In this document: piece by piece, positions 1-64,000 of the stretch
Numbering within the stretch: position 1 is the stretch's first letter
Layout: every line of letters begins with the position of its first letter
DNA from: Myxococcota bacterium
GTDB taxonomy: Bacteria; Myxococcota_A; Bradymonadia; UBA7976; UBA1532
DNA: 64,000 nucleotides
Assembly: GCA_036337435.1 (NCBI GenBank)
Contig: JAYZEG010000024.1
Coordinates: 32,499 to 96,498, forward strand
Reading direction: 5' to 3'
Translations under genes and position numbers: made by a program
Notes under the pieces: generated by a model
What the model was told of the DNA's origin: nothing
Seen by the model: only the letters and a program-made list of their open reading frames with translations
Databases searched by the model: none

Positions 1-2
1 GG

Positions 3-134
3 TTGCTGGTGACAAACAAGGTTACGGCAGTCGTTGATGTGACGGAACGTCTCATCACGGCAGCTCAGACCAGACAAGAAGCTAGGGACCAAGTCTTTTG
101 TCATGTCGACAGCGTGATGCTGACCGACGACTAG
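3..134 (+). CDS. 3' end of a flagellar operon protein (TIGR02530-like, usually between flgD and flgE); partial
   Basis: Open frame LLVTNKVTAVVDVTERLITAAQTRQEARDQVFCHVDSVMLTDD* resembles the family C-terminus (..V.NRTVITA....NVFTNIDSAV); directly upstream of flgE; not in the ORF track. Confidence 0.6.
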   Translation: MLVTNKVTAVVDVTERLITAAQTRQEARDQVFCHVDSVMLTDD

Positions 135-145
135 ATTTGACGTAC

Positions 146-197
146 GAAATTCGACCAGGGAAGGGTTCGAATTTCAGCGTACTGAGTTGTCAGTACG
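146..197 (+). promoter_or_regulatory. Structured flgE leader: hairpin with AGGGAA (ANGGAN, CsrA-type) loop plus a second hairpin
   Basis: GAAATTCGA-CC-AGGGAA-GG-GT-TCGAATTTC (146-175) and perfect CGTACTGA-GTTG-TCAGTACG (178-197). Confidence 0.45.
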
Positions 198-246
198 TTA
201 ATCGAGCGTGGAGCTTTGCCTCGCGCCATGCACAGGAGGTCTGGCT

Positions 247-1548
247 ATGCCAGGACTATTGGGTTCATTGTTTGTTGGCCAAGGAGGCCTGAACACCTCC
301 GGTATTGGTATCAGTGTTATTGGTGACAATATCGCAAATTCAAATACGACGGGTTTTAAGACCGCTCGTGCGCACTTCGAAGATCTCTTAAGTGAGTTCA
401 TTGTGGGTGCTGCAGGTGCTAACCAGTTGGGTCGTGGTGTGACCCTTCAACGGATTGAGAAGAGTTTCAGCCAAGGTAGTTTTCAGAGCACGGGTGTCCC
501 CACGGATCTCGCTATCTCTGGTAACGGGATGTTCGTGTTGAGTGGACTGGCTTTAGGGAAATCTCAGAACGTCTACACGCGTAATGGTGCATTTAGATTT
601 GATGACGAAGGGTTCCTTGTCAATCAGGCAGGATATCGAGTTCAGGGTCACAATTCTTCAGAAGCCGGTGAGGTCAGCTCCATCGTAGAAGATGTTAAGA
701 TCGCGCCGGGCCGTTTGCTACAGCCCAATGCAACCGATGAAGTCATCATCAACGCCAACTTTAGACCTGATGATCCGATTTTCGCCTTCGACGTCAACAA
801 TCCTGAAGACACTGCGACCTTTAGAACATCGGTCGTCGCTTTTGATGGGTTAGGTAATCCCCATGAAATCACCGTGTATGGTAGCCGGACTGCGGCCAAC
901 GAGTGGGACATGAACGCCGTGGTTGATGGTGCTGATATCGCCGGTGGTGCTGCGGGTGTCCCAACCCTAATTCCACTGGGCACCTTATTGTTTGATCAGC
1001 AGGGACAGTTGCTCGATGAACAGATTAATAACCCCATCAACATTCCGTGGGCTGGCACAGTTCCGGGTGATGTCACCTTTGAGTTTGGTGATGCCATTAA
1101 CGATGGTGGTACAGGACGTGAGGGCACCACTCAATGGAATGAAACATCGGAAAGTGTCGCTCACTACCAAAGCCAAAATGGGTATGGCACCGGCGAACTC
1201 GATGGGATTTCCATCGATGACCGAGGTCAAATTATTGGTGCGTTTACCAATGGTAGACAGCAGATTTTAGGCCAGGTGATTTTGGCTAAATTCGCAGACC
1301 CAACTGGATTGGCGATGGTCGGTGGGAACAACTTTGTTGCGACAGCCGCCAGTGGTGAGGCCATCGTTGGTGAAGCGCGCGGAGGCGGGAGAGGCGCGAT
1401 CGTTGCATCAACCCTCGAATTGTCGACCACTGAGCTGAGTGGTCAATTTATCGATTTGATTACCTATCAGCGCGCATTTCAGGCGAATTCCAGAACGATT
1501 CAAACAGCAGATGGCCTGTTGCAGGAGATATTCCAGATTCTAAGATAG
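247..1548 (+). CDS. flgE: Flagellar hook protein FlgE
   Basis: N-terminal GDNIANSNTTGFK, TGVPTDLAISGNGMF, YTRNGAF, C-terminal LELSTTELSGQFIDLITYQRAFQANSRTI; AGGAGG RBS before ATG 247. Confidence 0.95.
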   Translation: MPGLLGSLFVGQGGLNTSGIGISVIGDNIANSNTTGFKTARAHFEDLLSEFIVGAAGANQLGRGVTLQRIEKSFSQGSFQSTGVPTDLAISGNGMFVLSGLALGKSQNVYTRNGAFRFDDEGFLVNQAGYRVQGHNSSEAGEVSSIVEDVKIAPGRLLQPNATDEVIINANFRPDDPIFAFDVNNPEDTATFRTSVVAFDGLGNPHEITVYGSRTAANEWDMNAVVDGADIAGGAAGVPTLIPLGTLLFDQQGQLLDEQINNPINIPWAGTVPGDVTFEFGDAINDGGTGREGTTQWNETSESVAHYQSQNGYGTGELDGISIDDRGQIIGAFTNGRQQILGQVILAKFADPTGLAMVGGNNFVATAASGEAIVGEARGGGRGAIVASTLELSTTELSGQFIDLITYQRAFQANSRTIQTADGLLQEIFQILR

Positions 1549-1572
1549 CGACATCTCAATTTAACTAAATGA

Positions 1573-2015
1573 CGGCATCTTGATCGATGTTGGGTGCATG
1601 ACCGCTCGGCGGTGGCTGGTCCAGGGAAGGACCGGTGGTTCGCAACAACTGACCACGGAAGGAAAGGTAACGGACCAGGCACGGCCAAGCGGTCGGCACC
1701 CAGCTGATCATGCTCTAGGATGGAGCATAACGAGATGACCGAAGGAGCAAACGGGTAGAAGACAAAATCAACCTCACCGAGGGGTTGAGCTTTTGACAAA
1801 TGACTCCATGAATCTAGCGACGCACTCGCATCGCTAGATCCTCGCGCATGTACCTGAGGAATACCCAGCCTCATAACAGGGTGCATGTGCAAAAAAAGAG
1901 ATGGGATAGACCCATTTCCCATCTCACAAGGCGCCAACAAGACCCATAACCGATTGGTGCTTACTCGAGTGCCCGGTAGCTACCCACTACCGGGCACTCA
2001 TCCCCCTCTCTTTTT
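1573..2015 (+). ncRNA. Putative large structured non-coding RNA (GGA-rich domain plus ACCCA-loop hairpin array)
   Basis: Eight or more helices readable by eye, G-U wobbles mostly on the + strand, recurrent loop motif ACCCA, no credible ORF; see findings. Confidence 0.65.
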
Positions 2016-2142
2016 GATTGGGGTTGAAGATTGGAATTTGGTACCGCACGATTTTCTCACGTGCGTGTAGACGACATTTGGTTTAATCTCCCACAAAGTA
2101 GGTCAATGTCCTACGGTGGCAGAATGGAAGTTAGGTGCCTTC

Positions 2143-2694
2143 ATGGCTGAAGAGAATGAAGATCCACAGGCAGAAGAAGAGGGCGGAGAAGAGTCCGAAG
2201 GCTCTGGTGGTGGTGGTAAACTGGTCCTAATTATTGGTCTAATCAACACCATTGGACTTATCGGTTTGGCGTACATGGGCATGACTGGTGGCTTCGGCGG
2301 CGGGGGCGGTGGTCCAACGCTCAGTCCAGAGGCCATGGGAGAAAGTGCGCTTCAGGGTAAGAAAACCGTTGAAGACCGGCCCTCGGCCGCGCCCGGACCT
2401 AAAGTAGAGCTTGGTGAGTTGGTGGTTAACCTCAAGGAACCCACGGGCGATCGCTTTCTGAAAATCAAAGCCGAGCTGGAATTAGACAGCGAAGAGACGC
2501 GTGCGGAAGTTGAAGGTCGTTTGACATCGATTCGTTATGAACTCAATCTATTGCTCTCTGGGCAGCGGGTCGTCGATGTCCAGGGGCCTGATGCCATAGA
2601 AACCCTACGTAAGGCCATGATTAGACGGGCTAATTCTCGATTGGCCAAAGGGCGGATTGTGAACGTTTGGCCCGGCGAGTGGATAGTGCAGTAA
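2143..2694 (+). CDS. fliL: Flagellar basal body-associated protein FliL
   Basis: Single N-terminal TM, LVVNLKEPTGDRFLKIKAELEL, C-terminal WIVQ; immediately before fliM. Confidence 0.9.
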   Translation: MAEENEDPQAEEEGGEESEGSGGGGKLVLIIGLINTIGLIGLAYMGMTGGFGGGGGGPTLSPEAMGESALQGKKTVEDRPSAAPGPKVELGELVVNLKEPTGDRFLKIKAELELDSEETRAEVEGRLTSIRYELNLLLSGQRVVDVQGPDAIETLRKAMIRRANSRLAKGRIVNVWPGEWIVQ

Positions 2695-2715
2695 TCTTTC
2701 TGGAATGATGAACTG

Positions 2716-3786
2716 ATGGCAGAGCAAATCCTATCGCAAAATGAAATTGATGCCCTCCTTGCGGCCGTCAATGAAGGTGAGCTCGAACTCGACGAAGAGA
2801 CTGACAGTGGTCGTGAATCTAGTTCTGATGCGGCGGCTTTTGCCGTCAAATACGATTTGCTCAGTCAAGACCGCATCATTCGCGGTCGAATGCCGACACT
2901 CGATATCATCAACGACCGCTTTGCCCGACAGTTTCGCATTACGTTGTCCAACAGCCTTCGAAAAATCGTTCAGGTGAACGTCGAAAGCACGAGCTTGATG
3001 AAATATGGGGAGTTTTTAAATTATCTCCCCATTCCCAGTTGCCTTAATTTGATGAAGCTGAATCCGTTACGCGGGTCTTCAATACTCGCCATCGAGAGCA
3101 AATTAATTTACGCCTTTCTAAACAATTGGTTTGGCGGCGCAACCAATGCTCAAGAACGTATAGAAAGCCGAGATTTTACCGCCATTGAACTGATGGTCAT
3201 CAAGCGGGTTATCGATTTTTTGACATCCGAGTTGGAAAGCGCATGGCAACCCGTCCATCCGATTCAATGCAAATATGTCCGCACTGAGGTCAATCCACAA
3301 TTCTTGGCCGTAATCGCACCGAGTGATGTCGTAGTTTTGACGAGTTATGAAATAGAAATTGACGGTTTACGTGGTTCTGTCCAGTTGGTGATTCCATATA
3401 GCTCAATCGAACCCATCAGGCAGCACCTGTCTCGCGGTATCGGGGCGGATGCGGAAGGCGACGATAATGCATGGCGTAATTTGCTGACGGAAAGCCTCAA
3501 TGACGTCCAAACGCGCAGTCAAGTGATTCTGGGCACCAGTCGGATCACAATTCGAGACTTGTTGAAGCTAAAACCGGGTGAAATCATTACTTTAGGCACG
3601 AACAGGACCGATACCTTGGACTTCATTGTTCAGAAGTCTAAGAAGTTTGAAGTGGTCCCAATGGAACAATCAGGGTATTTAGCTGGCAAGATTACCAAGG
3701 ACATCCCCCCCCGTTTACCAGACGCATTAACGTTCTTAAAAATAGATAATGAAGACGAAACCGGGGACGAAGATGACGACATTTAG
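2716..3786 (+). CDS. fliM: Flagellar motor switch protein FliM
   Basis: LSQNEIDALL CheY-binding peptide, IIRGRMPTLDIINDRFAR, RDFTAIE. Confidence 0.95.
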   Translation: MAEQILSQNEIDALLAAVNEGELELDEETDSGRESSSDAAAFAVKYDLLSQDRIIRGRMPTLDIINDRFARQFRITLSNSLRKIVQVNVESTSLMKYGEFLNYLPIPSCLNLMKLNPLRGSSILAIESKLIYAFLNNWFGGATNAQERIESRDFTAIELMVIKRVIDFLTSELESAWQPVHPIQCKYVRTEVNPQFLAVIAPSDVVVLTSYEIEIDGLRGSVQLVIPYSSIEPIRQHLSRGIGADAEGDDNAWRNLLTESLNDVQTRSQVILGTSRITIRDLLKLKPGEIITLGTNRTDTLDFIVQKSKKFEVVPMEQSGYLAGKITKDIPPRLPDALTFLKIDNEDETGDEDDDI

Positions 3787-3811
3787 ACCAAATAAAAGCC
3801 ATTCAATAAAG

Positions 3812-3828
3812 TTGGCACGAGTCCTGCT
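3812..3828 (+). promoter_or_regulatory. Sigma54 (-24/-12) promoter upstream of fliN
   Basis: TTGGCACGAGTCCTGCT: GG(3814-15)-N10-GC(3826-27), near-consensus TGGCAC, in the fliM-fliN gap. Confidence 0.75.
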
Positions 3829-3855
3829 TTTAGCTTGTGGTGTGGAGGGTCCACG

Positions 3856-4131
3856 ATGAACGACCAATCGAGAGATATTAACTTTCTGTATGATGTTGAA
3901 CTCGAATTGTCGGTTGTCTTGGGTACGAACCGCATGCTGATAAAGGATTTACTGCAATTGCAGTCAGGTTCAGTCGTTGAACTTGGCAAGCTGGCAGGCG
4001 AGTCACTTGACGTTGTTATAAACGATAAGATCGTGGCTCGAGGCGAGGCTGTTGTAGTCAATGAGAAGTTTGGGATTCGGCTGACTGAAGTTGTCTCTCC
4101 CTTCGAACGTGTTCAGCATTTGCGGGACTAG
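3856..4131 (+). CDS. fliN: Flagellar motor switch protein FliN
   Basis: GSVVELGKLAGESLDVVIND, ARGEAVVVNEKFGIRLTEV; GGAGG RBS. Confidence 0.95.
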   Translation: MNDQSRDINFLYDVELELSVVLGTNRMLIKDLLQLQSGSVVELGKLAGESLDVVINDKIVARGEAVVVNEKFGIRLTEVVSPFERVQHLRD

Positions 4132-4218
4132 CTGTAAAAACAGCGTCGTACACAATACACATCAAGGACCCCCGGATATTAACCGATGCGTCTCATGACG
4201 AGATGATTAGGGGGCCAT

Positions 4219-5565
4219 ATGTACCGCAAGATTCTTATTCTCTTATTCGCAGTCATTGCACCGACTGCTCTCCTGGGCTCAGCCGCTCATGCGAACACAT
4301 TAAACGATGTTCTGTATACCGGCTCGTCTGACCGAATTGAATTCCGATTCAAGACCAACCAACCCGTTGAAGCCGATTCCATCTCGGCGCGGACTGAAGG
4401 GGCTGTGTTGGTCGTCACTTTGTCTGAGACCAAGGTGAAGAGGCACTGGCTGAATCTGAAGGATGTGGATATCAAGCGCGCTTTGGTTCACCCGTCTCGT
4501 CGGGGTGCTGACGCGCGACTTCGCGTTCGGTTTCATCAGGCACTCCCAAACGCGGTGATCCAAAATATCCGAGTACGCCAGGAGAACGGGCGTCTCGTTA
4601 TCTCCATCCCCCGTGATGAGAAGACGGCATTGTATTGGTCGTCAAACCAACCTTCGGCTCCGCAAAATAAAAATGCAAAGCCGCAAACAGACGCGGCTCA
4701 GAGACCGGCCATAGAGCCAACCAAGACCATCGCCCAAGCTGAAACAAAATCAGCACCCGTGGTAGCGGCTACACCAGCAGTTGAACCCACATCTCAGGTT
4801 GACAGAGAGCCTGTGGAGACACCGATTGCAGACAAAACCTCAAAACAAACAGCCACAGTCGGTAGCGACGAGAAGCCTGCAGACGCTAATCCGGTTACGC
4901 CCCAAACCACAAATGCCCTTGGGCAAACATCGAACGACGGCCCTCGGATCGGTGCCTTTGCTATGGCTATGCTCTTCTTGGTCTGTGTTGGCTTGGTGAT
5001 GTTTAGGAAGCTGCGTAACCGAACGACAGCACCGGGTGATGGCCCTATGATCAAACCAGTCAGCACCCACATGCTTGGGCCGAAGCAAGGTCTACTTCTT
5101 GTGGATGTTGCCGGCGATATGGTTTTACTCGGCACAAGCGACAAAGGCGTCCAAATGCTGACCAAGATTGATGGTCGTGAAATGGTCGATACCGACGCGT
5201 TGTCAAAGCAGGTCACACCGACAGATACACAGATTCCAATGTCCGCTATCGAGGCAAATCAGCGGCCGGCTTTCGCAGAGCGCTTTGGACGCGCAATCAG
5301 TCGGATTCGAGAAGCGACCCAGGGAACACAGCAGTATGCAGCCTATCACGCGAATGCAACCCGTCGTCAGGATGAAGAATCCGGCCACTTGGACCACCTT
5401 CTCAACAAGGTCGAGGATGTACACCACGGTGCCTCTGGACGAAACTCGAGACGTGACTTTGCGCCCCTTGAAACCCGCGCTGAAGAGTCGGTCTATGCGG
5501 CGCAACCTCCCGTTGTGCAAAACGATGACCTTTTGAACAAACTCCGAAGTCTACAGGGCGCATAA
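4219..5565 (+). CDS. fliO: FliO-family protein with long N-terminal extracytoplasmic region
   Basis: Between fliN and fliP; TM then [37 protein letters not shown] (FliO domain); N-terminal signal peptide. Confidence 0.8.
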   Translation: MYRKILILLFAVIAPTALLGSAAHANTLNDVLYTGSSDRIEFRFKTNQPVEADSISARTEGAVLVVTLSETKVKRHWLNLKDVDIKRALVHPSRRGADARLRVRFHQALPNAVIQNIRVRQENGRLVISIPRDEKTALYWSSNQPSAPQNKNAKPQTDAAQRPAIEPTKTIAQAETKSAPVVAATPAVEPTSQVDREPVETPIADKTSKQTATVGSDEKPADANPVTPQTTNALGQTSNDGPRIGAFAMAMLFLVCVGLVMFRKLRNRTTAPGDGPMIKPVSTHMLGPKQGLLLVDVAGDMVLLGTSDKGVQMLTKIDGREMVDTDALSKQVTPTDTQIPMSAIEANQRPAFAERFGRAISRIREATQGTQQYAAYHANATRRQDEESGHLDHLLNKVEDVHHGASGRNSRRDFAPLETRAEESVYAAQPPVVQNDDLLNKLRSLQGA

Positions 5566-5569
5566 GACC

Positions 5570-6358
5570 ATGTATCGCTTCAAACTAAAGCTCCTGATTG
5601 CCTTTGGTGCCTTACTTGCTTTGAGTGGCGTCGCTTTGGCCCAGGGTCAAACGCTCCAAGCTCCAGCAGCACCATTAGATCCGTTCAGCTTACCGAAAGT
5701 TGAGATGGTTGTCGGCGGTGGAAACGGAGATTGGGTGGGCGTTCTGCGCATTCTTGGCATGCTTACCGTGCTCACGTTGGCGCCTGCAATCTTGCTGACC
5801 ATGACGAGTTTCACGCGGATCATCGTCGTTTTCTCTTTTTTGCGGCAGGCGTTGGGTACACAGCAAGCACCGCCAAACCAGGTGATGATCGCACTGGCTC
5901 TATTTATGCCCGTATTCATCATGCAGCCAGTTTGGTCGAAGGTTCACCGAGAGGCGATCCAGCCATATTCTGCCGGAACAATGAGCCAAGCTGAAGCGAT
6001 GGATAACGCCATGGCACCCATACGCGCCTTCATGTTTAAGCACACACGCCAAAAAGACCTTGGATTATTTATCACCGCAGCAGGCGCCGACAAGCCGCGC
6101 AATAAAGAGGATGTTTCTAACTGGCAACTGATTCCCGCCTTCGTTTTAAGCGAATTAAAGACATCCTTTCAGATGGGCTTCATGCTCTATGTCCCATTTC
6201 TTGTGCTCGACATGGTGGTTGCTTCAATTTTGATGGCGATGGGTATGATGATGCTACCGCCGATACTTATTTCGTTGCCGTTTAAGGTGATGCTGTTCGT
6301 CTTGTTAGATGGGTGGAATCTGCTCGTCGGCAGCCTGGTAGGGAGTTTCGGGGTATGA
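5570..6358 (+). CDS. fliP: Flagellar export protein FliP
   Basis: MTSFTRIIVVFSFLRQALGTQQAPPNQ, LIPAFVLSELKTSF, MGMMMLPP..ISLPFK. Confidence 0.97.
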   Translation: MYRFKLKLLIAFGALLALSGVALAQGQTLQAPAAPLDPFSLPKVEMVVGGGNGDWVGVLRILGMLTVLTLAPAILLTMTSFTRIIVVFSFLRQALGTQQAPPNQVMIALALFMPVFIMQPVWSKVHREAIQPYSAGTMSQAEAMDNAMAPIRAFMFKHTRQKDLGLFITAAGADKPRNKEDVSNWQLIPAFVLSELKTSFQMGFMLYVPFLVLDMVVASILMAMGMMMLPPILISLPFKVMLFVLLDGWNLLVGSLVGSFGV

Positions 6359-6630
6359 CATCCGCATTTGTTGTTACTTTTTTTCAAGAGGCGATTCAAA
6401 TGGCTGGGATGCTGTCACTGCCCGCATTGATGCTTGGCTTGGTCGTCGGTCTCCTGGTTTCGATCTTCCAGGCTGTGACTCAAATCCAAGAGCAAACCTT
6501 GGCTCTGATCCCTAAGATTATTGCCATTGTCGTTGCCCTGATGGTGTTCGGCAGTTGGATGCTTTCGCAAATGGTCTCTTATACTGAAGGTGTGTTCGCT
6601 CAGATGGCTGCAGTCGGGCTCGGCGGCTAA
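6355..6630 (+). CDS. fliQ: Flagellar export protein FliQ
   Basis: VSIFQAVTQIQEQTLALIPKI; ATGA overlap with the fliP stop. Confidence 0.95.
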   Translation: MTSAFVVTFFQEAIQMAGMLSLPALMLGLVVGLLVSIFQAVTQIQEQTLALIPKIIAIVVALMVFGSWMLSQMVSYTEGVFAQMAAVGLGG

Positions 6631-6636
6631 AACGTC

Positions 6637-7440
6637 ATGAACTTGGGGAACCTTGACTTCCACGGGATTTACGCTGTCTTCGGGCCGTGGATACTCACGT
6701 TTGTGCTCGCGCTTGTGCGGGTAGGAAGCTTGTTTATCATCGCCCCTCTCTTCTCCATGAGGGCGGTTCCATCAGTTATAAAATTGGGTGTGGTTGGGAC
6801 GCTGACGCTCATGGTGATGTCGACCCTTCAGCCTCGCCTTGACCTGATGCAGTTTGGTGCATTCGAAATTGCAGGTGCTGTTTTGACGGAGGCTTTGGTC
6901 GGTGGCATCATGGGGTTTGCCGTCATGATCTTGTTTGGCGCCCTGGCTTTCACCGGTCAATTGATCGGAATTCAGATGGGCTTTGCGATCGCTAATGTTG
7001 TCGATCCATCAACTCAGCAGCAGTCGGGTATTCTGTCTCAGGTTTTGAACATTTTTGGATTGGCCTTATTTCTGGCAGTCGATGGCCATTTGGTTCTGCT
7101 AAAAGCCTTGTTTCAGAGTTTTGAGACTGTACCGCTCGGTGGGGCGGACCCGCAGCAGATGGTGCTTTTAAATGCGCTAATCAAGCAAGGCGCAGATATC
7201 TTTTCCCTCGGGCTCAAGATCGGACTTCCCGTCGTTTGCGTTGTACTGCTGGTCAATGTTGGGCTCGCGACACTCGCGAGAACCGTCCCACAGATCAATA
7301 TCTTCGTTATCGGCTTTCTCATTACGATCAGTATCGGTTTGCTGCTCCTCGCATTGGCAATTCCGACGACGGGTGATGTTTTCACGAAACTGATTGAGGA
7401 CACCCTCCGTAATGGGGTGGCATTGATACAATTCTTTTGA
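6637..7440 (+). CDS. fliR: Flagellar export protein FliR
   Basis: GQLIGIQMGFAIANVVDP, RTVPQINIFVIGF; hydrophobic; between fliQ and flhB. Confidence 0.95.
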   Translation: MNLGNLDFHGIYAVFGPWILTFVLALVRVGSLFIIAPLFSMRAVPSVIKLGVVGTLTLMVMSTLQPRLDLMQFGAFEIAGAVLTEALVGGIMGFAVMILFGALAFTGQLIGIQMGFAIANVVDPSTQQQSGILSQVLNIFGLALFLAVDGHLVLLKALFQSFETVPLGGADPQQMVLLNALIKQGADIFSLGLKIGLPVVCVVLLVNVGLATLARTVPQINIFVIGFLITISIGLLLLALAIPTTGDVFTKLIEDTLRNGVALIQFF

Positions 7441-7451
7441 ATCGTACAAAG

Positions 7452-7468
7452 TTGGCCCGGTCGTTGCT
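7452..7468 (+). promoter_or_regulatory. Sigma54 (-24/-12) promoter upstream of flhB
   Basis: TTGGCCCGGTCGTTGCT: GG(7454-55)-N10-GC(7466-67) in the 41-nt fliR-flhB gap. Confidence 0.65.
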
Positions 7469-7481
7469 TGTCTAATGCAGT

Positions 7482-8597
7482 ATGTCTGATGAAGCCGGCG
7501 AAAAGACCGAAGCCGCCTCCGAAAAACGGAGGCAGGAATATCGGGAAAAAGGTGAGATTGCTCGCTCCCGCGACATCTTATCGGTCCTTGTGCTGTTTTG
7601 CGCACTTGGATACTTTTCTTTTTTCGGCGAGTTCATTCTTGACGGTTTCAGCAAAATTTTGACGCGCTACTTCAGCTTCCGACCCGACCTGTCATTAACC
7701 CCTGAAGATGTCGTGCAGATGGGCGATGAGGCAATCCTCGATATGGCACTCATTATGTCACCACTCGTCGGTGCCATCGTGGTCGTAAGCATTGTTGGTA
7801 GCCTCGCTCAGACCGGTGTGATCGTGACCACCAAACCACTGGAGCCAGACATCACTCGCCTCAATTTCTTTACCCGCTTTTTTCAAACATTCTTTAACAA
7901 ACAAGCAGTGGGCAATTTGGTGGGTAGCTTGGCTAAGATTGCTGTCGTTGTCACGGTTATCTATCTCACACTGAGTGGGGATGGCGAATACATCAAAGCA
8001 ATTTCTAGCCTGAGTCTCGAGGATGGCATCGCTTTTTTGCTGGGTCGTTGTCTAGACGTTCTCTTGAACGTCAGTATCGTTTTGATCTTTATCGCGGTCA
8101 TCGACTACGCGTGGAATCGCTATGTCATGGAAGAGAAAATGAAGATGACCAAGCAAGAGGTGAAGGATGAACATAAGCAGTACGAAGGTAATCCTGAACT
8201 CAAGGGGAAGCGTCGTCGCATTGCTATGGAAATGGCCAATCAAAGAATGATGCAGGCAGTGCCCGATGCTGACGTTATCGTCAATAATCCAACACACATT
8301 TCGGTCGCTCTTCGCTACAAGCAGGGCGTTGATGCCGCGCCAGTCGTTTTGGCCAAGGGAGCCGATTTCATGGCTATGCGTATCCGGCGTGCTGCTCGGG
8401 CCAATAACATCCCGATGGTGGAGAATAAACCTTTGGCACGGAGTTTGTATAAAACAGTGAAAGTGGGCAAGCCTGTGCCATCGAAGTTTTATCGAGCTGT
8501 GGCTGAGGTACTCGCCTACGTTTACCGAGTGCGCAAGTCCAAGTCAGGGACACAGAATGTCCCTGTGAGCAATGGGCTGAGGAGTAGAGACCGATGA
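7482..8597 (+). CDS. flhB: Flagellar export/substrate switch protein FlhB
   Basis: EKTEAAS, MTKQEVKDEHKQYEGNP, NPTH autocleavage motif. Confidence 0.97.
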   Translation: MSDEAGEKTEAASEKRRQEYREKGEIARSRDILSVLVLFCALGYFSFFGEFILDGFSKILTRYFSFRPDLSLTPEDVVQMGDEAILDMALIMSPLVGAIVVVSIVGSLAQTGVIVTTKPLEPDITRLNFFTRFFQTFFNKQAVGNLVGSLAKIAVVVTVIYLTLSGDGEYIKAISSLSLEDGIAFLLGRCLDVLLNVSIVLIFIAVIDYAWNRYVMEEKMKMTKQEVKDEHKQYEGNPELKGKRRRIAMEMANQRMMQAVPDADVIVNNPTHISVALRYKQGVDAAPVVLAKGADFMAMRIRRAARANNIPMVENKPLARSLYKTVKVGKPVPSKFYRAVAEVLAYVYRVRKSKSGTQNVPVSNGLRSRDR

Positions 8598-10771
8598 TGG
8601 AAAAAATCTCGAAACACAACAATCTGATATTTACCTGCGCCGTCGTCGGATTGTTGCTCCTCATGGTTTTGCCAATTCCGACATTTCTGCTGGACCTCTT
8701 TCTGGCATTGAATATCGCATTGGCTGTGACCGTACTGGTCGTCTCGTTGCACATGAAAACGGCCCTAGACTTCTCCGGCTTTCCAGCCATGCTGCTGGTC
8801 GCTACCCTGTTTCGTCTGACCCTGAACATTGCGTCTACACGCCTGATCTTATTGAAAGGGGCCGACGGTCCTGATGCGGCGGGCGACATCATTTCGACTT
8901 TCGGTAACTTCGTCGTCGGTGGCAATTATGTGGTCGGTATCATCGTATTCATTATCCTGGTCATCATTAACTTTGTTGTTATCACGAAGGGGTCGGGCCG
9001 TATCGCAGAGGTTGGTGCTCGATTTACCTTGGATGCAATGCCCGGTAAACAAATGGCCATCGATGCTGATTTGAATGCGGGCCTGATCAGTGAGGGCGAC
9101 GCCAAAAAGCGACGAAAGCAAATTGAGTCTGAAGCGGACTTTTACGGTGCGATGGATGGTGCGTCTAAGTTTGTGCGCGGGGATGCCATAGCCGGCATTT
9201 TAATTACAGTGATCAATATCATCGGTGGGTTCATCATCGGGATGACTCAGCACGGTTTGCCGGCTGGACAAGCCGCCGCAACCTACACAATCCTCACGGT
9301 GGGTGACGGTCTGGTCTCGCAGATTCCCGCTCTGGTCATTTCTACCGCTGCTGGTATTATTGTATCGCGCGCTGCCGGAAGCTCAGACCTTGGCACTGAA
9401 TTGGTCGAGCAGCTGTTCTCGGCTAAGCGTGTCATGTACATCGTCGCGGCTATTCTGTTTGGATTTGGACTGCTCCCAGGGATGCCATTTATGGTCTTCC
9501 TGGGTATCAGTGGCTTCATGATCTTTGTTGCGCGACAATCCAAAGAAGAAATTGATCCGGTGACAGGCGAATTAACACCAAGGACGACTGAGACGCCGGG
9601 CGACAGTAACGTTCACCTCAGTGCGAATGAGGAAGGTGCTGGAGAGAAGACCGGCTCGCAGAAGATTGAAAGCCTTTTGCCACTCGACCTTCTGGAACTT
9701 GAGGTTGGCTACGGTTTAATTCCTCTAGTTGATCGAGAACAGAACGGTGAACTACTCGATCGAATCCAAAATATTAGAAAACAGTTTGCAAGCCACATGG
9801 GCATCATCGTGCCGCCCATTCACATTCGAGACAATCTACAATTACCGCCGGGAGGTTATTCCCTATTGATCAAGGGTGTTTCCGTTGCTGAAGGCCAACT
9901 TGTTCCAGAGAGATTTCTGGCGATGAATCCAGGAGAAGTGGTCGGTACAGTACCTGGCATCGAGACAACAGAACCAGCATTTGGTTTGCCAGCCATTTGG
10001 ATTACTGAGGAGCACAAAGAGCAAGCCGACCAACTTGGATACACTGTGGTTGATTGTGCAACAGTCATTGCCACTCACTTATCCGAATTGCTCAAAGACA
10101 ACGCGCATGAACTCGTTGGTCGTCAAGAGATGCAGGAACTACTGGACTTGTTTGCGAGAACATCACCCAAGATGATTGAAGACCTTATTCCGGAAAAATT
10201 CCAGCTTGGCGATATCCTCAAAGTGGTGAAGAACCTTCTGCGTGAGCAATTGAGTGTTCGCGATTTAAGGACAATTCTTGAAGCACTCGCGGATCATGTT
10301 CATCTCACCAAGAATACTGAGATTCTGACGGAATTTGTCCGCCAACGGCTTGCACGATACATCTCATCGCGTCTCAAAGCTGAGGATGAAATGATTCATG
10401 TTCTGACGTGCAGCGGCGACCTAGAAGAGGCGTTCCGTGGACAAATTCAGCAATTAGATGGGGATTTCCACCTTGGTGTTGCGCCTTATGTCGCAGAACG
10501 GTTGATCGCTGAGTTGGAAGAGTCGATGACGCAGATGTCAATGATGGGTCTTCAACCGGTTCTCTTGATCTCCCCCGAATTAAGGCGTCCGGTGCGTAAT
10601 TTACTCGAGAGGTTTCTTCCCCAGCTGATGGTGATATCTCATAAAGAAGTCGCGCACGGGATTCAGATCCATTCTGAGGGTGAGGTCGGTATCGGGTTGG
10701 CAGAGTTGATCGCGCCAGCCTTACCAAATCAGCCTGTTGGCGCTGCCGGCGCCGTCGCCGCCCCGGCCTGA
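8594..10771 (+). CDS. flhA: Flagellar export gate protein FlhA
   Basis: RIAEVGARFTLDAMPGKQMAIDADL, FYGAMDGASKFVRGDAIAG. Confidence 0.97.
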   Translation: MMEKISKHNNLIFTCAVVGLLLLMVLPIPTFLLDLFLALNIALAVTVLVVSLHMKTALDFSGFPAMLLVATLFRLTLNIASTRLILLKGADGPDAAGDIISTFGNFVVGGNYVVGIIVFIILVIINFVVITKGSGRIAEVGARFTLDAMPGKQMAIDADLNAGLISEGDAKKRRKQIESEADFYGAMDGASKFVRGDAIAGILITVINIIGGFIIGMTQHGLPAGQAAATYTILTVGDGLVSQIPALVISTAAGIIVSRAAGSSDLGTELVEQLFSAKRVMYIVAAILFGFGLLPGMPFMVFLGISGFMIFVARQSKEEIDPVTGELTPRTTETPGDSNVHLSANEEGAGEKTGSQKIESLLPLDLLELEVGYGLIPLVDREQNGELLDRIQNIRKQFASHMGIIVPPIHIRDNLQLPPGGYSLLIKGVSVAEGQLVPERFLAMNPGEVVGTVPGIETTEPAFGLPAIWITEEHKEQADQLGYTVVDCATVIATHLSELLKDNAHELVGRQEMQELLDLFARTSPKMIEDLIPEKFQLGDILKVVKNLLREQLSVRDLRTILEALADHVHLTKNTEILTEFVRQRLARYISSRLKAEDEMIHVLTCSGDLEEAFRGQIQQLDGDFHLGVAPYVAERLIAELEESMTQMSMMGLQPVLLISPELRRPVRNLLERFLPQLMVISHKEVAHGIQIHSEGEVGIGLAELIAPALPNQPVGAAGAVAAPA

Positions 10772-10799
10772 GTGATAGACACTGCTTAATGAGCTCTAA

Positions 10800-10828
10800 G
10801 GCCACCCTGTTTTGGGGTGGCTTTTTTT
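10800..10828 (+). terminator. Intrinsic terminator after flhA
   Basis: GCCACCC-tgtttt-GGGGTGGC followed by T7. Confidence 0.85.
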
Positions 10829-10852
10829 ATGTGGGCAACGCTTGAAAAAAAA

Positions 10853-10869
10853 CTGGCATAGCTCTCGCA
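10853..10869 (+). promoter_or_regulatory. Sigma54 (-24/-12) promoter upstream of flhF
   Basis: CTGGCATAGCTCTCGCA: GG(10855-56)-N10-GC(10867-68), just downstream of the flhA terminator. Confidence 0.6.
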
Positions 10870-10993
10870 TTATAAGGGTCGTGAACAGGCAAGGAACGCC
10901 AGCTTATGGGGTTTTGAGTCAAAGGGTGCGGCAAGTTGCTGACAGCGATTGTCGATGTTTTGACACTCAGCACATCCGGAGGGATACGAGGTA

Positions 10994-12640
10994 ATGAACG
11001 GTCAAATGTACGAACAAGCACAAGAACAGGTCTTTACCTTCAGGGGTAAGAGCATGCGTGAAGTGGTTTTACAGCTTAAAGATGCTCTTGGTGAAAATGC
11101 CGTAATACAAAGTACCCAGCGTGTCCGCGAACCGGGTGGTGGGTATGTCGAAATTACCGCACGACCGGGGCCGACACCCAGTGCACCCTCTCAGGTAAAC
11201 CAGACTCAGCCCGTTCAAAAGAAACCGGTCTCCCATCAGCTCGGTCATGCCCGTGGTCCGGGGGCATATGCCCACACAGCGAAATCAACCAATGTTGATA
11301 TCGCAAAAGCAACTCAGAGTGGTGTTCGAACTTTGGCTGCGACCCAGCGCTTGGTCTCTGGTAAGGAGACACCATTTGCCGAACGTGCAGCTTGGCTTGC
11401 AGCCCAAATTGAGCAGCGGCAGCGGGACGAGGGGATTTCGACGACAGCGAACGCTCCAGTTCGTGAATTACCTCCAGAATTACAAGCATTGCAACGTGGT
11501 GCGCTCCCAACCGGACATCAAGAGCAAGCGCAGACTCAGTCCGCCAGCAAGCGTCCAGTAAATTATGCTGATATCGACCCAATTACAGCGGATTTGCCTG
11601 CAGACGTTCAGCCTGCTCAACGGACCGAAGTGGATGCGCTTCGTGCTGAACTGGCAGAATTGAAGGAACTGATAACGAACCAAAATAGCAAGCTTGATGA
11701 CACAGAAAATAAACCTGAAATTGTCGCCGAATCCAAGGAGACCACAGGGGTTCAATCAGTTCTGTCGGGGCTCGAGTCCAAAATGGGCGAATTGATTGAG
11801 CTTATCCAATCGGAACAGAGTCCGAGCCAAATTACATCCCAAGAGCTGTTGTCAGATAGGTTGCAAGGAATTGGTATCCTAAAAGTCCATGCAGACGACC
11901 TGGCGTCTCGTGTGTGTCGGGCTATTCCCGAAGGCACGGTCGATGATGGAGATGTCCTCGACCTGTTAGAGGGGTTTATGAGCGATGACATCATGTGTGA
12001 GCAAAGTTTTGGTCAATCCTCAACGTCTGCCAAGGTGATGGCTTTCGTTGGCCCTACGGGTGTTGGTAAGACAACCACCATTGCAAAAGTTGCGAGCCAA
12101 GCGCGCTTAGAGGGAAAGCGCGTGGCACTCATTACCGTTGATACCTGCAGGGCCGCTGCGGTTGAGCAACTCGCTGTTTATGCGGATGTACTCAATGCAC
12201 CCTTGCGAATCGTTAAGCGTGCAGATGAGCTGCGCGGTGCCCTAGATGAACTCAGCGGCCATGACCTGATCTTGGTCGACACGAACGGGCGTAATCCCCG
12301 CGAGTTAGATCAAGTTCAAGATCTCAAGTCGTTTTTTCCTTCCGATTGGGGGGGGGAATTGGTTTTGACCATTGCGTGTAGCACCCGGGAGAGCGATTTG
12401 AGGACGGCAGTCGATGCCTTCGGTGCGTTAGGTGTATCACGACTTTGCATCACCAAAACCGATGAGACGGTAGACCTTGGCGTCGTCTACAGTCTCGCAC
12501 GACGGGCATGTCGACCACTGACCTGGACGACGAATGGACAACGGGTGCCGGACGATATCGAAGTGGCAAATAGTACGGTGTGGGCGCGAGCTTTCATCGC
12601 TGAATTGAGCCGACGCGATGTCGTTAAGAAAGCGAGTTGA
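10994..12640 (+). CDS. flhF: Flagellar biosynthesis SRP-family GTPase FlhF
   Basis: N-terminal FRGKSMREVVLQLKDALGENAVI, GPTGVGKTTTIAK, TKTDET, NGQRVPDDI. Confidence 0.93.
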   Translation: MNGQMYEQAQEQVFTFRGKSMREVVLQLKDALGENAVIQSTQRVREPGGGYVEITARPGPTPSAPSQVNQTQPVQKKPVSHQLGHARGPGAYAHTAKSTNVDIAKATQSGVRTLAATQRLVSGKETPFAERAAWLAAQIEQRQRDEGISTTANAPVRELPPELQALQRGALPTGHQEQAQTQSASKRPVNYADIDPITADLPADVQPAQRTEVDALRAELAELKELITNQNSKLDDTENKPEIVAESKETTGVQSVLSGLESKMGELIELIQSEQSPSQITSQELLSDRLQGIGILKVHADDLASRVCRAIPEGTVDDGDVLDLLEGFMSDDIMCEQSFGQSSTSAKVMAFVGPTGVGKTTTIAKVASQARLEGKRVALITVDTCRAAAVEQLAVYADVLNAPLRIVKRADELRGALDELSGHDLILVDTNGRNPRELDQVQDLKSFFPSDWGGELVLTIACSTRESDLRTAVDAFGALGVSRLCITKTDETVDLGVVYSLARRACRPLTWTTNGQRVPDDIEVANSTVWARAFIAELSRRDVVKKAS

Positions 12641-13226
12641 TGGTGGATAACTTAACAATAGATGAAGTGCAGAACAGAACCCCCAATGCCTTTGCTGTGT
12701 TCGGTGCGGATAGAGCCATCGACAATAGCTGTATGTTGACAGCAATGGATTTACTGTGTGCTCAGCCTGGGCGTTGGTGCGATCAGTGGCTCGGACGCAT
12801 CGTAAGTTCGATTGTGTCTGATGATAGCAGCGGTGTGATTCAGGAGTGGGCTCGGTTGAGGCGTCTCGATTACGAGCAGTTCGGCTTCCACATGGACACC
12901 GACCCCGAATGCGTTATGGGTGCTGTTGCGGTGAGTAAAGATCCACGGACATGCCAAACCATTGCTCAGTGCATTTCCGAGGGGATAAAATGCATTGCAA
13001 TCGACACGGCTGAACTTGACGTCATTATGCTTTCGGAGGACACTTTCGAAGCATGGGCGGGGGCATCTATTCACTCATTGTTAATGATGAAATTCGATAG
13101 TGAAACCGGTGTATTGAACCAAGCACCATTAAACGACGCTGCAGAGTCCCTATTTTCTCTGGAATCTGCTACAGTTAGAGCCAAGTTAATTGGGACTCCA
13201 GCAGCTGAAAAACGAGATGGAGATCG

Positions 13227-14030
<804 letters not shown>

Positions 14031-14037
14031 GGGTTTC

Positions 14038-14790
14038 ATGAAGCAGGGGATCCAGGCATACCAGCGACAAGCGCAAGTATCGCAGCGACGTCGCCAAGAA
14101 GAGATGGTCAAAAAGTATGCACCGCTTGTGAAGAAAGTTGCGTACCGAATGGTTCATCGCTTGCCATCATCTGTTGAAGTGGAAGATTTGATTTCTGTCG
14201 GAACCATCGGACTCCTGCAAGCCTTTGATAATTTTGATGATAGCAAGGGCACGCGCTTCGAATCCTTTGCTGAATTTAGGATTAAAGGAGCCATGCTGGA
14301 TGAGCTTCGGACCTACGATTTCATGTCGCGGGCGGCTCGCGGAAAAGCCAACAAAGTTGAAAAAGCACGAGCCATCCTAGAGGCGGATTTAGGTCGAGCA
14401 CCGACCGTCGCAGAAGTGGCTGAATTGACTGAAATGACGGTCGCTGAAGTCGACTCTATCTTGGCTCAAAGTGAGCAGGTGGCGTTTCTCACACTCGATG
14501 ATTTAGGGAATCTTGCTGTCGACCAGACTGAAGTGCCTTGGGAACTTTTGACTCAAAGTCGACCTGAAGACCCCTTCGGGCACACATTTTTTCGCGAATT
14601 GCGAGACCAGCTGGTCGAAGCTCTTGAGAATATGCCTGAGCGTCTCCGTTTGGTCATGTCCTTATATTATTACAATGACCTCAACTTTAAAGAGATCGGG
14701 CGTGTATTGGACCTCACGGAGTCTCGCATCAGTCAGTTGCATCTGGAGTCCGTCAAATATTTACGGAAGAAGCTGCGGGGCGCGCACTGA
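14038..14790 (+). CDS. fliA: Flagellar sigma factor FliA (sigma28)
   Basis: RLPSSVEVEDLISVG, RIKGAMLDELR, LNFKEIGRVLDLTESRISQLH. Confidence 0.95.
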   Translation: MKQGIQAYQRQAQVSQRRRQEEMVKKYAPLVKKVAYRMVHRLPSSVEVEDLISVGTIGLLQAFDNFDDSKGTRFESFAEFRIKGAMLDELRTYDFMSRAARGKANKVEKARAILEADLGRAPTVAEVAELTEMTVAEVDSILAQSEQVAFLTLDDLGNLAVDQTEVPWELLTQSRPEDPFGHTFFRELRDQLVEALENMPERLRLVMSLYYYNDLNFKEIGRVLDLTESRISQLHLESVKYLRKKLRGAH

Positions 14791-14880
14791 GGTTGGCCCA
14801 ATCAACTGGGCTTCCGTGGTTCTGGGCACGTCCCAGCAGCGACCGGGCCTTGTGCGTCGCTACCGGTTGCGGGATTGCGC

Positions 14881-15204
14881 TTAAATCAGTGGTGTCGGCG
14901 CGTTGGTGTCTTCGTTCACCGGCTCGCTGTCCGATGAACTTGCCGGGCTCGCTTGCTCTAGCTGCTGCAACCGCTGAGATACAACGTGTGCGCCATCGGA
15001 GAGGAGTGCAGCATCGATTTCTTCGCGAAACCGAACTTTTTTCCCAGCGATTTCTCTCAGAGCACAAACAACATCTTTGTTCTTATTATCGATGAGGCGG
15101 TTTGCGCCTCGGTGAAGTTGTCGATATCTCTGAGCCGCTAGATGAACTAGGGCAAACTGGTCAGTCACGTTTTCGAGGCAATCTTCAACAGTAATCCGAG
15201 CCAT
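14881..15204 (-). CDS. rpoZ: RNA polymerase omega subunit
   Basis: MARITVEDCL..FALVHLAAQRYRQL..NKDVVCALREIA. Confidence 0.93.
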   Translation of the reverse strand: MARITVEDCLENVTDQFALVHLAAQRYRQLHRGANRLIDNKNKDVVCALREIAGKKVRFREEIDAALLSDGAHVVSQRLQQLEQASPASSSDSEPVNEDTNAPTPLI

Positions 15205-15310
15205 TTCTGCTCTCCTGCAAGCTTTTGGTGATTAATTCAGGTTCGAAGACTTGGTAATATGCTGATCTAAGGCAATAATGTCAATGAATACGAATCGCCT
15301 TTAGTGAACG

Positions 15311-15751
15311 ATGAAGAAGTTTGAATTTAGACTGGCTGCTGCCTTGATGGCTCGAAATGCACATCTTGAATTGGTGCAGGGGGAGTTGGCGAATGTGAAC
15401 AGTCGCTTGAATCTTGCCGAAGAACTTCTGCATAAGCGAGACAGACTCTTTCAAGAATTAGCTGGCCAGACGCCCAAGAGCGGCACATCATTCGAACCGG
15501 CACTGGCATTACAACATCAAAGACACCTTGACCAACTACGAGAAGAAATTAAGCGTAGAACAGAAATTGTGCGGCAGTTAACAGAAGAGCGGAATGAAGC
15601 TCAAGACCGCGTGGCCGAAGCGTACAAAGATGTTCGAGCCCTCGAAATACTTCAAGAAAAAGACAAGGGGAAATGGCTTCTTGAGATGAAACGGGAAGAG
15701 CAAAAAGCGGCCGATGAATTGAATGGACAGCGGCATTTGAAGGAGACTTGA
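15311..15751 (+). CDS. fliJ: Flagellar export chaperone FliJ
   Basis: MKKFEFRL start, coiled-coil, LEILQEK..REEQKAADE C-terminus, 146 aa. Confidence 0.8.
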   Translation: MKKFEFRLAAALMARNAHLELVQGELANVNSRLNLAEELLHKRDRLFQELAGQTPKSGTSFEPALALQHQRHLDQLREEIKRRTEIVRQLTEERNEAQDRVAEAYKDVRALEILQEKDKGKWLLEMKREEQKAADELNGQRHLKET

Positions 15752-15762
15752 TGCCACGCTCG

Positions 15763-16497
15763 TCAGGACAGTGACAGACCTCCATCTACGCCGATTGTCT
15801 GACCGGTGATGTACCCGGCCTTGTCACTCGCCAAGAAGTAGACCAAATCAGCGACCTCATCTGATTGACCGAATCTAGGGATCGGGATTGACTTTACGAG
15901 CTGCGCTTCTGCCCGTTGTCTGAGCTGTTCGCTCATATCGGTTTCAATGATGCCTGGTGCGACTGCATTGACGGTGATGTTTCTGGAGCCCAATTCAACT
16001 GCCAAAGCCCTGGTGAACGCTTCTAAAGCACCTTTACTCGCCGCGTAGTTTACTTGTCCTCGATTGGGTCGACGGGCGGCGACGCTGCTCATGTTGATGA
16101 TCCGCCCAAAGCGTCGTTTCATCATGGTTTTTGATGCAATTCTGGATGTGTAGAAGGCTGAATCGAGATTCGTTTTCAACACGGCATGCCAGTCATCATC
16201 CTTCATTTTCATGGACAGCTGATCGGCCGTCATACCAGCGTTATTGACCAAGACATCTAGATGGCCGAAGCGCTCCACGCAAGCGTGAACAAGATCGCTC
16301 GCCGCGTTTGAATCGCTTATGTCTGCCTGAACTAGAAAAACCTCCGCGCCGAGGTCTTCACACGCTAAGGCCACCGTTTCGGCGGCAGCTTGATTACGTC
16401 TGTAGCACAGGCAAAGTTTTACGTTCCCTACGCGTGCAAATCTGAGTGCGATAGCACGTCCAATACCCCGACTTGCTCCTGTAATCAGCGCGATCAT
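15763..16497 (-). CDS. fabG: 3-oxoacyl-ACP reductase (SDR family)
   Basis: TGASRGIG, NNAG, GQVNYAASK, VNAVAPGII.TDM. Confidence 0.85.
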   Translation of the reverse strand: MIALITGASRGIGRAIALRFARVGNVKLCLCYRRNQAAAETVALACEDLGAEVFLVQADISDSNAASDLVHACVERFGHLDVLVNNAGMTADQLSMKMKDDDWHAVLKTNLDSAFYTSRIASKTMMKRRFGRIINMSSVAARRPNRGQVNYAASKGALEAFTRALAVELGSRNITVNAVAPGIIETDMSEQLRQRAEAQLVKSIPIPRFGQSDEVADLVYFLASDKAGYITGQTIGVDGGLSLS

Positions 16498-16759
16498 GTG
16501 GTCCCCTTTATGTGGTGAATGTCATCGCGGTGCCCATACTGCGCTAAGCACTCATCGAAGGTCAACTAATCAGATGCTGTCTTTAGCATGCTGAGTGAGA
16601 ATAGCCTCTGCGGGGTGGCGATTAGTGTGTTCGCCGTTATTTCACCAATCGGTTTTCATCATTTGATGGTTTTTGAGATACGTCGTGGACCCAGGTACCT
16701 CCAGTGCTGTATGGTGTGGCCCGTCCAGAAGATAAACTTTTGCGGTCTTGGAGCGAAGC

Positions 16760-19006
16760 ATGATTCGAGCATTTTATGTCTTATTACTGGTGGTCGGCAT
16801 CTCCTCGCATGGGTGTGGAGGCGATTCGAGTGATAACGGCGGCACGCGCACGGGGATGGATGCGTCCGGAAGCACAGATGCTGGCATCGATGGGGGTCAA
16901 AACGATTCAGAGCCCGATGTTTTCTCTGGCGCGCCGCAGTGTAGCGATAACACGGACAATGATGGTGACGGGCTGATCGATCTGGCAGATCCGGGTTGTG
17001 ATGATGCTCTCGACAACGATGAGCAGCAGCGCCAATGCGCTGACGGCGAAGATAATGATGGTGACGGTTTGACCGACTATCCGGCCGATCCCGGTTGTGG
17101 CTCGGCGGGAGACAACGACGAACTCAATCCGCCGCAGCCACCCCAGTGTGCGGATGGCGTTGATAATGATCGAAATGGCCTTGTCGATGAGCAAGATCCT
17201 GGATGCGCGTCCGCAGCTGATACCAGTGAACGGGCGGGTGAGGAAGCGGCTCAGTGTTCCGACCTAATCGATAACGATGGTGATGGCGTCATTGATTTTC
17301 CAGACGAACTTGGATGCAGCGCAGCAGGCGACAATGATGAGAGCGATCCAAGAACCACACCGCTTTGTGCGAATGAGTTTGACGATGATATGGACGGCCT
17401 CGTTGATTATCCTGCCGACCCAGGATGTTTTGGTCGGGGCGACCGCGATGAAACTGATAAGCCGGTTACCCCGGCATGCGCCGACAGCGTCGACAATGAT
17501 CGTGATGGGCAGACTGATTTTCCCGACGATGAGGGGTGTACATCGGCTTCAGACTCCAATGAGAAAGGGGCCTGTTTAGACGATTATGACCCGCCCACGC
17601 TGACCGCTGATTCAGCGATTGTCATTGACTCAAGCCGCGGTGTTTTTGAGTCCGAGGGCACCTGCGGTGGGCGTGGCAGCCCTGAAACCGTCGTTCGCTA
17701 CGTTCTAGACAGTGAAGTTGATGCATTGGTCTTCAGCACACGAAATGAAGGTACGCAGGCAGCGAGTACATTGTATATTCGCTATCAGCAATGTCTAAAC
17801 AGTGCCACTGAGATCGCATGTAATGCGGAGGTGCCCAATACGCCCGCACCAGGGCAACGTCTGCGGATCGAGAAGCCGGTTGTCGGCGAATATTTCATCT
17901 TTGTCGATGGTGTTGCTGGTGCCGGCGGCCAAGTTGAACTGAGTGTCACAGAAGTGCCCCGTGCAGCGTGCCTCAATGAAATCGACGATGACATGGATGG
18001 GTTACTCGACTACCCCGAAGACCCCGGTTGTTTGTTGCCCAGTGACCGGGATGAAAGCGATCCCGCCAGCGCACCCGTTTGCGCTAATCAGATCGATGAC
18101 GATGGAGACGGACAAATCGATTTCCCCAACGACGTGGGTTGTTTTGCTGCAGCCTGGGATAGTGAGGCCGACTTGTGCGGCTCGGGCGTGGTGGTTCGCG
18201 AATATTACCCCGATGCAGCCTTCATCATCGGCGATACAAGTGCTGATGATGCGTCCAATGTATTGGATCCCAACAGCTTAAATTGTGGGCGTACATCGAA
18301 ACCAGAAAATGTCTTTGTTTATCGAAACCGCTATCGCGCTCGACTCACAATTTCGACTGATTACCCGGAAACCAGGACGAACACGGCGGTGTATTTGCGT
18401 TCGACGTGTACATCGGGTCGCAGTGAATTGGCATGTGGTGATGGTGCAGCTGACGGTAGCAATCATGGTTCGGCCGTCGTTGAAGCGGTTGAACCGGGCT
18501 TGTATTTTATTGTTGTTGATACCTCGATCGGATTACCGGGTCCCTTTAAATTGACGGTTCGGTCCGAATACGATGAACTACAATGTTCGGATCATATCGA
18601 CAATGACGGTGATGGAAGAATCGATGATGATGATCCGGGCTGCAGTGGACAGGATGACCGCAGTGAGCGGCAATCCTCAGGCATACCAGAATGCAATAAT
18701 TCTGAAGATGATGATCGCGATGGACGGATAGACTGGCCTTTAGATCCTGGTTGCGAAGCGCGTGGCGATGATAGTGAACAAGACCCGGTTCCGCTGCCCG
18801 AGTGTGCCGATGGGATTGATAACGACGGTGATGGTCTGATCGACATTCCAATGGATCCTGGTTGCACTTCGAGGGGCGACCCATCGGAAGAAGACCTTCG
18901 TATCAGCCCGGCATGTTCCAATGGCAGGGATGATGACGGCGATGGTCTAACGGATTTTGGTGAGGACCCTGATTGTATGTTTGCGGGCGACCGTGATGAG
19001 GGCTAG
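16760..19006 (+). CDS. Lipoprotein with 12 Cys/Asp-rich putative Ca-binding repeats and two beta-sandwich (PPC-like) domains
   Basis: Lipobox-like SHGC; repeat C.DG.DND.DGL.D.P.DPGC x12; LYIR..C..GEYFIFVDG and VYLRSTC..GLYFIVVDT domains. Confidence 0.8.
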   Translation: MIRAFYVLLLVVGISSHGCGGDSSDNGGTRTGMDASGSTDAGIDGGQNDSEPDVFSGAPQCSDNTDNDGDGLIDLADPGCDDALDNDEQQRQCADGEDNDGDGLTDYPADPGCGSAGDNDELNPPQPPQCADGVDNDRNGLVDEQDPGCASAADTSERAGEEAAQCSDLIDNDGDGVIDFPDELGCSAAGDNDESDPRTTPLCANEFDDDMDGLVDYPADPGCFGRGDRDETDKPVTPACADSVDNDRDGQTDFPDDEGCTSASDSNEKGACLDDYDPPTLTADSAIVIDSSRGVFESEGTCGGRGSPETVVRYVLDSEVDALVFSTRNEGTQAASTLYIRYQQCLNSATEIACNAEVPNTPAPGQRLRIEKPVVGEYFIFVDGVAGAGGQVELSVTEVPRAACLNEIDDDMDGLLDYPEDPGCLLPSDRDESDPASAPVCANQIDDDGDGQIDFPNDVGCFAAAWDSEADLCGSGVVVREYYPDAAFIIGDTSADDASNVLDPNSLNCGRTSKPENVFVYRNRYRARLTISTDYPETRTNTAVYLRSTCTSGRSELACGDGAADGSNHGSAVVEAVEPGLYFIVVDTSIGLPGPFKLTVRSEYDELQCSDHIDNDGDGRIDDDDPGCSGQDDRSERQSSGIPECNNSEDDDRDGRIDWPLDPGCEARGDDSEQDPVPLPECADGIDNDGDGLIDIPMDPGCTSRGDPSEEDLRISPACSNGRDDDGDGLTDFGEDPDCMFAGDRDEG

Positions 19007-19087
19007 TTCGAGTCCCTCGATATAAATTCGATTTGTGCTGTGCCTCTTTTGTGGCACTCGAACTGTTAATGATATCGACCCGGTGAG

Positions 19088-20650
19088 ATGGCTTTATTCG
19101 TTTGTCTTACGACTTTTTGGTTTCTTTATTTTTTGCGTTCAGCGAAGGAAGATGCAGCCCCCCTACCGGACCCATCGACGGAGTCGTTTTCATACACCTT
19201 ATGGACGACGGATTCGGATACGCAACATCTATTTGACCCCAGCCCGACGCACGTTGTCGCGACAAGAAATGAGTTACCAGACCGTGGTTGGATTCTTTTC
19301 TTGGGACAAGGCGTTTCTGGAGATTCGTCCCTGCCTCGACGTTTGCTTGCGTGTCAAAATCGCTACATCGATGTACGACTATCCCAGGCAGATACCCATC
19401 GGAAAGCCTCGGTCGACCGATTGGTCCGTGATCACTCGCTGACCGGCCAAACACTTGATTCGCGTCGTTTGCTCGCGCACACCGATGAGCAATGTGTTTG
19501 GTTTCGTGCAGAAGATTTTCCAGATTTGCGGGCGACCGCTCGCACCAGTTTAGGGCAATGGCGTAAAAATTTAGGGTTTGGCGTCTCGTTGAGAGCCGGT
19601 GTAGACCAGGACAATCAACCGGTGGTTACTGGCCATTTTTCCCTCGAGCACGCGTTTCAAATTCTGACTCTGCGGTACCAACACATCCCTTTACTCGCGT
19701 CGGTGCTTTGGATCAAAATTGCGTCGCTCTATTTGCTGCCCCTCGCGGGTCTGCTTTTTACGCCTACTCGGCCCTACGCTGCCCTGGCCATTTTGCTCAT
19801 GCTTCTGACACGCTTAGGGCAGGATATTAGGTACTCATACCCTGGATTTTCCTTTTTGACCGACTGGGTGCTGCGCCCCTATTTACTTGCGACGCTGGCT
19901 CGGCATGATTCAGGAATCAGTTCTACACAGGCCCACTCGAAGGGACGAGTTCCTGCTGTCACTCGTGAACGAACACATTTTTTGATGAACGGAGATGGGT
20001 TTGCTTTGGGCAAAGAAGCCTCAGACCGAACACAGTTGGAAGCTCATATTATGTTGGGTGAAGCATCAGGTGCTGGTCCAATGGGCTTTCTGATGGATAG
20101 ATGGTTATTGAACAGGTCTGTTTTTCGGGGCTTGCGGTGGGGCAGTGTGGTGGTTGCACGCGCATTAGGCGAACTCAAGCCGGCGAAGCTGATGGCGATC
20201 GGTCACCTGTCAATATTGTCAAGTCAGCACTATCAGGATGGACGGGTTTGGTTTGTGGATCCAGACCAGACGCTGGTGGAAAGGTACGCTGTCAGGGCAG
20301 GCAAACATGTCCCTTGGGTATCAGCGATCGATGCTTTACCTGAGGAGATCTTCGACTGTGTTGTCTTTCAACATGTTGCAGAATTTGTGGGTGATGCGGC
20401 ACTGCGGCGACAGCTAAAAGCAATATCGATGCGACTCGCAGAAAACGGCAATTTGATCATTACCACCACACACCCTCATGGACTTGTTAGCATGTTGGAA
20501 ACCCATCTGAACTGGCCGACGAGAGTTCGAAGCGGTGTCGGCGTCGAATCACACCTCGTTGCAAGTGAGTACCAGGTGCGCCGGCGATTTGTTGATCCAG
20601 GAGAAACACAATCGGTTTTGATCGCAGGAAAGAGAAATGTCCGCCATTGA
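19088..20650 (+). CDS. Hypothetical membrane protein with a C-terminal SAM-methyltransferase-like segment
   Basis: 520-aa ORF with TM helices; FDCVVFQHVAEFV..LAENGNLIITT resembles class I MTase motifs. Confidence 0.5.
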   Translation: MALFVCLTTFWFLYFLRSAKEDAAPLPDPSTESFSYTLWTTDSDTQHLFDPSPTHVVATRNELPDRGWILFLGQGVSGDSSLPRRLLACQNRYIDVRLSQADTHRKASVDRLVRDHSLTGQTLDSRRLLAHTDEQCVWFRAEDFPDLRATARTSLGQWRKNLGFGVSLRAGVDQDNQPVVTGHFSLEHAFQILTLRYQHIPLLASVLWIKIASLYLLPLAGLLFTPTRPYAALAILLMLLTRLGQDIRYSYPGFSFLTDWVLRPYLLATLARHDSGISSTQAHSKGRVPAVTRERTHFLMNGDGFALGKEASDRTQLEAHIMLGEASGAGPMGFLMDRWLLNRSVFRGLRWGSVVVARALGELKPAKLMAIGHLSILSSQHYQDGRVWFVDPDQTLVERYAVRAGKHVPWVSAIDALPEEIFDCVVFQHVAEFVGDAALRRQLKAISMRLAENGNLIITTTHPHGLVSMLETHLNWPTRVRSGVGVESHLVASEYQVRRRFVDPGETQSVLIAGKRNVRH

Positions 20651-20652
20651 GC

Positions 20653-23043
20653 TTATGGCTTTATAGATGGGATTCCCTCGCTGATTAAGTCTTGCAGAAA
20701 TTCTTTAATATCTTGAACAGCAGTTGGTTCGGAAAACAAAGTCGACTCACTGTCCTCAAGACTCCGACTATACTGTTTTGCGCCCTGTGTTGCCTCGTTT
20801 GCCACATTGGCCTTGAGAACCCCCTCTTCACTGATGTCTGCGGTGCGCACAGAAGACAGCTCCATGATGGGGTCGCCGACAAGTGCCAATCGCATCGAAA
20901 TTAGCAGCGATTCGACGAGTTTTTTTGGGGTTTCCTGATCGGCGACGTCATGCATGTAGAAAATATGTTTCCTAGGTTCCCCATCATTCGGGGTTCTGAT
21001 CAGCCCACCGTAATTTTGGGGATCCCTGGAATCAAGCCAAGATTGAAATAGTTGGAGTGCCGGATGCATAGCCTCCATCTTGGCATCAGCCAGCCGGAGT
21101 CCCAGCTCCGCTGCGATGGGGTGGGGGGTGTTCTTGAGTCGAAGCATGTCGACCATACTGGCACCGAACCCAGTCAGGATCGCAGCAGAAAGAGTTGGGT
21201 TGTTGGCAATGAAGGGCATGGCAACCTCGGCACCATATCCCGCCCCAATGAAGACAAAGCGATTCGGGTCAAAACCAATACGGCTTTCCGGAAGCTGAAG
21301 TTCCGCGGTCCGCAGATAGCTGACAATCCCGTGTAAATCAGTTACAGCTTGTGCGCCTTGGTCTCGCAAAAAACGGGGGTTATCTAAGTTGTATAGTGCA
21401 CTCGCGATGTCGGCCTTGGTGGGGATTTCTGAGCCGTTGTAGCGTTCACCATGTAGAATCCCATCGAAACCAATGACGGCCCACCCAATACTCGTTAGCA
21501 TGGCAGCCAGTCCATTTTCGATGGCCGACCGAAAACCACCGCCGATATCATGGCCAAAAATAACAATCGGCCAGCCGGCTTGCGGGACATCGCCAGTTGG
21601 GACAGCGATAGAAACACATGTCGGCTGAGTGTTTTGTACGACGGGCCGACGCCCCCTGAATTGCACGAATCCGCCAGAGGATTGATAGGGCGGCTCTCCA
21701 ATAAGAATATTCGGGAGTTCAAGGCGCCCATGCAGTTCGATAAATCCTGGTGCCGCAGCCCCGCAGCCCCGACCCGGTCCGCCCCCGCAGGGCGAGATAA
21801 CTCCGCTGTCGCACTGAGATAGATCGCTGATAGACGGTGCTGGGCGCTCGTTTACAGACGCGACTGCGCCGAGAACGCCTTCTGTCGGGTTACCTGTCGT
21901 AAACACGGTGGCGCCGATGACGTCCTCGACAGGAATCTCCTGATCGAGCAGATAGCGTCTGAGTGGTGCATATGCGGCCCATGCTTGCTGAATGATGGCA
22001 TTGGTCGGCGGTGATTGCCCTAATACGAGCGATAGATGTTCGCTGGGTTCCAGCGGCACTCCGTTGACGTCGGTAATCCCGCGCCGAAAAATAACCGCAT
22101 AGGTTGTGAGCGGGGCGAGTGGGCTTCCTTCAGAGGGCCTTATGCCCAGCCAATTTGGGCAGACGTATCGATCTCCACCACCGGTTGCATAGAATCTTGA
22201 CCGTGGTGGTAGACCGTAACGGTTTGTGTTCGGTGTGATATTAACAAAGGAAAAATTTGCACCATTACCACCAAATTCAAGGGTGTCATACTCGACCCGC
22301 CCATCGAATCTAAAGATCACAGCTTCGTTCAATCCAAAACCATATCGGGGCGTTTCATTTGCACTGACATATTGACTCAGCAGCTCGGCTGGTGTCGGAA
22401 AATTCGTGCTCCCAGGGAAACCAGATAGGTCCGTGATGGTTTGTTGCCGACGGATGTCATTTGGATAGGGCAAGGTAAAAAAGTCAGTGGTCGAGTTCAA
22501 ACCGGGAATGACGAAACGTAGGCCCGGAACTCCGTCAGGCGTGTCGATTGAACATTCACTTGGGGTCCATGTCGGTAGCACAACACAGAGACGGTCGGTT
22601 CCGCATGTCATGCCAAGTCCGCAGTCGGATGCGGCTTGGCATGATGTGTCCAATTGGTTTGTGCCTGGCTCACCTAATTCTTGGCATCGGGCTTCACTGG
22701 AGCAAACTAAATCACCGTTACAATCGTCATTCGATGAGCAAACTGCATCCGCATCTTGGTTCCTTGGCGTACTGCACAGGCCCTTGGCATTGCAGACAAA
22801 ACGGCTTTGGCAGTCAGCGTCTTCGCTGCATGGAGCCCCCGACGTCAGCGTACCCGGACTGCCAACCGCAGCGCACACTTTCTCGCGGCTGCACAGTAGG
22901 CCAGCCGCACAAACGGCATCGGTTTCGCACGCTTGCCCTGTCGCCAACGGTAGAGCTTCATTGTCACGAAATGGCTCGCACGACGAGAGCGATATGACGA
23001 TGGTCGGTACAAGAACAAGCAATGAGGCTCGTTGAGGGTTCAT
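20653..23043 (-). CDS. Lipoprotein with Cys-rich N-terminal repeats and an alpha/beta-hydrolase-like domain
   Basis: Lipobox LSSC; C..D.DC..GL.C repeats; FFTLPYPNDIRR, GWPIVIFGHDIGG, DPQNYG. Confidence 0.75.
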   Translation of the reverse strand: MNPQRASLLVLVPTIVISLSSCEPFRDNEALPLATGQACETDAVCAAGLLCSREKVCAAVGSPGTLTSGAPCSEDADCQSRFVCNAKGLCSTPRNQDADAVCSSNDDCNGDLVCSSEARCQELGEPGTNQLDTSCQAASDCGLGMTCGTDRLCVVLPTWTPSECSIDTPDGVPGLRFVIPGLNSTTDFFTLPYPNDIRRQQTITDLSGFPGSTNFPTPAELLSQYVSANETPRYGFGLNEAVIFRFDGRVEYDTLEFGGNGANFSFVNITPNTNRYGLPPRSRFYATGGGDRYVCPNWLGIRPSEGSPLAPLTTYAVIFRRGITDVNGVPLEPSEHLSLVLGQSPPTNAIIQQAWAAYAPLRRYLLDQEIPVEDVIGATVFTTGNPTEGVLGAVASVNERPAPSISDLSQCDSGVISPCGGGPGRGCGAAAPGFIELHGRLELPNILIGEPPYQSSGGFVQFRGRRPVVQNTQPTCVSIAVPTGDVPQAGWPIVIFGHDIGGGFRSAIENGLAAMLTSIGWAVIGFDGILHGERYNGSEIPTKADIASALYNLDNPRFLRDQGAQAVTDLHGIVSYLRTAELQLPESRIGFDPNRFVFIGAGYGAEVAMPFIANNPTLSAAILTGFGASMVDMLRLKNTPHPIAAELGLRLADAKMEAMHPALQLFQSWLDSRDPQNYGGLIRTPNDGEPRKHIFYMHDVADQETPKKLVESLLISMRLALVGDPIMELSSVRTADISEEGVLKANVANEATQGAKQYSRSLEDSESTLFSEPTAVQDIKEFLQDLISEGIPSIKP

Positions 23044-23256
23044 CTGGTCTCCCGAAATTCGATTTGGGCTCGCCGATTCAATCGGTTGTGATTCCTAAGT
23101 TGTTGTTGATACATCCTTAGAAACCGTTGATAAATTGACGCATTACCAAGGCTACTTTGGCGGTCTTATGCTGCCAGAACATCTAATTTGAGTACAACAT
23201 AAGTTGGCCCACCATTTGCTGAAGAGTAACCCAGAACACCAACTGGAGTCGACAGC

Positions 23257-24354
23257 ATGTTTTCGAGTAACAGAACAATCAGTCCTCAAAGCGACTTAAT
23301 TCCACTCGCCGAGTCACTGGCGGATGTTTTAGTGGATATTGGTGACTCGTCAGCGGCAGGGGATGTGTTGTCATTGGTTTCGAAGCACAGCGTATCCGAT
23401 GGGGTTGCTCTTCGTCGGGCCGAACAAAGTTTTATCAATGGAGACGCAACAGCAGCTTTAGACGCGTTGGTGCCTGCTTGGGAAGCGGGGTCAGACGATC
23501 TCCATCTCGAAGTCCAAATGGGTCTGGCTGCGCTTGCACTTGGCTTATACGATGTGGTTGAAACCCTGACAGACAGAGATGATTTTAGCTTAGAACATTC
23601 TATTTTGAGGTGGTTGTCAGCTTTGAGCGACGGCACGGAATTGCCCAACCTGGACTGGGCTCATGGACCAACGATTTGGTCGGCGACCGCCATGCTCACG
23701 ACCCTATCTCGATGTGGGCGTTTGGACATCGCATTTAGGGTGAAGTGCTTTGCGAAAGACAATTCGCAAGAGGATCTTTATCGGTCTATCTCGCGGATTC
23801 CATCCGCCGAACCTGTTCATTCGCAACCTGCGTCTCCGCCTCTGAATGGCCGGGAACAATTTAGAGAACAGTGGACTCATCCGGGTGCCGATGTGGTCTT
23901 CAATTGGGTGTGGAGTTCTGCGCGTCAAGTCTTTACAGGAGAGCGGGTGTTCATGGCCGGGCCTCAGGCAGAGCTGTTGGCCCCATTTGCTGAACATGCG
24001 CTCTCTGATAGTCACGATTCCCTCAATGAAGAGGGGACGAACTCTGTCATTAAACCAGGCCGTTTTGAACATATTATCTCGATCTTCGACATCAATTTCG
24101 GTCTAAGTCCGGTTGAGACAATGCAATCCTATGCGCGCGGCCTCACCCATGAAGGCCAGCTCCACATGCTTGTTGCAGCACAGTGTAAAAACACATGCTT
24201 TGACCTAGCACTGTCCTACGCTGCCATCGTCAACCTCTGCCACCGGGCAGGTCTTGTGATTACCGGCTGCGATTCACGGGACCTCAGCGGTCTCCCAGTC
24301 GCTCACGACGAGGCCGATGTCCACCTTTTCCGTGTTGAAAAAAGAATTATTTGA
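23257..24354 (+). CDS. Hypothetical protein
   Basis: 365-aa ORF with GGAG RBS; helical N-terminus and a possible degenerate MTase-like C-terminus. Confidence 0.6.
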   Translation: MFSSNRTISPQSDLIPLAESLADVLVDIGDSSAAGDVLSLVSKHSVSDGVALRRAEQSFINGDATAALDALVPAWEAGSDDLHLEVQMGLAALALGLYDVVETLTDRDDFSLEHSILRWLSALSDGTELPNLDWAHGPTIWSATAMLTTLSRCGRLDIAFRVKCFAKDNSQEDLYRSISRIPSAEPVHSQPASPPLNGREQFREQWTHPGADVVFNWVWSSARQVFTGERVFMAGPQAELLAPFAEHALSDSHDSLNEEGTNSVIKPGRFEHIISIFDINFGLSPVETMQSYARGLTHEGQLHMLVAAQCKNTCFDLALSYAAIVNLCHRAGLVITGCDSRDLSGLPVAHDEADVHLFRVEKRII

Positions 24355-24366
24355 GTTCGATGCGAT

Positions 24367-24750
24367 TCACCTGGCCCGACAAGCTGTCGCACCGATTTCG
24401 ACAATCACATCTTTTGGAAGGCGGCTGACCTCCACGGTTGCCCGTGCAGGCGGTGGTGTTGGCATATAGCTCGAGTAGACGGCATTGACCGCGCCGAAAT
24501 CGTCCATATCTGTCAGAAATATCGTACACTGAACTAAGTCATCGTACGTAAAATTCGCAGCGTTCAGAACTGCCCCTAAATTCTTCAGCACCTGGTCTGC
24601 CTGCTCTGCAGCATTTTCACCAACTAAGGTCATCGTCTTCGGATCCAAGGCGATTTGGCCACTGACCCAGAGCATGTCACCGACCTGAATCGCTTGGGAG
24701 TAAGGACCGATCGCCGCAGGCGCAGCGACCGTTTTGATTGCACGTTTCAT
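24367..24750 (-). CDS. ridA: RidA/YjgF-family enamine deaminase
   Basis: APAAIGPYSQA, VSGQIALDP, PPARATVEVSRLPK..VEI. Confidence 0.92.
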   Translation of the reverse strand: MKRAIKTVAAPAAIGPYSQAIQVGDMLWVSGQIALDPKTMTLVGENAAEQADQVLKNLGAVLNAANFTYDDLVQCTIFLTDMDDFGAVNAVYSSYMPTPPPARATVEVSRLPKDVIVEIGATACRAR

Positions 24751-24795
24751 GAATGTGTCCCGGTCTGCTGCACAGCGGTAACCCTCAGTCGAGGG

Positions 24796-25122
24796 TCAAA
24801 CGCTCGCCTGTCGGATAGACACAGCACCCTTCCTGAAAGACTCTGGCCGATGCTGCGCTTTGCTGACTTGCCGGGAAATTTTGTCGATGGTCTCATCCGC
24901 GGCTTTTATAAGGTCGTTACTGATGGAGTTAGCACTGTAGTCATGGCCTGCATTCTGGAAATGTATCGCACAGCCAAACTGATTGTTGGGTATTGTTTCA
25001 AGACGGACTCTCACGAATAAGTTCTGCCCGAGCCGCTTTTCCAGCTTCGCAAGTTTAGCTTCGATGCGATTTTTGACCATCTTAGATGGATTCAGATCCT
25101 TACCGATGACTTCTAGATTCAT
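24796..25122 (-). CDS. hpf: Ribosome hibernation promoting factor (HPF/RaiA family, short form)
   Basis: MNLEVIGKDL..IEAKLAKLEK..DLIKAADETIDKISRQV. Confidence 0.75.
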   Translation of the reverse strand: MNLEVIGKDLNPSKMVKNRIEAKLAKLEKRLGQNLFVRVRLETIPNNQFGCAIHFQNAGHDYSANSISNDLIKAADETIDKISRQVSKAQHRPESFRKGAVSIRQASV

Positions 25123-25192
25123 CCGGTCCTCCCCGCGGACTCTCTTTAGCCCGCTCGTCCATTTGGGCTCTCGCCCAACCGTATACCAAATT

Positions 25193-25723
25193 TCAGAGTG
25201 CTAAACGCACCCCGAAAGCCCCATTGATAGCCAGCACTGCTTGCCCATCAGGGATATCAGCGCCGGCAAAAAAACCTTGTATACTGAGATTCGTTACCCA
25301 GCCAAAAACATCATTCACGGGTACGTACAAACCACCTCCCAGCTCGACGCCCAACCGTCGAACCGGTGCGACGTACCAGGGTAGCCCTCCGAATGCGTAC
25401 AATTCGCTCGTGCCGACGTCACGCACCAATTTAATCTTTGGATTCAACGCCAGCACAACCTGCTTTTCCAGTTGAATAATGGTGCCCATAACCCATTCCA
25501 ACTCGCGATCGCCATCGAACATGAAGCCTACGTCAAATTGAAGGTTGGTGGGCGCACGAGACGTGGTGGTATTCTCATCGCCGCTGCTGGTTAGCGTACC
25601 CGATCCTAATCGGGCATCAACGGCAAGATCGAGCGTTTGAGCGTATGCAGCGGTTTGCGGCACGATAGTTGCTAGCAATATCAGCAAGATGGAAACTGCA
25701 AGTGTACGAATGCTCGGATACAC
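25193..25723 (-). CDS. Small secreted or outer-membrane beta-strand protein (start uncertain)
   Basis: Signal peptide ending AYA after GTG 25723; alternating beta strands; C-terminal FGVRLAL. Confidence 0.6.
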   Translation of the reverse strand: MYPSIRTLAVSILLILLATIVPQTAAYAQTLDLAVDARLGSGTLTSSGDENTTTSRAPTNLQFDVGFMFDGDRELEWVMGTIIQLEKQVVLALNPKIKLVRDVGTSELYAFGGLPWYVAPVRRLGVELGGGLYVPVNDVFGWVTNLSIQGFFAGADIPDGQAVLAINGAFGVRLAL

Positions 25724-25911
25724 CGATTCGGTAAGGGTCGCCAATGGAGACGTCGAGTGTAGCGTTGTTAAAGACGACCAATGCACCGTTGCGTGTAGCC
25801 CTGAATTCGGTTCGGACCCCGAAAGTTCCCTTGTACCTTCGAGGTTAGCGTCCGGATTCAATCTGGGCAAGGTATTATTATTGTCGACTCAAACCTAGGC
25901 TATGTGAAAAC

Positions 25912-26853
25912 ATGACTAACCACTTAAAAACCATGGATTATTGGGGAGCTAAAAAAGTGACCAGTTGGATATCTGTGAAATCGCTGACATTAAGTCTTGC
26001 TAGACCGGGCCAAAATTGGCGCTATTTGAGTATTTTCGTCATTCTTTTGGCGGTTTGGACGTCGGGATGCAGTGAAGGCAGCTGCCAGTTCGAGAGTGAC
26101 TGCGCTCAGGGGCAGTCGTGCCTTGAAGGCCTCTGTGTTTACGTTTGCAGCGAAAACACCGATTGTCAGGCGGGCTATGCTTGTGTCGCGGGCCGCTGCG
26201 AAATTGACAACAGCGAAACTGGCTGCACCGGCTCAGAGTGTGTTGACGCAGCCAGGGAACTGGACATGTCGATTGAGCCTGTCGATCTGGCCATCGTTGA
26301 CTCCTCTATACCTGATTTTGCCTTTGAGCTCGACGGCGATACGACGGGTGCGGATGAGGGGGTTAACTCAACGCCTGATACGTCCTTTGTTGAACCCGAT
26401 TTTGCCCAACAACAACCGGATTCTGGTGTTGTCAGTCGAGGTTTTGACCTAACGGGCCTGTATACCGTTACATCGACGGTTCTGGTTACAACGGGCGGCG
26501 AATTCGAGGAGGGTCAGGAACTGAGGACGATCGTCTCCTTAACCCGACTTCAGGGGACGCGATATCGGCTTGAAGTCTACAATCTGGATGGGGTGCGTCA
26601 ATATCTCATTCCTGCCGTCGACTTCATCGCGCCAGGCGGGGCAGGGCGCTATCAATTCGAATACACGCGACGCGAACCGTTTCGAAACAATTGCGACCAG
26701 GTTGAGGTCCGTTTTGAACGTGGTCGGTATTCGTCCGCTACCCATGGCTTCCAGCTGACTGGGGCGGAAGAACGCGCATTTTCTATCGTTGGGGACTCAT
26801 GTTCTGGTGGATACATCGTTCGCACCGATTCGGTCTGGATCCCCTTGCCCTAG
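25912..26853 (+). CDS. Cys-rich lipoprotein (true start probably downstream)
   Basis: LLAVWTSGC lipobox; C.FESDCAQGQSCLEGLC and CSENTDCQAGYACVAGRC repeats; acidic linker. Confidence 0.7.
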   Translation: MTNHLKTMDYWGAKKVTSWISVKSLTLSLARPGQNWRYLSIFVILLAVWTSGCSEGSCQFESDCAQGQSCLEGLCVYVCSENTDCQAGYACVAGRCEIDNSETGCTGSECVDAARELDMSIEPVDLAIVDSSIPDFAFELDGDTTGADEGVNSTPDTSFVEPDFAQQQPDSGVVSRGFDLTGLYTVTSTVLVTTGGEFEEGQELRTIVSLTRLQGTRYRLEVYNLDGVRQYLIPAVDFIAPGGAGRYQFEYTRREPFRNNCDQVEVRFERGRYSSATHGFQLTGAEERAFSIVGDSCSGGYIVRTDSVWIPLP

Positions 26854-26881
26854 CGTGTCTTGTATCTGGAAATCAAGAATC

Positions 26882-27784
26882 TCAAATCTGTTCAACAAGA
26901 CCTAATTGCACATTGAAATAAATGCAGCATACAACCACCGCTAAATACAAAATGGCAATGGCTTGGATACTGCGGTCCCGCAGAACAATTTCCGTCGGAG
27001 AACCGCCCTGGTGACGTTGATGAACCAAATAAAGATACCGGAATACGCCCAGCAGGACGATTGGCAAAGTCATCAACAGTCCATCGGTTCCTAAACGAGC
27101 GATCACTGTCGGATCAATGGTGTATAAGGCATAACTCATGACGGTCATTGATGCCAAGGCAGAGACCATCTTATCAATAAAAGGAGTTGAGTATTCCGCC
27201 AAAATACCTCGGTGCGAAGCGGCGTCTTCTCCAAGACTAACCAACTCGTGCCGCCGCTTGCAAAACGCGAGAAACAATGCGACGAAAAATGTACACAAGA
27301 GAAGCCAGGGGCTGACAGGAACGCCAATCGCGAACGCGCCCGCACTCACTCGCAACAGGAAGCCTGCCGCGATAATGAACACGTCCAGCAGGACGATGTG
27401 TTTCAACCGAAAGGAATACGCGAGATTCATCACGCCGTAAACGGTGAGCACGATGCCGGTTGCCCGGTTCAGATACCAAGCAAGGCCAAGACCCGTTGTC
27501 GCCACAAAAATGGCCATAACCACCGCTGTGGGGCGCTTGACCTGGTCGCTTGCGATTGGCCGTTTTGATTTCTTCGGATGCAGCCGGTCCCGTTCATAGT
27601 CGGCTACGTCGTTAATTAAATAAATTGAGCTGGCTGTCAGGCTGAATGCCATAAAAGCCATCACCGATTGAAACAAAAGATCCGTTTGCAGCAAGTTTCG
27701 CGAGAAAATCAATGCTGCGAAGACGAAAACATTTTTGACCCACTGGTGTGGTCTAAGTGCGCGTATGTGATTCATGCTGGCCAA
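26882..27784 (-). CDS. UbiA-family polyprenyl-phosphate phosphoribosyltransferase (DPPR synthase-like)
   Basis: LRPHQWVKNVFVF, YLINDVADYERDRLHPKKSKRPIAS, KRRHEL, GGSPTEIVLRD. Confidence 0.88.
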   Translation of the reverse strand: MASMNHIRALRPHQWVKNVFVFAALIFSRNLLQTDLLFQSVMAFMAFSLTASSIYLINDVADYERDRLHPKKSKRPIASDQVKRPTAVVMAIFVATTGLGLAWYLNRATGIVLTVYGVMNLAYSFRLKHIVLLDVFIIAAGFLLRVSAGAFAIGVPVSPWLLLCTFFVALFLAFCKRRHELVSLGEDAASHRGILAEYSTPFIDKMVSALASMTVMSYALYTIDPTVIARLGTDGLLMTLPIVLLGVFRYLYLVHQRHQGGSPTEIVLRDRSIQAIAILYLAVVVCCIYFNVQLGLVEQI

Positions 27785-27858
27785 TTACCACAGAGTGGAC
27801 AAAAAAAACATTGCGCCCATTCACTTCGGGTTGATATAAGCGCGCGTCCCTTTTGTTT

Positions 27859-27933
27859 GGGTGATTAACTCAGTGGTAGAGTGCTTCCTTCACACGGAAG
27901 AAGTCACTGGTTCAAATCCAGTATCGCCCACCA
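27859..27933 (+). tRNA. tRNA-Val (anticodon CAC)
   Basis: Full cloverleaf: GGGTGAT/ATCGCCC acceptor stem, CTTCC-TTCACAC-GGAAG anticodon arm, GGTTCAAATCC T-arm, encoded CCA. Confidence 0.97.
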
Positions 27934-27934
27934 G

Positions 27935-27962
27935 AAAAGCTCTGCTTATGCAGGGCTTTTTC
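27935..27962 (+). terminator. Intrinsic terminator after tRNA-Val
   Basis: AAAAGCTCTGC-TTAT-GCAGGGCTTTTT. Confidence 0.8.
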
Positions 27963-28037
27963 ATTTTGATGCGGTCGGGAACGGTGCATACTCATCCCAA
28001 GAAAACCCTAGCCGTTGTATAGGACACGGAGCCGACC

Positions 28038-28529
28038 ATGAGTAATTCCCTAAGTGACCAACTCCTCAAACTCGGCCTTGTCGACGAAAAAAGCGTTAAA
28101 AAAGCCCAGCACACAAAAAGGCAATCCAATAAGAAGCTTGGTCGGCACGGCGTGGAATCCGAGAAGTCTGCACGCCAGGCCCGTGCAGCTGAAGCACGCG
28201 AGCAACAGAGGGCAACAGATCGTCAGCGAGGCAGCGAACAGATAAAGGCGCATCAGGCAAAGGAAATACAGAACCAAGTTCAGCAACTGATCGAGAATGG
28301 TCGCCTGACGGGTCGAACCTCTGGTCGGCGGCGATTCTATGTGGTCATGCCTGATGGTCGGATTCCATATCTCGAACTCAACGATCAAGTCCTCGACGAC
28401 TTGGATCGTGGCCGGACAGCGATTGCCTATGGAGACAATCAGGATGCAGTTCTCATTACCGGTGATGCAGCTGCTCGGATTCTGGCCGTTGATGCCAGTC
28501 GAATTCTGGTTTTGAGTCAGGGCAGATAA
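28038..28529 (+). CDS. DUF2058-family protein
   Basis: MSNSLSDQLLKLGLVDEK..KK, QVQQLIE, LDRGRTAIA..AARI pattern. Confidence 0.75.
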   Translation: MSNSLSDQLLKLGLVDEKSVKKAQHTKRQSNKKLGRHGVESEKSARQARAAEAREQQRATDRQRGSEQIKAHQAKEIQNQVQQLIENGRLTGRTSGRRRFYVVMPDGRIPYLELNDQVLDDLDRGRTAIAYGDNQDAVLITGDAAARILAVDASRILVLSQGR

Positions 28530-30598
28530 TTAGTCGCATCTTGGATATTGACGTTTTGTGCAGCTTTTTCGCTCAGCTTAAGCCGGCCTCGACTGTCAGC
28601 TCCAAGCACTCGTACCATAATTTTATCGCCAGGCTTGTAGCTTTCCAAAGTTTGGCTGTTACGTAGTTCACTTAGATGGACCAGGCCTTCATGTTCGCTA
28701 ATGCGAACAAAGATTCCGAACTCTTTTTGATTGGATACCGACCCGATATAGACACCGTCTTTCCTTAAGTCGGCCGTCATTAACTCAATTCGTCGTTTCG
28801 CCTCGGAAACAGCCTCGACGTCCTGTCCCAGAATCAGCACATGTCCATCCTTCCCGACTTCAATCCTGGTGTTGGTATCAGCTTGCAGCCCCTGGATGGT
28901 CTTGCCTCCAGTTCCAACAACCAGCCCGATTTTGTTGACGGGTATTTTTAGGGATTGATGACGCCCTTGCCGATTATACTTGTCTCCTGATTCTTGCTCG
29001 ATCAGGGGATTCATCGCGTCGAGGATGTGCAGCCTGGCCGTTCTCGCCTGCTCAAGCGCTTTCGCCAACAAGTCCATCGGTAGACTTCCGAGCTTGTTGT
29101 CTAGTTGGACAGCCGTTATTCCTTTCTTTGTCCCAGCGACCTTGAAATCCATATCGCCCAAATGGTCTTCCTCGCCCAAAATATCGGTCAGTATGATCGA
29201 GGAATCGTTTTCGACCACTAGACCCATAGCAACTCCCGCCACTGGTGCAGTCAACGGGACACCTGCGTTTAAAAGAGCAAGGCATCCACCGCAGACTGTT
29301 GCCATGGATGAAGAGCCATTGGATTCCGTAATGTCGGAGACGATTCGGGTTGTGTAAGGCCAACTGTCCTGCGTTGGCATCACGCCCAATAGTGCCCGTC
29401 TAGCAAGAGAGCCGTGACCGATCTCGCGCCGACCTGGGCCACTGGGCCGTCTCGTTTCACCGACGGAGAAACCAGGAAAATTGTAGTGGAGTATAAACCC
29501 GCGTTTGACCATGCCCGAGAGTGTCTCCATGTCTTGTCCTTCCCGCTGACTACCAAGGGTGGCACTGACGAGCGCCTGCGTATCGCCGCGGGTAAAAAGC
29601 GCAGAGCCATGGTTATGCGCGAGCAGCCCAACCTCACACTCGATGTGTCGGACAGTCTTATGGTCTCGGCCATCAGCCCTCCGGCCTGACAGTATCCGGT
29701 GCCGAGCGGCCTGTTTAATCTGCCGGTCAACAATTGTCGAAATGACATCCGCAGGATATTCTGTGATGGTTTCAAGTGCAGACGAAGCAAGTTGGTCGAA
29801 AGCGAATCGGCGGGTCTTCTTATCCGTGATGTCCAATGCGTCGTTGAGCGCATCTCGGATCACACGACCGACATGGTCCACGGCATCGGTTGGCATCTCC
29901 GGCTTCTCAAAAGAAACTTTCGTTTTTCCGACCTCGTTGCGCCACCGCTCGAGTTGGTTAAAGACCGGTGCTAACAACTTGCCTGCGTCCCTCAATAGCG
30001 TTGCGAGCTGTGCCTCTGTGCCTTGATTCGAGTCACCTTCCATCATGACCAAACCATTCGGGCTGTAGCTGACCACGAGGTTAAATTCGTGACTTGAATC
30101 GATGCTTTGGTCGGGAAGCAGGTGTGCATGTCCATTCTTTAACTGCAGAGTGCCTCCGATGACTGGCCCATCGAATGGGACGTCCGATAGGCAGAGAGCC
30201 GTCGACGCAGCCAAGATCGACAAGGCGGTCAAATCACTGCTCTCATCGGCACTGTACACAGTGACCGTCACGACAGTCTCTTTGTTAAAACCTGAGGGAA
30301 AAAGAGGCCGAAGTGAGCGGTCGATAAGTCGGCTGGTCAATGTTTCGTTTTCGCCAGCCCTAGTTTCTCGCCTGAAGAAGTTACCTGGTATCCGTCCCCT
30401 GCTCGCCATTTTTTCTCGATAGTCGACGGTGAGTGGCAAGAAGTCCGCCGAACTCGGGCCATGATTGCAGGTGACTGTTCCAAGAATGAAGCTGCCACGA
30501 TGCTCAACGACGACGGCCGCATTCGCTTGACGTGCAATTCGCCCTGTTTCTAAGCGGATAGACGTGTTGTCTATGCTCAGCTCTAGTTTCGAAAGCAT
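28517..30598 (-). CDS. pnp: Polyribonucleotide nucleotidyltransferase (PNPase)
   Basis: DFLPLTVDYRE, RLIDRSLRPLFP, GRREIGHG, ESNGSSSMA, EDHLGDMDFKVAGT, KH and S1 domains. Confidence 0.95.
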   Translation of the reverse strand: MLSKLELSIDNTSIRLETGRIARQANAAVVVEHRGSFILGTVTCNHGPSSADFLPLTVDYREKMASRGRIPGNFFRRETRAGENETLTSRLIDRSLRPLFPSGFNKETVVTVTVYSADESSDLTALSILAASTALCLSDVPFDGPVIGGTLQLKNGHAHLLPDQSIDSSHEFNLVVSYSPNGLVMMEGDSNQGTEAQLATLLRDAGKLLAPVFNQLERWRNEVGKTKVSFEKPEMPTDAVDHVGRVIRDALNDALDITDKKTRRFAFDQLASSALETITEYPADVISTIVDRQIKQAARHRILSGRRADGRDHKTVRHIECEVGLLAHNHGSALFTRGDTQALVSATLGSQREGQDMETLSGMVKRGFILHYNFPGFSVGETRRPSGPGRREIGHGSLARRALLGVMPTQDSWPYTTRIVSDITESNGSSSMATVCGGCLALLNAGVPLTAPVAGVAMGLVVENDSSIILTDILGEEDHLGDMDFKVAGTKKGITAVQLDNKLGSLPMDLLAKALEQARTARLHILDAMNPLIEQESGDKYNRQGRHQSLKIPVNKIGLVVGTGGKTIQGLQADTNTRIEVGKDGHVLILGQDVEAVSEAKRRIELMTADLRKDGVYIGSVSNQKEFGIFVRISEHEGLVHLSELRNSQTLESYKPGDKIMVRVLGADSRGRLKLSEKAAQNVNIQDATNYLP

Positions 30599-30787
30599 AG
30601 GTCTTTTCCTTCATTATTGAGTGGGGAAAGGGGAGAACAAGATATTGGTTTTATGTTGCATAACAAAGACGCTGTTAGCCGTTGGCTCGGTGTCTTTTTT
30701 GTAGATTTAGGAATGGACATTTCATCGGACCCGCGAGAGCAGGTGAGATGGTGAACCCGGCGCAGCCAGCCCCGGGTTCGTAAACTG

Positions 30788-31111
30788 CTATCGCAGTACG
30801 TCACCGAGTTTCATGGCTAAGGCCATGTTGCCGGCAATTTGAAGTTTACCCATCATGAACAGTTGCGGACCCTGAATCGAGCCGTCTACAAGGCCGACAA
30901 AATCTCCTGAATCGATAGTGATCGTGCAGTGGGCATCGCCGTTTGTACCGCTTGATACTTCGCAGTTCTGCAGGTCGACAACCCAGTCTCCACCGTCGTC
31001 ACCTGTGACATGGAATTGATAAACGGCGTCCAATTCTTTCGCGCTCGCCTGCTGTGCAGGATCAGCTAAACGACTGGCGATTTGTTCTTCGAAAATCTGT
31101 TTTGGTGTCAT
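30788..31111 (-). CDS. SCP2 sterol/lipid-binding domain protein
   Basis: VYQFHVTGDDGGDWVVD, QLFMMGKLQIAGNMALAMKL. Confidence 0.88.
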   Translation of the reverse strand: MTPKQIFEEQIASRLADPAQQASAKELDAVYQFHVTGDDGGDWVVDLQNCEVSSGTNGDAHCTITIDSGDFVGLVDGSIQGPQLFMMGKLQIAGNMALAMKLGDVLR

Positions 31112-31238
31112 CAAATTACTCCCCAATTGAAAATCGTTGCCGGAGGTTGTGCGAGCTGCCTAATCCTCCGAAAATAGCGGTGGAACATACCGGTGCCTGG
31201 CCCCGAATGTCAACCGTCAACAGCCCTAAACCTGCCCA

Positions 31239-32027
31239 TCAGTCATCGTTCGGACCAAGAGTCTTTGATCTGGCGATGCCCCGTTGGCTGTTTAGGACAA
31301 ATCCCATGAACGAACGAACGGATTCGAGGGGGCTGTCAAGCAGGCTATTCTGCGTTTCAAGATCGAGTTTTTGCTTGCGTCTGCAGATGACTCTGAAAAC
31401 GCGTCCGATCTCGGCCCGCTCCTCCTTCGAATAGCCTGACCGTTCCAGACCAGTCGAGTTGAGACCGAGCAGGCGGGCCCGGTCCCCTGCAGCCATGCAG
31501 AAGGGGGGGACATCCTGGCTGACCATTGAGTTTGCTGCCAAAAATGAAAGTGTCCCTAAGCGAACAAATTGATGAACAGCGGAATGCCCGCCACATGTCA
31601 CGTTATCCGCGACCTCCACATGGCCTGCCAAGCTGACTTGGTTTGACAGTGTAATGCGGTTGCCCAAGCGACAATCGTGTCCGACGTGGGCTTGAGCCAT
31701 AATCAAGCATTCGTCCCCAATTGTGGTCATCCCACCGCCTTTGGCAGTCCCCCGTGAGATGGTTACTCCTTCACGAAAAACATTACCGTCCCCGACAACC
31801 AATCGATAGGGAGCATTCGTTGCGGTGGAGCGATCCTGAGCTGAGCCGCCGACAACGGCGAATGAACACACACGATTATTTTGACCGAGGTGCGTATGCG
31901 GACCGACGACTGCATAGGGTTCGATGACAGACCCTGCCCCGATTTCGCTGTGTGCTCCAATGACGGCTGTCGGGTGTATGACAGCATCAACATGAATGCG
32001 CGCATCCTGATGGATAAATTGTGTCAT
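31239..32027 (-). CDS. lpxA: UDP-N-acetylglucosamine O-acyltransferase
   Basis: Hexapeptide repeats, REGVTISRGT, AHVGHDC, LAGHV, VHQFVRLG, QDVPPF. Confidence 0.92.
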   Translation of the reverse strand: MTQFIHQDARIHVDAVIHPTAVIGAHSEIGAGSVIEPYAVVGPHTHLGQNNRVCSFAVVGGSAQDRSTATNAPYRLVVGDGNVFREGVTISRGTAKGGGMTTIGDECLIMAQAHVGHDCRLGNRITLSNQVSLAGHVEVADNVTCGGHSAVHQFVRLGTLSFLAANSMVSQDVPPFCMAAGDRARLLGLNSTGLERSGYSKEERAEIGRVFRVICRRKQKLDLETQNSLLDSPLESVRSFMGFVLNSQRGIARSKTLGPNDD

Positions 32028-33001
32028 TGTTTCGACGCCCGCTTGGCGGCCGCTAATTTTCGCAAACGCTGCATGTTTGGTTCGGCTGGAAATCCGCTGT
32101 ATGACAGGCCGCCGGGTAGGGATTTGGTGACGCCACTTTTCGCTGCAATACGCGCACCTTGGCCGATCGTTAAATGGCCCCCAATCCCAGCCTGCCCGCC
32201 AACCCAGACATCATCTTCTAGAGTTGCACCACCTGCGATACCAACCTGGCCGCATAACCGAACACGCTGGCCAATGGTCACGTTGTGACCAATTTGGACC
32301 AGGTTGTCGATGTGGCTCGCCATGCCCACAGCGGTTGTCGTAACCGTTGCCCGATCGATACAGACATTCGCGCCGATCGTACAAAAGTCACCGATGACTA
32401 CGTGTCCAAGGTGGGGAATCAAGCCGTCGGCATCGATACCAAAACCAACCGTGCCGATTCTGGCACCATCGCTGATAAAGCATGCTTTTCCGATGCGTGT
32501 TTTAGCGTGAATGGTCACGCTTGAACCCATGGTTGTCCCATCACCGATGATGGCACCATCACCGACGACACAGCCAGCGGCGATGTTGACATTACGACCG
32601 ATCTGGGTGTGCTCACCGATCACACAGAGCGGTGAAATACATGCGCTGGGATCTATCGTTGCTGTTTCAGCGATAATACAGCTCGGATGAACATGACCCG
32701 CTGGACGTACAGTCTGTACAGATTCGACCCAACGTAATACGGCCGACCAAGCTGTTCGTGCATGGGGCACGATGAGACGAGTACAGGTGTCTGGTAAATT
32801 ATCTGCCAAGGGGTGTTCGACGATGACAATACCCGCTTGTGTTGCTCGTGCTATCTCACGCCATTGCCTGGAGAAATAGACACTCAAATCGGCTTTGCAA
32901 GCGGTTTTCAGGTCGGATACGCCGACGTAGGTGGTCTGAGGTCCACGCACCTCAGCATTGAGCATAGCTGCCATTTCGCTGAGAGAGAAGGTCGGCGTCA
33001 T
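32024..33001 (-). CDS. lpxD: UDP-3-O-acylglucosamine N-acyltransferase
   Basis: IGTVGFG, IGANVCIDRA, IDNLVQIGHNV, GQVGIAG. Confidence 0.92.
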   Translation of the reverse strand: MTPTFSLSEMAAMLNAEVRGPQTTYVGVSDLKTACKADLSVYFSRQWREIARATQAGIVIVEHPLADNLPDTCTRLIVPHARTAWSAVLRWVESVQTVRPAGHVHPSCIIAETATIDPSACISPLCVIGEHTQIGRNVNIAAGCVVGDGAIIGDGTTMGSSVTIHAKTRIGKACFISDGARIGTVGFGIDADGLIPHLGHVVIGDFCTIGANVCIDRATVTTTAVGMASHIDNLVQIGHNVTIGQRVRLCGQVGIAGGATLEDDVWVGGQAGIGGHLTIGQGARIAAKSGVTKSLPGGLSYSGFPAEPNMQRLRKLAAAKRASKQ

Positions 33002-33007
33002 TCGGTA

Positions 33008-33544
33008 TTACTTCTTCTTTTTCTTGCTCTTCTTACCAGACGCCTTTTTGTTATAGCGGCGGATTAATTCGTTGGTCAGGTCGAGCTTTGCAGGGGCCCA
33101 AAGTACGCGAGATTCATTTTTCTCCAGGATGACAAGGTCACCCTCTGATTGCCCAATTTGCGCAAGAATTTTAGCCATGCGCTCCAGGATTGGCTTGGTC
33201 AACTTAGCTTCCTCGGCGGCAAGCTCTCGTTGTAGTGTTGCAAAGGTCATTTTAAGCTCTTGGATTTTTTGACCAAGCTCTTGTTCTTTTTGTTTACGAA
33301 CATCTTCAGTCATGAATGCTTTCTGGGCTTCATAGCCTTTTTGAAGCTCTCGAACAGCATCTTGTTTTTTATTGAGCTCTGACTGCCTGGAGTCTTTCAT
33401 TTTCTTCAATTGCTCTTTGGCTTTCTTACCATCTTCAGCCTCTAGGATCGCTCTCTGCATATCGACATATGCAAGTTTACTCTGAGCAAAAGCTGGAGTC
33501 GCAAATAGAAAAATGGTCGAAAATAAAAGGCTTACATTGCGCAT
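33008..33544 (-). CDS. skp: OmpH/Skp periplasmic chaperone
   Basis: Signal peptide, KLAYVDMQRAI, DLTNELIRRY; between bamA and lpxD. Confidence 0.9.
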   Translation of the reverse strand: MRNVSLLFSTIFLFATPAFAQSKLAYVDMQRAILEAEDGKKAKEQLKKMKDSRQSELNKKQDAVRELQKGYEAQKAFMTEDVRKQKEQELGQKIQELKMTFATLQRELAAEEAKLTKPILERMAKILAQIGQSEGDLVILEKNESRVLWAPAKLDLTNELIRRYNKKASGKKSKKKKK

Positions 33545-33553
33545 CTGTATCTC

Positions 33554-35866
33554 CTAGAAAAAATTGCCTATAGAAAAGTCAAAAACCGAACTCTCTTCAC
33601 CCGCTTGAGGTTCGAATGGGAAGCCCCACTCAAAGCGGAGCGGACCAATGGGTGAGAACCACCTTATCCCGAATCCCCATGAATAACGCATGGCATCAAT
33701 CTTATCATTCCATGGATCTGTATATTCGAATGCATTTCCTGCATCCATGAAGAAAACACCTCTAATGCCGACTTTCTGAAAGATTGGATATTCAAGTTCT
33801 AAATTAAAGATCAGTTCCTCGGTGCCCCCAATATTATTGGCGGCTGTACGCCCAAACGGTAATCCACTTGAGATGATCCCAATTTCTGGACCCAAAGTTT
33901 GTCGCCTAAAACCTCGAACTGAGAGTGGCCCACCTACGAAGAAACGTTCGAAAATGGGTACGCCTTGGGCCGTTGGACTCGTGATGAGACCCCATTGTGT
34001 ATTCAACTTAGCAACCAGACCGAAGAACACGTTCCGGTAGTAGCGATTTCTGAACTTGTAACGGGTGAAGAGGTTTTCACTCAGCAGGTATTCATTGGCA
34101 TGCTCAACACTGGCACTGGTGAATAAGCCGTCTGTTGGGAAAAGTCGGTTGTTCCGCGTATCATAAAAGAGAGTCAGACGCAGGCTGCTGGTAATCCCAG
34201 ACCCATAGAGATTCACTAGATTGCGTGATGCAGCATCATTTCCGAAACCGCCCACCTCAGCCCCGGCCTTCTCGAGCTTGTATGTCCCGCTGAAACTCCA
34301 ATCGTCGTTGATTGGGTATCCCAGCATAACGTCGCCGCCAAGGCTGGTTCGGGTGAAGTTTTCGAAAGTGGACTCAAAGCGATAGAGGTTGGTTGCGAAC
34401 CGGACGCGGCTGTCCAAAAAGTAATCGTCTGCAAATCGGATGTTGGCAATGCTGCGAATGGAAGACAGAGTTGCCTGTAAGCTGAGACTCTGGCCACGTC
34501 CGAACAGATTGTTTTGGGCGATTTGAGCTTGGGCAACGAAGTTCTCGAGGGTGCTGAACCCTGCGCCCACTTGAAACGGTCCGGTCGATTTTTGTTTAAC
34601 TTCGACCACAACATCCATTGTGTCTTTTGCAACCCCTCGGACGGTCCGAATACGGACTCCGCCCGGTTCGAAAAAACCCAAGCGGTTGATCAGACGCTCA
34701 GACCGTTTTAGGCCCGTTGACGAGAAGTATTCACCCTCGTATATGCGCATCTCACGACGAATCACTTTGTCGCGGGTCTTTTGGTTCCCTACAATGCGGA
34801 TGCGTCCAATCCTGATTTTTGGGCCTTTGTCGATTTCAATGTTGAGTGAGACTTGTTTTTTCGTCTCGCTGACGCTGGTGTTAGGCACAAGGTTTACATA
34901 TGCATAGCCCTGATCCTTATAGACCTCGCCGATGGCATTTATGGTTTCTTTGAGTTTGGTGCTGCTAAACCAGTCGCCCTCTCTAAGCCTGACGCGCTTC
35001 ATCAGAACGTCTTTCGGTGCGTCGGCTAGGAAGTCGCCCATGATGTCCACAGGCCCTGTTTGGAATCGGTCACCTTCATCAACGGACACTGTGATGTAAA
35101 TTTGAGACCGGTCGGGGCTGAGTTCGATGGCTGGTGTACCCACTCTGACCTTGACGTAGCCTTCGTCCCAGTAGAACTGGGAAATCCGCATCATGTCCCG
35201 TTCGAAGGCATCTTTATTGTATGTCCCGGAGCTCGTTATCGATGAGAAAGCACCCGATTCTCGAGTTTCAATTCTCTCTTTTATGAAGCTGTCCGTGAGC
35301 ACCTTGTTGCCCACCAACTCGATGCGCTTGACCAGCACCTTATCTGCTTCGTTCACTCTAAATGTGATATCGACCTCGTTGTTAGGCAACTCTTTGAGTT
35401 CGGCCTTAACGTCAGCTAGAAAGAAGCCTTTTTCGATGTAAAGATCTTTAATTTTTTCTGTGTTTTGAGTCACCTTGGTTCGATCGAGGATCCCAAATGG
35501 CTGTATATCCACAACCTCCTTGATATCGTCCTCGGACAATTCGTCGTTGCCGTCTATAATGACTTTCCGAACAGACGGTTTTTCCTGTACCAGAAACGTG
35601 AGAATCCGTTTGCCGTCGACAATGGTCAAATCAACCTGAATATCTCGATAAAGCCCAAGGGCGAAAATTCGCTTAATGTCGTCGGAAATTTGCCGTCGAT
35701 TAAGTGGTGTTTTCGCTTTCGTTTGTACGACCCGAAGGACGGCCTCGATTTCCGAACGACGATTCCCGAGGACTTTGACGTCGTCAATTTGGTAGGCGCC
35801 CTGCGCCAAAACGGGCGACCAAAGCACCGACACCAGCAAACCGATAATCCAAAGCCGCATCATCAT
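33554..35866 (-). CDS. bamA: Outer membrane protein assembly factor BamA
   Basis: POTRA repeats, [36 protein letters not shown]-terminal F. Confidence 0.96.
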
Positions 35867-36558
35867 GTCACCGTCGATTCATCGACGAGTGCCCCGTCAA
35901 GCATTTCGAGGCGCTTTGGCATACTGGCCGCGAAACTCCGGTTATGGGTGACGATCACCATCGCGGTACCGAACTCTTCATTGATTTGGTTGAAAAGGGC
36001 ATGTATCTGACCACTGGTCTTGCCGTCAAGATTCCCAGTCGGTTCATCGGCCATTAAAAGTTTTGGGCGATTGACCAAGGCGCGGGCTAAAGCCACTCGC
36101 TGCTGTTCTCCGCCACTCAGCTCACTGGGTCTGTGCGTCAAACGGTGTGATAGCCCAACCGCATCCAAAAGACCCTTGGCTTGAGCTTCCGCAACGGCCC
36201 GGGTCTCGCGCATGATCAGCCTGGGCATCATGACGTTTTCTAGCGCTGTGAACTCGGCTAGAAGATGGTGAAATTGAAAAATGAACCCGATTGTTCGATT
36301 GCGGAAATCGGCTATTTTTTTCGGACCCAGCGCAAAAACATCAACACCTTCGTACAAGATTTGGCCGCTCGACGGTGAGTCCAGCGTACCTAAGACGTGT
36401 AAAAGTGTACTTTTGCCAGCACCTGATTGGCCCACGATTGCTAGTTGGTCGCCCGCATTTACAGTCAGATCGATCCCACGGAGCACATCGATGGTCTGCC
36501 CCCTGTGAGCGAAACTCTTCGACAGTCCATGGGTCTCTAGAATCGGTCCACTAGTCAT
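35863..36558 (-). CDS. lolD: Lipoprotein-releasing ABC transporter ATPase
   Basis: [38 protein letters not shown]. Confidence 0.92.
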
Positions 36559-38141
36559 TCGGCGCTCAGCCCTTCTATGGGGTTCACGCGCGATGCAAAT
36601 CGCGCTGGGTAGACCGTCGATATCATGCTCACCAAGATCGCAACAGCAATAATTGCCAACACCGTTGAAATACGAATGTCTACAGGGATTGCGTCGATGT
36701 AATAAACGTCCGTGTTGAGGGGTAGACCAAGTCGCGAGAATGCGAGCCCAATGCTCACCCCAATGGTTGCACCAATCAAGCTACCGAGCACACCCGTGAA
36801 CAGGCCTTGGCTCAGAAAGAGCTTTAAAATTGAGCGTGAACTTGAGCCCATGGCCATTAAAATTGCTATTTCTCGTCGCCGCTCGAGGATGGTCATCACC
36901 AGCGTTCCGGTTATCGAAAATGCAGCCAGCAGGATATTGATCGTCAAGACGAGAAACATGACGATCCGCTCGATTTCGAGTGCCGTAAATAGATTACTGT
37001 TGCGATCTTGCCAGTCGACAACCTCATACTCAGTGGGCATCAAAGCCCGAAGTCGGTCTCGGACAGGGCGCGCGTCATCGAGATTTGCGACGCTGATTTG
37101 GATCCCATTGGCGACGTCGCCGACCCCGAGAAAGTTTTGAACAGATGCAATTGAGCCGTAGGCCAGACTTTGGTCGGCTTTCAGAACTTTACTTTTAAAT
37201 GCACCGCCGTTCTTAAAGGGCCGGCTACGCGGAATTGGGCCCGATGGACCCAAGTCACCAAGCGGCGAGATGACATTGACGTGCATATTGACGTTTGAGT
37301 AGAGATTCATGGACAGTTCGCTGCCGAGTAGAAGCGCTGGGGCATCTTGGATGGCAGTTAAATTAGGGGTCGGAAGTGCGAATTCATCGGATGCTTTATC
37401 ATCCAATGACCCGGCTGTCGGGCTTGAATCGGGTGTCTCGGGGATTCTTGGTTTTGAGGCCAGCCGATGTGCCTTCTCATAAAGCCAGTGTCGACACACA
37501 TGATTGGCGTCATCCAGTATCTCCATACATCCGATGACGATCTGTTCGGGGAGCTTGTTGGCTTGTTCAATTGTCGCCGTTTCGATTCCCATTAAGACCG
37601 CCGGTCGCGAATTACCGTTAGAATCCAGAATCACTTCTGTTCTTAAATACGGTGCAGCACCTGTGACACCCTCGACGCCACGCGCTAACTTTGCGATGTC
37701 TTTGTAGTCAGGGATTTGAGCACCTGCTGTACTAGGTATGATTTGTACATGGGCATCGCTACTGATGATGTTGTTGCGTAGATCGGTGTGTAGCCCGCTC
37801 ATGACCCCAAGCACCAAAACCACTTCTGCTACGCCGATGGTGACCATAAAAGTGCTAAACGCACTGAAGATGGTCATGCGGTAATACAGGAGTCCAAACA
37901 GGCTTACCACCCCGCCGAAGAGGGCCAATCCTACGCCTGTTGTGAGGACTGTCCGTTCGATTCCTGCCGGCATGCCGAGGAGTTGAAGACTCATGCCGCT
38001 TTTTTTAATCGCATAAACAGACCAAGCGACGCACAGCACACCAACGGCGATGAGGGAAAGCCCGGTGTAGAGCGTCTTTGGGCGTTTATCCTGGCGAAAC
38101 AAATACCGCCATCCGACCAAACTCTCAAAGCCGGTAGCCAC
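36555..38141 (-). CDS. lolE: Lipoprotein-releasing ABC transporter permease (LolC/E family)
   Basis: [48 protein letters not shown]; between lysS and lolD. Confidence 0.85.
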
Positions 38142-38147
38142 AGATTT

Positions 38148-39623
38148 CTATGCCTCCGGTCTTAACAGCGGAAATAGAATAACATCTCTGATGGATGGAC
38201 TGTTGGTCATCAGCATGGTGAGCCGGTCTATACCGATGCCCTCACCTGCTGTTGGGGGTAGCCCAAACTCCAAGGCGCGGACGTAGTCCTCATCCATCGG
38301 ATGAGCTTCATCGTCGCCCCCTTCGCGGTGGGCAACTTGGGCTTCAAATCGAGACAGTTGGTCGGCTGGATCGTTTAATTCGCTGAATGCATTACAGAGC
38401 TCACGACCTGCGATGATGAGCTCGAAACGGTCGACGAGGTCAGCGTTATCGTCTTTCTTACGAGACAATGGGGACACATCCAGCGGGAAATCTGTCACAA
38501 ACGTGGGTTGGATCAATAGGTGTTCAGCAGCGGCTTCAAACACCTCCATCTGCAGGTAGCCGAGTGGAAGTTGGTCAGCCTTTTTTACTTTGAGGCGCGC
38601 AGCAGCTTCAAGGAGAGCCGTGCGGTCGTTAACCTGGTCAGCAGGGACGCCTGCATATTCCGTGAGGCCGTTATAGACCGACAGTCGTCTAAAGGGTTTC
38701 TCAAATGAAATTGTGTGCTCCCCATGCTCGATAGTGTGCGTACCATGCAAATGCATGCATAGGCTGGATAAGAGGTCCTCTGTAAGATCCATTAGGTCTT
38801 CGTAGGTCGCGAATGCTTGGTAGAACTCAAGCATTGTAAATTCGGGGTTATGCCGAGTAGACACGCCCTCATTTCTAAAGCATCGATTAATCTCATAGAC
38901 GCGATGAAATCCACCAACAACCAAACGTTTCAAATTTAATTCGGGCGCGATACGCATGTAGAGAGGCATGTCTAAAGCGTTGTGGTGGGTTAGGAATGGC
39001 CTCGCAGATGCACCTCCGTAGATGGCTTGTAGCATGGGCGTTTCCACCTCGAGAAAATCCATTTCATCGAGATAGTTTCTTATAAATTTAATGATCTCAG
39101 AACGAACCTTGAAGGTTTGCCTGACTTCCGGATTGACCATTAAGTCAACGTAACGCTGTCGATAGCGAGTCGATACGTCAGTGAGCCCATGCCACTTGTC
39201 TGGGAGCGGCCTTATAGACTTCGTCAGAATTCTTAGACTCTCAGCGAGGACAGACAATTCACCATTTCGAGTTTTCATGACCGGCCCGGAGACCCCAATA
39301 AAATCTCCAACGTCCATAAGTGGTAGGAGAGCAAAGTCATCTTCCGATAGAGCATGCTTAAAGCAATTTGCTTGAATTTTTCCTTGTCGGTCATCGATGA
39401 CGATGAAGACCACCTTACCGAACTTTCGAACCGCCCGAACCCGGCCGGCGATCGACACTACATTTTTCTCATTTTCGAGTGTCTCGTTATCCTTTTCACC
39501 ATGCTGTTGGCGAAGCTCTGCCGATAGTGCGCTGACATGAAAATCGTTTGCATATGGATTTTGGCCGCGGTTACGGAGTTCTTCAGCCTTTTCACGGCGC
39601 TCAGCCATAATCTTATTTTCCAT
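38148..39623 (-). CDS. lysS: Lysine--tRNA ligase (class II)
   Basis: RYRQRYVDL, RIAPELNLKRL, FRNEG..HNPEF, GLPPTAGEGIGIDRL. Confidence 0.97.
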   Translation of the reverse strand: MENKIMAERREKAEELRNRGQNPYANDFHVSALSAELRQQHGEKDNETLENEKNVVSIAGRVRAVRKFGKVVFIVIDDRQGKIQANCFKHALSEDDFALLPLMDVGDFIGVSGPVMKTRNGELSVLAESLRILTKSIRPLPDKWHGLTDVSTRYRQRYVDLMVNPEVRQTFKVRSEIIKFIRNYLDEMDFLEVETPMLQAIYGGASARPFLTHHNALDMPLYMRIAPELNLKRLVVGGFHRVYEINRCFRNEGVSTRHNPEFTMLEFYQAFATYEDLMDLTEDLLSSLCMHLHGTHTIEHGEHTISFEKPFRRLSVYNGLTEYAGVPADQVNDRTALLEAAARLKVKKADQLPLGYLQMEVFEAAAEHLLIQPTFVTDFPLDVSPLSRKKDDNADLVDRFELIIAGRELCNAFSELNDPADQLSRFEAQVAHREGGDDEAHPMDEDYVRALEFGLPPTAGEGIGIDRLTMLMTNSPSIRDVILFPLLRPEA

Positions 39624-39762
39624 TGTCTATCTCCTTGAGATTGGGCCATAGGCGGCGCAAGGTAGCCCTAGCTAGGTTCGATTTCAAGGTTACTCTGCCT
39701 TTGAGATAAACAGAGCCGAGTGGACTGAATTCAGAGCGAGCATCGCTCGCCATGACTAACCG

Positions 39763-40879
39763 CTAAGTATTCCCGGAATGCATGATGAGAAATGATTCGA
39801 CCAAACCATCTAAATCACCATCTAAAACACCCCTTGTGTCGCTTGTTTCGTGATTTGTTCGCAGATCTTTAACCATCTGGTACGGATGCAGAACATAGGA
39901 ACGAATTTGGCTTCCAAAATCGATCTTCGCCTTACCAGCGTATAAGGCATCCCTCTCTTCCGTTCGCTTTTCTAATTCTTGCTCGTACAACTTCGCTTTG
40001 AGCAATTTCATGGCTGTTGCTCTGTTTTTATGTTGGCTGCGCTCAGCCTGACAGGCCACAACAATCCCCGTCGGCATGTGTGTCAATCGCACCGCACTAT
40101 CGGTCTTGTTGACATGTTGACCACCCGCACCGCTCGAACGGTACGTATCAGTTCGAATATCTGAATCATTGATTTCGACCTCAATGTCATCATCGATCTC
40201 GGGCAGCACGCTGATGCTGGCGAAGCTTGTATGCCGCCGTTTGTTGCTATCAAAAGGCGAAATACGAACGAGGCGATGCACGCCATTCTCCGCTTTGAAA
40301 TGACCGAATGCATAGTCACCTTCGACTCTAAAAGTCGCACTTTTGATACCGGCTTCGTCGCCCTCCTGCTCGTCGGTCAATTCACAGCGCCAACCTTTTC
40401 GCTCAGCATATCTCAACAGCATTCTGAGAAGCATTGAGGCCCAGTCTTGGCTTTCGGTTCCACCTGCACCCGGATTGACGCTGACGAAGCAGGATGCTTT
40501 GTCATGGGGACCCCCCAGCATCCGAGTAAATTCCATGGCGGCGAGAGCGTTTCGCGCAATCTCCGCAGAGGCATTGGCTTCGCCCAACGCATCATGGTCG
40601 TCTACGGCCATCTCCAGCATGAGTTCGGCGTCATCGATGCCAGTTTGAATCGAGTTCAGCAGGTCGATGGTCTCTTTAAGTTGGGTTCGCTCCCGCAGTA
40701 AATCTTGTGCGCGTTCCTGGTCATTCCAAAATTCTGGCTGAGCGCTGAGGTGGTCGAGCTCGGCAAGGCGTTCAGCTTTTGCAGCAGAGTCAAAGATACC
40801 TCCGGAGTTCCAATAGACGACCCGCTAAGTCTTTTATATCTGCCTGGAGTTCATTAATGGACAACTGTGTTTCGGACAT
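39763..40879 (-). CDS. prfB: Peptide chain release factor 2 with programmed +1 frameshift
   Basis: SPF and GGQ motifs; ATG 40879, 29 codons, then CTT TGA C (40795-40789) preceded by internal SD GGAGG; the +1 frame joins the 39763-40620 ORF. Confidence 0.97.
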
Positions 40880-40991
40880 ACGGACCCCCGGTACGCGATT
40901 TCGATTCCAGTGGAGTCTATTCCGTTGAGTTGACAAGTCAACCGGTCAGCCCACCAAAATCGCGAAAATGAACAGCCTGTCCAAATCTGAT

Positions 40992-41537
40992 TTAGTACCA
41001 GGTCGCAGTGATTGCGAACTTAAGTGAGGATACGTTGTTCGTGTCGAACTGTTGCATCTGATAGGTCGCGCCAAAGCCGACAGCAAGGTCTGCGGATGCA
41101 AAAAACTCGAAGCCCAGTCCACCGCCGACAACGACCCCCGTCTCATCCTGGGACGAGACGTCTGTCTCAATGCCTTGGGTAATTAGGCCACCTTCAGCGC
41201 GTGCATAGAGCCCTTTCTCAATGAAGAAGTTTGCGCCGATGAGCATCTCTGTTGAATTCGTATCGATGTCGATACCGCCCTGCGTATAACTCTGGAACGA
41301 CAAATTGAGTGACCCATCGAGTGTTAATGTATCGCTGACCCCGCCGCCGATCCGACCGCCGAAGACATAGCCGAGGTTTCGTTTCGAGCCTGCAACATCA
41401 GCTTTGAACGATGCACCTCCGAGCGTGGCTCCATAGAAAAGGCCTTTTCTGTCCCGATAGCCATCCAATGCATAGGATTGACCTGCCAGCAGTATGACCA
41501 TCGAAAAAACCGTGATTGAACTGAGAATGCGTGTCAT
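40992..41537 (-). CDS. Small outer-membrane beta-barrel protein
   Basis: Signal peptide ending SYA, about eight amphipathic beta strands, C-terminal TWY. Confidence 0.75.
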   Translation of the reverse strand: MTRILSSITVFSMVILLAGQSYALDGYRDRKGLFYGATLGGASFKADVAGSKRNLGYVFGGRIGGGVSDTLTLDGSLNLSFQSYTQGGIDIDTNSTEMLIGANFFIEKGLYARAEGGLITQGIETDVSSQDETGVVVGGGLGFEFFASADLAVGFGATYQMQQFDTNNVSSLKFAITATWY

Positions 41538-41568
41538 ATCGACCTCCTTGAAGTTACCTGGTGTTTAT

Positions 41569-42975
41569 TCAGCGAATATCTGAAACGTTAACGACGGAAA
41601 TTTGCCCCGGCTTGATTGCTATCTTCCTCATCCGCGCCTGATTTCCGACTCGAACACGCACCAAATGCTCACCCGCATTTAGATGTCCATATGCGAGCCA
41701 AAAGCGTCTCGGCAGTGTTACCCAACTTCGGGTATCTGGGGTATCGGCGGCTGTCATCGCACCCTCGACAGCAAGGCCGATGAGCAGACCTGCGATGCCG
41801 CTATTGGTCAACTTCTTCCCCGCTGCTTCTCCGATTCCGCCCGCGATGGCACGCGTTAAAAGACGCACGATTGCTGCCGCAATCATGCCCGCTTTGTATT
41901 CATCATGATGAGTTTTTGCCGCAACTCCAGCGTCAAAAGCAACGCCAGCGAGTAGGCGCTGGCCTTCGACGTCCGCGCTGACTTGCGTGCCCCGTGATAT
42001 GCCACGGACAAGTTTCGGATAATTGACCCATTTGAGAACCCCTTTTAGTGCGAAGCGTTGAGCCCGGCGTTGGTCCGCAGGCGAGAGCGCACCGCGACGA
42101 TTTGGGTCACTGGACGCGACAATAGCGGCACCAATGGGCAAGCGCTCGGGGATTTTGTAGGGCGTCATGCCCGCCTGAACGATAACGAGCACATACCCGA
42201 TGTCCGACACTGGCTCCTCGTTTTTTGCTGTCCGGAGCCCTGCGAAACGACCGTCTTGGACACGCTTGCGAGACATTAGACTCGCGACGGTCTCCGACAA
42301 CACCGGGACACCGCCGGCGTCAAGGGCATCTCCATAATGCCTGATGGCTTGTTGGGGTTCGCCACCCATCTCAAATGCAATGCCGCAGAGGTAGCTGCCG
42401 AGCGCGAGCATTGATTTGGCCCGATTATCAGTAATCCGCTCGAGATACCGTCGATTGACGAGAAATCGCCGAGCTTCGACCATGGCACCACTGGACTCGC
42501 CTCGGGCGAGATAGTTAATCATATTGACGGTGTTCAAAAGGAGCTTCTCGTAAGGTGCCGCCTTGTAAATCGTCGCATCATCCGAGAACAGGTATTTTGC
42601 AAGCTTACCTGTCGCATCATCCGTTAAGTCGAGTACATCAAGTTGTTTATCTGCGATCTGAAAGTCTCGCGAAGACTCTTTGTATCGGCCGAGTGCTTGG
42701 AGAATCGTTGCGCGTTCAACAAGCAGAAGCGGCGTGTCGGCATTTGGCTTTCGAGGCAGTGCTTCGGCTTTGTCCACGCCCAATGCTTTGTTGGCTTCGG
42801 CCAGTGCATCATTCGGTGCGCTGGTGCCGAGTGCCTTTCGAAGTCCGTCGGTTTTCGCCATATACCCGCCGCACCCGGTGACCAGCAGGGCCAGAAGCAC
42901 GGAGATCACAGAACGCGGGCGTCTCCTCTGGTAAGTACGTGAATCAGCAACAAATCTGACGCGACCGGCCTTCAT
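41569..42975 (-). CDS. TPR-like lipoprotein (COG3014-like), partner of LpoB
   Basis: LLVTGC lipobox, YKAAPYEKLLLN, AMVEARR, DTRSWVTLP. Confidence 0.75.
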   Translation of the reverse strand: MKAGRVRFVADSRTYQRRRPRSVISVLLALLVTGCGGYMAKTDGLRKALGTSAPNDALAEANKALGVDKAEALPRKPNADTPLLLVERATILQALGRYKESSRDFQIADKQLDVLDLTDDATGKLAKYLFSDDATIYKAAPYEKLLLNTVNMINYLARGESSGAMVEARRFLVNRRYLERITDNRAKSMLALGSYLCGIAFEMGGEPQQAIRHYGDALDAGGVPVLSETVASLMSRKRVQDGRFAGLRTAKNEEPVSDIGYVLVIVQAGMTPYKIPERLPIGAAIVASSDPNRRGALSPADQRRAQRFALKGVLKWVNYPKLVRGISRGTQVSADVEGQRLLAGVAFDAGVAAKTHHDEYKAGMIAAAIVRLLTRAIAGGIGEAAGKKLTNSGIAGLLIGLAVEGAMTAADTPDTRSWVTLPRRFWLAYGHLNAGEHLVRVRVGNQARMRKIAIKPGQISVVNVSDIR

Positions 42976-43004
42976 GAATGCTCAGCTCCGACGATACAAA
43001 AAGA

Positions 43005-43616
43005 TCAGTTAATGAGGCCTTTTGTGAGATTGGCTTCATTCTGCCAGCGAACAGCACCCGTCTCGACTTCCAAGACCCGCATGAACAAGAAATATTGTAC
43101 GCGCCGTTCTCTGCCGCTTTTCTCATCGTTCGTATACAGCTTGCCAGTAATGATATATTTGACGCCGATGGCTTTACCAAGTTGTGCTGCGTTGTCGGGG
43201 TCAAATGCAGCCGACTGCTGTTTTTTCATGTTCTCGATCAAACTCAGTTGAGCAGCTTGGTCTATGACTCGGACAAAACCGGAATTCGCCAGTTGCGTCT
43301 CGAACTTCGACAACAGAGTTTTCAGTTCACCGTCGATATGCTCGGTTGTTTGATTGGCGATCTGGCTGATGGACACTGAGGCTTCCTTATCCTCCATCGA
43401 CCATCTCTTCCATTTTCTCATAATGCCGCTTTCTTGGAGGCTTTTGGCATTTTCGTTAAAGAGTCGCTCGAGGTCTTTTTTATCCAGACCGGTTGAAAGG
43501 GCAAAATTATCTAGTTCAGGAACGTCACTTCCGCGCACGAAGGCAGGTTGACCAGAACAGCCGAGGGAAAACAGCAGGCCGATTGCAGCGAAAAGAGAGA
43601 TTATCCGTAGCTTCAT
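43005..43616 (-). CDS. lpoB: Penicillin-binding protein activator LpoB-like lipoprotein
   Basis: SLGC lipobox, IANQTTEHID, AAQLGKAIGVKYIITG, VETGAVRW. Confidence 0.75.
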   Translation of the reverse strand: MKLRIISLFAAIGLLFSLGCSGQPAFVRGSDVPELDNFALSTGLDKKDLERLFNENAKSLQESGIMRKWKRWSMEDKEASVSISQIANQTTEHIDGELKTLLSKFETQLANSGFVRVIDQAAQLSLIENMKKQQSAAFDPDNAAQLGKAIGVKYIITGKLYTNDEKSGRERRVQYFLFMRVLEVETGAVRWQNEANLTKGLIN

Positions 43617-43777
43617 TACTTACTCCTGACACGTAGTGAATTGAGTGACATTATTCAGATGCAGCATAGAGAACAGTTGGGTGTGATCGCAAGAGACGTT
43701 CATAGCCGCTACACATTCAATTCTGTGGGGACTATTTTCTGGGTGCTAAGATTCTTAAACGAGCGTTCCCTTAGGGC

Positions 43778-44968
43778 TTACTTCTTCCCGTTCCCTTTGG
43801 TGTCGCTCGGTGAAGCTTCAACCCCAATTTTATCAAGAACTAAATCTTCGATGGTTTTGCGGCCTATCGCCCAAAGTGCGTCTCTGTCATTACAGCGAGC
43901 GAAGAGCCCGAGCGGGATTCGAAAACCACCTTTGTTCTTGCGGCCGCCACCGTAAGGGCGGCCTGCAGAGTCAGCACCAAACACGGACTTCAACCATCCG
44001 TCAGGGTCGATGGTGACACTGTTGGTTCGCAAAGAACCATCGACAACATCGCCATTGACAATGCCGTAAACGAGAGCGGTTTCAACACCTTCATGACGGA
44101 GAAGGAAGTCAGATGTCTGCGCGATGCCATCTCGGTCTTCTTCGCGTACAAAACCAACACCAGCAAGGAGGAAAGTTCCGAGGATTTGTTTGTTGTTGAG
44201 ACCGCGTTGAATAATTTCCATTGTTCGAGCAGTCACCGATTGTTTGCTGATCAAACGGAGTAGATCATCGTCGATGTAGGGTTGGATGAAGCCTGCTGCC
44301 CAAAAGTCCAACGGGCGTGCGATGAGCAAGTTGTCTGTATCGGTTCGGATCCCATGCATCAAAGCGGTGGCGAGTCGAGCATGTTCTCGACTGCCATGCT
44401 CTAAACCATGCTCGGTTTGAGCGAGATATTCCGCATAGATACTGCTGGTTGCACCCACATCTTCACGAATATCAATATGCTCGGCCTCGATGCCCCCCAA
44501 CGCCTTGTGGTGGTCGACGAATGTGAGAATGGGTGGAGGACTGTCGAGGGTGATAGGCAGATGAGACGTGTTCGTATCCACAAAAGACAGATAGTCGAAG
44601 CCAGACAAGTCCATGTCTTCCCTGTATTGACGCAGGTCAGCATCCAAGCTTTTGACGAGTGCCCTATTTTCGGGATGACTCACCTGATCGAAAAAAACGA
44701 TAGTTGAGTCAATTTCATAGAAACTAGCAAAGTGTCGCTGCGCGATTGCACTGGCGATACTGTCTGGATCCGGGTGCCCCTTAATGACGATGAGCAATCG
44801 ACTGCCTCGGGCACGCTCCAACGCATCGACAAATCGGACAGCCATCTCATTTTTCGGCCGGCTCGATTCGAGTGCGGCTTGGTTGTCGTCGACTGAGCCC
44901 AAATTACCTACTGATACGGCTTTGTGCTCGCCGCTGCTCGTCGTTTTCTGTTTAGACGTCGCTGCCAC
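43778..44968 (-). CDS. DHH-family phosphoesterase (NrnA-like)
   Basis: GHPDPDSIAS, FVDHH, GATSSI, GIRTDT, GSLRT, GGGR. Confidence 0.85.
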   Translation of the reverse strand: MAATSKQKTTSSGEHKAVSVGNLGSVDDNQAALESSRPKNEMAVRFVDALERARGSRLLIVIKGHPDPDSIASAIAQRHFASFYEIDSTIVFFDQVSHPENRALVKSLDADLRQYREDMDLSGFDYLSFVDTNTSHLPITLDSPPPILTFVDHHKALGGIEAEHIDIREDVGATSSIYAEYLAQTEHGLEHGSREHARLATALMHGIRTDTDNLLIARPLDFWAAGFIQPYIDDDLLRLISKQSVTARTMEIIQRGLNNKQILGTFLLAGVGFVREEDRDGIAQTSDFLLRHEGVETALVYGIVNGDVVDGSLRTNSVTIDPDGWLKSVFGADSAGRPYGGGRKNKGGFRIPLGLFARCNDRDALWAIGRKTIEDLVLDKIGVEASPSDTKGNGKK

Positions 44969-45123
44969 AAAGACTCCTTCTCGAGTGGTTATTTGGCAGA
45001 TGCGCTGCTGAACTCGATACAGTCTAGCCCTCGTTATAACGCATTACAAGCGAATGTGCTTAGGGCGAACCGGCCGGATTTCTGCGCCATTTTTGAGCGA
45101 ATGTAAAGAAAATCTTGTCGTGA

Positions 45124-45444
45124 CTAATATCTCGGCACGGATTTATCAACGGTCAAAGACCATGCATCGATACCCCCGTTCAGGTTGAACAGTTGGTCAA
45201 ATCCTTGGGCCGACAGGAACAAAGCGGCATGCATACTTCGAATGCCATGGTGACAGATAACGAGAATTGGCCCCGTCGGGATTTCTGCGAGCCGTCCTTG
45301 GAGTTCTTGGAGCGGAATGAGTTGACTCCCATCGATTTGAGCCAGCTCGAATTCGCTACGCGTTCTCACATCCAATAGACAGAGGCCGGGGGTATCTTCC
45401 ATCAGCTGGGCCGCTTCAACGGCCGATATACCAGTTACGTTCAT
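45124..45444 (-). CDS. Rhodanese-like sulfurtransferase
   Basis: LLDVRT, CHHGIRS, NLNGGIDAWS..VPRY. Confidence 0.9.
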   Translation of the reverse strand: MNVTGISAVEAAQLMEDTPGLCLLDVRTRSEFELAQIDGSQLIPLQELQGRLAEIPTGPILVICHHGIRSMHAALFLSAQGFDQLFNLNGGIDAWSLTVDKSVPRY

Positions 45445-45454
45445 TGGCTCTCAT

Positions 45455-46033
45455 TCACTCCATGGATTCGTGAACGGTCGAACGTGTCGCTAAAAACTCA
45501 TATCGGTTCTGAAGCGTACCTTGGCTCGCATGAGTGACAATTCGAGTACCGCGAGGTTCGCGACCTCGCAGCATGAAACAAAGATGCTGAGCTGTGATCC
45601 GAACACAGGCTCCTTGGGCGTTTAAGTGCTTCATGAGTGCATCGGAAATCGCGGTCGTCAGTTCTTCTTGTAGCGCCAGGCGTCTCGATAGCGTCGCAAC
45701 CAACTTTTCGATGGTGCCAAGCCCCACAATTCGACCATTCGGGTCGTACCCGATGTCAACCTGTCCGAAATACGGCACCAAATGGTGAGGGCAGACGCCA
45801 TGAAATGGGATGCCAAGTAAGCTGACAATCGCTCCATTGGTGTCCTCGATATAATCGAGAAAAAGCGATGCGGGATCTGTTTCGTAACCAGACAACAAGT
45901 TCTCTCTCCAGAATTCGGCCACCCGACTTGGTGTTCCTACGATTTCTGGGTTGTCCGTCACACCGAGTGCTTCCAGCATATCCGCAATGGACTGTTCCAA
46001 AGCTGAGGGTGAGTGATCTGGTGGGTTTAACAT
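45455..46033 (-). CDS. folE: GTP cyclohydrolase I
   Basis: GTPSRVA, CPHHLVPYFG, LQEELT, AQHLCFMLRG. Confidence 0.85.
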   Translation of the reverse strand: MLNPPDHSPSALEQSIADMLEALGVTDNPEIVGTPSRVAEFWRENLLSGYETDPASLFLDYIEDTNGAIVSLLGIPFHGVCPHHLVPYFGQVDIGYDPNGRIVGLGTIEKLVATLSRRLALQEELTTAISDALMKHLNAQGACVRITAQHLCFMLRGREPRGTRIVTHASQGTLQNRYEFLATRSTVHESME

Positions 46034-46872
46034 GCGTATTCCAATCGCTTGCGCTCAAGTGCATCTACTGCTGCTCGGGACATGCTGCAGTAGCCAAGAG
46101 TTCGATGGCCCATAGGGGTATGTAAGTCTGAACCGCCCGTCATTAATAAACCGAAGGTCTTTGCAATTGAAATGAGGCGCTTCCGATCCGGACGATTATG
46201 GGCTGGATGTTGAACCTCGATGGCATCCAGGCCTTCATCTATCAGGCGTTTGATCCGAAGAAATGCTTTGTCGACGGCTGCATGTGCAAGGGAAGCGACC
46301 CCACCCGCAGAATGGATCAGGTCAATCGCCGCGCCTGTGCTGATGGTTGACGCCGGCACATAGGCTGGACATCCATCGGCTAAGTAGCGTTCGAATGCAC
46401 TTTGAACTGTGGGTACGTGTTGTGCTTGCACCAGTGCCTTGGCCACATGAGGACGCCCGACGTTCCCAGCGGCGTCATTGATGATGTCCTCTGGATAAAC
46501 GACTTTACCCAGCTTGCACAGCTTGTCGCAAATTTCATAAATGCGTTGGATCCGCTGTTCGGTTTGTCGTTTCAAAACAGCGACTAAATCCTCATTCGTT
46601 TCATCAAATCCGTAGCCCAAGATATGGAGCTCTCGGTCGGCGACGGCACTGATTTCAACACCGGACATCCACTCAATGTTCTCTGTTGAAGCGGCTTCGG
46701 ATAATTCTTCTAAGCCTGATATTGTATCGTGATCGGTCAGGGCGATCATGCCCACACCTTTTTCTTTCGCAAGGTGAACGAGCTGGGTTGGCGTTAAAGA
46801 ACCGTCCGATTCGGTGCTGTGCATGTGAAGATCTGCTTTGAATTGATTGCCTTGAGAGGTCTGCGACATCAT
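46027..46872 (-). CDS. PHP-domain metallophosphoesterase (TrpH/YciV-like)
   Basis: DLHMHSTESDG, ALTDHDT, HILGY, GRPHVA, TGGSDLH. Confidence 0.9.
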   Translation of the reverse strand: MMSQTSQGNQFKADLHMHSTESDGSLTPTQLVHLAKEKGVGMIALTDHDTISGLEELSEAASTENIEWMSGVEISAVADRELHILGYGFDETNEDLVAVLKRQTEQRIQRIYEICDKLCKLGKVVYPEDIINDAAGNVGRPHVAKALVQAQHVPTVQSAFERYLADGCPAYVPASTISTGAAIDLIHSAGGVASLAHAAVDKAFLRIKRLIDEGLDAIEVQHPAHNRPDRKRLISIAKTFGLLMTGGSDLHTPMGHRTLGYCSMSRAAVDALERKRLEYAC

Positions 46873-47028
46873 TGAGCCTTCGTACTGAGAGAGTCACTTC
46901 ACATTGACCTTTCCCTAATGGAAATGTCAGTCTATGAAACAGTGGCTTAGTGTATCACTTTTGTGACCGTCCTGATATTGAATGTCGCAAATATTAAAGG
47001 CGGCACCGATGTTGACTAGGTGAACAAT

Positions 47029-47556
47029 ATGGCTGTTATGAAAATTCTACCGTACCCAAACCCGTTCTTACGACATCGAGCCAAAGACGTCGTCGTTTTT
47101 GATGCCGCACTCGCAAAGTTAGTCTGCGACATGGAAGAGACGATGGCCGAGGAAGATGGCATTGGATTGGCGGCGACCCAGGTCGGTATCGACATGCGGC
47201 TGTTGATTCTGTCCCCTTATGCGTTCGAGGGCGAGGCTGGGGCAGGCAAGCCAAACCTAGTGGTCATCAACCCAGAGATTGTTTGGGAGAGCAGTGAGAG
47301 CGAAGTTGCCGATGAAGGATGTTTGTCGTTTCCTGGTGTCTTCATCCCCGTCCGACGACCGTTGAAGGTGCGCATTCGGGCCAATGACATCAATGGCGAA
47401 GAATACGAGCTTGAAGGTGAGGGGTTGGGAGCCCGGGCAATTCTGCATGAAATCGACCACTTAAACGGCGTCGTCATGGTCGATCATGTATCCTTTTTGA
47501 TCCGGAAGCGGGCACTAAAAAAACATCAAAAAAATCAACAGCTCATAGCCAACTGA
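47029..47556 (+). CDS. def: Peptide deformylase
   Basis: GIGLAATQVG, EGCLSFPG, HEIDHLNG. Confidence 0.96.
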   Translation: MAVMKILPYPNPFLRHRAKDVVVFDAALAKLVCDMEETMAEEDGIGLAATQVGIDMRLLILSPYAFEGEAGAGKPNLVVINPEIVWESSESEVADEGCLSFPGVFIPVRRPLKVRIRANDINGEEYELEGEGLGARAILHEIDHLNGVVMVDHVSFLIRKRALKKHQKNQQLIAN

Positions 47557-47673
47557 ATGGAGCGAGCGAATGCGTTGGTCGCCCCAAATTGACCATGAGG
47601 GCCCCTCCAAATACGGCGCAAGTTGCTTTTTTACCTACATGTAGTATGTTATCCTCAAGCCAAGGGGGATCCA

Positions 47674-48018
47674 GTGAACGAGAGACGACGAGAAGGACGA
47701 AAACCAACGGGTGGTCGAGTGTACCTCACTCATCGCGGTCGTTGCCGAATGGAGACTCTAGTCAATTTGTCGGCGACTGGAATCTGCCTAAAGAGTGATG
47801 TGCGAATCAGCCCCGGTGAGTCTGTCAAACTGTTCTTGCCAATTCAGCACGGCACTGACTGGAGACTGCACATGTTGTTTGGTACTGTCATCCGCCGGCA
47901 GTCGAAGGCACTCCGATCATCAGAATTGGCTGTGGAACTGTCTGAAACACCCACCGATCAGTTAGAGTCTTACCGTCACTTTATTCGGTCTGAGTTTGAT
48001 GATACCAGTGCTCACTGA
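47674..48018 (+). CDS. Stand-alone PilZ-domain protein
   Basis: RxxxR (ERRREGR) and NLSATG (D/NxSxxG) c-di-GMP motifs; GTG start after GGGGGA. Confidence 0.8.
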   Translation: MNERRREGRKPTGGRVYLTHRGRCRMETLVNLSATGICLKSDVRISPGESVKLFLPIQHGTDWRLHMLFGTVIRRQSKALRSSELAVELSETPTDQLESYRHFIRSEFDDTSAH

Positions 48019-49445
48019 AGCTGGCACTCAACGTAATTTACGCTTACGCCTCGCGATGCAGCAGCAAGCTTAAATTTTTCGAAGTCAGCAGAGCTGTCCT
48101 TAGACGTGTGGATGTCCAACACATAGACGTGGTCCACTGCTTGCTTTAGCGCGTGTCGCATACCATCCCTAAACCCTTGCCTCGAATCGAGGTCAGGTCC
48201 GCTCAATCTATAGGGCAGCTTAATTCGCTCAGTTCGGCAGAAAAGCCTCGCCCGATGGTTCATATCCGTGTGCTTTCTCAGGTCATCGAGGCGCGGCATG
48301 CCTTGTTGCTCGCGATAAATCTCCATGGCATCGCACAGCGCAATTACATCGGTTTCTTGGTTGAGTGCAGCCGCTAGGTCGTACCCGGAATCAATATACG
48401 CATTTGGCGCGTTATCCCATGGCAGGCGATCCCGAAGAAACCGCCCAACGACGGCGAGCACTTCCGCGTTAGATACCTCCGTGAGGTCTGCGGCGACCGG
48501 ATGGGTTAAATCCAGCAGAGCGTTTTCGATACGGTGCACATTCACCGGACCACCACTGGGGCTGAGGTGGTCGACGATGCGATGGTCGAAAGTGATGAGC
48601 CCAATTCGCTCATGCTGATGCTGTGCCAGCAGGCTCTGAGCCATGCTCCGCGCGTAATCAAGCGCACTTTGGCCCCTCGGCCCCCATCTCATCGCTGGCC
48701 CAGTGTTTAACATCAGCATGATTGAGGGTGTGTCGGTTCGTTCGTATTGGCGCACCATTAAGCGCTCAAATTTCGCACTGGCTCGCCAGGCGATGGTTCG
48801 AGCGGAGTCCCCAATTTGATAGGGACGTAATTCTCGGCAATCTCCTTGTGTACCCAGTTCAGACGCTCGGTCACTGTCATTTGGATTCAGCTCACGATGT
48901 CTGCCCGAGCTGATGACAGTGCCAGTTGAATACAGGGGCCTTGGTCTGATGGTTACGCTACAGCGCGTGAAGAGGTCACGTCTGAGTTGGAACATTCGAA
49001 TTGTATCGAGCCAAACCAATTGGATGAGTCTGATGTGCCACTGGCCGGCTTCCGGCATCTCCACAACGATGCTAAATTGCCCCTCAGCACATGGTGGCAC
49101 GGTGATCTGTTTTTTTACTGGTGTGCCGAAACCGTCACAATGAAGAGACAAACCAACAGAGATTGCCGAACGATTTAGCCCTGCAATAACATCGACCGTG
49201 AAGATCTGGCGTCCAGCATCATCGCAGCCGGCCCATTGCAGCGATTTGAGCTGTATCGATTGGAGATCCATGGACTTAACTGTGGACTGTCGATAGGCGA
49301 AAACCAACGAGAGGGTAAACACGCAGGCCAAACTGCTGAGCAGGGGACTGCCCATGATGGCCCCGCCTGCTGCGACAACCATGCTGAAGATGCATGCAGC
49401 CCGTCCCGCTGGTGTCATGTGAATATGAGTTCGGGCATATTTCAT
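48012..49445 (-). CDS. DUF58-family protein
   Basis: ELRPYQIGDSARTIAWRASAK..LMVRQYE; downstream of moxR. Confidence 0.85.
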   Translation of the reverse strand: MKYARTHIHMTPAGRAACIFSMVVAAGGAIMGSPLLSSLACVFTLSLVFAYRQSTVKSMDLQSIQLKSLQWAGCDDAGRQIFTVDVIAGLNRSAISVGLSLHCDGFGTPVKKQITVPPCAEGQFSIVVEMPEAGQWHIRLIQLVWLDTIRMFQLRRDLFTRCSVTIRPRPLYSTGTVISSGRHRELNPNDSDRASELGTQGDCRELRPYQIGDSARTIAWRASAKFERLMVRQYERTDTPSIMLMLNTGPAMRWGPRGQSALDYARSMAQSLLAQHQHERIGLITFDHRIVDHLSPSGGPVNVHRIENALLDLTHPVAADLTEVSNAEVLAVVGRFLRDRLPWDNAPNAYIDSGYDLAAALNQETDVIALCDAMEIYREQQGMPRLDDLRKHTDMNHRARLFCRTERIKLPYRLSGPDLDSRQGFRDGMRHALKQAVDHVYVLDIHTSKDSSADFEKFKLAAASRGVSVNYVECQLQ

Positions 49446-49459
49446 GGTTTTCGAGTCTC

Positions 49460-50401
49460 CTAGACCCTCGACGCGGGCCCGCTAAACTCTACCGAACCAA
49501 GACAGGCGTCCAGCACATCATTGGTTGTATGGCCATTAAACTGGCTCTCTGGTGTCAGAATCAGTCGATGGCTCAGGACAGGTCTAAACATTAATTTGAT
49601 GTCATCTGGAATGACATAATCACGTCCATCGAGAAGGGCATTTGAGCGGCTTGCCTGTAAAAGGCTGACTGCCCCTCTCGGACTGATCCCGAGTCGGGTT
49701 CGAGCGTCATTACGCGTTGCTTGAGCGAGGTCGACCACATATTTAGCAATGGGGGTTGAGACATGTACGTCCATTACTTTAGACCTGATAGCCGCGATCT
49801 GAGCGGCGTCGAGGACGGGTTGCGCTGGCTTTGGCCTTCTACGCCAGGAAGATAACATGGTCACTTCATCTTCGTGAGACGGATAGTCCATTTTGATGCA
49901 GATTAAAAACCGGTCGATCTGAGCCTCTGGTAAAGGGTATACGCCCGCTTGCTCAATGGGATTTCTGGTCGCTATGACGAGAAACGGATCTGGCAAGTCG
50001 AAGGTCCGACCATCGATGGTGACTTGCTGTTCCTGCATTGCCTCAAGGAGTGCAGATTGGGCTTTGGGCGGCGCACGATTGATTTCGTCGCCTAAGACAA
50101 TTTGAGAGAATATCGGTCCTTTCTGAATTTCGAACTGGCGGTTCTGCATGTTGAAGATGTGCGTACCCGTGACATCTGATGGCAGTAGATCTTGCGTGAA
50201 TTGTACTCGGCTGAACTGACAACCCAAACAGTCACTGAAGCGCCGAGCTACCGTTGTTTTAGCGACACCAGGAACGCCTTCTAACAGGACATGGCCAGCG
50301 GAAAACAGGGAGACCAAAAGTAAATCAGTGATGGCTTGGGGGCCAACGAATCCTCTTGCCATCTCCTCGTATATACGTTGCCGAATCTCGGTAACAGTCA
50401 T
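49460..50401 (-). CDS. MoxR-family AAA+ ATPase
   Basis: HVLLEGVPGVAKT, DLLPSDVTG, DEINRAPPKAQSALLEAMQE, YPLPEAQIDRF. Confidence 0.95.
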   Translation of the reverse strand: MTVTEIRQRIYEEMARGFVGPQAITDLLLVSLFSAGHVLLEGVPGVAKTTVARRFSDCLGCQFSRVQFTQDLLPSDVTGTHIFNMQNRQFEIQKGPIFSQIVLGDEINRAPPKAQSALLEAMQEQQVTIDGRTFDLPDPFLVIATRNPIEQAGVYPLPEAQIDRFLICIKMDYPSHEDEVTMLSSWRRRPKPAQPVLDAAQIAAIRSKVMDVHVSTPIAKYVVDLAQATRNDARTRLGISPRGAVSLLQASRSNALLDGRDYVIPDDIKLMFRPVLSHRLILTPESQFNGHTTNDVLDACLGSVEFSGPASRV

Positions 50402-51312
50402 GTTTCACTCCCTTCTCCTGATAGGGGCGTCTGATGCCCAGCCGCCGGTGCTGACTGCTCTGGCCGCTGGATAATATAAATCTGCTCGCCCGGTTTTGAC
50501 ATCAGACTTGTCATCCGAGTCAGCGTTAGCATGACCAGTACGATTCCGGCTAGTGCCGCGAAGCATATCAGTATGATCCGGCCGATGTGCTTTGAAAATC
50601 TTGTGCTCGCTTTGAACGATTGACGCGGTACATCCCATTTTGTTTTCGGGCCGAAGAGGAATCCAATTCGCCCCTCTGTTTTTGTCCACTGGAGGACGCG
50701 CCTCATCAAGTGAACATTTGATGTCACCTCGAGCATTTGGTTAATGAAAAGACTCGAATCGCTCATGGCGATCAGGCGACCCTGACCAAAACTCAGCTTA
50801 AACACGATGCCCTCGCCATCTTTCGTGACAATGGCTGGTTCAAACCCGTCTGCACTGATGAGCTTCCGTGGGTGGTTCGCCAGTAAAAAACCTGTTGTCT
50901 TGTGCTGCTCAAAGAAAGGCGTGTTGATTCGGAGTCGTATGATCGGTCCGTGTTCAAAGGTCGGCGATGTCGACTCGGTTAGACTCAGACCAAATGCGTC
51001 GAAGCAGGCTCTCGCTTTTGGGTGCTCAGCCACCAGAACCAATCGACCGCCTCCCTCGACATACCCCTGTAATTTTGCCCTGTCCGAGTCTGAGCAAACC
51101 GGGTCCAGCAGAATGAGGCTCGTTTGCGATGGCTCAGATGCGCGGACCTGTTCAAGGGGTGCCATGGACAGAATCGATTGTTCTTTCGCTTCGTTGATGA
51201 ATTTTGAAAATGTATTCCAGCGATGAGTTTGTGAGTGAGTCATCCCTGTGATCCCGATCGTCCACAGAGCGATGAAAAACAGCGTGGCTAAAGTTCGCCG
51301 ATCGAACATCAT
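50398..51312 (-). CDS. DUF4350-like membrane-anchored protein
   Basis: YVEGGGRLVLV, GQGRLIAMSDSSLFINQML; upstream of moxR. Confidence 0.7.
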   Translation of the reverse strand: MMFDRRTLATLFFIALWTIGITGMTHSQTHRWNTFSKFINEAKEQSILSMAPLEQVRASEPSQTSLILLDPVCSDSDRAKLQGYVEGGGRLVLVAEHPKARACFDAFGLSLTESTSPTFEHGPIIRLRINTPFFEQHKTTGFLLANHPRKLISADGFEPAIVTKDGEGIVFKLSFGQGRLIAMSDSSLFINQMLEVTSNVHLMRRVLQWTKTEGRIGFLFGPKTKWDVPRQSFKASTRFSKHIGRIILICFAALAGIVLVMLTLTRMTSLMSKPGEQIYIIQRPEQSAPAAGHQTPLSGEGSET

Positions 51313-52919
51313 ATGCCCCTTGCTTCCGTATCGGTGAGGCCTCTTACGACTTGATGGTATGAACCGACCTGAGTGAGCGTTGGACTCGCTGACCCAAAAC
51401 ATAGGAATTCTGTCTCGTCGGCCAAGTGCTGAATCCGCCCTGGGTCAAAACCACGTTTGATTAATTTGGGCGTTGCTTCGCGTATCGTATCAACACCGAA
51501 TTTTATGATTGGAATCCCTGCAGCTGCGAGAACATCCATGAATCCGATTTGAACTGATGCCCGATGTGTCCATAAACGAACTCGTAGTGACGAGCCTGGT
51601 TTTGTCACATGGACGAGTTCAGGTACGAATCCATCGCTTTCCACAAGCAGGTGCTCACAACCTGGTTGCAGTGCAATTTGGCCATCCGCTCCCGTGACTT
51701 GGCTATCGGAATTAAACGTTGGGGAGAACACGTCAGTCCGAGTGGCCATAGAGTGTGTCAAAGCTGTTATTTTGGCTACGAGTGCCTTGCCGGTCGATGC
51801 ACAACGGACATAGATAAGCGGGGTTGAAGCGGGTCCCGTTTGCTCGACAAATTCAACGTTTGTCTCCAGGGTTGGTATCGTTTCTATGATCAGAGGCGTC
51901 CCGGATTGCTGAGCCCTGCGTCGACGAATGTAGACTGCAAGCATGAGTGCAAGACAGAAAATCAAAGACCACCTGAGAGTCGTATCCATCGCGATGCTAG
52001 ACGGTTTCTTGTAATGGAATGGGTCGCTTGTAAAATCGACCCAACCCGGATGGCTTGAACGCGCAATGACTCGAAATTCGCCTCTATCTTTAAGCAAACT
52101 CTCCACGGGAATCTCAAAGACGATACGCCCGTTCTGGACGGACGCTTGGGCGATTGCACGCTCATCGGTTCGCAGAGAAATTGCTGTGTCAGCTGGAAAG
52201 GAACCTCGCATTTGCACAGACACACTTAGGTGTGGTGTATCTCGGATCACGCGTTCTCTCAACTTGATGGTTGCATCTAACTTCGCTGAAACGACGAGCT
52301 GGCCGGTGGCATTCGCAACGCGTTTATTCTCGTCCATGAGGTCAACTGTGAGCTGATGCAGGCCGACGGGTAAGGATTTTAATCGCCATGAACAACGACC
52401 TTTTGCGTCGGTTCGACAGCGTCCAATCTGCCGGTCGGCCAGGTAGAGCATCACCCTATGCTCCGCGCTGGGTGACTCGTTATCGTCAATGGCAAGGACC
52501 CCAATCTTGATTTCGGTGCCAAAATTTACCTCTTTCGGATGGCTGAGTTGAATCCGTGTTGGCCGATGTATTTTTGGCACAGTGATCCGTTTTTGGCAGC
52601 CGGAGATGAATTCTGCTCCGTGAAAAATTAAATTCGCTGAGGACGGTGGGTCACTGCCTGCTTGAAGCAAAAATTCAAAGTGACCATTTTGATTTGTCCT
52701 GCTTGTTCTCATGAGTCGTTTTGCTCGAAGGTCCACCCGTTTATCAATGATGGGGTCACCGCTGTCGTCGAGTAGCCGCCCGCTGAAATGCAATGCCCCG
52801 TCTTGGTAGTCGGACTTTAGCTCCGCAAATTGGCTGGTTCCGCGGACCACGACAGCTGGGTTTGCAAGCGTGACGATTGGAGACGCAAAAAGAACCAGAA
52901 CTGATAAAAACTGTGGCAT
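51309..52919 (-). CDS. Hypothetical exported protein with Ig/carboxypeptidase-regulatory-like repeats and one TM
   Basis: Signal peptide, SGRLLDDSGDPI, TNQNGHF and TDAKGRC turns; first gene of the MoxR module. Confidence 0.6.
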   Translation of the reverse strand: MPQFLSVLVLFASPIVTLANPAVVVRGTSQFAELKSDYQDGALHFSGRLLDDSGDPIIDKRVDLRAKRLMRTSRTNQNGHFEFLLQAGSDPPSSANLIFHGAEFISGCQKRITVPKIHRPTRIQLSHPKEVNFGTEIKIGVLAIDDNESPSAEHRVMLYLADRQIGRCRTDAKGRCSWRLKSLPVGLHQLTVDLMDENKRVANATGQLVVSAKLDATIKLRERVIRDTPHLSVSVQMRGSFPADTAISLRTDERAIAQASVQNGRIVFEIPVESLLKDRGEFRVIARSSHPGWVDFTSDPFHYKKPSSIAMDTTLRWSLIFCLALMLAVYIRRRRAQQSGTPLIIETIPTLETNVEFVEQTGPASTPLIYVRCASTGKALVAKITALTHSMATRTDVFSPTFNSDSQVTGADGQIALQPGCEHLLVESDGFVPELVHVTKPGSSLRVRLWTHRASVQIGFMDVLAAAGIPIIKFGVDTIREATPKLIKRGFDPGRIQHLADETEFLCFGSASPTLTQVGSYHQVVRGLTDTEARGI

Positions 52920-53007
52920 AATTGGAAACCTACGATGAAGCTGGGTCAGCCTGCAACGACGACGCGTCGACAAAATGAGCTGTAACTCAATATTCTGGGG
53001 ACCGCTT

Positions 53008-53817
53008 ATGGTGACGGGGAATCGGTTGGACAGCAAAATCTGGTCGGCATTGGCGATTTGGTTCGGAGCCTACGGGGTACTTCTGATTTTATCCCGTCAC
53101 TGGCCCTTCCCCGGAGAAGCTCTGTTCGCCTTTTCCATCAGCTTTGTCCTGCTGTCTTTTTGCGTCGTCATCTCGGCCGCATGTGCCTCTGGCGTTGTCG
53201 AACACGCTGGTCGACTACCGCCTTGGCATGCGCTTGTCCCACTGGGTTTTATAGGCTTAGGCACCGGTGTTCCCTTGCCGCCAGATTGGGTCTATCCTTG
53301 GTATGGATTTTCGCTTCTTTGGCTCGCATCGGTTTTGGGGGCTCGACTTGGGAGTGAAATACAAATTTCATCCCACGTATGGCCATTGATTTTGGTCGCG
53401 TGCGCATTCGACTACTGGAGTGTTATGGCACCCGCTGGTTTGACCCATGCAATGGTCGAAGAACCGCGGCTTGTGTCCTCCATCAACCCATTGATTCTTG
53501 TGTTTCCAATTCCGCTTGCAGGGCCACAACCCATTCTTGGCGTTGGCGATGTGGTCTTTGCGGGCTTCTGCATGGGCATTGTCAAAAAACTAGCGTTGAA
53601 TGCGACACGGGCATGTGTGGGTTTGGTCGCGGGGTTGCTCGTCTGTCTTGGACTCTTATTGACCATGCAGATTCCACTCCCCGCCTTGCTGTGCATCGGG
53701 CCTGCATTTGGGCTCTCTTTTGGCGGTGTCTTCAAACCCAGGTTCAAAGACTTGCTGGGCGCGCTCGTCTTTGTCGCAGTGGGTCTGTTTGTCTTGACGG
53801 CCCTCCGTTCAGCCTGA
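53008..53817 (+). CDS. Putative presenilin/SPP-like GxGD intramembrane aspartyl protease
   Basis: About nine hydrophobic segments with AFDYWSV, LGVGDVVF and LPAL motifs in the family order; start could be 52975. Confidence 0.6.
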   Translation: MVTGNRLDSKIWSALAIWFGAYGVLLILSRHWPFPGEALFAFSISFVLLSFCVVISAACASGVVEHAGRLPPWHALVPLGFIGLGTGVPLPPDWVYPWYGFSLLWLASVLGARLGSEIQISSHVWPLILVACAFDYWSVMAPAGLTHAMVEEPRLVSSINPLILVFPIPLAGPQPILGVGDVVFAGFCMGIVKKLALNATRACVGLVAGLLVCLGLLLTMQIPLPALLCIGPAFGLSFGGVFKPRFKDLLGALVFVAVGLFVLTALRSA

Positions 53818-53941
53818 CAATCACCGGGCCGTCCTGGTTTTCGGATATTGTATTTGGTCTTTGGCTTCCAGTTAAAATTGGGCCTTTGCGACGCCAAAGT
53901 ATTCCGTTGTTATCATGAGGGTGTTAAAAGCCCACCAACTC

Positions 53942-56900
53942 ATGAAATTAAAACGCCTCGATATTCACGGCTTCAAGTCGTTCTACCACCGTACAACCGT
54001 CGTTTTTGACGAAGGAATTACCGGTATTGTGGGACCAAATGGGTGCGGGAAATCGAACATCGTCGATGCCCTGAAGTGGGTGATGGGTGAACAGGGGGCT
54101 AAATCCCTTCGCGGTGCCTCCATGGAAGATGTGATCTTCAATGGCAGTGGTCAGCGGGGACCCATGGGGCTTTGTGAGGTGAGTCTCACCTTCCACAACG
54201 ATGGAAAATCGGAAGTTCCGCAAAGATGGCGAGACGTCCCAGAAATCGCCATCAGACGTCGCTTAGAACGGAGTAAAGGGTCTGATTACTCAGTCAACCA
54301 GCAGAGATGTCGGCTGGCTGATGTTCAAGACCTTTTATCCGGGACAGGAGTCGCATCGGGCCCCGGCGGACGGCGTGCGTATGCCATCATAGAACAGGGG
54401 CAAATCAGCAAGATCGTCAGTGCCAAAGCAGATGAGCGTCGGCTGCTCATTGAAGAGGCGGCCGGGATCAGCCGTTATCGCCAGAGACGGCAACTCGCCG
54501 AGCGCAAAATGTTGTCCACTGAGCAGAACCTTGAACGAGTCGACGATATCGTTGCAGAAGTTGAACGGCAAATGCGAAGTTTGAGACGTCAGGCCAAGAA
54601 AGCTGAGCGATTTCGTGAGTATCGCGATGAGGCACGGCAGATCGCTGTGTTGGTTTCGTTATTTGATTATCTTGAGTTGAAACGGGCGATTGAAGAACAG
54701 AACAGTCAGGTTGAGAGCCTTCTCAATGCCGAAAAAGATACAATCGTTGCCGTACAGACTGCCGAAGCAAACCGGTTGGCGGTGCAAACGCAGGAACGCG
54801 ACACTGCTCTTAAAGTCAGCGGTACTTCGGAACGTTTGCGACGTATAGAAGAGACCGTCCTCGTTGCCAGGGAACGAATTGCAGGCTATGCCCGAGAGCG
54901 CGACATGCTTCATGCCCAATTGGACCAAGCTCAGCGAGACTTGGCTGCTGGGGAGGGCCGTCGAAGTGAATTGGAACTTGAATTGGAAGAGACCGCGGCG
55001 CGTTGCGGTCAACTCGAGGTCGAAGCTGACGAATTTAAATCGCTGGTTGCACAGCGTGTTGACGCTCACAAAAGCGCAGCGCGACGCGTGATCGAAGCTC
55101 GGGCTGACTTAGAGGGATACGTTCGCAAAGAGGCCCAGGAAATTCAGGTCATCGCCCGTGCGCGAGCCGACTTGGAAATGGGTGTTCGCATGCAGCGTGA
55201 GCTGGCGGTAAGACGGGAACGTCTGGCACAGCAAAACCAAGGTCAGCGCCAACGCCTCGCGGGTCACATGGAGACGGTGAGTGAATGCGAAGCGCGGTTG
55301 AAAAACGCCCGAGACGCCGAGAAAACAGCTGAGGCTCAACTACAAGCCGCCTCAGCCACAGCTCAAAAATGTAGGGACGCCCTCGACGAGGGCGTTGAAA
55401 AAGAGCGTGATTTGCGTGATCAACTCGTCACGAAAACATCCCGTCACGATAGCTTACTCGAGTTAGAGCGTCGGCGTGATGACTTGAGTGAAGGCTGCAA
55501 AAGCGTCCTCGACGCTGGACTCGAGGAATGCTTAGGGCCAATTTCAGGTTTGTGGGATGTGCCTCAAGAGTACGAAGCCGCGACTCAGTCTGCGCTGAGC
55601 ATCAACATGGATGCAGTCGTCATGGGCTCACAAACGGCTAAGCGAGCAGCCATCTCTTTTGCCAGTGAGATGAAGACGCCTAAAGTATTACTGGCACAGC
55701 TCGAAACGAACGCCTTCAGCAGGACAACTCAGATTCCAAAGGGGGCTTCGGTCGTCGGTTACTTGGTCGACCTCATCAACCCAGAAAAGGGTCGAGATTT
55801 GCTCGCGTACTGCATTTCCGACGCCTTGCTTGTTGAGTCCGTTGAAGATGCATTAGACGTATTGGAAAAGGGTTTTTCTGGCTCGGTTGTAACACTCGGC
55901 GGCGACCGGTTTTTAGCCGATGCTATCGCTTGTGTGGGTCGCTCAGGAGACGATGTAGGCCCGATTCAAAGGCGACGTGAGATCAAGCAGCTGGCCGGTG
56001 AAATTGAGGCGCTGAAAACGGCGTATGATGCTTTGAAGACAGCACTCGATGAGGCAAGGCAGACTGTGGAAACCTCTCGGCGAGCCCTCGATGATGCGAG
56101 AGCTCAGGCTCGGACAACAGCCATCGTCAGAGCAGAGCAGCAGAAAGAGTTTGAACAGCTAGAGAGACAGCGGATCCTGTTGGCCCAGGCAAGCGAGCGT
56201 TTTGAGTTGGATATGGCAGAGATCGAGCGCCAGCTGGAGACCAATCAGCTTTTGGAACAGGACGCCAAAGGACGTTTGCGAGACGCCGAGTCTAATCGTG
56301 GAGACCATCAGCGTACGATTCGTGATGCAGAAGAAGTGGTTGCTCAGAGAGAGCAAATTCGTGACCAGGCTTTGGGTGACATGCATGATGCAAAGGCCCG
56401 TGCAAATACCGTGGGCGAGCGTTTGATTGGAATGCGAACCCTAGTCTCTCGCCTGGAACGTCAAATCAGTGAGATTCAGGTACGGCGCGAGCGCGTCGTC
56501 TCGGTTGGGGGCGATGTTGAAAGACGGCTTGCCGAACTCCAACTGCTTGTGGACGCTGACAAGACTCAATGTGCATTGGATGAAGAGAGTGCAGCTCAGC
56601 TTGCGAGCGAGTTAGCCGGCATAAAGGCGGAGCATGAAACGCTCCGCGAGAAGGTGTTAGAGGTTGACGAATCCCTCGAGAACACGCGTGGCAAGCGGGA
56701 CCAGCTCCGGACGCGGCTTGCCGATGGTAAGCTCGAGTTAGAATCAATAAAGCTGCGGGCCGACAATATTGCGTTAAGGATGAAAGAACGCTACCAGGTC
56801 GAACTCGCCTCGGCGGTGGAAAATATGGAGGGCCTTGAACGACCGGGTCCCGAGTCTGTTGTTCGACTGGAAGAATTAGAAATGCTTCTTGAGAAAATGG

Positions 56901-57490
56901 GCGATGTGAACGTCAGTGCCATCGATGAATTTGAAGCTGTCGCTGAAAGATTTGAGTTCTTGACGACGCAGCGGGATGACCTTTTGAGTGCCTTGGGCGA
57001 CTTGGAGGCTGCCATTAAGGAGATCGATCAGACGACGAAAGCTCTTTTTGTGGAAACTTTTGAAGCCGTTCGAGGCCACTTTCGTGACCTGTTTCCGCGG
57101 TTGTTTCGTGGTGGCGAGGCGGACTTAGAATTGACTCACCCCGACGATTTATTGGCCACAGGCATCAATATGAATGTCAGCCCGCCGGGCAAGAAAATTC
57201 AATCGGTGGAACTGCTGAGTGGTGGTGAGAAAGCCATGTGCGCAATCGCACTTATTTTTGCTGTTTTTCGACATCGACCAAGTCCATTCTGTCTTTTGGA
57301 TGAAGTCGATGCCCCCCTCGATGATGCGAACATCGGTCGGTTCAATGATGTCGTGCGGGAGATTGCGCAGAGAAGTCAGGTCATACTTGTGACCCATAAC
57401 AAGCGCACAATGGAAATTGCCGACTCGCTGTATGGCGTCACAATGGAAGAATCCGGCGTGAGTAAGCTCGTCGGCGTCCGGATGTCATGA
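53942..57490 (+). CDS. smc: Chromosome segregation protein SMC
   Basis: GFKSF, GPNGCGKSN, coiled coils with hinge, LSGGEK, LDEVDAPLD. Confidence 0.97.
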   Translation: MKLKRLDIHGFKSFYHRTTVVFDEGITGIVGPNGCGKSNIVDALKWVMGEQGAKSLRGASMEDVIFNGSGQRGPMGLCEVSLTFHNDGKSEVPQRWRDVPEIAIRRRLERSKGSDYSVNQQRCRLADVQDLLSGTGVASGPGGRRAYAIIEQGQISKIVSAKADERRLLIEEAAGISRYRQRRQLAERKMLSTEQNLERVDDIVAEVERQMRSLRRQAKKAERFREYRDEARQIAVLVSLFDYLELKRAIEEQNSQVESLLNAEKDTIVAVQTAEANRLAVQTQERDTALKVSGTSERLRRIEETVLVARERIAGYARERDMLHAQLDQAQRDLAAGEGRRSELELELEETAARCGQLEVEADEFKSLVAQRVDAHKSAARRVIEARADLEGYVRKEAQEIQVIARARADLEMGVRMQRELAVRRERLAQQNQGQRQRLAGHMETVSECEARLKNARDAEKTAEAQLQAASATAQKCRDALDEGVEKERDLRDQLVTKTSRHDSLLELERRRDDLSEGCKSVLDAGLEECLGPISGLWDVPQEYEAATQSALSINMDAVVMGSQTAKRAAISFASEMKTPKVLLAQLETNAFSRTTQIPKGASVVGYLVDLINPEKGRDLLAYCISDALLVESVEDALDVLEKGFSGSVVTLGGDRFLADAIACVGRSGDDVGPIQRRREIKQLAGEIEALKTAYDALKTALDEARQTVETSRRALDDARAQARTTAIVRAEQQKEFEQLERQRILLAQASERFELDMAEIERQLETNQLLEQDAKGRLRDAESNRGDHQRTIRDAEEVVAQREQIRDQALGDMHDAKARANTVGERLIGMRTLVSRLERQISEIQVRRERVVSVGGDVERRLAELQLLVDADKTQCALDEESAAQLASELAGIKAEHETLREKVLEVDESLENTRGKRDQLRTRLADGKLELESIKLRADNIALRMKERYQVELASAVENMEGLERPGPESVVRLEELEMLLEKMGDVNVSAIDEFEAVAERFEFLTTQRDDLLSALGDLEAAIKEIDQTTKALFVETFEAVRGHFRDLFPRLFRGGEADLELTHPDDLLATGINMNVSPPGKKIQSVELLSGGEKAMCAIALIFAVFRHRPSPFCLLDEVDAPLDDANIGRFNDVVREIAQRSQVILVTHNKRTMEIADSLYGVTMEESGVSKLVGVRMS

Positions 57491-57503
57491 TAGGAATAAC
57501 TGG

Positions 57504-58838
57504 ATGAATATTTCTGCTATTTTCGCCCTGCAAATCGCTCCGCTTTTTGCACAGGCTGACGACGCCCCAGCCGACCCCATGGTCCAGTATATTATTTTTG
57601 GTGTAATTGGACTTTTCGTCCTTGTTCTTCTGATCAAAGGCTTGTCGTCGAAACCTGACTTTGATGCGTCTCAGAACATTAGCCGTCCAGACGACGAGCA
57701 AACTGCTCGGTCAGCGTCAGAAATTGAAGCAGAGGCACGTCGGGTATTCGAAATTCCCCATGTCGCAGTGGACGATGAAGGCGATGTGTCTCGAACCAAA
57801 ATTCGCATTAAGCGCATGGAAGAAGAGCGGCGTAGCACCGTAGACGATGCTGAAACGCAGCATCAAACAGTGGATGAGCCTGAGCCCGCAAAGTCTATTG
57901 AGACAAATCTAAATCTTGAAGAGAGCGGCAAGACCTTAAGTCAAGGACTGGCGCGGACCAAAGCGGGCTTCGTATCTCGTCTCAGTCAACTCTTTAAGAA
58001 AAATAAAACCATCGATGATGACCTCATTGGCGACTTAGAAGAAGCCCTTTTTACCGCTGATATCGGTGTTCGAACAAGTCAGCGTTTGGTGGATGTCGTC
58101 AATGCGAAGTTGAGTGCGGGGCAGTTGAAAGACAGCCAGCAGGTATGGGACCAAAGTAAGGATGAGATTCGCGACATATTGAGCTTCGAGTCAAAACCAT
58201 TGGACCTTGATGCACATAAGCCATACGTCATTATGGTCGTAGGCGTGAACGGGGCCGGTAAAACGACAACGATTGGAAAATTGGCCAGTCTGTATCGCCG
58301 CGAGGGCAAGACTGTGTTGTTGGCAGCTGGGGACACATTTAGAGCGGCAGCCGTTGAACAGCTTGAGGTTTGGGGCAAACGAGCGGACGTGCCGGTTGTT
58401 CGTGGTCGAGAAAAACAGGACCCGTCAAGCGTCATTTTTGATGCGTGTCAGCGAGCCAAAGATGAAGGGTTTGACATCATTATTGCGGATACGGCAGGTC
58501 GGCTCCAAGCCAAAAAAGAGTTGATGGAAGAGTTGGCCAAAGTGCAGCGTGTGATTGACAAAGCGCTGCCTGGTGCACCTCATTCGGCGTGGCTCGTTTT
58601 GGATGCGACTGTGGGTCAAAATGCCATTAGTCAAGCGAAGGAATTCAGTCAAACTGTTGATTTGACCGGTGTTGTATTGACCAAACTCGATGGCACGGCG
58701 AAGGGTGGGGTGGTCATTGGCATCTGTGATGAAATGCAGTTTCCTGTTCGTTATATCGGCATCGGAGAACAGATCGAAGATTTGCGCCCATTCGACCCTG
58801 TAGCATTCGCGGATACTTTGTTTGCTGAATCGGTTTGA
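57504..58838 (+). CDS. ftsY: SRP receptor FtsY with N-terminal TM segment
   Basis: GVNGAGKTTTIGKL, DTFRAAA, DTAGRLQ, TKLDGTAKGG. Confidence 0.96.
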   Translation: MNISAIFALQIAPLFAQADDAPADPMVQYIIFGVIGLFVLVLLIKGLSSKPDFDASQNISRPDDEQTARSASEIEAEARRVFEIPHVAVDDEGDVSRTKIRIKRMEEERRSTVDDAETQHQTVDEPEPAKSIETNLNLEESGKTLSQGLARTKAGFVSRLSQLFKKNKTIDDDLIGDLEEALFTADIGVRTSQRLVDVVNAKLSAGQLKDSQQVWDQSKDEIRDILSFESKPLDLDAHKPYVIMVVGVNGAGKTTTIGKLASLYRREGKTVLLAAGDTFRAAAVEQLEVWGKRADVPVVRGREKQDPSSVIFDACQRAKDEGFDIIIADTAGRLQAKKELMEELAKVQRVIDKALPGAPHSAWLVLDATVGQNAISQAKEFSQTVDLTGVVLTKLDGTAKGGVVIGICDEMQFPVRYIGIGEQIEDLRPFDPVAFADTLFAESV

Positions 58839-59009
58839 ACGAGAAGAATTGTTGAGCTTTCCCACGACCGATTGGTCTATGGCTGACATTCGGATTTGGT
58901 GAAGACAGCTCGGCAAAGCTTCATCATTCTTCCGACTCGACCTATTGTCCTTGCGGGTCGAAAGATGGTACTCCTTCTGTCATTGGAATCCCCTTGGGTG
59001 TCTTCGCGC

Positions 59010-59819
59010 ATGTTTCGCTTCATTTCATTGACCGCGTCCCTGCTTTTTTTTGCGGTTTTCCTCGCTTCGTCTGCCTACGCGCAAGACGATGACATGTCTC
59101 TTTCACTCGATGAGGTCACCGGTGGAGATGAGAGCAGCCTGAGCGATGGCAGTGACTCGGATGAACTCGAGTTTGAGATCATTGATACAGAAAAAACAGC
59201 CAAGGCTGTCGAGGCGCAGAAACGGGCTGAGCTAGACCTCATCCGCGTCATCCAGCGCCGACCATTCTTGCGACGTAAACGATTTGAAATCGCACCCAGT
59301 CTGGGGACTAATATCAATGACAGTTTGGTCAGTTTTTTTATGGCAGGCGCATCGGCCACCTATCATGTGACCGAAGTCATGGCGATCGGCGCATCTGGGA
59401 CTTTTTCTCTCGGTTCTGAAACGGACCTTTTTGACCAAGTCATTACCGATTACGATGTTTTTCCAGAAGTCTCCAAAGTACAGTGGTCGGCTGCACTCGA
59501 TTTTCAATATGCCTTCATGTACGGCAAATTTGCGTTGTTTAACACGTGGATTATTCCTTGGGATACCTACGCTATACTTGGTGCCGGCGTAACTCAAACT
59601 CAGTTGGATGTGCACCCGACTTTGAGTGTTGGCATCGGCCAACGTTATTTCATGAATCGATGGTTCACGTTGAACCTTTCTCTGCGAGATGGTGTCTACA
59701 ACGAAGACTATCCGGGCGGCAGCGAGATCGTTAATAATTTGGTATTTAGTGCTGGCGTAAGTTTTTTTCTGCCACCGGACTTCAAGTATCAGCCACCGCG
59801 TCGTGTGAGGCGAAAGTAG
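59010..59819 (+). CDS. Myxobacterial-type outer-membrane beta-barrel protein (GltA/GltB/GltH-like)
   Basis: Signal peptide, IRVIQRRPFLRRKRFEIAP..NIND, YGKFALFN, C-terminal GVSFFLP. Confidence 0.75.
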   Translation: MFRFISLTASLLFFAVFLASSAYAQDDDMSLSLDEVTGGDESSLSDGSDSDELEFEIIDTEKTAKAVEAQKRAELDLIRVIQRRPFLRRKRFEIAPSLGTNINDSLVSFFMAGASATYHVTEVMAIGASGTFSLGSETDLFDQVITDYDVFPEVSKVQWSAALDFQYAFMYGKFALFNTWIIPWDTYAILGAGVTQTQLDVHPTLSVGIGQRYFMNRWFTLNLSLRDGVYNEDYPGGSEIVNNLVFSAGVSFFLPPDFKYQPPRRVRRK

Positions 59820-60632
59820 ATGAGATTGACCAACACACAGACGAGCCACTGCCACTCGGCGAAGACAAGAGTATTTGGTTCGGTTCGGAGTCTTTCACTG
59901 TTGCTTTCCATGCTTTTTGTGAGCTCGGTTCAGTTTGTCGCATTCGACGTTGAGGGTGCGAATATCCAAGGCCCCAAGCGGACAGCTTTGGAGAAATTGC
60001 AGTCGGGAGATGCAGTTCGTAATCGCTTCATGCTGCGGTCAGACAGGTTTGAAGTTGCACCCACCTTAGGCTTTACCCTAAATGACGCCTTTAGACGCAA
60101 CATGCTACTCGGCGTGGACTTTGACTTTAACTGGAGCGACAGTTGGGCTGTCGGTGCCGCGCTTCAGTACGGGCTGGGCATGGATTCAGCCCTCAAAGAG
60201 AGACTCGAGGCCGAGCGACCGGATCGGGTGAGTCAGGGGGGCTTCGCTGAATTAAAGTTGGCAGCGGCAGTTGAAGTAACCTACACGCCTATCTTTGGTA
60301 AATTGGCATTTTTGGGCCGTAAGGTCTTCGATTACGATACCCACCTAATCGCAGGTGCGGGTCTCGTCAGCGTGTCGGGAAATCCTGAGGTTGAAGAACT
60401 GTCACCGATGCTTGTCGGTGGGGTCGGTATCCGTTTCTTCATGAACCGGTCGTCGGCGATCTTGTTACAGTTTAAGAACCAATTATTCAGTTATGCGCTG
60501 AACGCGGTGGATGGTGGCTCGAGTGGAGGGGATGGAGCTAAAAGCGGTGCTGCCAGTGAATGGCGTAACACCCTGTCCGTGACAATCGGTTATAGCTTTT
60601 TCTTCCCAACTCAGCCCAAGGTCAGCAACTGA
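59820..60632 (+). CDS. Second myxobacterial-type outer-membrane beta-barrel protein (Glt-like)
   Basis: VRNRFMLRSDRFEVAP..TLNDAF, PIFGKLAFL, GYSFFFP; paralogous to the upstream gene. Confidence 0.75.
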   Translation: MRLTNTQTSHCHSAKTRVFGSVRSLSLLLSMLFVSSVQFVAFDVEGANIQGPKRTALEKLQSGDAVRNRFMLRSDRFEVAPTLGFTLNDAFRRNMLLGVDFDFNWSDSWAVGAALQYGLGMDSALKERLEAERPDRVSQGGFAELKLAAAVEVTYTPIFGKLAFLGRKVFDYDTHLIAGAGLVSVSGNPEVEELSPMLVGGVGIRFFMNRSSAILLQFKNQLFSYALNAVDGGSSGGDGAKSGAASEWRNTLSVTIGYSFFFPTQPKVSN

Positions 60633-60636
60633 TTTC

Positions 60637-62061
60637 GTGCATGCCGTAGGTAGAGCGCTGTTCGGCACCGTTTATCGGCGACTGGTCGCATTGGTCGTCG
60701 CTGTCAGTGCATTTTACACCCTATCCGGGCTCATCCTTAACTATATCGACAACTCCTGTTCATCGGCAGGACTCAGTCTTTTTCTCATCGCTTGTTGGTT
60801 TGTGACTGGCATCGCGACTGGGTTTGCGACGATTCTTTCACTGAGTGACCTATTGATAGGTCAGCGTTTCTTAGATGATTTCTTGACCGATGAAATGGCT
60901 CGGTTGGACGCCAGACTCAGTGATGAAAACCGCGATGATGATTTCATTGATGAAGAGTTTCTTAAAGGCGGTGCGAACGAGACTAAGTTTTCAATTTTAT
61001 TCCTGGTTTTTGCTGCGGTTCACTTAGTCACGGCCAATACACTGTCGGACCATTTTCTACAACGCTACATGCATTCTGGCCTCGCGCTCATCAAACTGCG
61101 AAGTGCCGATGAACTTAATCGTCGCCAAGGCTTAGACATGTTGGTCGAGAGACTCGACCTGAAGAGTACACCGGACATTGAACGGGCTGTCTTGTCGGCC
61201 TTGGACGACCCTATGGAAGGTGTTGTCGTGCGAGCCGCGCATATCGCGGGCACCTTGCAGATTGCAGCCGCCGCACCGAAACTCATTGAGCTGGTTGATG
61301 AAAGACCCGAATTGGCCTTTCCAGTGATGATTGCCATTGGGCAAATTGGTCCAGGGCCGACGACGGAATTAGCAGCACAACTGGTTTCGTCCGGGGCTGC
61401 GCGCGCCGAACCGGTCGCACAGGCCTACATGTTGGGCATGCTGAAGTCGACTGAGATCACCAGATTATTGGAAATCTTTCGCGCACCAAAAGCTGAGGAG
61501 GATGCACGGGTGGCAGCCATCTGGGCACTGGGGCAATTGAGAGATAATCGACTTCTCACAAGTTTAGCAGACGGTCTCAAAGATTCTGCGCTTCGTGTAC
61601 AATGCACCGCGATCGCAGCTCTGGCCAATTTGATTGCCACAGATGCAGCACCACCGCTCATGGATGCCTATTTAGCGGAGACAGACGTTCGAGCCCAGTG
61701 CCCTGAAACTCTGGTTCCCGTTCAGGAAGGGGGTCCAATTAAGATCGTCACAAAATACAGACTCAAACTATTTTCGATCATTCGGGCTCTAGCAACGACG
61801 GACCATCCAGATTTAATACCATGGTTGGTCAAGCACCAGAACGTATCCAAAGATTACAATACGAAAGTCTTAATGAAAAAGCTTTGGGAGAAGCTAAAAG
61901 CAAAGGATGCTCGAGGTGAACTCAATATGATTCGCCATAGGTTGCGGACGCGCAAAGCGCAAATGGCCGCCGAAAAGGGTGAAATTGATGAAGCGGTCGG
62001 AGACAAGCCGCCCAAAGTCAAGACGGGAGATAAGGGTGCAGACAGCAGACCAAAGCGGTAG
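60637..62061 (+). CDS. Membrane protein with HEAT-like repeats
   Basis: Three N-terminal TMs; ALDDP..VVVRAA, ARVAAIWALGQL, LKDSALRVQCTAIAALANL. Confidence 0.75.
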   Translation: MHAVGRALFGTVYRRLVALVVAVSAFYTLSGLILNYIDNSCSSAGLSLFLIACWFVTGIATGFATILSLSDLLIGQRFLDDFLTDEMARLDARLSDENRDDDFIDEEFLKGGANETKFSILFLVFAAVHLVTANTLSDHFLQRYMHSGLALIKLRSADELNRRQGLDMLVERLDLKSTPDIERAVLSALDDPMEGVVVRAAHIAGTLQIAAAAPKLIELVDERPELAFPVMIAIGQIGPGPTTELAAQLVSSGAARAEPVAQAYMLGMLKSTEITRLLEIFRAPKAEEDARVAAIWALGQLRDNRLLTSLADGLKDSALRVQCTAIAALANLIATDAAPPLMDAYLAETDVRAQCPETLVPVQEGGPIKIVTKYRLKLFSIIRALATTDHPDLIPWLVKHQNVSKDYNTKVLMKKLWEKLKAKDARGELNMIRHRLRTRKAQMAAEKGEIDEAVGDKPPKVKTGDKGADSRPKR

Positions 62062-64000
62062 GGTAGCGTCCAGTCGTCTTCCACAAATATGGGCTTTTGC
62101 TGGCGGTAAAGGCGGCGTCGGGAAATCCCTCGTCTGCGCATCTGCAGCCGTATCGTTGGCTCAGCAGGGTCTACGCGTGATTGCCCTAGATGCGGACCTG
62201 GGCGCGGCAAATCTTCATACGTTACTCGGGCTGCTGCATCCAGCGAGGACTGTCGCTGAATACTTTGAGTCTGATTCACTGTCCTTAGCCGATGTTTGTC
62301 TACCCACTCGAATACAAAATCTCACCCTCATCAGTGGTGCCTCATCAATTCTCGAATCGGTCAACCACGATTTTGAAATGCGCCGGACGTTTCTGAAAGA
62401 TTTGGTCGAACTCGATGCTGATGCGATTTTGATCGATCTTGGGGCTGGTGCTCACTATCCGACTCTGGACTTTTTCGCCATCGCGGGTCATCGAATTGTA
62501 GTGACCAGTCCAGAGCCAACGTCAATTCAGAACACGTATAGTTTTCTGAAAGCGGCGACCTATCGGCGGCTTGAGTTGGCGCATGGCAGCAATCCTGAGT
62601 TTCGGACATTGCTCCGGCGTGCTGTCAAAAGCGGTGGCGACAACAGAATCGAATCCATCAATGAGTTATTGGATCATGCAAGCCAACTGAGCTCTAGCTT
62701 ACGGGCGTCGCTCAAGAGTCGCTTAGATTCTGGTGTTCCAAAGCTCATCATTAATCAGTCGGGATTCGAAGATGAAAAACGCGTTTATAGCGCACTTGCC
62801 ATCGTGTGTACCAAGTATTTAGGGTTCAAGCCCTCGCATGTTGGCACTTTACCGGACGACCCGTCAGTGCGAGTGGCTGTTCGACGTATGCGACCTGTTT
62901 TGGTCGATGCCCCAGATAGTCCCTTCGGTGAATGTTTAGCTCGGTTAGTCACGTCAATTAAGGATGCGCCTGCGACCCCTGATCTTGACCTATTGCTCGC
63001 AGCTTCACAGACGATCGGACGCGGAACCGCTCTAACAGAGCTTGCCGATGAGCTCGAGGCGCGCCAGTCTCGACAGACACGTTCTAATGCCGCTCGTCCC
63101 AAAAGCTTGGCCGATGCGTTACGAGCAGCGTCAAATCACCCACCTGCCACAGAGCAGCCCTTGTCTGAACAAAAATCTGGTGCGCCAGATGTCGCTCCAG
63201 CTCCGGGTGCGCTCTTGGATCCGCACGAGGTAAAAAGGCCCCTGCAGACAATGACTGCAGAAACAGCGGACCTCAATCTTGACTCATTCGATGAGGCCAT
63301 TGATAGCCCGTTTACGGATTCGATTTCAGATTCTGTTCTCGATGACGTATCGGAGATTGAGGAAGATCAAGAGAGCAGGTCAGATGCCGACAATGTCGTC
63401 CTTGATTCTGCTGGGCTCGGGGAGTCCGAGGGTGATTCGGATGATTTCGCTGTTTCTGAAAAATCTGACGGGTTCGGCGAAGACGCGCAGTCAGACGATG
63501 CTGATGACATGCCAGTATCGGCAGTAGAGCCTGACGCTGCTGATGACATGCCAGCATCGGCAGTAGAGCCTGACGCTGCTGATGACATGCTAGTATCGGC
63601 AGTAGAGCCTGACGCTGCTGATGACACACCAGCCGCGGCAGTAGGGCCTGATGCTGACTTGGGTCAAGTAACCGCGTTGGATGGCGAAGAGGCACAGTCA
63701 GATGATGCTGACGACACACCAGCCGCGGCAGCAGAGCCTGACGCTGCTGATGACATGTCAGCCGCGGCAGGGGAGCCTGATTCTGACTTGGATGAATTAA
63801 CCGCGTTGGATGGCGAGGACGCCCAGTCAGATGATGCAGACGACACACCAGCCGCAGCGGTAGAGCCTGACGCTGCTGATGACACACCAGCCACGGCGGT
63901 AGAGCCTGACGCTGCTGATGACATGCCAGTATCGGCAGTAGAGCCTGACGCTGCTGATGACACACCAGCCGCGGCAGTAGGGCCTGATGCTGACTTGGAT
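62036..64000 (+). CDS. Second FlhG/MinD-family ATPase with long acidic repeat tail (partial, runs off the window)
   Basis: Translated by hand, open from GTG 62036 to the end: AGGKGGVGKS, DADLGAANLHTLLG, IDLGAG, PEPTSIQNTYSFLK; absent from the ORF track because there is no stop. Confidence 0.88.
   Translation, partial: MQTADQSGRVASSRLPQIWAFAGGKGGVGKSLVCASAAVSLAQQGLRVIALDADLGAANLHTLLGLLHPARTVAEYFESDSLSLADVCLPTRIQNLTLISGASSILESVNHDFEMRRTFLKDLVELDADAILIDLGAGAHYPTLDFFAIAGHRIVVTSPEPTSIQNTYSFLKAATYRRLELAHGSNPEFRTLLRRAVKSGGDNRIESINELLDHASQLSSSLRASLKSRLDSGVPKLIINQSGFEDEKRVYSALAIVCTKYLGFKPSHVGTLPDDPSVRVAVRRMRPVLVDAPDSPFGECLARLVTSIKDAPATPDLDLLLAASQTIGRGTALTELADELEARQSRQTRSNAARPKSLADALRAASNHPPATEQPLSEQKSGAPDVAPAPGALLDPHEVKRPLQTMTAETADLNLDSFDEAIDSPFTDSISDSVLDDVSEIEEDQESRSDADNVVLDSAGLGESEGDSDDFAVSEKSDGFGEDAQSDDADDMPVSAVEPDAADDMPASAVEPDAADDMLVSAVEPDAADDTPAAAVGPDADLGQVTALDGEEAQSDDADDTPAAAAEPDAADDMSAAAGEPDSDLDELTALDGEDAQSDDADDTPAAAVEPDAADDTPATAVEPDAADDMPVSAVEPDAADDTPAAAVGPDADLD
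63500..64000 (+). repeat. 39-bp coding tandem repeat (ADDMPVSAVEPDA-like), 10 copies in blocks of 4+2+4 separated by a 51-bp second repeat
   Basis: Units GCTGATGACATGCCAGTATCGGCAGTAGAGCCTGACGCT at 63500-63655, 63707-63784 and 63836-63991; spacers encode DL..xTALDGExAQSDD. Confidence 0.9.

What the first reader, a model, noticed from the sequence alone, without database searches (positions are those of the whole stretch)
1573..2015. Large structured RNA embedded in the flagellar operon between flgE and fliL
Seen: the ~590-nt flgE-fliL gap has no credible ORF but is almost fully base-paired. There is a closing helix (1573-1580/1733-1741), a ~40-bp interrupted stem (1581-1622/1672-1710) and side hairpins at 1635-1656 and 1710-1728. 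Six further hairpins follow at 1763-1795, 1812-1839, 1844-1890, 1898-1925, 1931-1960 and 1967-1999 (perfect 13 bp), then a pyrimidine/T tract at 2001-2015. At least six non-Watson-Crick stem pairs are G-U on the + strand, against one C-A that would be G-U on the - strand, which points to selection at RNA level on the operon strand. It matches no RNA family I recognise (RNase P, tmRNA, SRP, riboswitch). Inference: a previously undescribed two-domain regulatory RNA co-transcribed with or processed from the hook operon, linking flagellar transcription to post-transcriptional control.
Basis: partly seen in the sequence, partly recalled or inferred. Interest (0 to 1): 0.9.

Follow-up and report, generated by a model that had tools for sequence, protein, structure and literature searches.

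The report
Flagellin-targeting RNA after hook gene
The gap after the flagellar hook gene encodes a conserved, folded RNA of about 450 bases that looks built to bind the regulator protein CsrA and to pair with the start of flagellin messages, which would be a new RNA layer in the control of flagellum assembly.

Summary
Window 1549-2142, between flgE and fliL, has no conserved ORF and folds far better than shuffles. That holds on both strands, so strand comes from alignments, which show about 80 G-U against 7 A-C cells, favouring +.

A covariance model of the 5' domain finds one copy in 17 of 28 genomes of one Bradymonadia family. It finds none in 85 other genomes of the class. All 17 copies lie directly after flgE. 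27 of 43 predicted pairs show compensatory changes. Rfam has no match.

- **Domain 1 (1589-1728):** a long covarying stem that displays three near-invariant C-A-N-GGA-N-G-G motifs. This is the CsrA/RsmE high-affinity consensus. The genome carries csrA-fliW, and 73 of 74 flagellin leaders examined have the same motif over the Shine-Dalgarno.
- **Domain 2 (1798-2015):** a 13-nt segment antisense to a flagellin Shine-Dalgarno region, plus four hairpins with ACCCA loops complementary to the flagellin start AUGGGUCU. The last hairpin is terminator-like.

Flagellin genes rank 1, 2 and 10 of 4162 predicted targets.

Best reading: a hook-gene-linked dual-function riboregulator, both CsrA binder and flagellin antisense. 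All of this is computational. Transcription evidence is weak, resting on metatranscriptome contigs only.

The parts
247..1548 (+). flgE (flagellar hook protein) CDS, directly upstream of the RNA
   Evidence: Pfam FlgE_D2, D1, rod N- and C-terminal domains. 53-94% identical FlgE precedes the RNA in 17 of 17 relatives.
1575..1742 (+). Domain 1: the conserved core matched by covariance model R1
   Evidence: R1 match at G000:C24:34073-34240, 142 bits. One copy in 17 of 28 family genomes, 0 of 85 elsewhere in the class.
1589..1622 (+). P1, 5' arm of the long interrupted stem
   Evidence: Helix 1: 32 pairs, 22 with changes on both sides, 96% of cells paired. Coordinates.
1672..1704 (+). P1, 3' arm
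   Evidence: As for the 5' arm.
1621..1630 (+). GGA motif 1 (CCAGGGAAGG). It is unpaired at the top of P1, or forms a hexaloop on an alternative 8-bp local hairpin at 1615-1636.
   Evidence: A, GGA and GG are invariant in 35 of 35 aligned sequences. Mean P(unpaired) 0.63. Alternative hairpin listed.
1653..1662 (+). GGA motif 2 (CCACGGAAGG). In most genera it is a hexaloop on a covarying 5-6 bp stem.
   Evidence: Invariant in 35 of 35. Helix 3 has 3 of 5 pairs with compensatory changes. The start-to-start spacing of 32 nt from motif 1 comes.
1710..1728 (+). P4 hairpin carrying GGA motif 3 (UAGGAUG loop, motif at 1715-1723)
   Evidence: Helix 4 has 2 of 4 pairs with compensatory changes. The motif is kept in 33 of 35 sequences.
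1804..1816 (+). Anti-Shine-Dalgarno segment (CUCCAUGAAUCUA), antisense to a flagellin leader
   Evidence: Its 13-mer complement occurs only twice in the 4.38-Mb assembly: in the flagellin leader on C30 and, as antisense, here. CUCC-N-UG is present in 13 of 20 relatives' RNAs against about 1 expected. Flagellins rank 1, 2 and 10 of 4162 targets.
1812..1839 (+). Hairpin with a 12-bp stem, conserved within the genus; overlaps the 3' end of the anti-SD segment
   Evidence: Inverted repeat I4, MFE, alignment A1.
1855..1873 (+). ACCCA-loop hairpin 1 (ACCCA at 1863-1867), nested in the larger stem 1844-1890
   Evidence: P(unpaired) 0.99. Stems covary between genera.
1898..1925 (+). ACCCA-loop hairpin 2. 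The loop contains AGACCCAU, complementary to AUGGGUCU.
   Evidence: P(unpaired) 1.00. Hairpin listed.
1929..1962 (+). ACCCA-loop hairpin 3. Loop bases 1939-1949 (AAGACCCAUAA) are an 11-nt complement of a flagellin start region.
   Evidence: The complement TTATGGGTCTT lies at the C30 flagellin start.
1967..1999 (+). ACCCA-loop hairpin 4: a perfect 13-bp GC-rich stem, terminator-like
   Evidence: Inverted repeat I2. A homologous hairpin with a T-rich tail was found in 12 of 19 relatives checked, 10 of those with a (G)ACCCA loop, and the stems covary.
2000..2015 (+). Pyrimidine tract ending in TTTTT (2011-2015), the presumed 3' end
   Evidence: Sequence. Not called by the simple scan in this window. 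Canonical T runs occur in many relatives.
2143..2694 (+). fliL CDS, the next gene
   Evidence: Pfam FliL. fliL-fliM follow the RNA in 14 of 17 relatives.

Best explanation
A roughly 430-470-nt non-coding RNA is made on the + strand directly downstream of the hook gene flgE. It arises either by read-through from flgE or, in some genera, from a sigma-54-type promoter of its own. It ends at the GC-rich hairpin 1967-1999 and the T tract.

Its 5' domain is a long stem that displays three A-N-GGA-N motifs and binds CsrA dimers. These are the same motifs that sit in the leaders of this organism's flagellin mRNAs.

Its 3' domain carries one single-stranded segment antisense to the flagellin Shine-Dalgarno/CsrA site. 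It also carries four C-rich loops (ACCCA) antisense to the flagellin start codon region (AUGGGUCU). This domain base-pairs with flagellin mRNAs at their translation initiation region and most likely blocks translation.

The RNA would thereby couple expression of the hook gene to flagellin synthesis, on top of the FliW-CsrA partner switch.

**Shown:** conservation, structure, strand, position, motifs and complementarity.

**Inferred:** CsrA binding, pairing in vivo, the sign of the effect, and the way the RNA is made.
For: **Structure and conservation.**
- z = -7.67.
- 17 of 28 family genomes carry one copy each, and 0 of 85 in other families of the class.
- 43 predicted pairs, 27 with compensatory changes. 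95.6% of cells are paired against 81.7% in shuffles (0 of 500 reach it) and 29-46% with partners slid.
- The same structure is predicted on 35 sequences that include metagenome contigs.
- 19 of the 74 pattern-matched metagenome loci are full model hits. 17 of those 19 have the flgE 3' end upstream; the other 2 sit at contig edges.

**CsrA link.**
- Motifs 1 and 2 are invariant in 35 of 35 sequences, and motif 3 is kept in 33 of 35.
- The motif equals the CANGGANG hexaloop named as the CsrA/RsmE high-affinity site in PMC4894983 (passages).
- csrA and fliW are adjacent in the genome.
- Within the family, CsrA was found in 19 of the 20 genomes with FlgE and in 1 of the 8 without.
- 73 of 74 flagellin genes in 21 genomes have CA-N-GGAG within 35 nt upstream of the start.

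**Antisense link.**
- The 13-mer of 1804-1816 has its only other copy in the genome, in the complementary sense, in a flagellin leader.
- Against 4162 crude translation-start regions, flagellins rank 1, 2 and 10 with that segment. With segment plus loops they rank 1, 2, 10, 19, 85, 314 and 327.
- ACCCA occurs 78 times in about 6 kb of 20 domain-2 regions, against 34 times in about 38 kb of flanking genes. It occurs 0-1 times per 700 nt after flgE in 23 loci outside the family.
- All four ACCCA in the window have P(unpaired) of at least 0.99.
- 46 of 74 flagellin genes start ATGGGTCT.
- In genera g4, g12 and g16 a contiguous module, (G)ACCCA-N6-12-CUCCNUGAG, is antisense to the whole flagellin initiation region. 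Duplex energies are about -16 to -31 kcal/mol, with z from +1.7 to -3.3 over all pairs tried; the best pairs reach -24 to -30.
- Domain 2 is also present after flgE in the three flagellated family genomes that lack a domain-1 hit.

**Expression (weak).** RNA-library contigs from 4 studies cover the element. Two contigs bridge the flgE stop.
Against: - No experiment supports any step. CsrA binding and RNA-RNA pairing are inferred from motifs alone.
- The anti-SD segment was found by looking for complementarity to flagellin leaders. Its top rank is therefore partly built in. The genome-wide ranking tests specificity only.
- Across 20 genomes, the longest antisense match to flagellin leaders averages 9.45 nt, against 8.5 and 8.75 in two controls. 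It exceeds them in only 12 and 9 of 20 genomes.
- With the ACCCA loops alone, flagellins rank 16, 31, 98, 300, 398, 490 and 971 of 4166, and many other genes score as well.
- GGT at flagellin codon 2 is 38 of 53 in high-GC loci, against 17.6% elsewhere in the same genes. A general preference for A/T near start codons explains this as well: GGA is enriched too, and the GGT:GGA ratio is unchanged.
- ATGGGTCT starts also occur in the three genomes without a domain-1 hit, so start and loop are both invariant and give no covariation test.
- In this window the anti-SD segment lies 5' of the ACCCA loops. The two cannot form one continuous duplex with a single mRNA.
- A-N-GGA-N hexaloops are not enriched genome-wide (224 against 199-361 for control loops).
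- The window's terminator has a displaced T tract.
- The RNA-seq data are contigs. They give no strand, no ends and no level, and DNA carry-over is possible.
- A CsrA decoy and a translational blocker would push flagellin synthesis in opposite directions. The net effect is unknown.
Confidence: 0.5

Rival explanations
1. Pure CsrA sponge. The RNA only titrates CsrA, like CsrB or RsmZ. The ACCCA loops and the CUCC segment serve folding, stability or another partner, not flagellin mRNA.
For: Three invariant CANGGANG-type motifs. csrA-fliW is present. The loop-only target ranking is unspecific. Average antisense matches barely exceed controls.
Against: Only 3-4 GGA sites. Domain 2 persists in the 3 flagellated genomes with no domain-1 model hit, one of which (G015) keeps a reduced domain 1, so it has a function of its own. 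The 13-nt and 11-nt unique complements to flagellin leaders and the contiguous anti-initiation-region modules would be left as coincidences.
Confidence: 0.17
2. The ACCCA loops are binding sites for an unknown RNA-binding protein. On this reading the RNA is a multi-site protein sequestration RNA for a second regulator, and the match to AUGGGUC is accidental or reflects that protein's own mRNA site.
For: There are 2-6 copies per RNA of one loop motif, placed at the 3' side of 7-10-nt loops on covarying stems. This is the architecture of protein-titrating RNAs. Several flagellin leaders carry a hairpin with AUGGGUC in its loop at -93 to -109, which could be a protein site. Hfq was not found in the genome, which is 87% complete.
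Against: No candidate protein has been identified. The flanks of ACCCA extend the complementarity to flagellin in a lineage-specific way: AGACCCAU in g1, and an 11-nt match, read TCGACCCATCG on the RNA strand, in G021. Adjacency to the anti-SD element in g4, g12 and g16 fits antisense pairing better.
Confidence: 0.15
3. Cis-acting element only. It would be a structured flgE 3' UTR controlling flgE mRNA stability, or a CsrA-responsive attenuator setting read-through from flgE into fliL-fliM.
For: It lies between flgE and fliL in 14 of 17 relatives. A terminator-like hairpin precedes fliL. One RNA contig bridges 1982-2123. The flgE leader also has a GGA hairpin.
Against: The RNA stays with flgE where other genes follow (G018, G007). 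G004 has a terminator between flgE and the ACCCA hairpins. Four genomes in three genera have a strict sigma-54-like promoter after the flgE stop, and two more have a near match. A cis role does not explain the complementarity to flagellin leaders encoded on other contigs.
Confidence: 0.1
4. No function as RNA: a hairpin-rich spacer, a DNA-level element or a decayed gene.
For: Both strands fold equally well.
Against: Compensatory changes in 27 of 43 pairs. A G-U against A-C bias. Invariant loop motifs across genera whose FlgE is only 52-67% identical. A single copy. No Pfam hit and no conserved frame.
Confidence: 0.03

Closest known systems
CJnc230 / FlmE sRNA of Campylobacter jejuni (PMC11187230; abstract and section headings seen)
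   Same: It is encoded directly downstream of flgE in a FliW-CsrA organism. [quoted passage not shown] It tunes late flagellar gene expression by base-pairing.
   Different: No sequence or Rfam relation was found here. This RNA has a predicted length of about 450 nt; CJnc230's length was not checked. CJnc230's stated targets are flgM and a flagella-interaction regulator, not flagellin. No CsrA-type motif array is reported in what I read.
CsrB/CsrC and RsmX/Y/Z CsrA-sequestering sRNAs
   Same: GGA motifs are exposed in loops or junctions of a structured RNA, with a CANGGANG-type consensus. The 32-nt start-to-start spacing of the repeats holding motifs 1 and 2 is of the order of the 18-nt optimum cited in PMC4894983.
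   Different: No Rfam match. Only 3-4 sites. It sits inside a flagellar gene cluster of a FliW-bearing bacterium, whereas PMC4894983 (passage) reports an anti-correlation between FliW and CsrB/C sRNAs. It carries an additional antisense domain.
McaS of E. coli (base-pairing sRNA that also binds CsrA; passage and a reference title in PMC7652899)
   Same: It combines antisense regulation with CsrA binding in one RNA and acts on the motility/biofilm choice.
   Different: Unrelated in sequence. That McaS is Hfq-dependent is recalled, not checked here. Hfq was not found in this genome.
UTR-derived flagellar sRNAs of E. coli: MotR, FliX, FlgO, UhpU (PMC10578931, abstract)
   Same: These sRNAs are born from UTRs, three of them from flagellar genes. 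They affect flagellin level and flagella number.
   Different: They are sigma-28-dependent, and 'Hfq' appears among that paper's keywords. They are much shorter (recalled). MotR and FliX pair within coding sequences.
C-rich-loop antisense RNAs of Gram-positive bacteria (S. aureus RNAIII, RsaE; recalled, not checked here)
   Same: Several hairpin loops with a C-rich seed pair with G-rich ribosome-binding regions without Hfq.
   Different: Here the seed is ACCCA against the start codon plus a glycine codon, not UCCC against the Shine-Dalgarno. There is no homology.

Membership tests
CsrB/RsmZ-type CsrA-sequestering sRNA | Several A-N-GGA-N motifs exposed in hairpin loops or single strands | tested here: met
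   Three motifs in the window, two invariant in 35 of 35 and one kept in 33 of 35. A fourth lies 5' of P1 in most other genera. P(unpaired) is 0.41-0.63 for the full motifs and 0.94-0.97 for the AAGGA parts.
CsrB/RsmZ-type CsrA-sequestering sRNA | Match to a curated Rfam model (CsrB, CsrC, RsmX/Y/Z, PrrB_RsmZ and others) | tested here: not met
   The E-value scan to E = 10 gave no such family. The gathering scan of 19 relatives' loci gave 0 matches.
CsrB/RsmZ-type CsrA-sequestering sRNA | Physical binding and titration of CsrA | not testable with these tools
   Needs EMSA, ITC or RIP-seq. Only the co-occurrence of csrA with the RNA is shown: CsrA found in 16 of the 17 RNA-bearing genomes.
3'-UTR-derived / flgE-linked sRNA (CJnc230/FlmE type) | Encoded immediately downstream of the flgE CDS on the same strand | tested here: met
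   17 of 17 genomes. 17 of 19 metagenome contigs, with the other 2 cut at the contig edge. Strand from the G-U bias.
3'-UTR-derived / flgE-linked sRNA (CJnc230/FlmE type) | Co-transcribed with flgE and released by processing | tested here: inconclusive
   RNA-library contigs at 400-1589 and 1478-1642 bridge the flgE stop, but contigs show neither strand nor ends. A strict sigma-54-like motif follows the flgE stop in 4 genomes, with a near match in 2 more.
3'-UTR-derived / flgE-linked sRNA (CJnc230/FlmE type) | Sequence or structure homology to CJnc230 | not tested
   No CJnc230 sequence was compared directly. Whether Rfam 15 holds a model for it was not checked.
Intrinsic (Rho-independent) terminator | GC-rich stem-loop immediately followed by a U tract | tested here: inconclusive
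   The window has a perfect 13-bp stem at 1967-1999, but TTTTT starts 11 nt later and the scan did not call it. A homologous hairpin with a T-rich tail was found in 12 of 19 relatives checked.
Trans-acting antisense sRNA against a translation initiation region | Accessible seed complementary to the SD or start codon of the target, conserved across species | tested here: met
   Unique 13-nt complement. ACCCA loops unpaired. CUCC-N-UG in 13 of 20 RNAs. Flagellins rank 1, 2 and 10 of 4162. Function is not shown.

The most novel reading that the evidence does not exclude
One RNA, made with the hook gene, is both a mimic and an anti-mimic of the flagellin leader. Domain 1 copies the leader's CsrA sites and captures CsrA. 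Domain 2 is antisense to the leader's ribosome-binding site and start codon. It would be the first RNA partner of CsrA in a FliW-type system, where the field holds that protein antagonism replaces sRNA antagonism. It might use CsrA as a bridge or chaperone to load itself onto flagellin mRNAs. The hook-completion checkpoint would then be an RNA-protein-mRNA three-body switch. Parts of domain 2 look as if they arose from an inverted copy of a flagellin 5' region; by my manual comparison, G018 shows about 80% antisense identity over 26 nt (sequences).
Probability: 0.35. Interest if true: 0.85.

Novelty: new variant of a known kind. Interest (0 to 1): 0.72.

Why it matters
CsrA controls flagellin translation in many bacteria through the protein antagonist FliW. 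The reviews and papers I read state that such bacteria lack CsrA-binding sRNAs, and that FliW and CsrB/C-type sRNAs are anti-correlated (PMC4894983 passages).

This is a conserved, covariation-supported RNA with CsrA-type sites, in the flagellar cluster of a FliW-bearing lineage, that is also antisense to the flagellin start. It would show that RNA-level control was added to the partner switch independently. It would also show that hook-gene-linked sRNAs, so far shown in Campylobacter, are a recurrent solution for ordering flagellar assembly.

It gives a concrete, testable RNA family of about 36 sequences in hand. I found nothing in print on regulatory RNAs in Bradymonadia (Myxococcota). The searches were made, title and abstract listings only.

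The claims are computational. The organism is known only from metagenome-assembled genomes, which limits immediate testing.

Tried and rejected
- **Repeat or mobile element.** Rejected: one copy in the genome, and the other blastn rows have E > 0.6.
- **Small protein (for example FlbD at this position).** Rejected: no Pfam hit for 8 gap ORFs. The similar peptides seen in relatives follow nucleotide conservation in shifting frames.
- **Known RNA family.** Rejected. The 13-nt MS2-operator row is a chance match to an ACCCA hairpin.
- **Strand from folding energy.** Not informative.
- **Clusters of the strict motif CCANGGANGG in the genome.** Only two exist. The second, on C56, lies inside a 957-aa Cys-rich repeat ORF and is taken as chance.
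- **Genome-wide enrichment of ANGGAN hexaloops.** None found.
- **Codon-2 GGT test for selection on pairing.** Positive, but not discriminating against AT-rich-start bias.
- **Longest-k-mer antisense test across 20 genomes.** Only marginally above controls.
- **Sigma-70 promoter scan of 1200-2300.** One site on the - strand, as expected by chance.
- **Sigma-54 or sigma-28 motif upstream of the RNA in this window.** None found.
- **Earlier findings of this scan.** Nothing on record.
- **Metatranscriptome contigs.** Depth over the element is higher than over the neighbours in two runs: X3, 27 against 6.5-14; X12, 49 against 3-7. The tool states that contig depth cannot rank parts of a gene, so this is no more than a hint. 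Parts without cover mean nothing.
- **Pattern scan of metagenome contigs.** 55 of 74 loci were not full model hits. I did not examine them further.
- **Intramolecular pairing of the anti-SD segment with GGA motif 3.** Considered. Only 6 nt of complement in the window, and I saw none by eye in G018's sequences; no systematic check was run. Not pursued.
Full report
**What is there**

The window opens with flgE (247-1548), followed by a 594-nt gap, then fliL (2143-2694) and fliM. All three genes are confirmed by Pfam. The gap holds only unconserved ORFs with no Pfam match.

The gap folds with an MFE of -249.2 kcal/mol, z = -7.67 against 100 dinucleotide shuffles. The reverse complement folds just as well, z = -7.65. 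Energy therefore proves hairpin richness, not strand.

Rfam gives nothing. The three rows at E 2.4-8.4 are far below gathering scores. A gathering scan of 19 relatives' loci gave 0 matches. The sequence is single-copy in its 4.38-Mb, 87%-complete assembly.

**Conservation and structure**

- blastn found the central 70-100 nt in 8 of 24 same-family genomes, always between flgE and fliL.
- A covariance model was built from 9 sequences: R1, 169 positions, 49 pairs.
- R1 finds exactly one full-length match in 17 of 28 family genomes, E from 1e-12 to 1e-32. It finds none in 85 genomes of the other eight families of the class. It finds none in 77 flgE loci outside the family (3 of 80 hit, all family members).
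- The closest relative's record is titled 'MAG: Bradymonadia bacterium'.
- On an independent MAFFT alignment of the 17 sequences, RNAalifold predicts 43 pairs, 27 of them with compensatory changes.
- 95.6% of cells are paired, against 81.7% in column shuffles (0 of 500 reach the observed values for any of five measures) and 29-46% when partners are slid by 1-3 columns.
- My tally of the pair tables gives about 80 G-U cells against 7 A-C cells. Reverse-strand model hits score about 31 bits against about 150.
- A pattern scan of metagenome contigs gave 74 loci, of which 19 are full R1 hits. 17 of those 19 have the flgE 3' end upstream; the other two are cut by the contig edge.
- With 18 of these added (one exact duplicate left out), 35 sequences give the same fold: 39 pairs, 27 compensatory.

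**Anatomy of domain 1**

- P1 (1589-1622 paired with 1672-1704) is a stem of about 32 bp with small interruptions.
- At its top sit CCAGGGAAGG (1621-1630) and CCACGGAAGG (1653-1662). After it lies a small hairpin (1710-1728) with UAGGAUG in its loop.
- The pattern C-A-N-G-G-A-N-G-G is invariant in 35 of 35 sequences for the first two sites and kept in 33 of 35 for the third.
- In most genera the second site is a hexaloop on a covarying stem. Stems such as CUCUCC/GGAGAG, CCUGCC/GGCAGG and CCCGCC/GGCGGG can be read directly in the alignment rows.
- In this genus the second site is single-stranded, next to a genus-specific hairpin at 1634-1656.
- Site 1 can alternatively form a hexaloop on an 8-bp local hairpin (1615-1636). 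That hairpin competes with the top of P1.
- Most genera other than this window and G001 have roughly 70-160 nt more 5' sequence, with a further hairpin and a fourth A-N-GGA.

**Why CsrA**

- The motif is the CANGGANG apical-loop consensus cited for CsrA/RsmE. A spacing of tens of nucleotides suits a dimer (PMC4894983, passages).
- The genome has csrA (C28:31292-31444) next to fliW (C28:31596-31952). On the same contig lie a weak Flagellin_N ORF, probably flgL by my inference, and five of the seven flagellin genes.
- In the family, FlgE is found in 20 of 28 genomes and CsrA in 20 of 28. All FlgE genomes but one (G014, 92% complete) have CsrA. Seven of the eight genomes without FlgE lack it.
- The flagellin leaders are textbook FliW-CsrA targets. 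73 of 74 flagellin genes in 21 genomes have CA-N-GGAG over the Shine-Dalgarno. Most of the seven in this genome also have an A-N-GGA-loop hairpin at -50 to -70.
- The flgE leader carries such a hairpin as well (146-175, with the same 10-mer as site 1), as do several relatives.
- Binding itself is inferred, not shown.

**Anatomy of domain 2**

Downstream of the core, every one of the 20 flagellated family genomes has 2-6 ACCCA motifs, most of them in predicted hairpin loops. This includes G015, G004 and G009, which lack an R1 hit. The ACCCA, often GACCCA, usually sits at the 3' side of a 7-10-nt loop. In 10 of the 12 terminator-like hairpins found among 19 relatives, the last hairpin carries that loop.

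- ACCCA occurs 78 times in about 6 kb of these regions, against 34 times in about 38 kb of flanking genes.
- It occurs 0-1 times per 700 nt after flgE in 23 loci outside the family.
- My hairpin criterion was lax: 62 of 78 motifs lay in loops, against 18 of 34 in the control. Density, not loop placement, is the statistic to trust.
- In the window the four ACCCA lie at 1863-67, 1910-14, 1942-46 and 1982-86, each with P(unpaired) of at least 0.99.

**Link to flagellin**

- The flagellin genes begin AUGGGUCU in 46 of 74 cases. This is the exact complement of AGACCCAU, which is present in loops 2 and 3 of the window. Loop 3 has an 11-nt complement to the C30 flagellin start.
- Between domain 1 and the loops lies CUCCAUGAAUCUA (1804-1816). 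Its 13-nt complement occurs only once elsewhere in the assembly, in the Shine-Dalgarno/CsrA-site region of the C30 flagellin leader. The 11-mer occurs only there and in a second flagellin leader.
- CUCC-N-UG is found at a similar place in 13 of 20 RNAs. Background is 0.13-0.18 per kb, so about one would be expected.
- Against 4162 crudely called initiation regions of the genome, flagellins rank 1, 2 and 10 for the segment. For segment plus loops they rank 1, 2, 10, 19, 85, 314 and 327.
- In genera g4, g12 and g16, ACCCA and CUCC-N-UGAG are adjacent and in the order needed to pair with one flagellin initiation region, from the Shine-Dalgarno to codon 3. The best duplexes reach -24 to -30 kcal/mol, z down to -3.3. 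Weaker pairs, including G008 and G010, have z near 0 or positive.
- Some flagellin leaders also present AUGGGUC in a hairpin loop at -93 to -109, on covarying stems, in four genera. In G021 that loop has an 11-nt complement in the RNA.

**Cautions on the flagellin link**

- The segment was found by looking at flagellin leaders.
- The loops alone are not specific: flagellins rank 16-971 of 4166.
- The average longest antisense match barely exceeds controls.
- The GGT bias at codon 2 (38 of 53 against 17.6%) is equally explained by AT-rich starts.
- Start and loop are both invariant, so there is no covariation test.
- In the window the two elements are in the wrong order for one continuous duplex.

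**How it is made**

- In the window only 26-40 nt separate the flgE stop from the core, and no promoter motif was seen there. Read-through from flgE is the simplest source.
- In G014, G022, G041 and G015 a near-consensus sigma-54-type element (TGGCACG-N4-yyGCA; consensus recalled) lies 8-14 nt after the flgE stop. G006 and G020 have a near match.
- G004 has a terminator between flgE and the ACCCA hairpins.
- The RNA stays with flgE where fliL does not follow, in G018 and G007.
- Marine metatranscriptome contigs from four studies cover the element, and two bridge the flgE stop. Contigs give no strand, ends or level.
- Hfq was not found in the assembly.

**Interpretation**

The best-supported reading is a flgE-linked riboregulator with two activities: CsrA binding (domain 1) and antisense pairing to flagellin initiation regions (domain 2).

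I commit to repression of flagellin translation while the hook gene is expressed. CsrA binding would either set a threshold or help duplex formation. The second possibility has a precedent, which I know only as a reference title in PMC7652899. The sign and the interplay are inferences.

Rivals are a pure CsrA sponge, an RNA that sequesters an unknown ACCCA-binding protein, and a purely cis-acting 3' UTR or attenuator.

**Comparison with what is known**

- The nearest analogue by position and logic is CJnc230/FlmE of C. jejuni, downstream of flgE and processed from its mRNA (PMC11187230, abstract).
- By mechanism, the nearest are CsrB/RsmZ sponges and the dual-function McaS.
- By origin, the nearest are the UTR-derived flagellar sRNAs of E. 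coli (PMC10578931, abstract).
- No homology to any of these was found. The combination of activities and the host lineage are new.

Literature searches for this RNA or for regulatory RNAs in Bradymonadales found nothing relevant (listings only).

Noticed in passing
window 146-175: The flgE 5' leader has a hairpin presenting CCAGGGAAGG, the same 10-mer as GGA motif 1 of the RNA. Relatives have A-N-GGA hairpins at the same place. The flgE mRNA itself may be a CsrA target.
   Followed up: partly
G000 contig C28:30354-53468, C30:60384-60800, C62:136142-136552: There are seven flagellin paralogues, five of them in one cluster. That contig also carries a weak Flagellin_N ORF (probably flgL), then csrA and fliW. 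Family members have 4-11 flagellin genes each.
   Followed up: partly
flagellin leaders, e.g. G000 C28 at -97 and C30 at -93; G018, G021, G043, G004: One flagellin paralogue per genome carries an upstream hairpin with (G)AUGGGUC in its loop, on stems that differ between genera. It copies the start-codon region and could kiss the ACCCA loops.
   Followed up: partly
L026, L029, L032 (G014, G022, G041) and L051 (G015), 8-14 nt after the flgE stop: A near-consensus sigma-54-type -24/-12 element (TGGCACG-N4-yyGCA) lies directly after flgE. This suggests an RpoN-dependent promoter for the RNA in genera g4, g12 and g13. Nothing comparable is present in this window.
   Followed up: partly
G000 contig C56:45003-47873: A 957-aa Cys-rich repeat protein with thrombospondin-type-3-like Asp-rich repeats and a C-terminal tail resembling the MYXO-CTERM sorting signal (my recollection of that signal). 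It holds the only other close pair of CCANGGANGG motifs, taken as chance.
   Followed up: no
L030 / L014 (G018), downstream of the RNA: In G018 the RNA is followed not by fliL but by an ORF that begins like a P-loop ATPase (GxxGxGKS motif). Synteny is broken here while the RNA stays with flgE.
   Followed up: no
window 1893-1905 and 2003-2015: A 13-nt inverted repeat, 92% complementary, could close the last three ACCCA hairpins into one long-range helix that includes the T tract. Conservation in relatives was not checked.
   Followed up: no
domain 2 of most relatives, just 5' of the last hairpins (e.g. L020, L028, L031, L051, L053): A short conserved motif, CUUGAAGCG, recurs before the penultimate ACCCA hairpin in many genera. 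It is absent or changed in this window, and its role is unknown.
   Followed up: no

Follow-up and report, generated by a model that had tools for sequence, protein, structure and literature searches.

Directly behind the flagellar hook gene flgE, an uncultured marine family of Myxococcota carries a structured RNA of about 450 nt that represents a new RNA family, an assignment well supported by covariation in both of its domains and by its absence from Rfam. The 3′ half of this RNA is an array of hairpins whose loops present (G/U)ACCCA(U), four to six per RNA, and the flagellin mRNAs, encoded on other contigs, carry the complement of the loop motif, UGGGUC, at their start codon (AUG-GGU-CU). 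From these sequence relations we favour, tentatively and at slightly under an even chance, an antisense function: coupled to the hook gene, the array would work as a multi-loop antisense RNA that kisses flagellin mRNAs, with the build of Staphylococcus aureus RNAIII and the placement of Campylobacter jejuni CJnc230. The loop motif is complementary to the start of the flagellin message, so the RNA probably helps to time filament-protein synthesis. An earlier, sequence-only reading of this DNA had proposed either a sponge for an ACCCA-binding protein or a multi-seed antisense module; the flagellin targets lend better support to the second, whereas the partners suggested at that stage, next to fliN and fliA and within the RNA itself, did not hold up.

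The window analysed here is a 64,000-nucleotide stretch of a Myxococcota contig, in which flgE occupies 208..1548 of the + strand (Pfam FlgE_D2, LlgE_F_G_D1, Flg_bbr_C and Flg_bb_rod). The candidate non-coding RNA would begin directly 3′ of the flgE stop codon and span about 1549..2015 (+), comprising a 5′ domain, the hairpin array and a terminator-like end. Downstream lies fliL (2116..2694, +, Pfam), the first gene of a fliLMNOPQR-flhBA-flhF-flhG-like-fliA block. This gene is a non-obligatory neighbour: in G018 and G009 the RNA follows flgE and the next gene is not fliL. The minimum free energy (MFE) fold of 1549-2115 reaches −238.7 kcal/mol (z = −9.70; 0 of 100 shuffles fold as well), and the minus strand of the same segment gives z = −6.95. 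The + strand fits the orientation of flgE, the U run that follows the terminal helix in relatives and five G-U cells in the terminal helix. Spacer positions 38-567 are 70% identical to the congener G001, and 1- and 2-nt indels between the two genomes disrupt the ORFs that overlap the candidate RNA.

A simple scan of the + strand from 1400 to 2250 found no sigma-70-type promoter. Contigs assembled from RNA libraries (metatranscriptomes; four runs from four studies) cover 1611-1983 and give neither ends nor strand. Their mean word depth was 27.3, 79.2 and 48.7 over 1611-1983, about 7-14 over flgE and about 3-7 over fliL; contig depth cannot rank genes or gene parts, DNA is possible in RNA libraries and gaps in cover prove nothing, and depth is therefore no evidence of abundance or termination. 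No Rfam family matched at its gathering score in the window. At E ≤ 10, the segment 1400-2300 gave three chance-level matches only, including a 13-nt MS2 operator match at 1855-1867, and 0 matches were obtained in 12 homologous loci. A BLAST search for a second copy of the spacer in the window's own assembly returned the spacer itself only.

The architecture of the array agrees with what had been read from the letters. Four ACCCA motifs are present on the + strand at 1863-1867, 1910-1914, 1942-1946 and 1982-1986, and the MFE fold places all of them in hairpin loops; the two variant loops, ACCGA (1776-1780) and ACUC (1824-1827), were likewise recovered, and the stems of the array hairpins have no common sequence. 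Hairpin 1 (1768..1788, +), which bears ACCGA, is not kept as an ACCCA hairpin in relatives. Hairpin 2 (1812..1839, +), the loop of which includes ACUC, is a degenerate copy, because the orthologous hairpin carries ACCCA in G003, G021 and G043 (ctagcgg-TACACCCATG-tcgctag in G003; cgatgcccggg-TCACCCAG-cccgggcgtcg in G021). Hairpin 3 (1845..1891, +) contains, in the MFE fold, an inner stem of 1854-1858 with 1869-1873 that closes the loop AAUACCCAG with the first ACCCA. Hairpin 4 (1898..1925, +) has a 9-bp stem (1898-1906 with 1917-1925) and the loop UAGACCCAUU with the second, and hairpin 5 (1929..1962, +) combines a 9-bp stem (1929-1937 with 1954-1962) with a 16-nt loop, CAAGACCCAUAACCGA, holding the third. 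Hairpin 6 (1967..1999, +) is a 13-bp G+C-rich terminal helix (1967-1979 with 1987-1999) whose loop, CUACCCA, carries the last copy. It is followed by a U5 run at 2011-2015; in relatives, a U6-U8 run follows the helix directly. A simple terminator scan made no call for hairpin 6 in the window because the U run lies 12 nt away. Across the array loops the geometry is uniform, with ACCCA usually abutting the 3′ strand of the stem.

ACCCA occurs 150 times on the two strands of the window, against 105.7 ± 10.3 expected. This amounts to about one per 850 nt per strand, and four copies in 124 nt therefore compare with about 0.15 expected; the Poisson probability is about 2e-5 per such stretch and of the order of 0.02 over the window. 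Relatives are a stronger test of the array than this chance arithmetic. The genome-wide search for stem-ACCCA-stem elements that had been recommended gave a divided answer: ACCCA is not enriched in hairpin loops overall (690 of 10,957, or 6.3%, vs 6.2-6.9% for nine permuted 5-mers), but a scan of the 4.38-Mb genome on either strand located only two clusters of at least three ACCCA hairpin loops within 300 nt. One is the array, and the other, at C28:41320-41507, lies antisense to a flagellin leader and start.

Within the window's family, a (G)ACCCA-loop hairpin array downstream of flgE and on the same strand was found in 20 of the 20 flagellated genomes examined (the window's genome G000, together with G001, G003, G004, G006-G011, G013-G015, G018, G020-G022 and G041-G043), and in 0 of 8 flgE-bearing genomes from other families of the class. 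G004, G007, G009 and G018 had seemed negative when the region upstream of fliM was searched, and their arrays were then located behind flgE elsewhere. Because every flagellated genome carries the array, a presence/absence correlation within the family is impossible. Across 18 genomes, the commonest 5-mer in the stretch of up to 240 nt that leads to the end of the terminal hairpin is ACCCA (66 copies in 4,237 nt; at least two in 18 of 18), with 48 of the 66 copies at least 4/5 unpaired in the MFE fold; here and below, all motif counts are overstated by the non-independence of paralogues and related genomes. A comparison of loop and stem columns bore out the proposed pattern of kept loops on stems that differ or covary. 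All 16 of 16 aligned genomes keep the ACCCA of hairpin 3 unchanged on a stem whose letters vary, and in the terminal helix, again across 16 genomes, 192 of 192 cells are paired and 9 of 12 pairs have changed on both sides, a result reached by 0 of 500 shuffles.

This strong, covarying end helix, the U run in many relatives and the constant position directly after flgE, kept even where fliL is elsewhere, would also suit a cis-acting role, in which the array is the 3′ trailer of the flgE mRNA, protects the hook mRNA against 3′ exonucleases and insulates it from the following operon, and uses its loop motif as a processing or decay signal. We give this explanation little credence. A protective role calls for structure but not for an invariant loop sequence in four to six copies, and a trailer function would leave the family-specific hairpin in flagellin leaders, described below, unexplained. 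In G004, moreover, a separate terminator-like hairpin with a U6 run stands between flgE and the array, so that in this genome the flgE mRNA does not simply end with the array.

The 5′ domain (1583..1735, +) consists of a long closing stem, conserved GGA-containing segments (CCAGGGAAGG and CCACGGAAGG) and an apical hairpin, AUGCUC-UAGGAUG-GAGCAU, at 1711-1729. RNAalifold on eight genomes yields 46 pairs, 21 of them with compensatory changes; the GGA blocks are invariant in a six-genome alignment, and the domain carries repeated CCAnGGAnGG segments. When genome contigs were scanned with a pattern of the 5′-domain core, seven loci were obtained, six of them in Myxococcota-type MAGs; a Thiotrichales MAG (L011) was rejected as a homologous locus, being a chance match in another context. 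The RNA also contains the G-rich tracts that had been named as possible partners of its own loops, UGGGU at 1591-1595 and GGGUAG at 1753-1758, the second of which could pair with CUACCC in the loop of hairpin 6. A compact tertiary fold built on such contacts is nevertheless highly improbable, and we rejected pairing of the ACCCA loops inside the same RNA: the first tract is already paired with ACCCA 1698-1702 in a covariation-supported stem, the second is not conserved in the congeners G001 and G003, and the array persists in G009 and G004 without a recognisable 5′ domain.

The candidate targets of the proposed antisense function are the flagellin mRNAs. Five of the seven flagellin genes of the window's genome start with AUGGGU, and three of the seven with AUGGGUCU. 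AUGGGUC occurs at 15 plausible gene starts in this genome and AUGGGUCU at four, and in each case three of the genes are flagellins; family-wide, AUGGGUC(U) is found in silico at the start of 43 of 91 flagellins. A second site lies about 93 nt upstream of the flagellin start (range −73 to −109), where a conserved leader hairpin presents the loop (G)AUGGGUC (GAUGGGUC). This hairpin is present in 13 of 91 flagellin leaders and in 8 of 15 family genomes, on at least five different stems (e.g., gcgca/ugcgc, ggacguu/gacgucc and ggcgcc/ggcgcc). Flagellin leaders inside the family contain UGGGUC 21 times vs 10 times for its complement, and the motif is absent from 30 flagellin leaders (8.9 kb) of five genomes outside the family. 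This family-level co-occurrence of array and leader motif (21 inside, 0 outside) could reflect a single evolutionary event.

Individual loops show longer complementarity. The segment AAGACCCAU of hairpin 5 is complementary at 9 of 9 positions to AUGGGUCUU, which in two flagellin genes comprises the start codon and the 6 nt after it, and the loop of hairpin 4 can form eight Watson-Crick and two G-U pairs with a flagellin leader hairpin, GAUGGGUCUG. In G021, the array loop CGACCCAUCG matches the leader loop CGAUGGGUCG of the same genome, with a score of 11 when wobble is allowed. By plain duplex energy, three flagellins of the window's genome ranked 47, 150 and 157 among 3,481 crude gene starts and the other four between 991 and 2472; the best flagellins are thus in the top 1.4-4.5% only, and the top rank goes to a spurious ORF on the strand opposite the array. 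Hairpin-loop AUGGGUC sites number 94 in the genome, many of them chance sites.

For the proposed antisense function, we infer that the RNA would be made from the DNA directly downstream of flgE, either co-transcribed as the trailer of the hook-gene mRNA or from a start of its own just behind the gene, and that it would end at the terminator-like hairpin, whose loop also bears the motif. The ACCCA loops would act as repeated antisense seeds for UGGGUC in flagellin mRNAs, engaging the start codon and the leader hairpin loop by kissing interactions or short duplexes. A paired start codon would keep ribosomes off the message and thereby couple filament-protein synthesis to hook-gene expression. 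With several identical loops, one RNA may hold two sites on one mRNA, or several mRNAs of the seven or more flagellin paralogues.

Among flagellins of genomes outside the family, 14 of the 19 with Gly-2 encode it by GGU and 7 of 30 start with UGGGUC; the start-codon motif thus predates the array, and selection by the array cannot explain it. Coding for Met-Gly-Leu fixes most of its letters. Between loops and targets, covariation by species fell short of significance, the longest match averaging 8.85 nt within vs 8.43 nt across genomes (permutation p = 0.09). G010 has six ACCCA loops, yet UGGGU occurs in 0 of its 4 recovered flagellin starts or leaders; this assembly comprises 1,140 contigs.

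The last two observations would suit an array of protein sites, in which a protein recognising (G)ACCCA on the 3′ side of a hairpin loop docks on each copy of the motif and the RNA titrates that protein or assembles several molecules of it. Such sites would also fit a motif that is invariant while stems and remaining loop letters vary, that stands in a uniform position against the 3′ stem strand and that recurs four to six times per RNA. The GGA-rich domain of the same RNA resembles a CsrA binder, which makes protein titration plausible for the transcript, and the genome contains both csrA and fliW. We judge protein recognition of the loops to be unlikely, although it deserves serious weight: ACCCA-loop hairpins are not enriched genome-wide and do not mark out a regulon, the analysis yielded no candidate protein, and protein binding offers no reason for a complementary motif in flagellin-leader loops that is confined to the family.

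Among protein-titrating RNAs, CsrB, RsmY and RsmZ are defined by the motif GGA, which is bound by CsrA/RsmA. Like the array, they display one short loop motif on many hairpins. In contrast to them, GGA is here confined to the separate 5′ domain, and the array at 1763-1999 has none in its loops AAUACCCAG, UAGACCCAUU, CAAGACCCAUAACCGA and CUACCCA, which makes CsrA itself an unlikely partner of the array. The Rfam models of CsrB, CsrC, RsmX, RsmY and RsmZ matched neither the window nor the 12 homologous loci. More speculative, and in our estimate quite unlikely, is a bipartite riboregulator in which the 5′ domain would bind CsrA through CCAnGGAnGG and the UAGGAUG hairpin, the GACCCA array would tether flagellin mRNAs via the start codon and the −93 hairpin, and the whole would serve a FliW-type Csr system as a CsrA antagonist or a delivery adapter. 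For Csr systems of this type, one study reports examining CsrA control in C. jejuni in the absence of antagonising small RNAs (PMC4894983). Our literature search found no paper naming Myxococcota for a CsrA-FliW sponge, and the top matches for flagella and small RNAs in Bradymonadales included no paper naming that order.

The multi-loop antisense design that we favour has several precedents. In RsaE/RoxS and the 6C RNA, G-rich mRNA sites are bound by the C-rich loops of two to four hairpins, the loops being CCCC or UCCC and directed at Shine-Dalgarno sequences; neither RNA has an Rfam match in the window or in the 12 homologous loci. The closest parallel in build is RNAIII (targets rot, coa and spa), a long structured RNA in which several hairpins share a C-rich loop motif (CCCA in loop 7) and whose targets carry the complementary G-rich motif in hairpin loops. 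The cited parts of one study describe C-rich loops in hairpins 7, 13 and 14 and two loop-loop contacts on the rot mRNA, in its 5′UTR and at its ribosome-binding site (PMC2837412). The predicted pairing of the array with the leader hairpin at about −93 and with the start codon matches this two-site geometry. As in RNAIII, the same C-rich loop recurs on several hairpins, with loops kept and stems varying, and in silico the G-rich complement lies at the initiation region of the target and in an upstream hairpin loop. Unlike RNAIII, the RNA behind flgE has (G)ACCCA in four to six copies that would be aimed at the start codon and codons 2-3 rather than the Shine-Dalgarno sequence, is tied to a flagellar gene and not to quorum sensing, and encodes no peptide; the two show no sequence or structural homology (no Rfam match).

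In placement, the closest parallel is CJnc230 (FlmE), which likewise sits directly downstream of flgE on the same strand, as the array does throughout the family. As described in the sections cited, processing of the flgE mRNA yields CJnc230, which base-pairs with flagellar mRNAs, represses flgM and Cj1387c at their ribosome-binding sites and so tunes the expression of late genes; it is 88-98 nt long with one single-stranded seed, and flaA served as a negative control (PMC11187230). In contrast, the RNA studied here, compared by description and not by sequence, has about 450 nt with a multi-loop array and a separate domain rich in GGA, and flagellin itself is the target best predicted for it. 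The E. coli sigma-28 small RNAs FliX, MotR, FlgO and UhpU are similarly derived from flagellar genes, arising from UTRs and modulating flagellin level and flagella number in the account cited (PMC10578931), but they have no repeated loop array and no sequence relation to this RNA.

If the antisense function holds, an uncultured marine Myxococcota family would time flagellin synthesis by an RNA attached to its hook gene, and a second, independent riboregulator would be known behind flgE after CJnc230. Its design would follow the multi-loop kissing principle of RNAIII, perhaps alongside a domain that binds CsrA. The FliW-CsrA-flagellin checkpoint would gain a level of control by RNA, and multivalent antisense regulation of at least seven paralogous mRNAs would have a compact example from nature. 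Whatever its mechanism, the RNA family is open to modelling and to searches in marine metagenomes and metatranscriptomes.

Other flagellar mRNAs were considered as targets. The GGGU tracts reported beside the fliN and fliA starts are real in the form of GGGU(C) or GGGGU, but UGGGU is absent, and we rejected both genes, since GGGU 4-mers occur there no more often than by chance. In flgM, UGGGU lies at −50 to −26 in 11 of 17 family leaders, mostly directly after a sigma-28-like −10 box, so that it may be a promoter feature. The flgM genes of G000, G001 and G002 start with AUGGGUG and have a leader hairpin at −26 whose loop, UGGGUAG, is the complement of the hairpin 6 loop; this loop is not conserved family-wide. 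A rule that sigma-28 transcripts begin with UGGGUG was also dropped: the loose promoter pattern produced 150 matches, most of them spurious, from which no such generality followed, and flagellin gene 1 has GUAGGUG rather than UGGGUG. Elsewhere in the window, at 53443-53533, where Tandem Repeats Finder reports no repeat, three ACCCA copies are spaced 43 nt apart.

The window opens with a flagellar gene block, identified from ORFs and Pfam as flgE (208–1548, + strand), a spacer, fliL, fliM, fliN, fliO, fliP, fliQ, fliR, flhB, flhA and flhF; after flhF the block ends with a ParA/MinD-type ATPase and then a sigma factor with FliA-like domains (Pfam). The spacer separating flgE from fliL measures 567 nt, and the array of ACCCA-loop hairpins (1763–1999, + strand) occupies its 3′ half, within a candidate RNA that would extend from about 1549 to 2015 and would be co-transcribed with flgE. 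Relatives found by DNA pattern search are labelled Bradymonadia, Myxococcales and Nannocystaceae MAGs, and the sequencing runs containing this stretch are seawater or marine metagenomes, indicating that the host is an uncultured marine member of Myxococcota. Within the block, the FliO-family protein (4219–5565, + strand) is unusually long at 448 aa, with a large N-terminal extension and the FliO domain at residues 266–359. A small hairpin, GUAGG-UCAAUGU-CCUAC (2098–2116, + strand), lies about 30 nt 5′ of the conserved fliL start codon (ATG 2144), and both this hairpin and an upstream UCCCAC are kept in two congeners.

The sequence-only reading had placed four ACCCA motifs in successive hairpin loops. 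All four match exactly on the + strand (1863–1867, 1910–1914, 1942–1946 and 1982–1986), and all lie within hairpin loops in the minimum-free-energy fold of the flgE–fliL spacer. The two upstream hairpins are also present with loops ACCGA and ACUC as described, although the second, taken for a variant, is really a decayed copy, since the orthologous loop holds ACCCA in three relatives (G003, G021 and G043). The + strand spacer fold reached −238.7 kcal/mol (z = −9.70), equalled by none of 100 shuffles, with z = −6.95 for the opposite strand. ACCCA occurs 150 times in the 64 kb on both strands, and four copies in 124 nt compare with about 0.15 expected; by count alone this clustering is unlikely by chance but not overwhelming. 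Two ORFs overlap the RNA, of 61 aa (+) and 146 aa (−), and 1- and 2-nt indels in a congener disrupt both. No Rfam family matched the window or 12 homologous loci. Elsewhere, inside an ORF at 53443–53533 (+ strand), three ACCCA copies stand at exact 43-nt spacing; Tandem Repeats Finder reported no repeat there.

Conservation separates the loops from their stems. Aligned with two congeners and with members of three further genera, the RNA keeps ACCCA on changed stems. Across 18 arrays (4,237 nt), no other 5-mer is as frequent as ACCCA (66 copies; GACCC follows with 60), which occurs at least twice in every array and is unpaired in the minimum-free-energy fold in 48 of 66 cases; the loop consensus is (A/C/U)(G/U)ACCCA(Y), usually adjoining the stem's 3′ strand. 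A MAFFT alignment of 16 genomes shows the hairpin 3 ACCCA (1863–1867) as an invariant block with varying flanking stem letters. The terminal hairpin is a G+C-rich helix of 12–14 bp. Its loop reads CGACCCA, UCUGACCCA or CUACCCA in all but two of the 16 aligned genomes; G003 has UGGCCA and G011 has UGAAUG. All 192 of 192 cells of this helix are paired, 9 of 12 pairs are changed on both sides, none of 500 shuffles scored as high, and sliding controls drop to 36–47% paired. These results demonstrate a real, conserved structured RNA family with the loop array as its hallmark, apparently new to description. That the loops serve tertiary contacts within the same RNA seems to us highly improbable.

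The array tracks flgE. A BLAST search with the spacer hit 6 of 41 related genomes. fliM occurs in 20 of the family's 28 genomes, and most of these 20 carry clusters of ACCCA in hairpin loops upstream of fliM, with 57 of 70 spacer-zone copies loop-located under a permissive rule (stem of at least 4 bp). Four family genomes are array-negative at that place, and all four have the array elsewhere, directly 3′ of flgE (located with a 3×GACCCA pattern in G018 and G009, and by finding flgE in G004 and G007). The array thus lies downstream of flgE in 20 of 20 flagellated family genomes examined, a count that takes in G013, whose contig ends within the array, and G011, which has two ACCCA only. The RNA goes with flgE and is not a fliL leader, since in G018 and G009 a gene other than fliL comes after the array. 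It was present in none of eight flgE-bearing genomes of the class outside the family (three of the sister family, five in two other families); two outside genomes (G025 and G026) have a flgE-to-fliL gap of only 70–90 nt. In the sister-family genome G027 (L139), a unit of about 13 nt (GGGCGCTGACYAR) is repeated six times in tandem within the first 110 nt after flgE, in place of an ACCCA array.

This position, together with a U6–U8 run directly 3′ of the terminal helix in many relatives, would suit a cis-acting trailer that stabilises and terminates the flgE message. A simple terminator scan of the window called none at the terminal helix, where a U5 run lies 12 nt off. We consider a cis-acting trailer improbable. 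In G004 (L138, 2801–2830) a terminator-like hairpin with a U6 run directly follows flgE, with a three-hairpin ACCCA array next, so that the array may be its own transcription unit in that genus. The array is also present in G009 and G004 with no recognisable 5′ domain, indicating that it is the more universal part of the RNA.

Complementary sites were found at flagellin genes. In a scan of the whole 4.38-Mb assembly on either strand, ACCCA-loop hairpins were not generally enriched (690 of 10,957, 6.3%, versus 6.2–6.9% for nine permuted 5-mers). Only two clusters of at least three ACCCA loops within 300 nt exist, the array and C28:41320–41507, and the latter runs antisense to a flagellin gene, over its leader and initial codons. 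The mRNA strand of this gene carries the hairpin gccga-UGGGUAG-ucggc, a second hairpin, ugcgca-AAGAUGGGUC-ugcgua, 97 nt before the start, and the start AAAG-AUG-GGU-CUU. Seven flagellin paralogues are present, five starting with AUGGGU and three with AUGGGUCU; the leader hairpin recurs at −93 in a second paralogue, on contig C30. By inspection, the hairpin 5 loop AAGACCCAU is complementary to AUGGGUCUU at 9 of 9 positions, and all 10 nt of the hairpin 4 loop pair with GAUGGGUCUG through eight Watson–Crick and two G-U pairs; UGGGUAG complements CUACCCA, the loop of hairpin 6. Genome-wide, flagellins account for 3 of 15 plausible AUGGGUC gene starts and 3 of 4 AUGGGUCU starts, hairpin-loop AUGGGUC sites number 94, and by plain duplex energies the best three flagellins rank 47th, 150th and 157th of 3,481 crude gene starts.

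We sampled flagellin starts inside the family (91, in 15 genomes) and outside it (30, in five genomes), paralogues and related genomes being non-independent samples in these counts. Family leaders (27.2 kb) hold 21 copies of UGGGUC, versus 10 of its complement. Of the 21, 13 fall within −115 to −65, spread over 8 of the 15 genomes. These sit almost always in a hairpin loop (G)AUGGGUC, on stems that vary by genus (gcgca/ugcgc, ggacguu/gacgucc, ggcgcc/ggcgcc, cagcca/uggcug, ugagcg/cgcucg). UGGGUC is absent from 8.9 kb of flagellin leaders outside the family. A non-coding, structured complement therefore co-occurs with the array at family level. G021 offers a matching pair in array loop CGACCCAUCG and leader loop CGAUGGGUCG. 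The start site itself is not family-specific: UGGGUC is found there in 43 of the 91 family starts and in 7 of the 30 others, and among Gly-2 codons GGU leads in both sets (52 of 82 inside, 14 of 19 outside). An antisense array would thus use an older conserved start sequence, largely fixed by Met-Gly-Leu. Own-genome loop-to-flagellin matches were not significantly longer than cross-genome ones (8.85 versus 8.43 nt, p = 0.09), and G010, a very fragmented assembly, has six ACCCA loops yet no UGGGU in the leader or start of any of the four flagellins recovered. The lineage has greatly multiplied its flagellin genes: each family genome gave 4 to 11 N-terminal matches (L016–L045, L067–L124, L147–L176); at a looser E-value cut-off, sister-family genomes gave 22 (G025), 16 (G026) and 9 (G027), some within ORFs of 1,300–1,870 aa.

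Taken together, the structure, conservation, position, loop motif, complementary motifs and family-level co-occurrence suggest, tentatively and at somewhat less than an even chance, an antisense RNA with multiple loops that is coupled to the hook gene. Its loops would contact flagellin mRNAs at the start codon and also at the leader hairpin at −93, and these contacts would restrain translation. The antisense module proposed earlier is accordingly the best supported reading, though unproven, with flagellin as its target; the fliN and fliA starts named earlier hold GGGU tracts only and were rejected. In the window's genus, flgM has the start AUGGGUG and a hairpin, aucccc-CGUUUUUUUGGGUA-gggggu, 26 nt upstream. 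The UGGGUAG at this leader hairpin complements the loop of hairpin 6 exactly, and the gene (C28:27868–27960, L177/L178) has a sigma-28-like promoter, TCAAG-N15-CCGATG. UGGGU occurs at −50 to −26 in 11 of 17 family flgM leaders, mostly right after a sigma-28-like −10 box (CGAUGnnn-UGGGUG), and may therefore be a promoter or start-site element; it is in other genera that UGGGUG adjoins the −10 box directly.

The 5′ domain (1583–1735, + strand) has 46 pairs, 21 with compensatory changes across eight genomes, and a long closing stem. Its invariant GGA-containing segments (CCAGGGAAGG, CCACGGAAGG) and its apical loop (UAGGAUG in the window, AGGGAA elsewhere) look like CsrA-binding sites; the CsrB repeat is CAGGAUG. 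csrA and fliW are adjacent in the late flagellar cluster (C28:31292–31952, L065 and L066), beside flgK/flgL-like genes, fliD, flaG and five flagellin paralogues, and flagellin ribosome sites lie within UUCA-WGGAG-UGAA-type hairpins typical of CsrA sites. CsrA of a FliW-type system may thus have the 5′ domain as its RNA partner. A protein-binding platform, the sponge of the sequence-only reading, would likewise account for repeated loops on changing stems; the GGA feature that defines CsrB/RsmZ sponges is missing in the array. We regard a protein-binding platform as rather unlikely.

The antisense reading has a positional parallel in Campylobacter jejuni CJnc230/FlmE, which lies downstream of flgE, is processed from flgE mRNA and base-pairs with flgM and Cj1387c at their RBS (PMC11187230). 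E. coli UTR-derived flagellar sRNAs modulate flagellin (PMC10578931). The window RNA is not a homologous member of either group. A limited literature search found no description of the window RNA, nor any paper on flagellar small RNAs of Bradymonadales or Myxococcota.

Four metatranscriptome libraries, from four studies, yielded contigs over the region of the RNA (for example 1613–1942, 1611–1861 and, without differences, 1832–1983); strand, ends and level are not shown by such contigs, and DNA is possible in these libraries. Contigs of other organisms match only the conserved 5′-domain core (1612–1663) before continuing in unlike sequence, indicating that relatives of the RNA are present in those RNA libraries; their loose ends fall at 1642 and 1663, in three runs.
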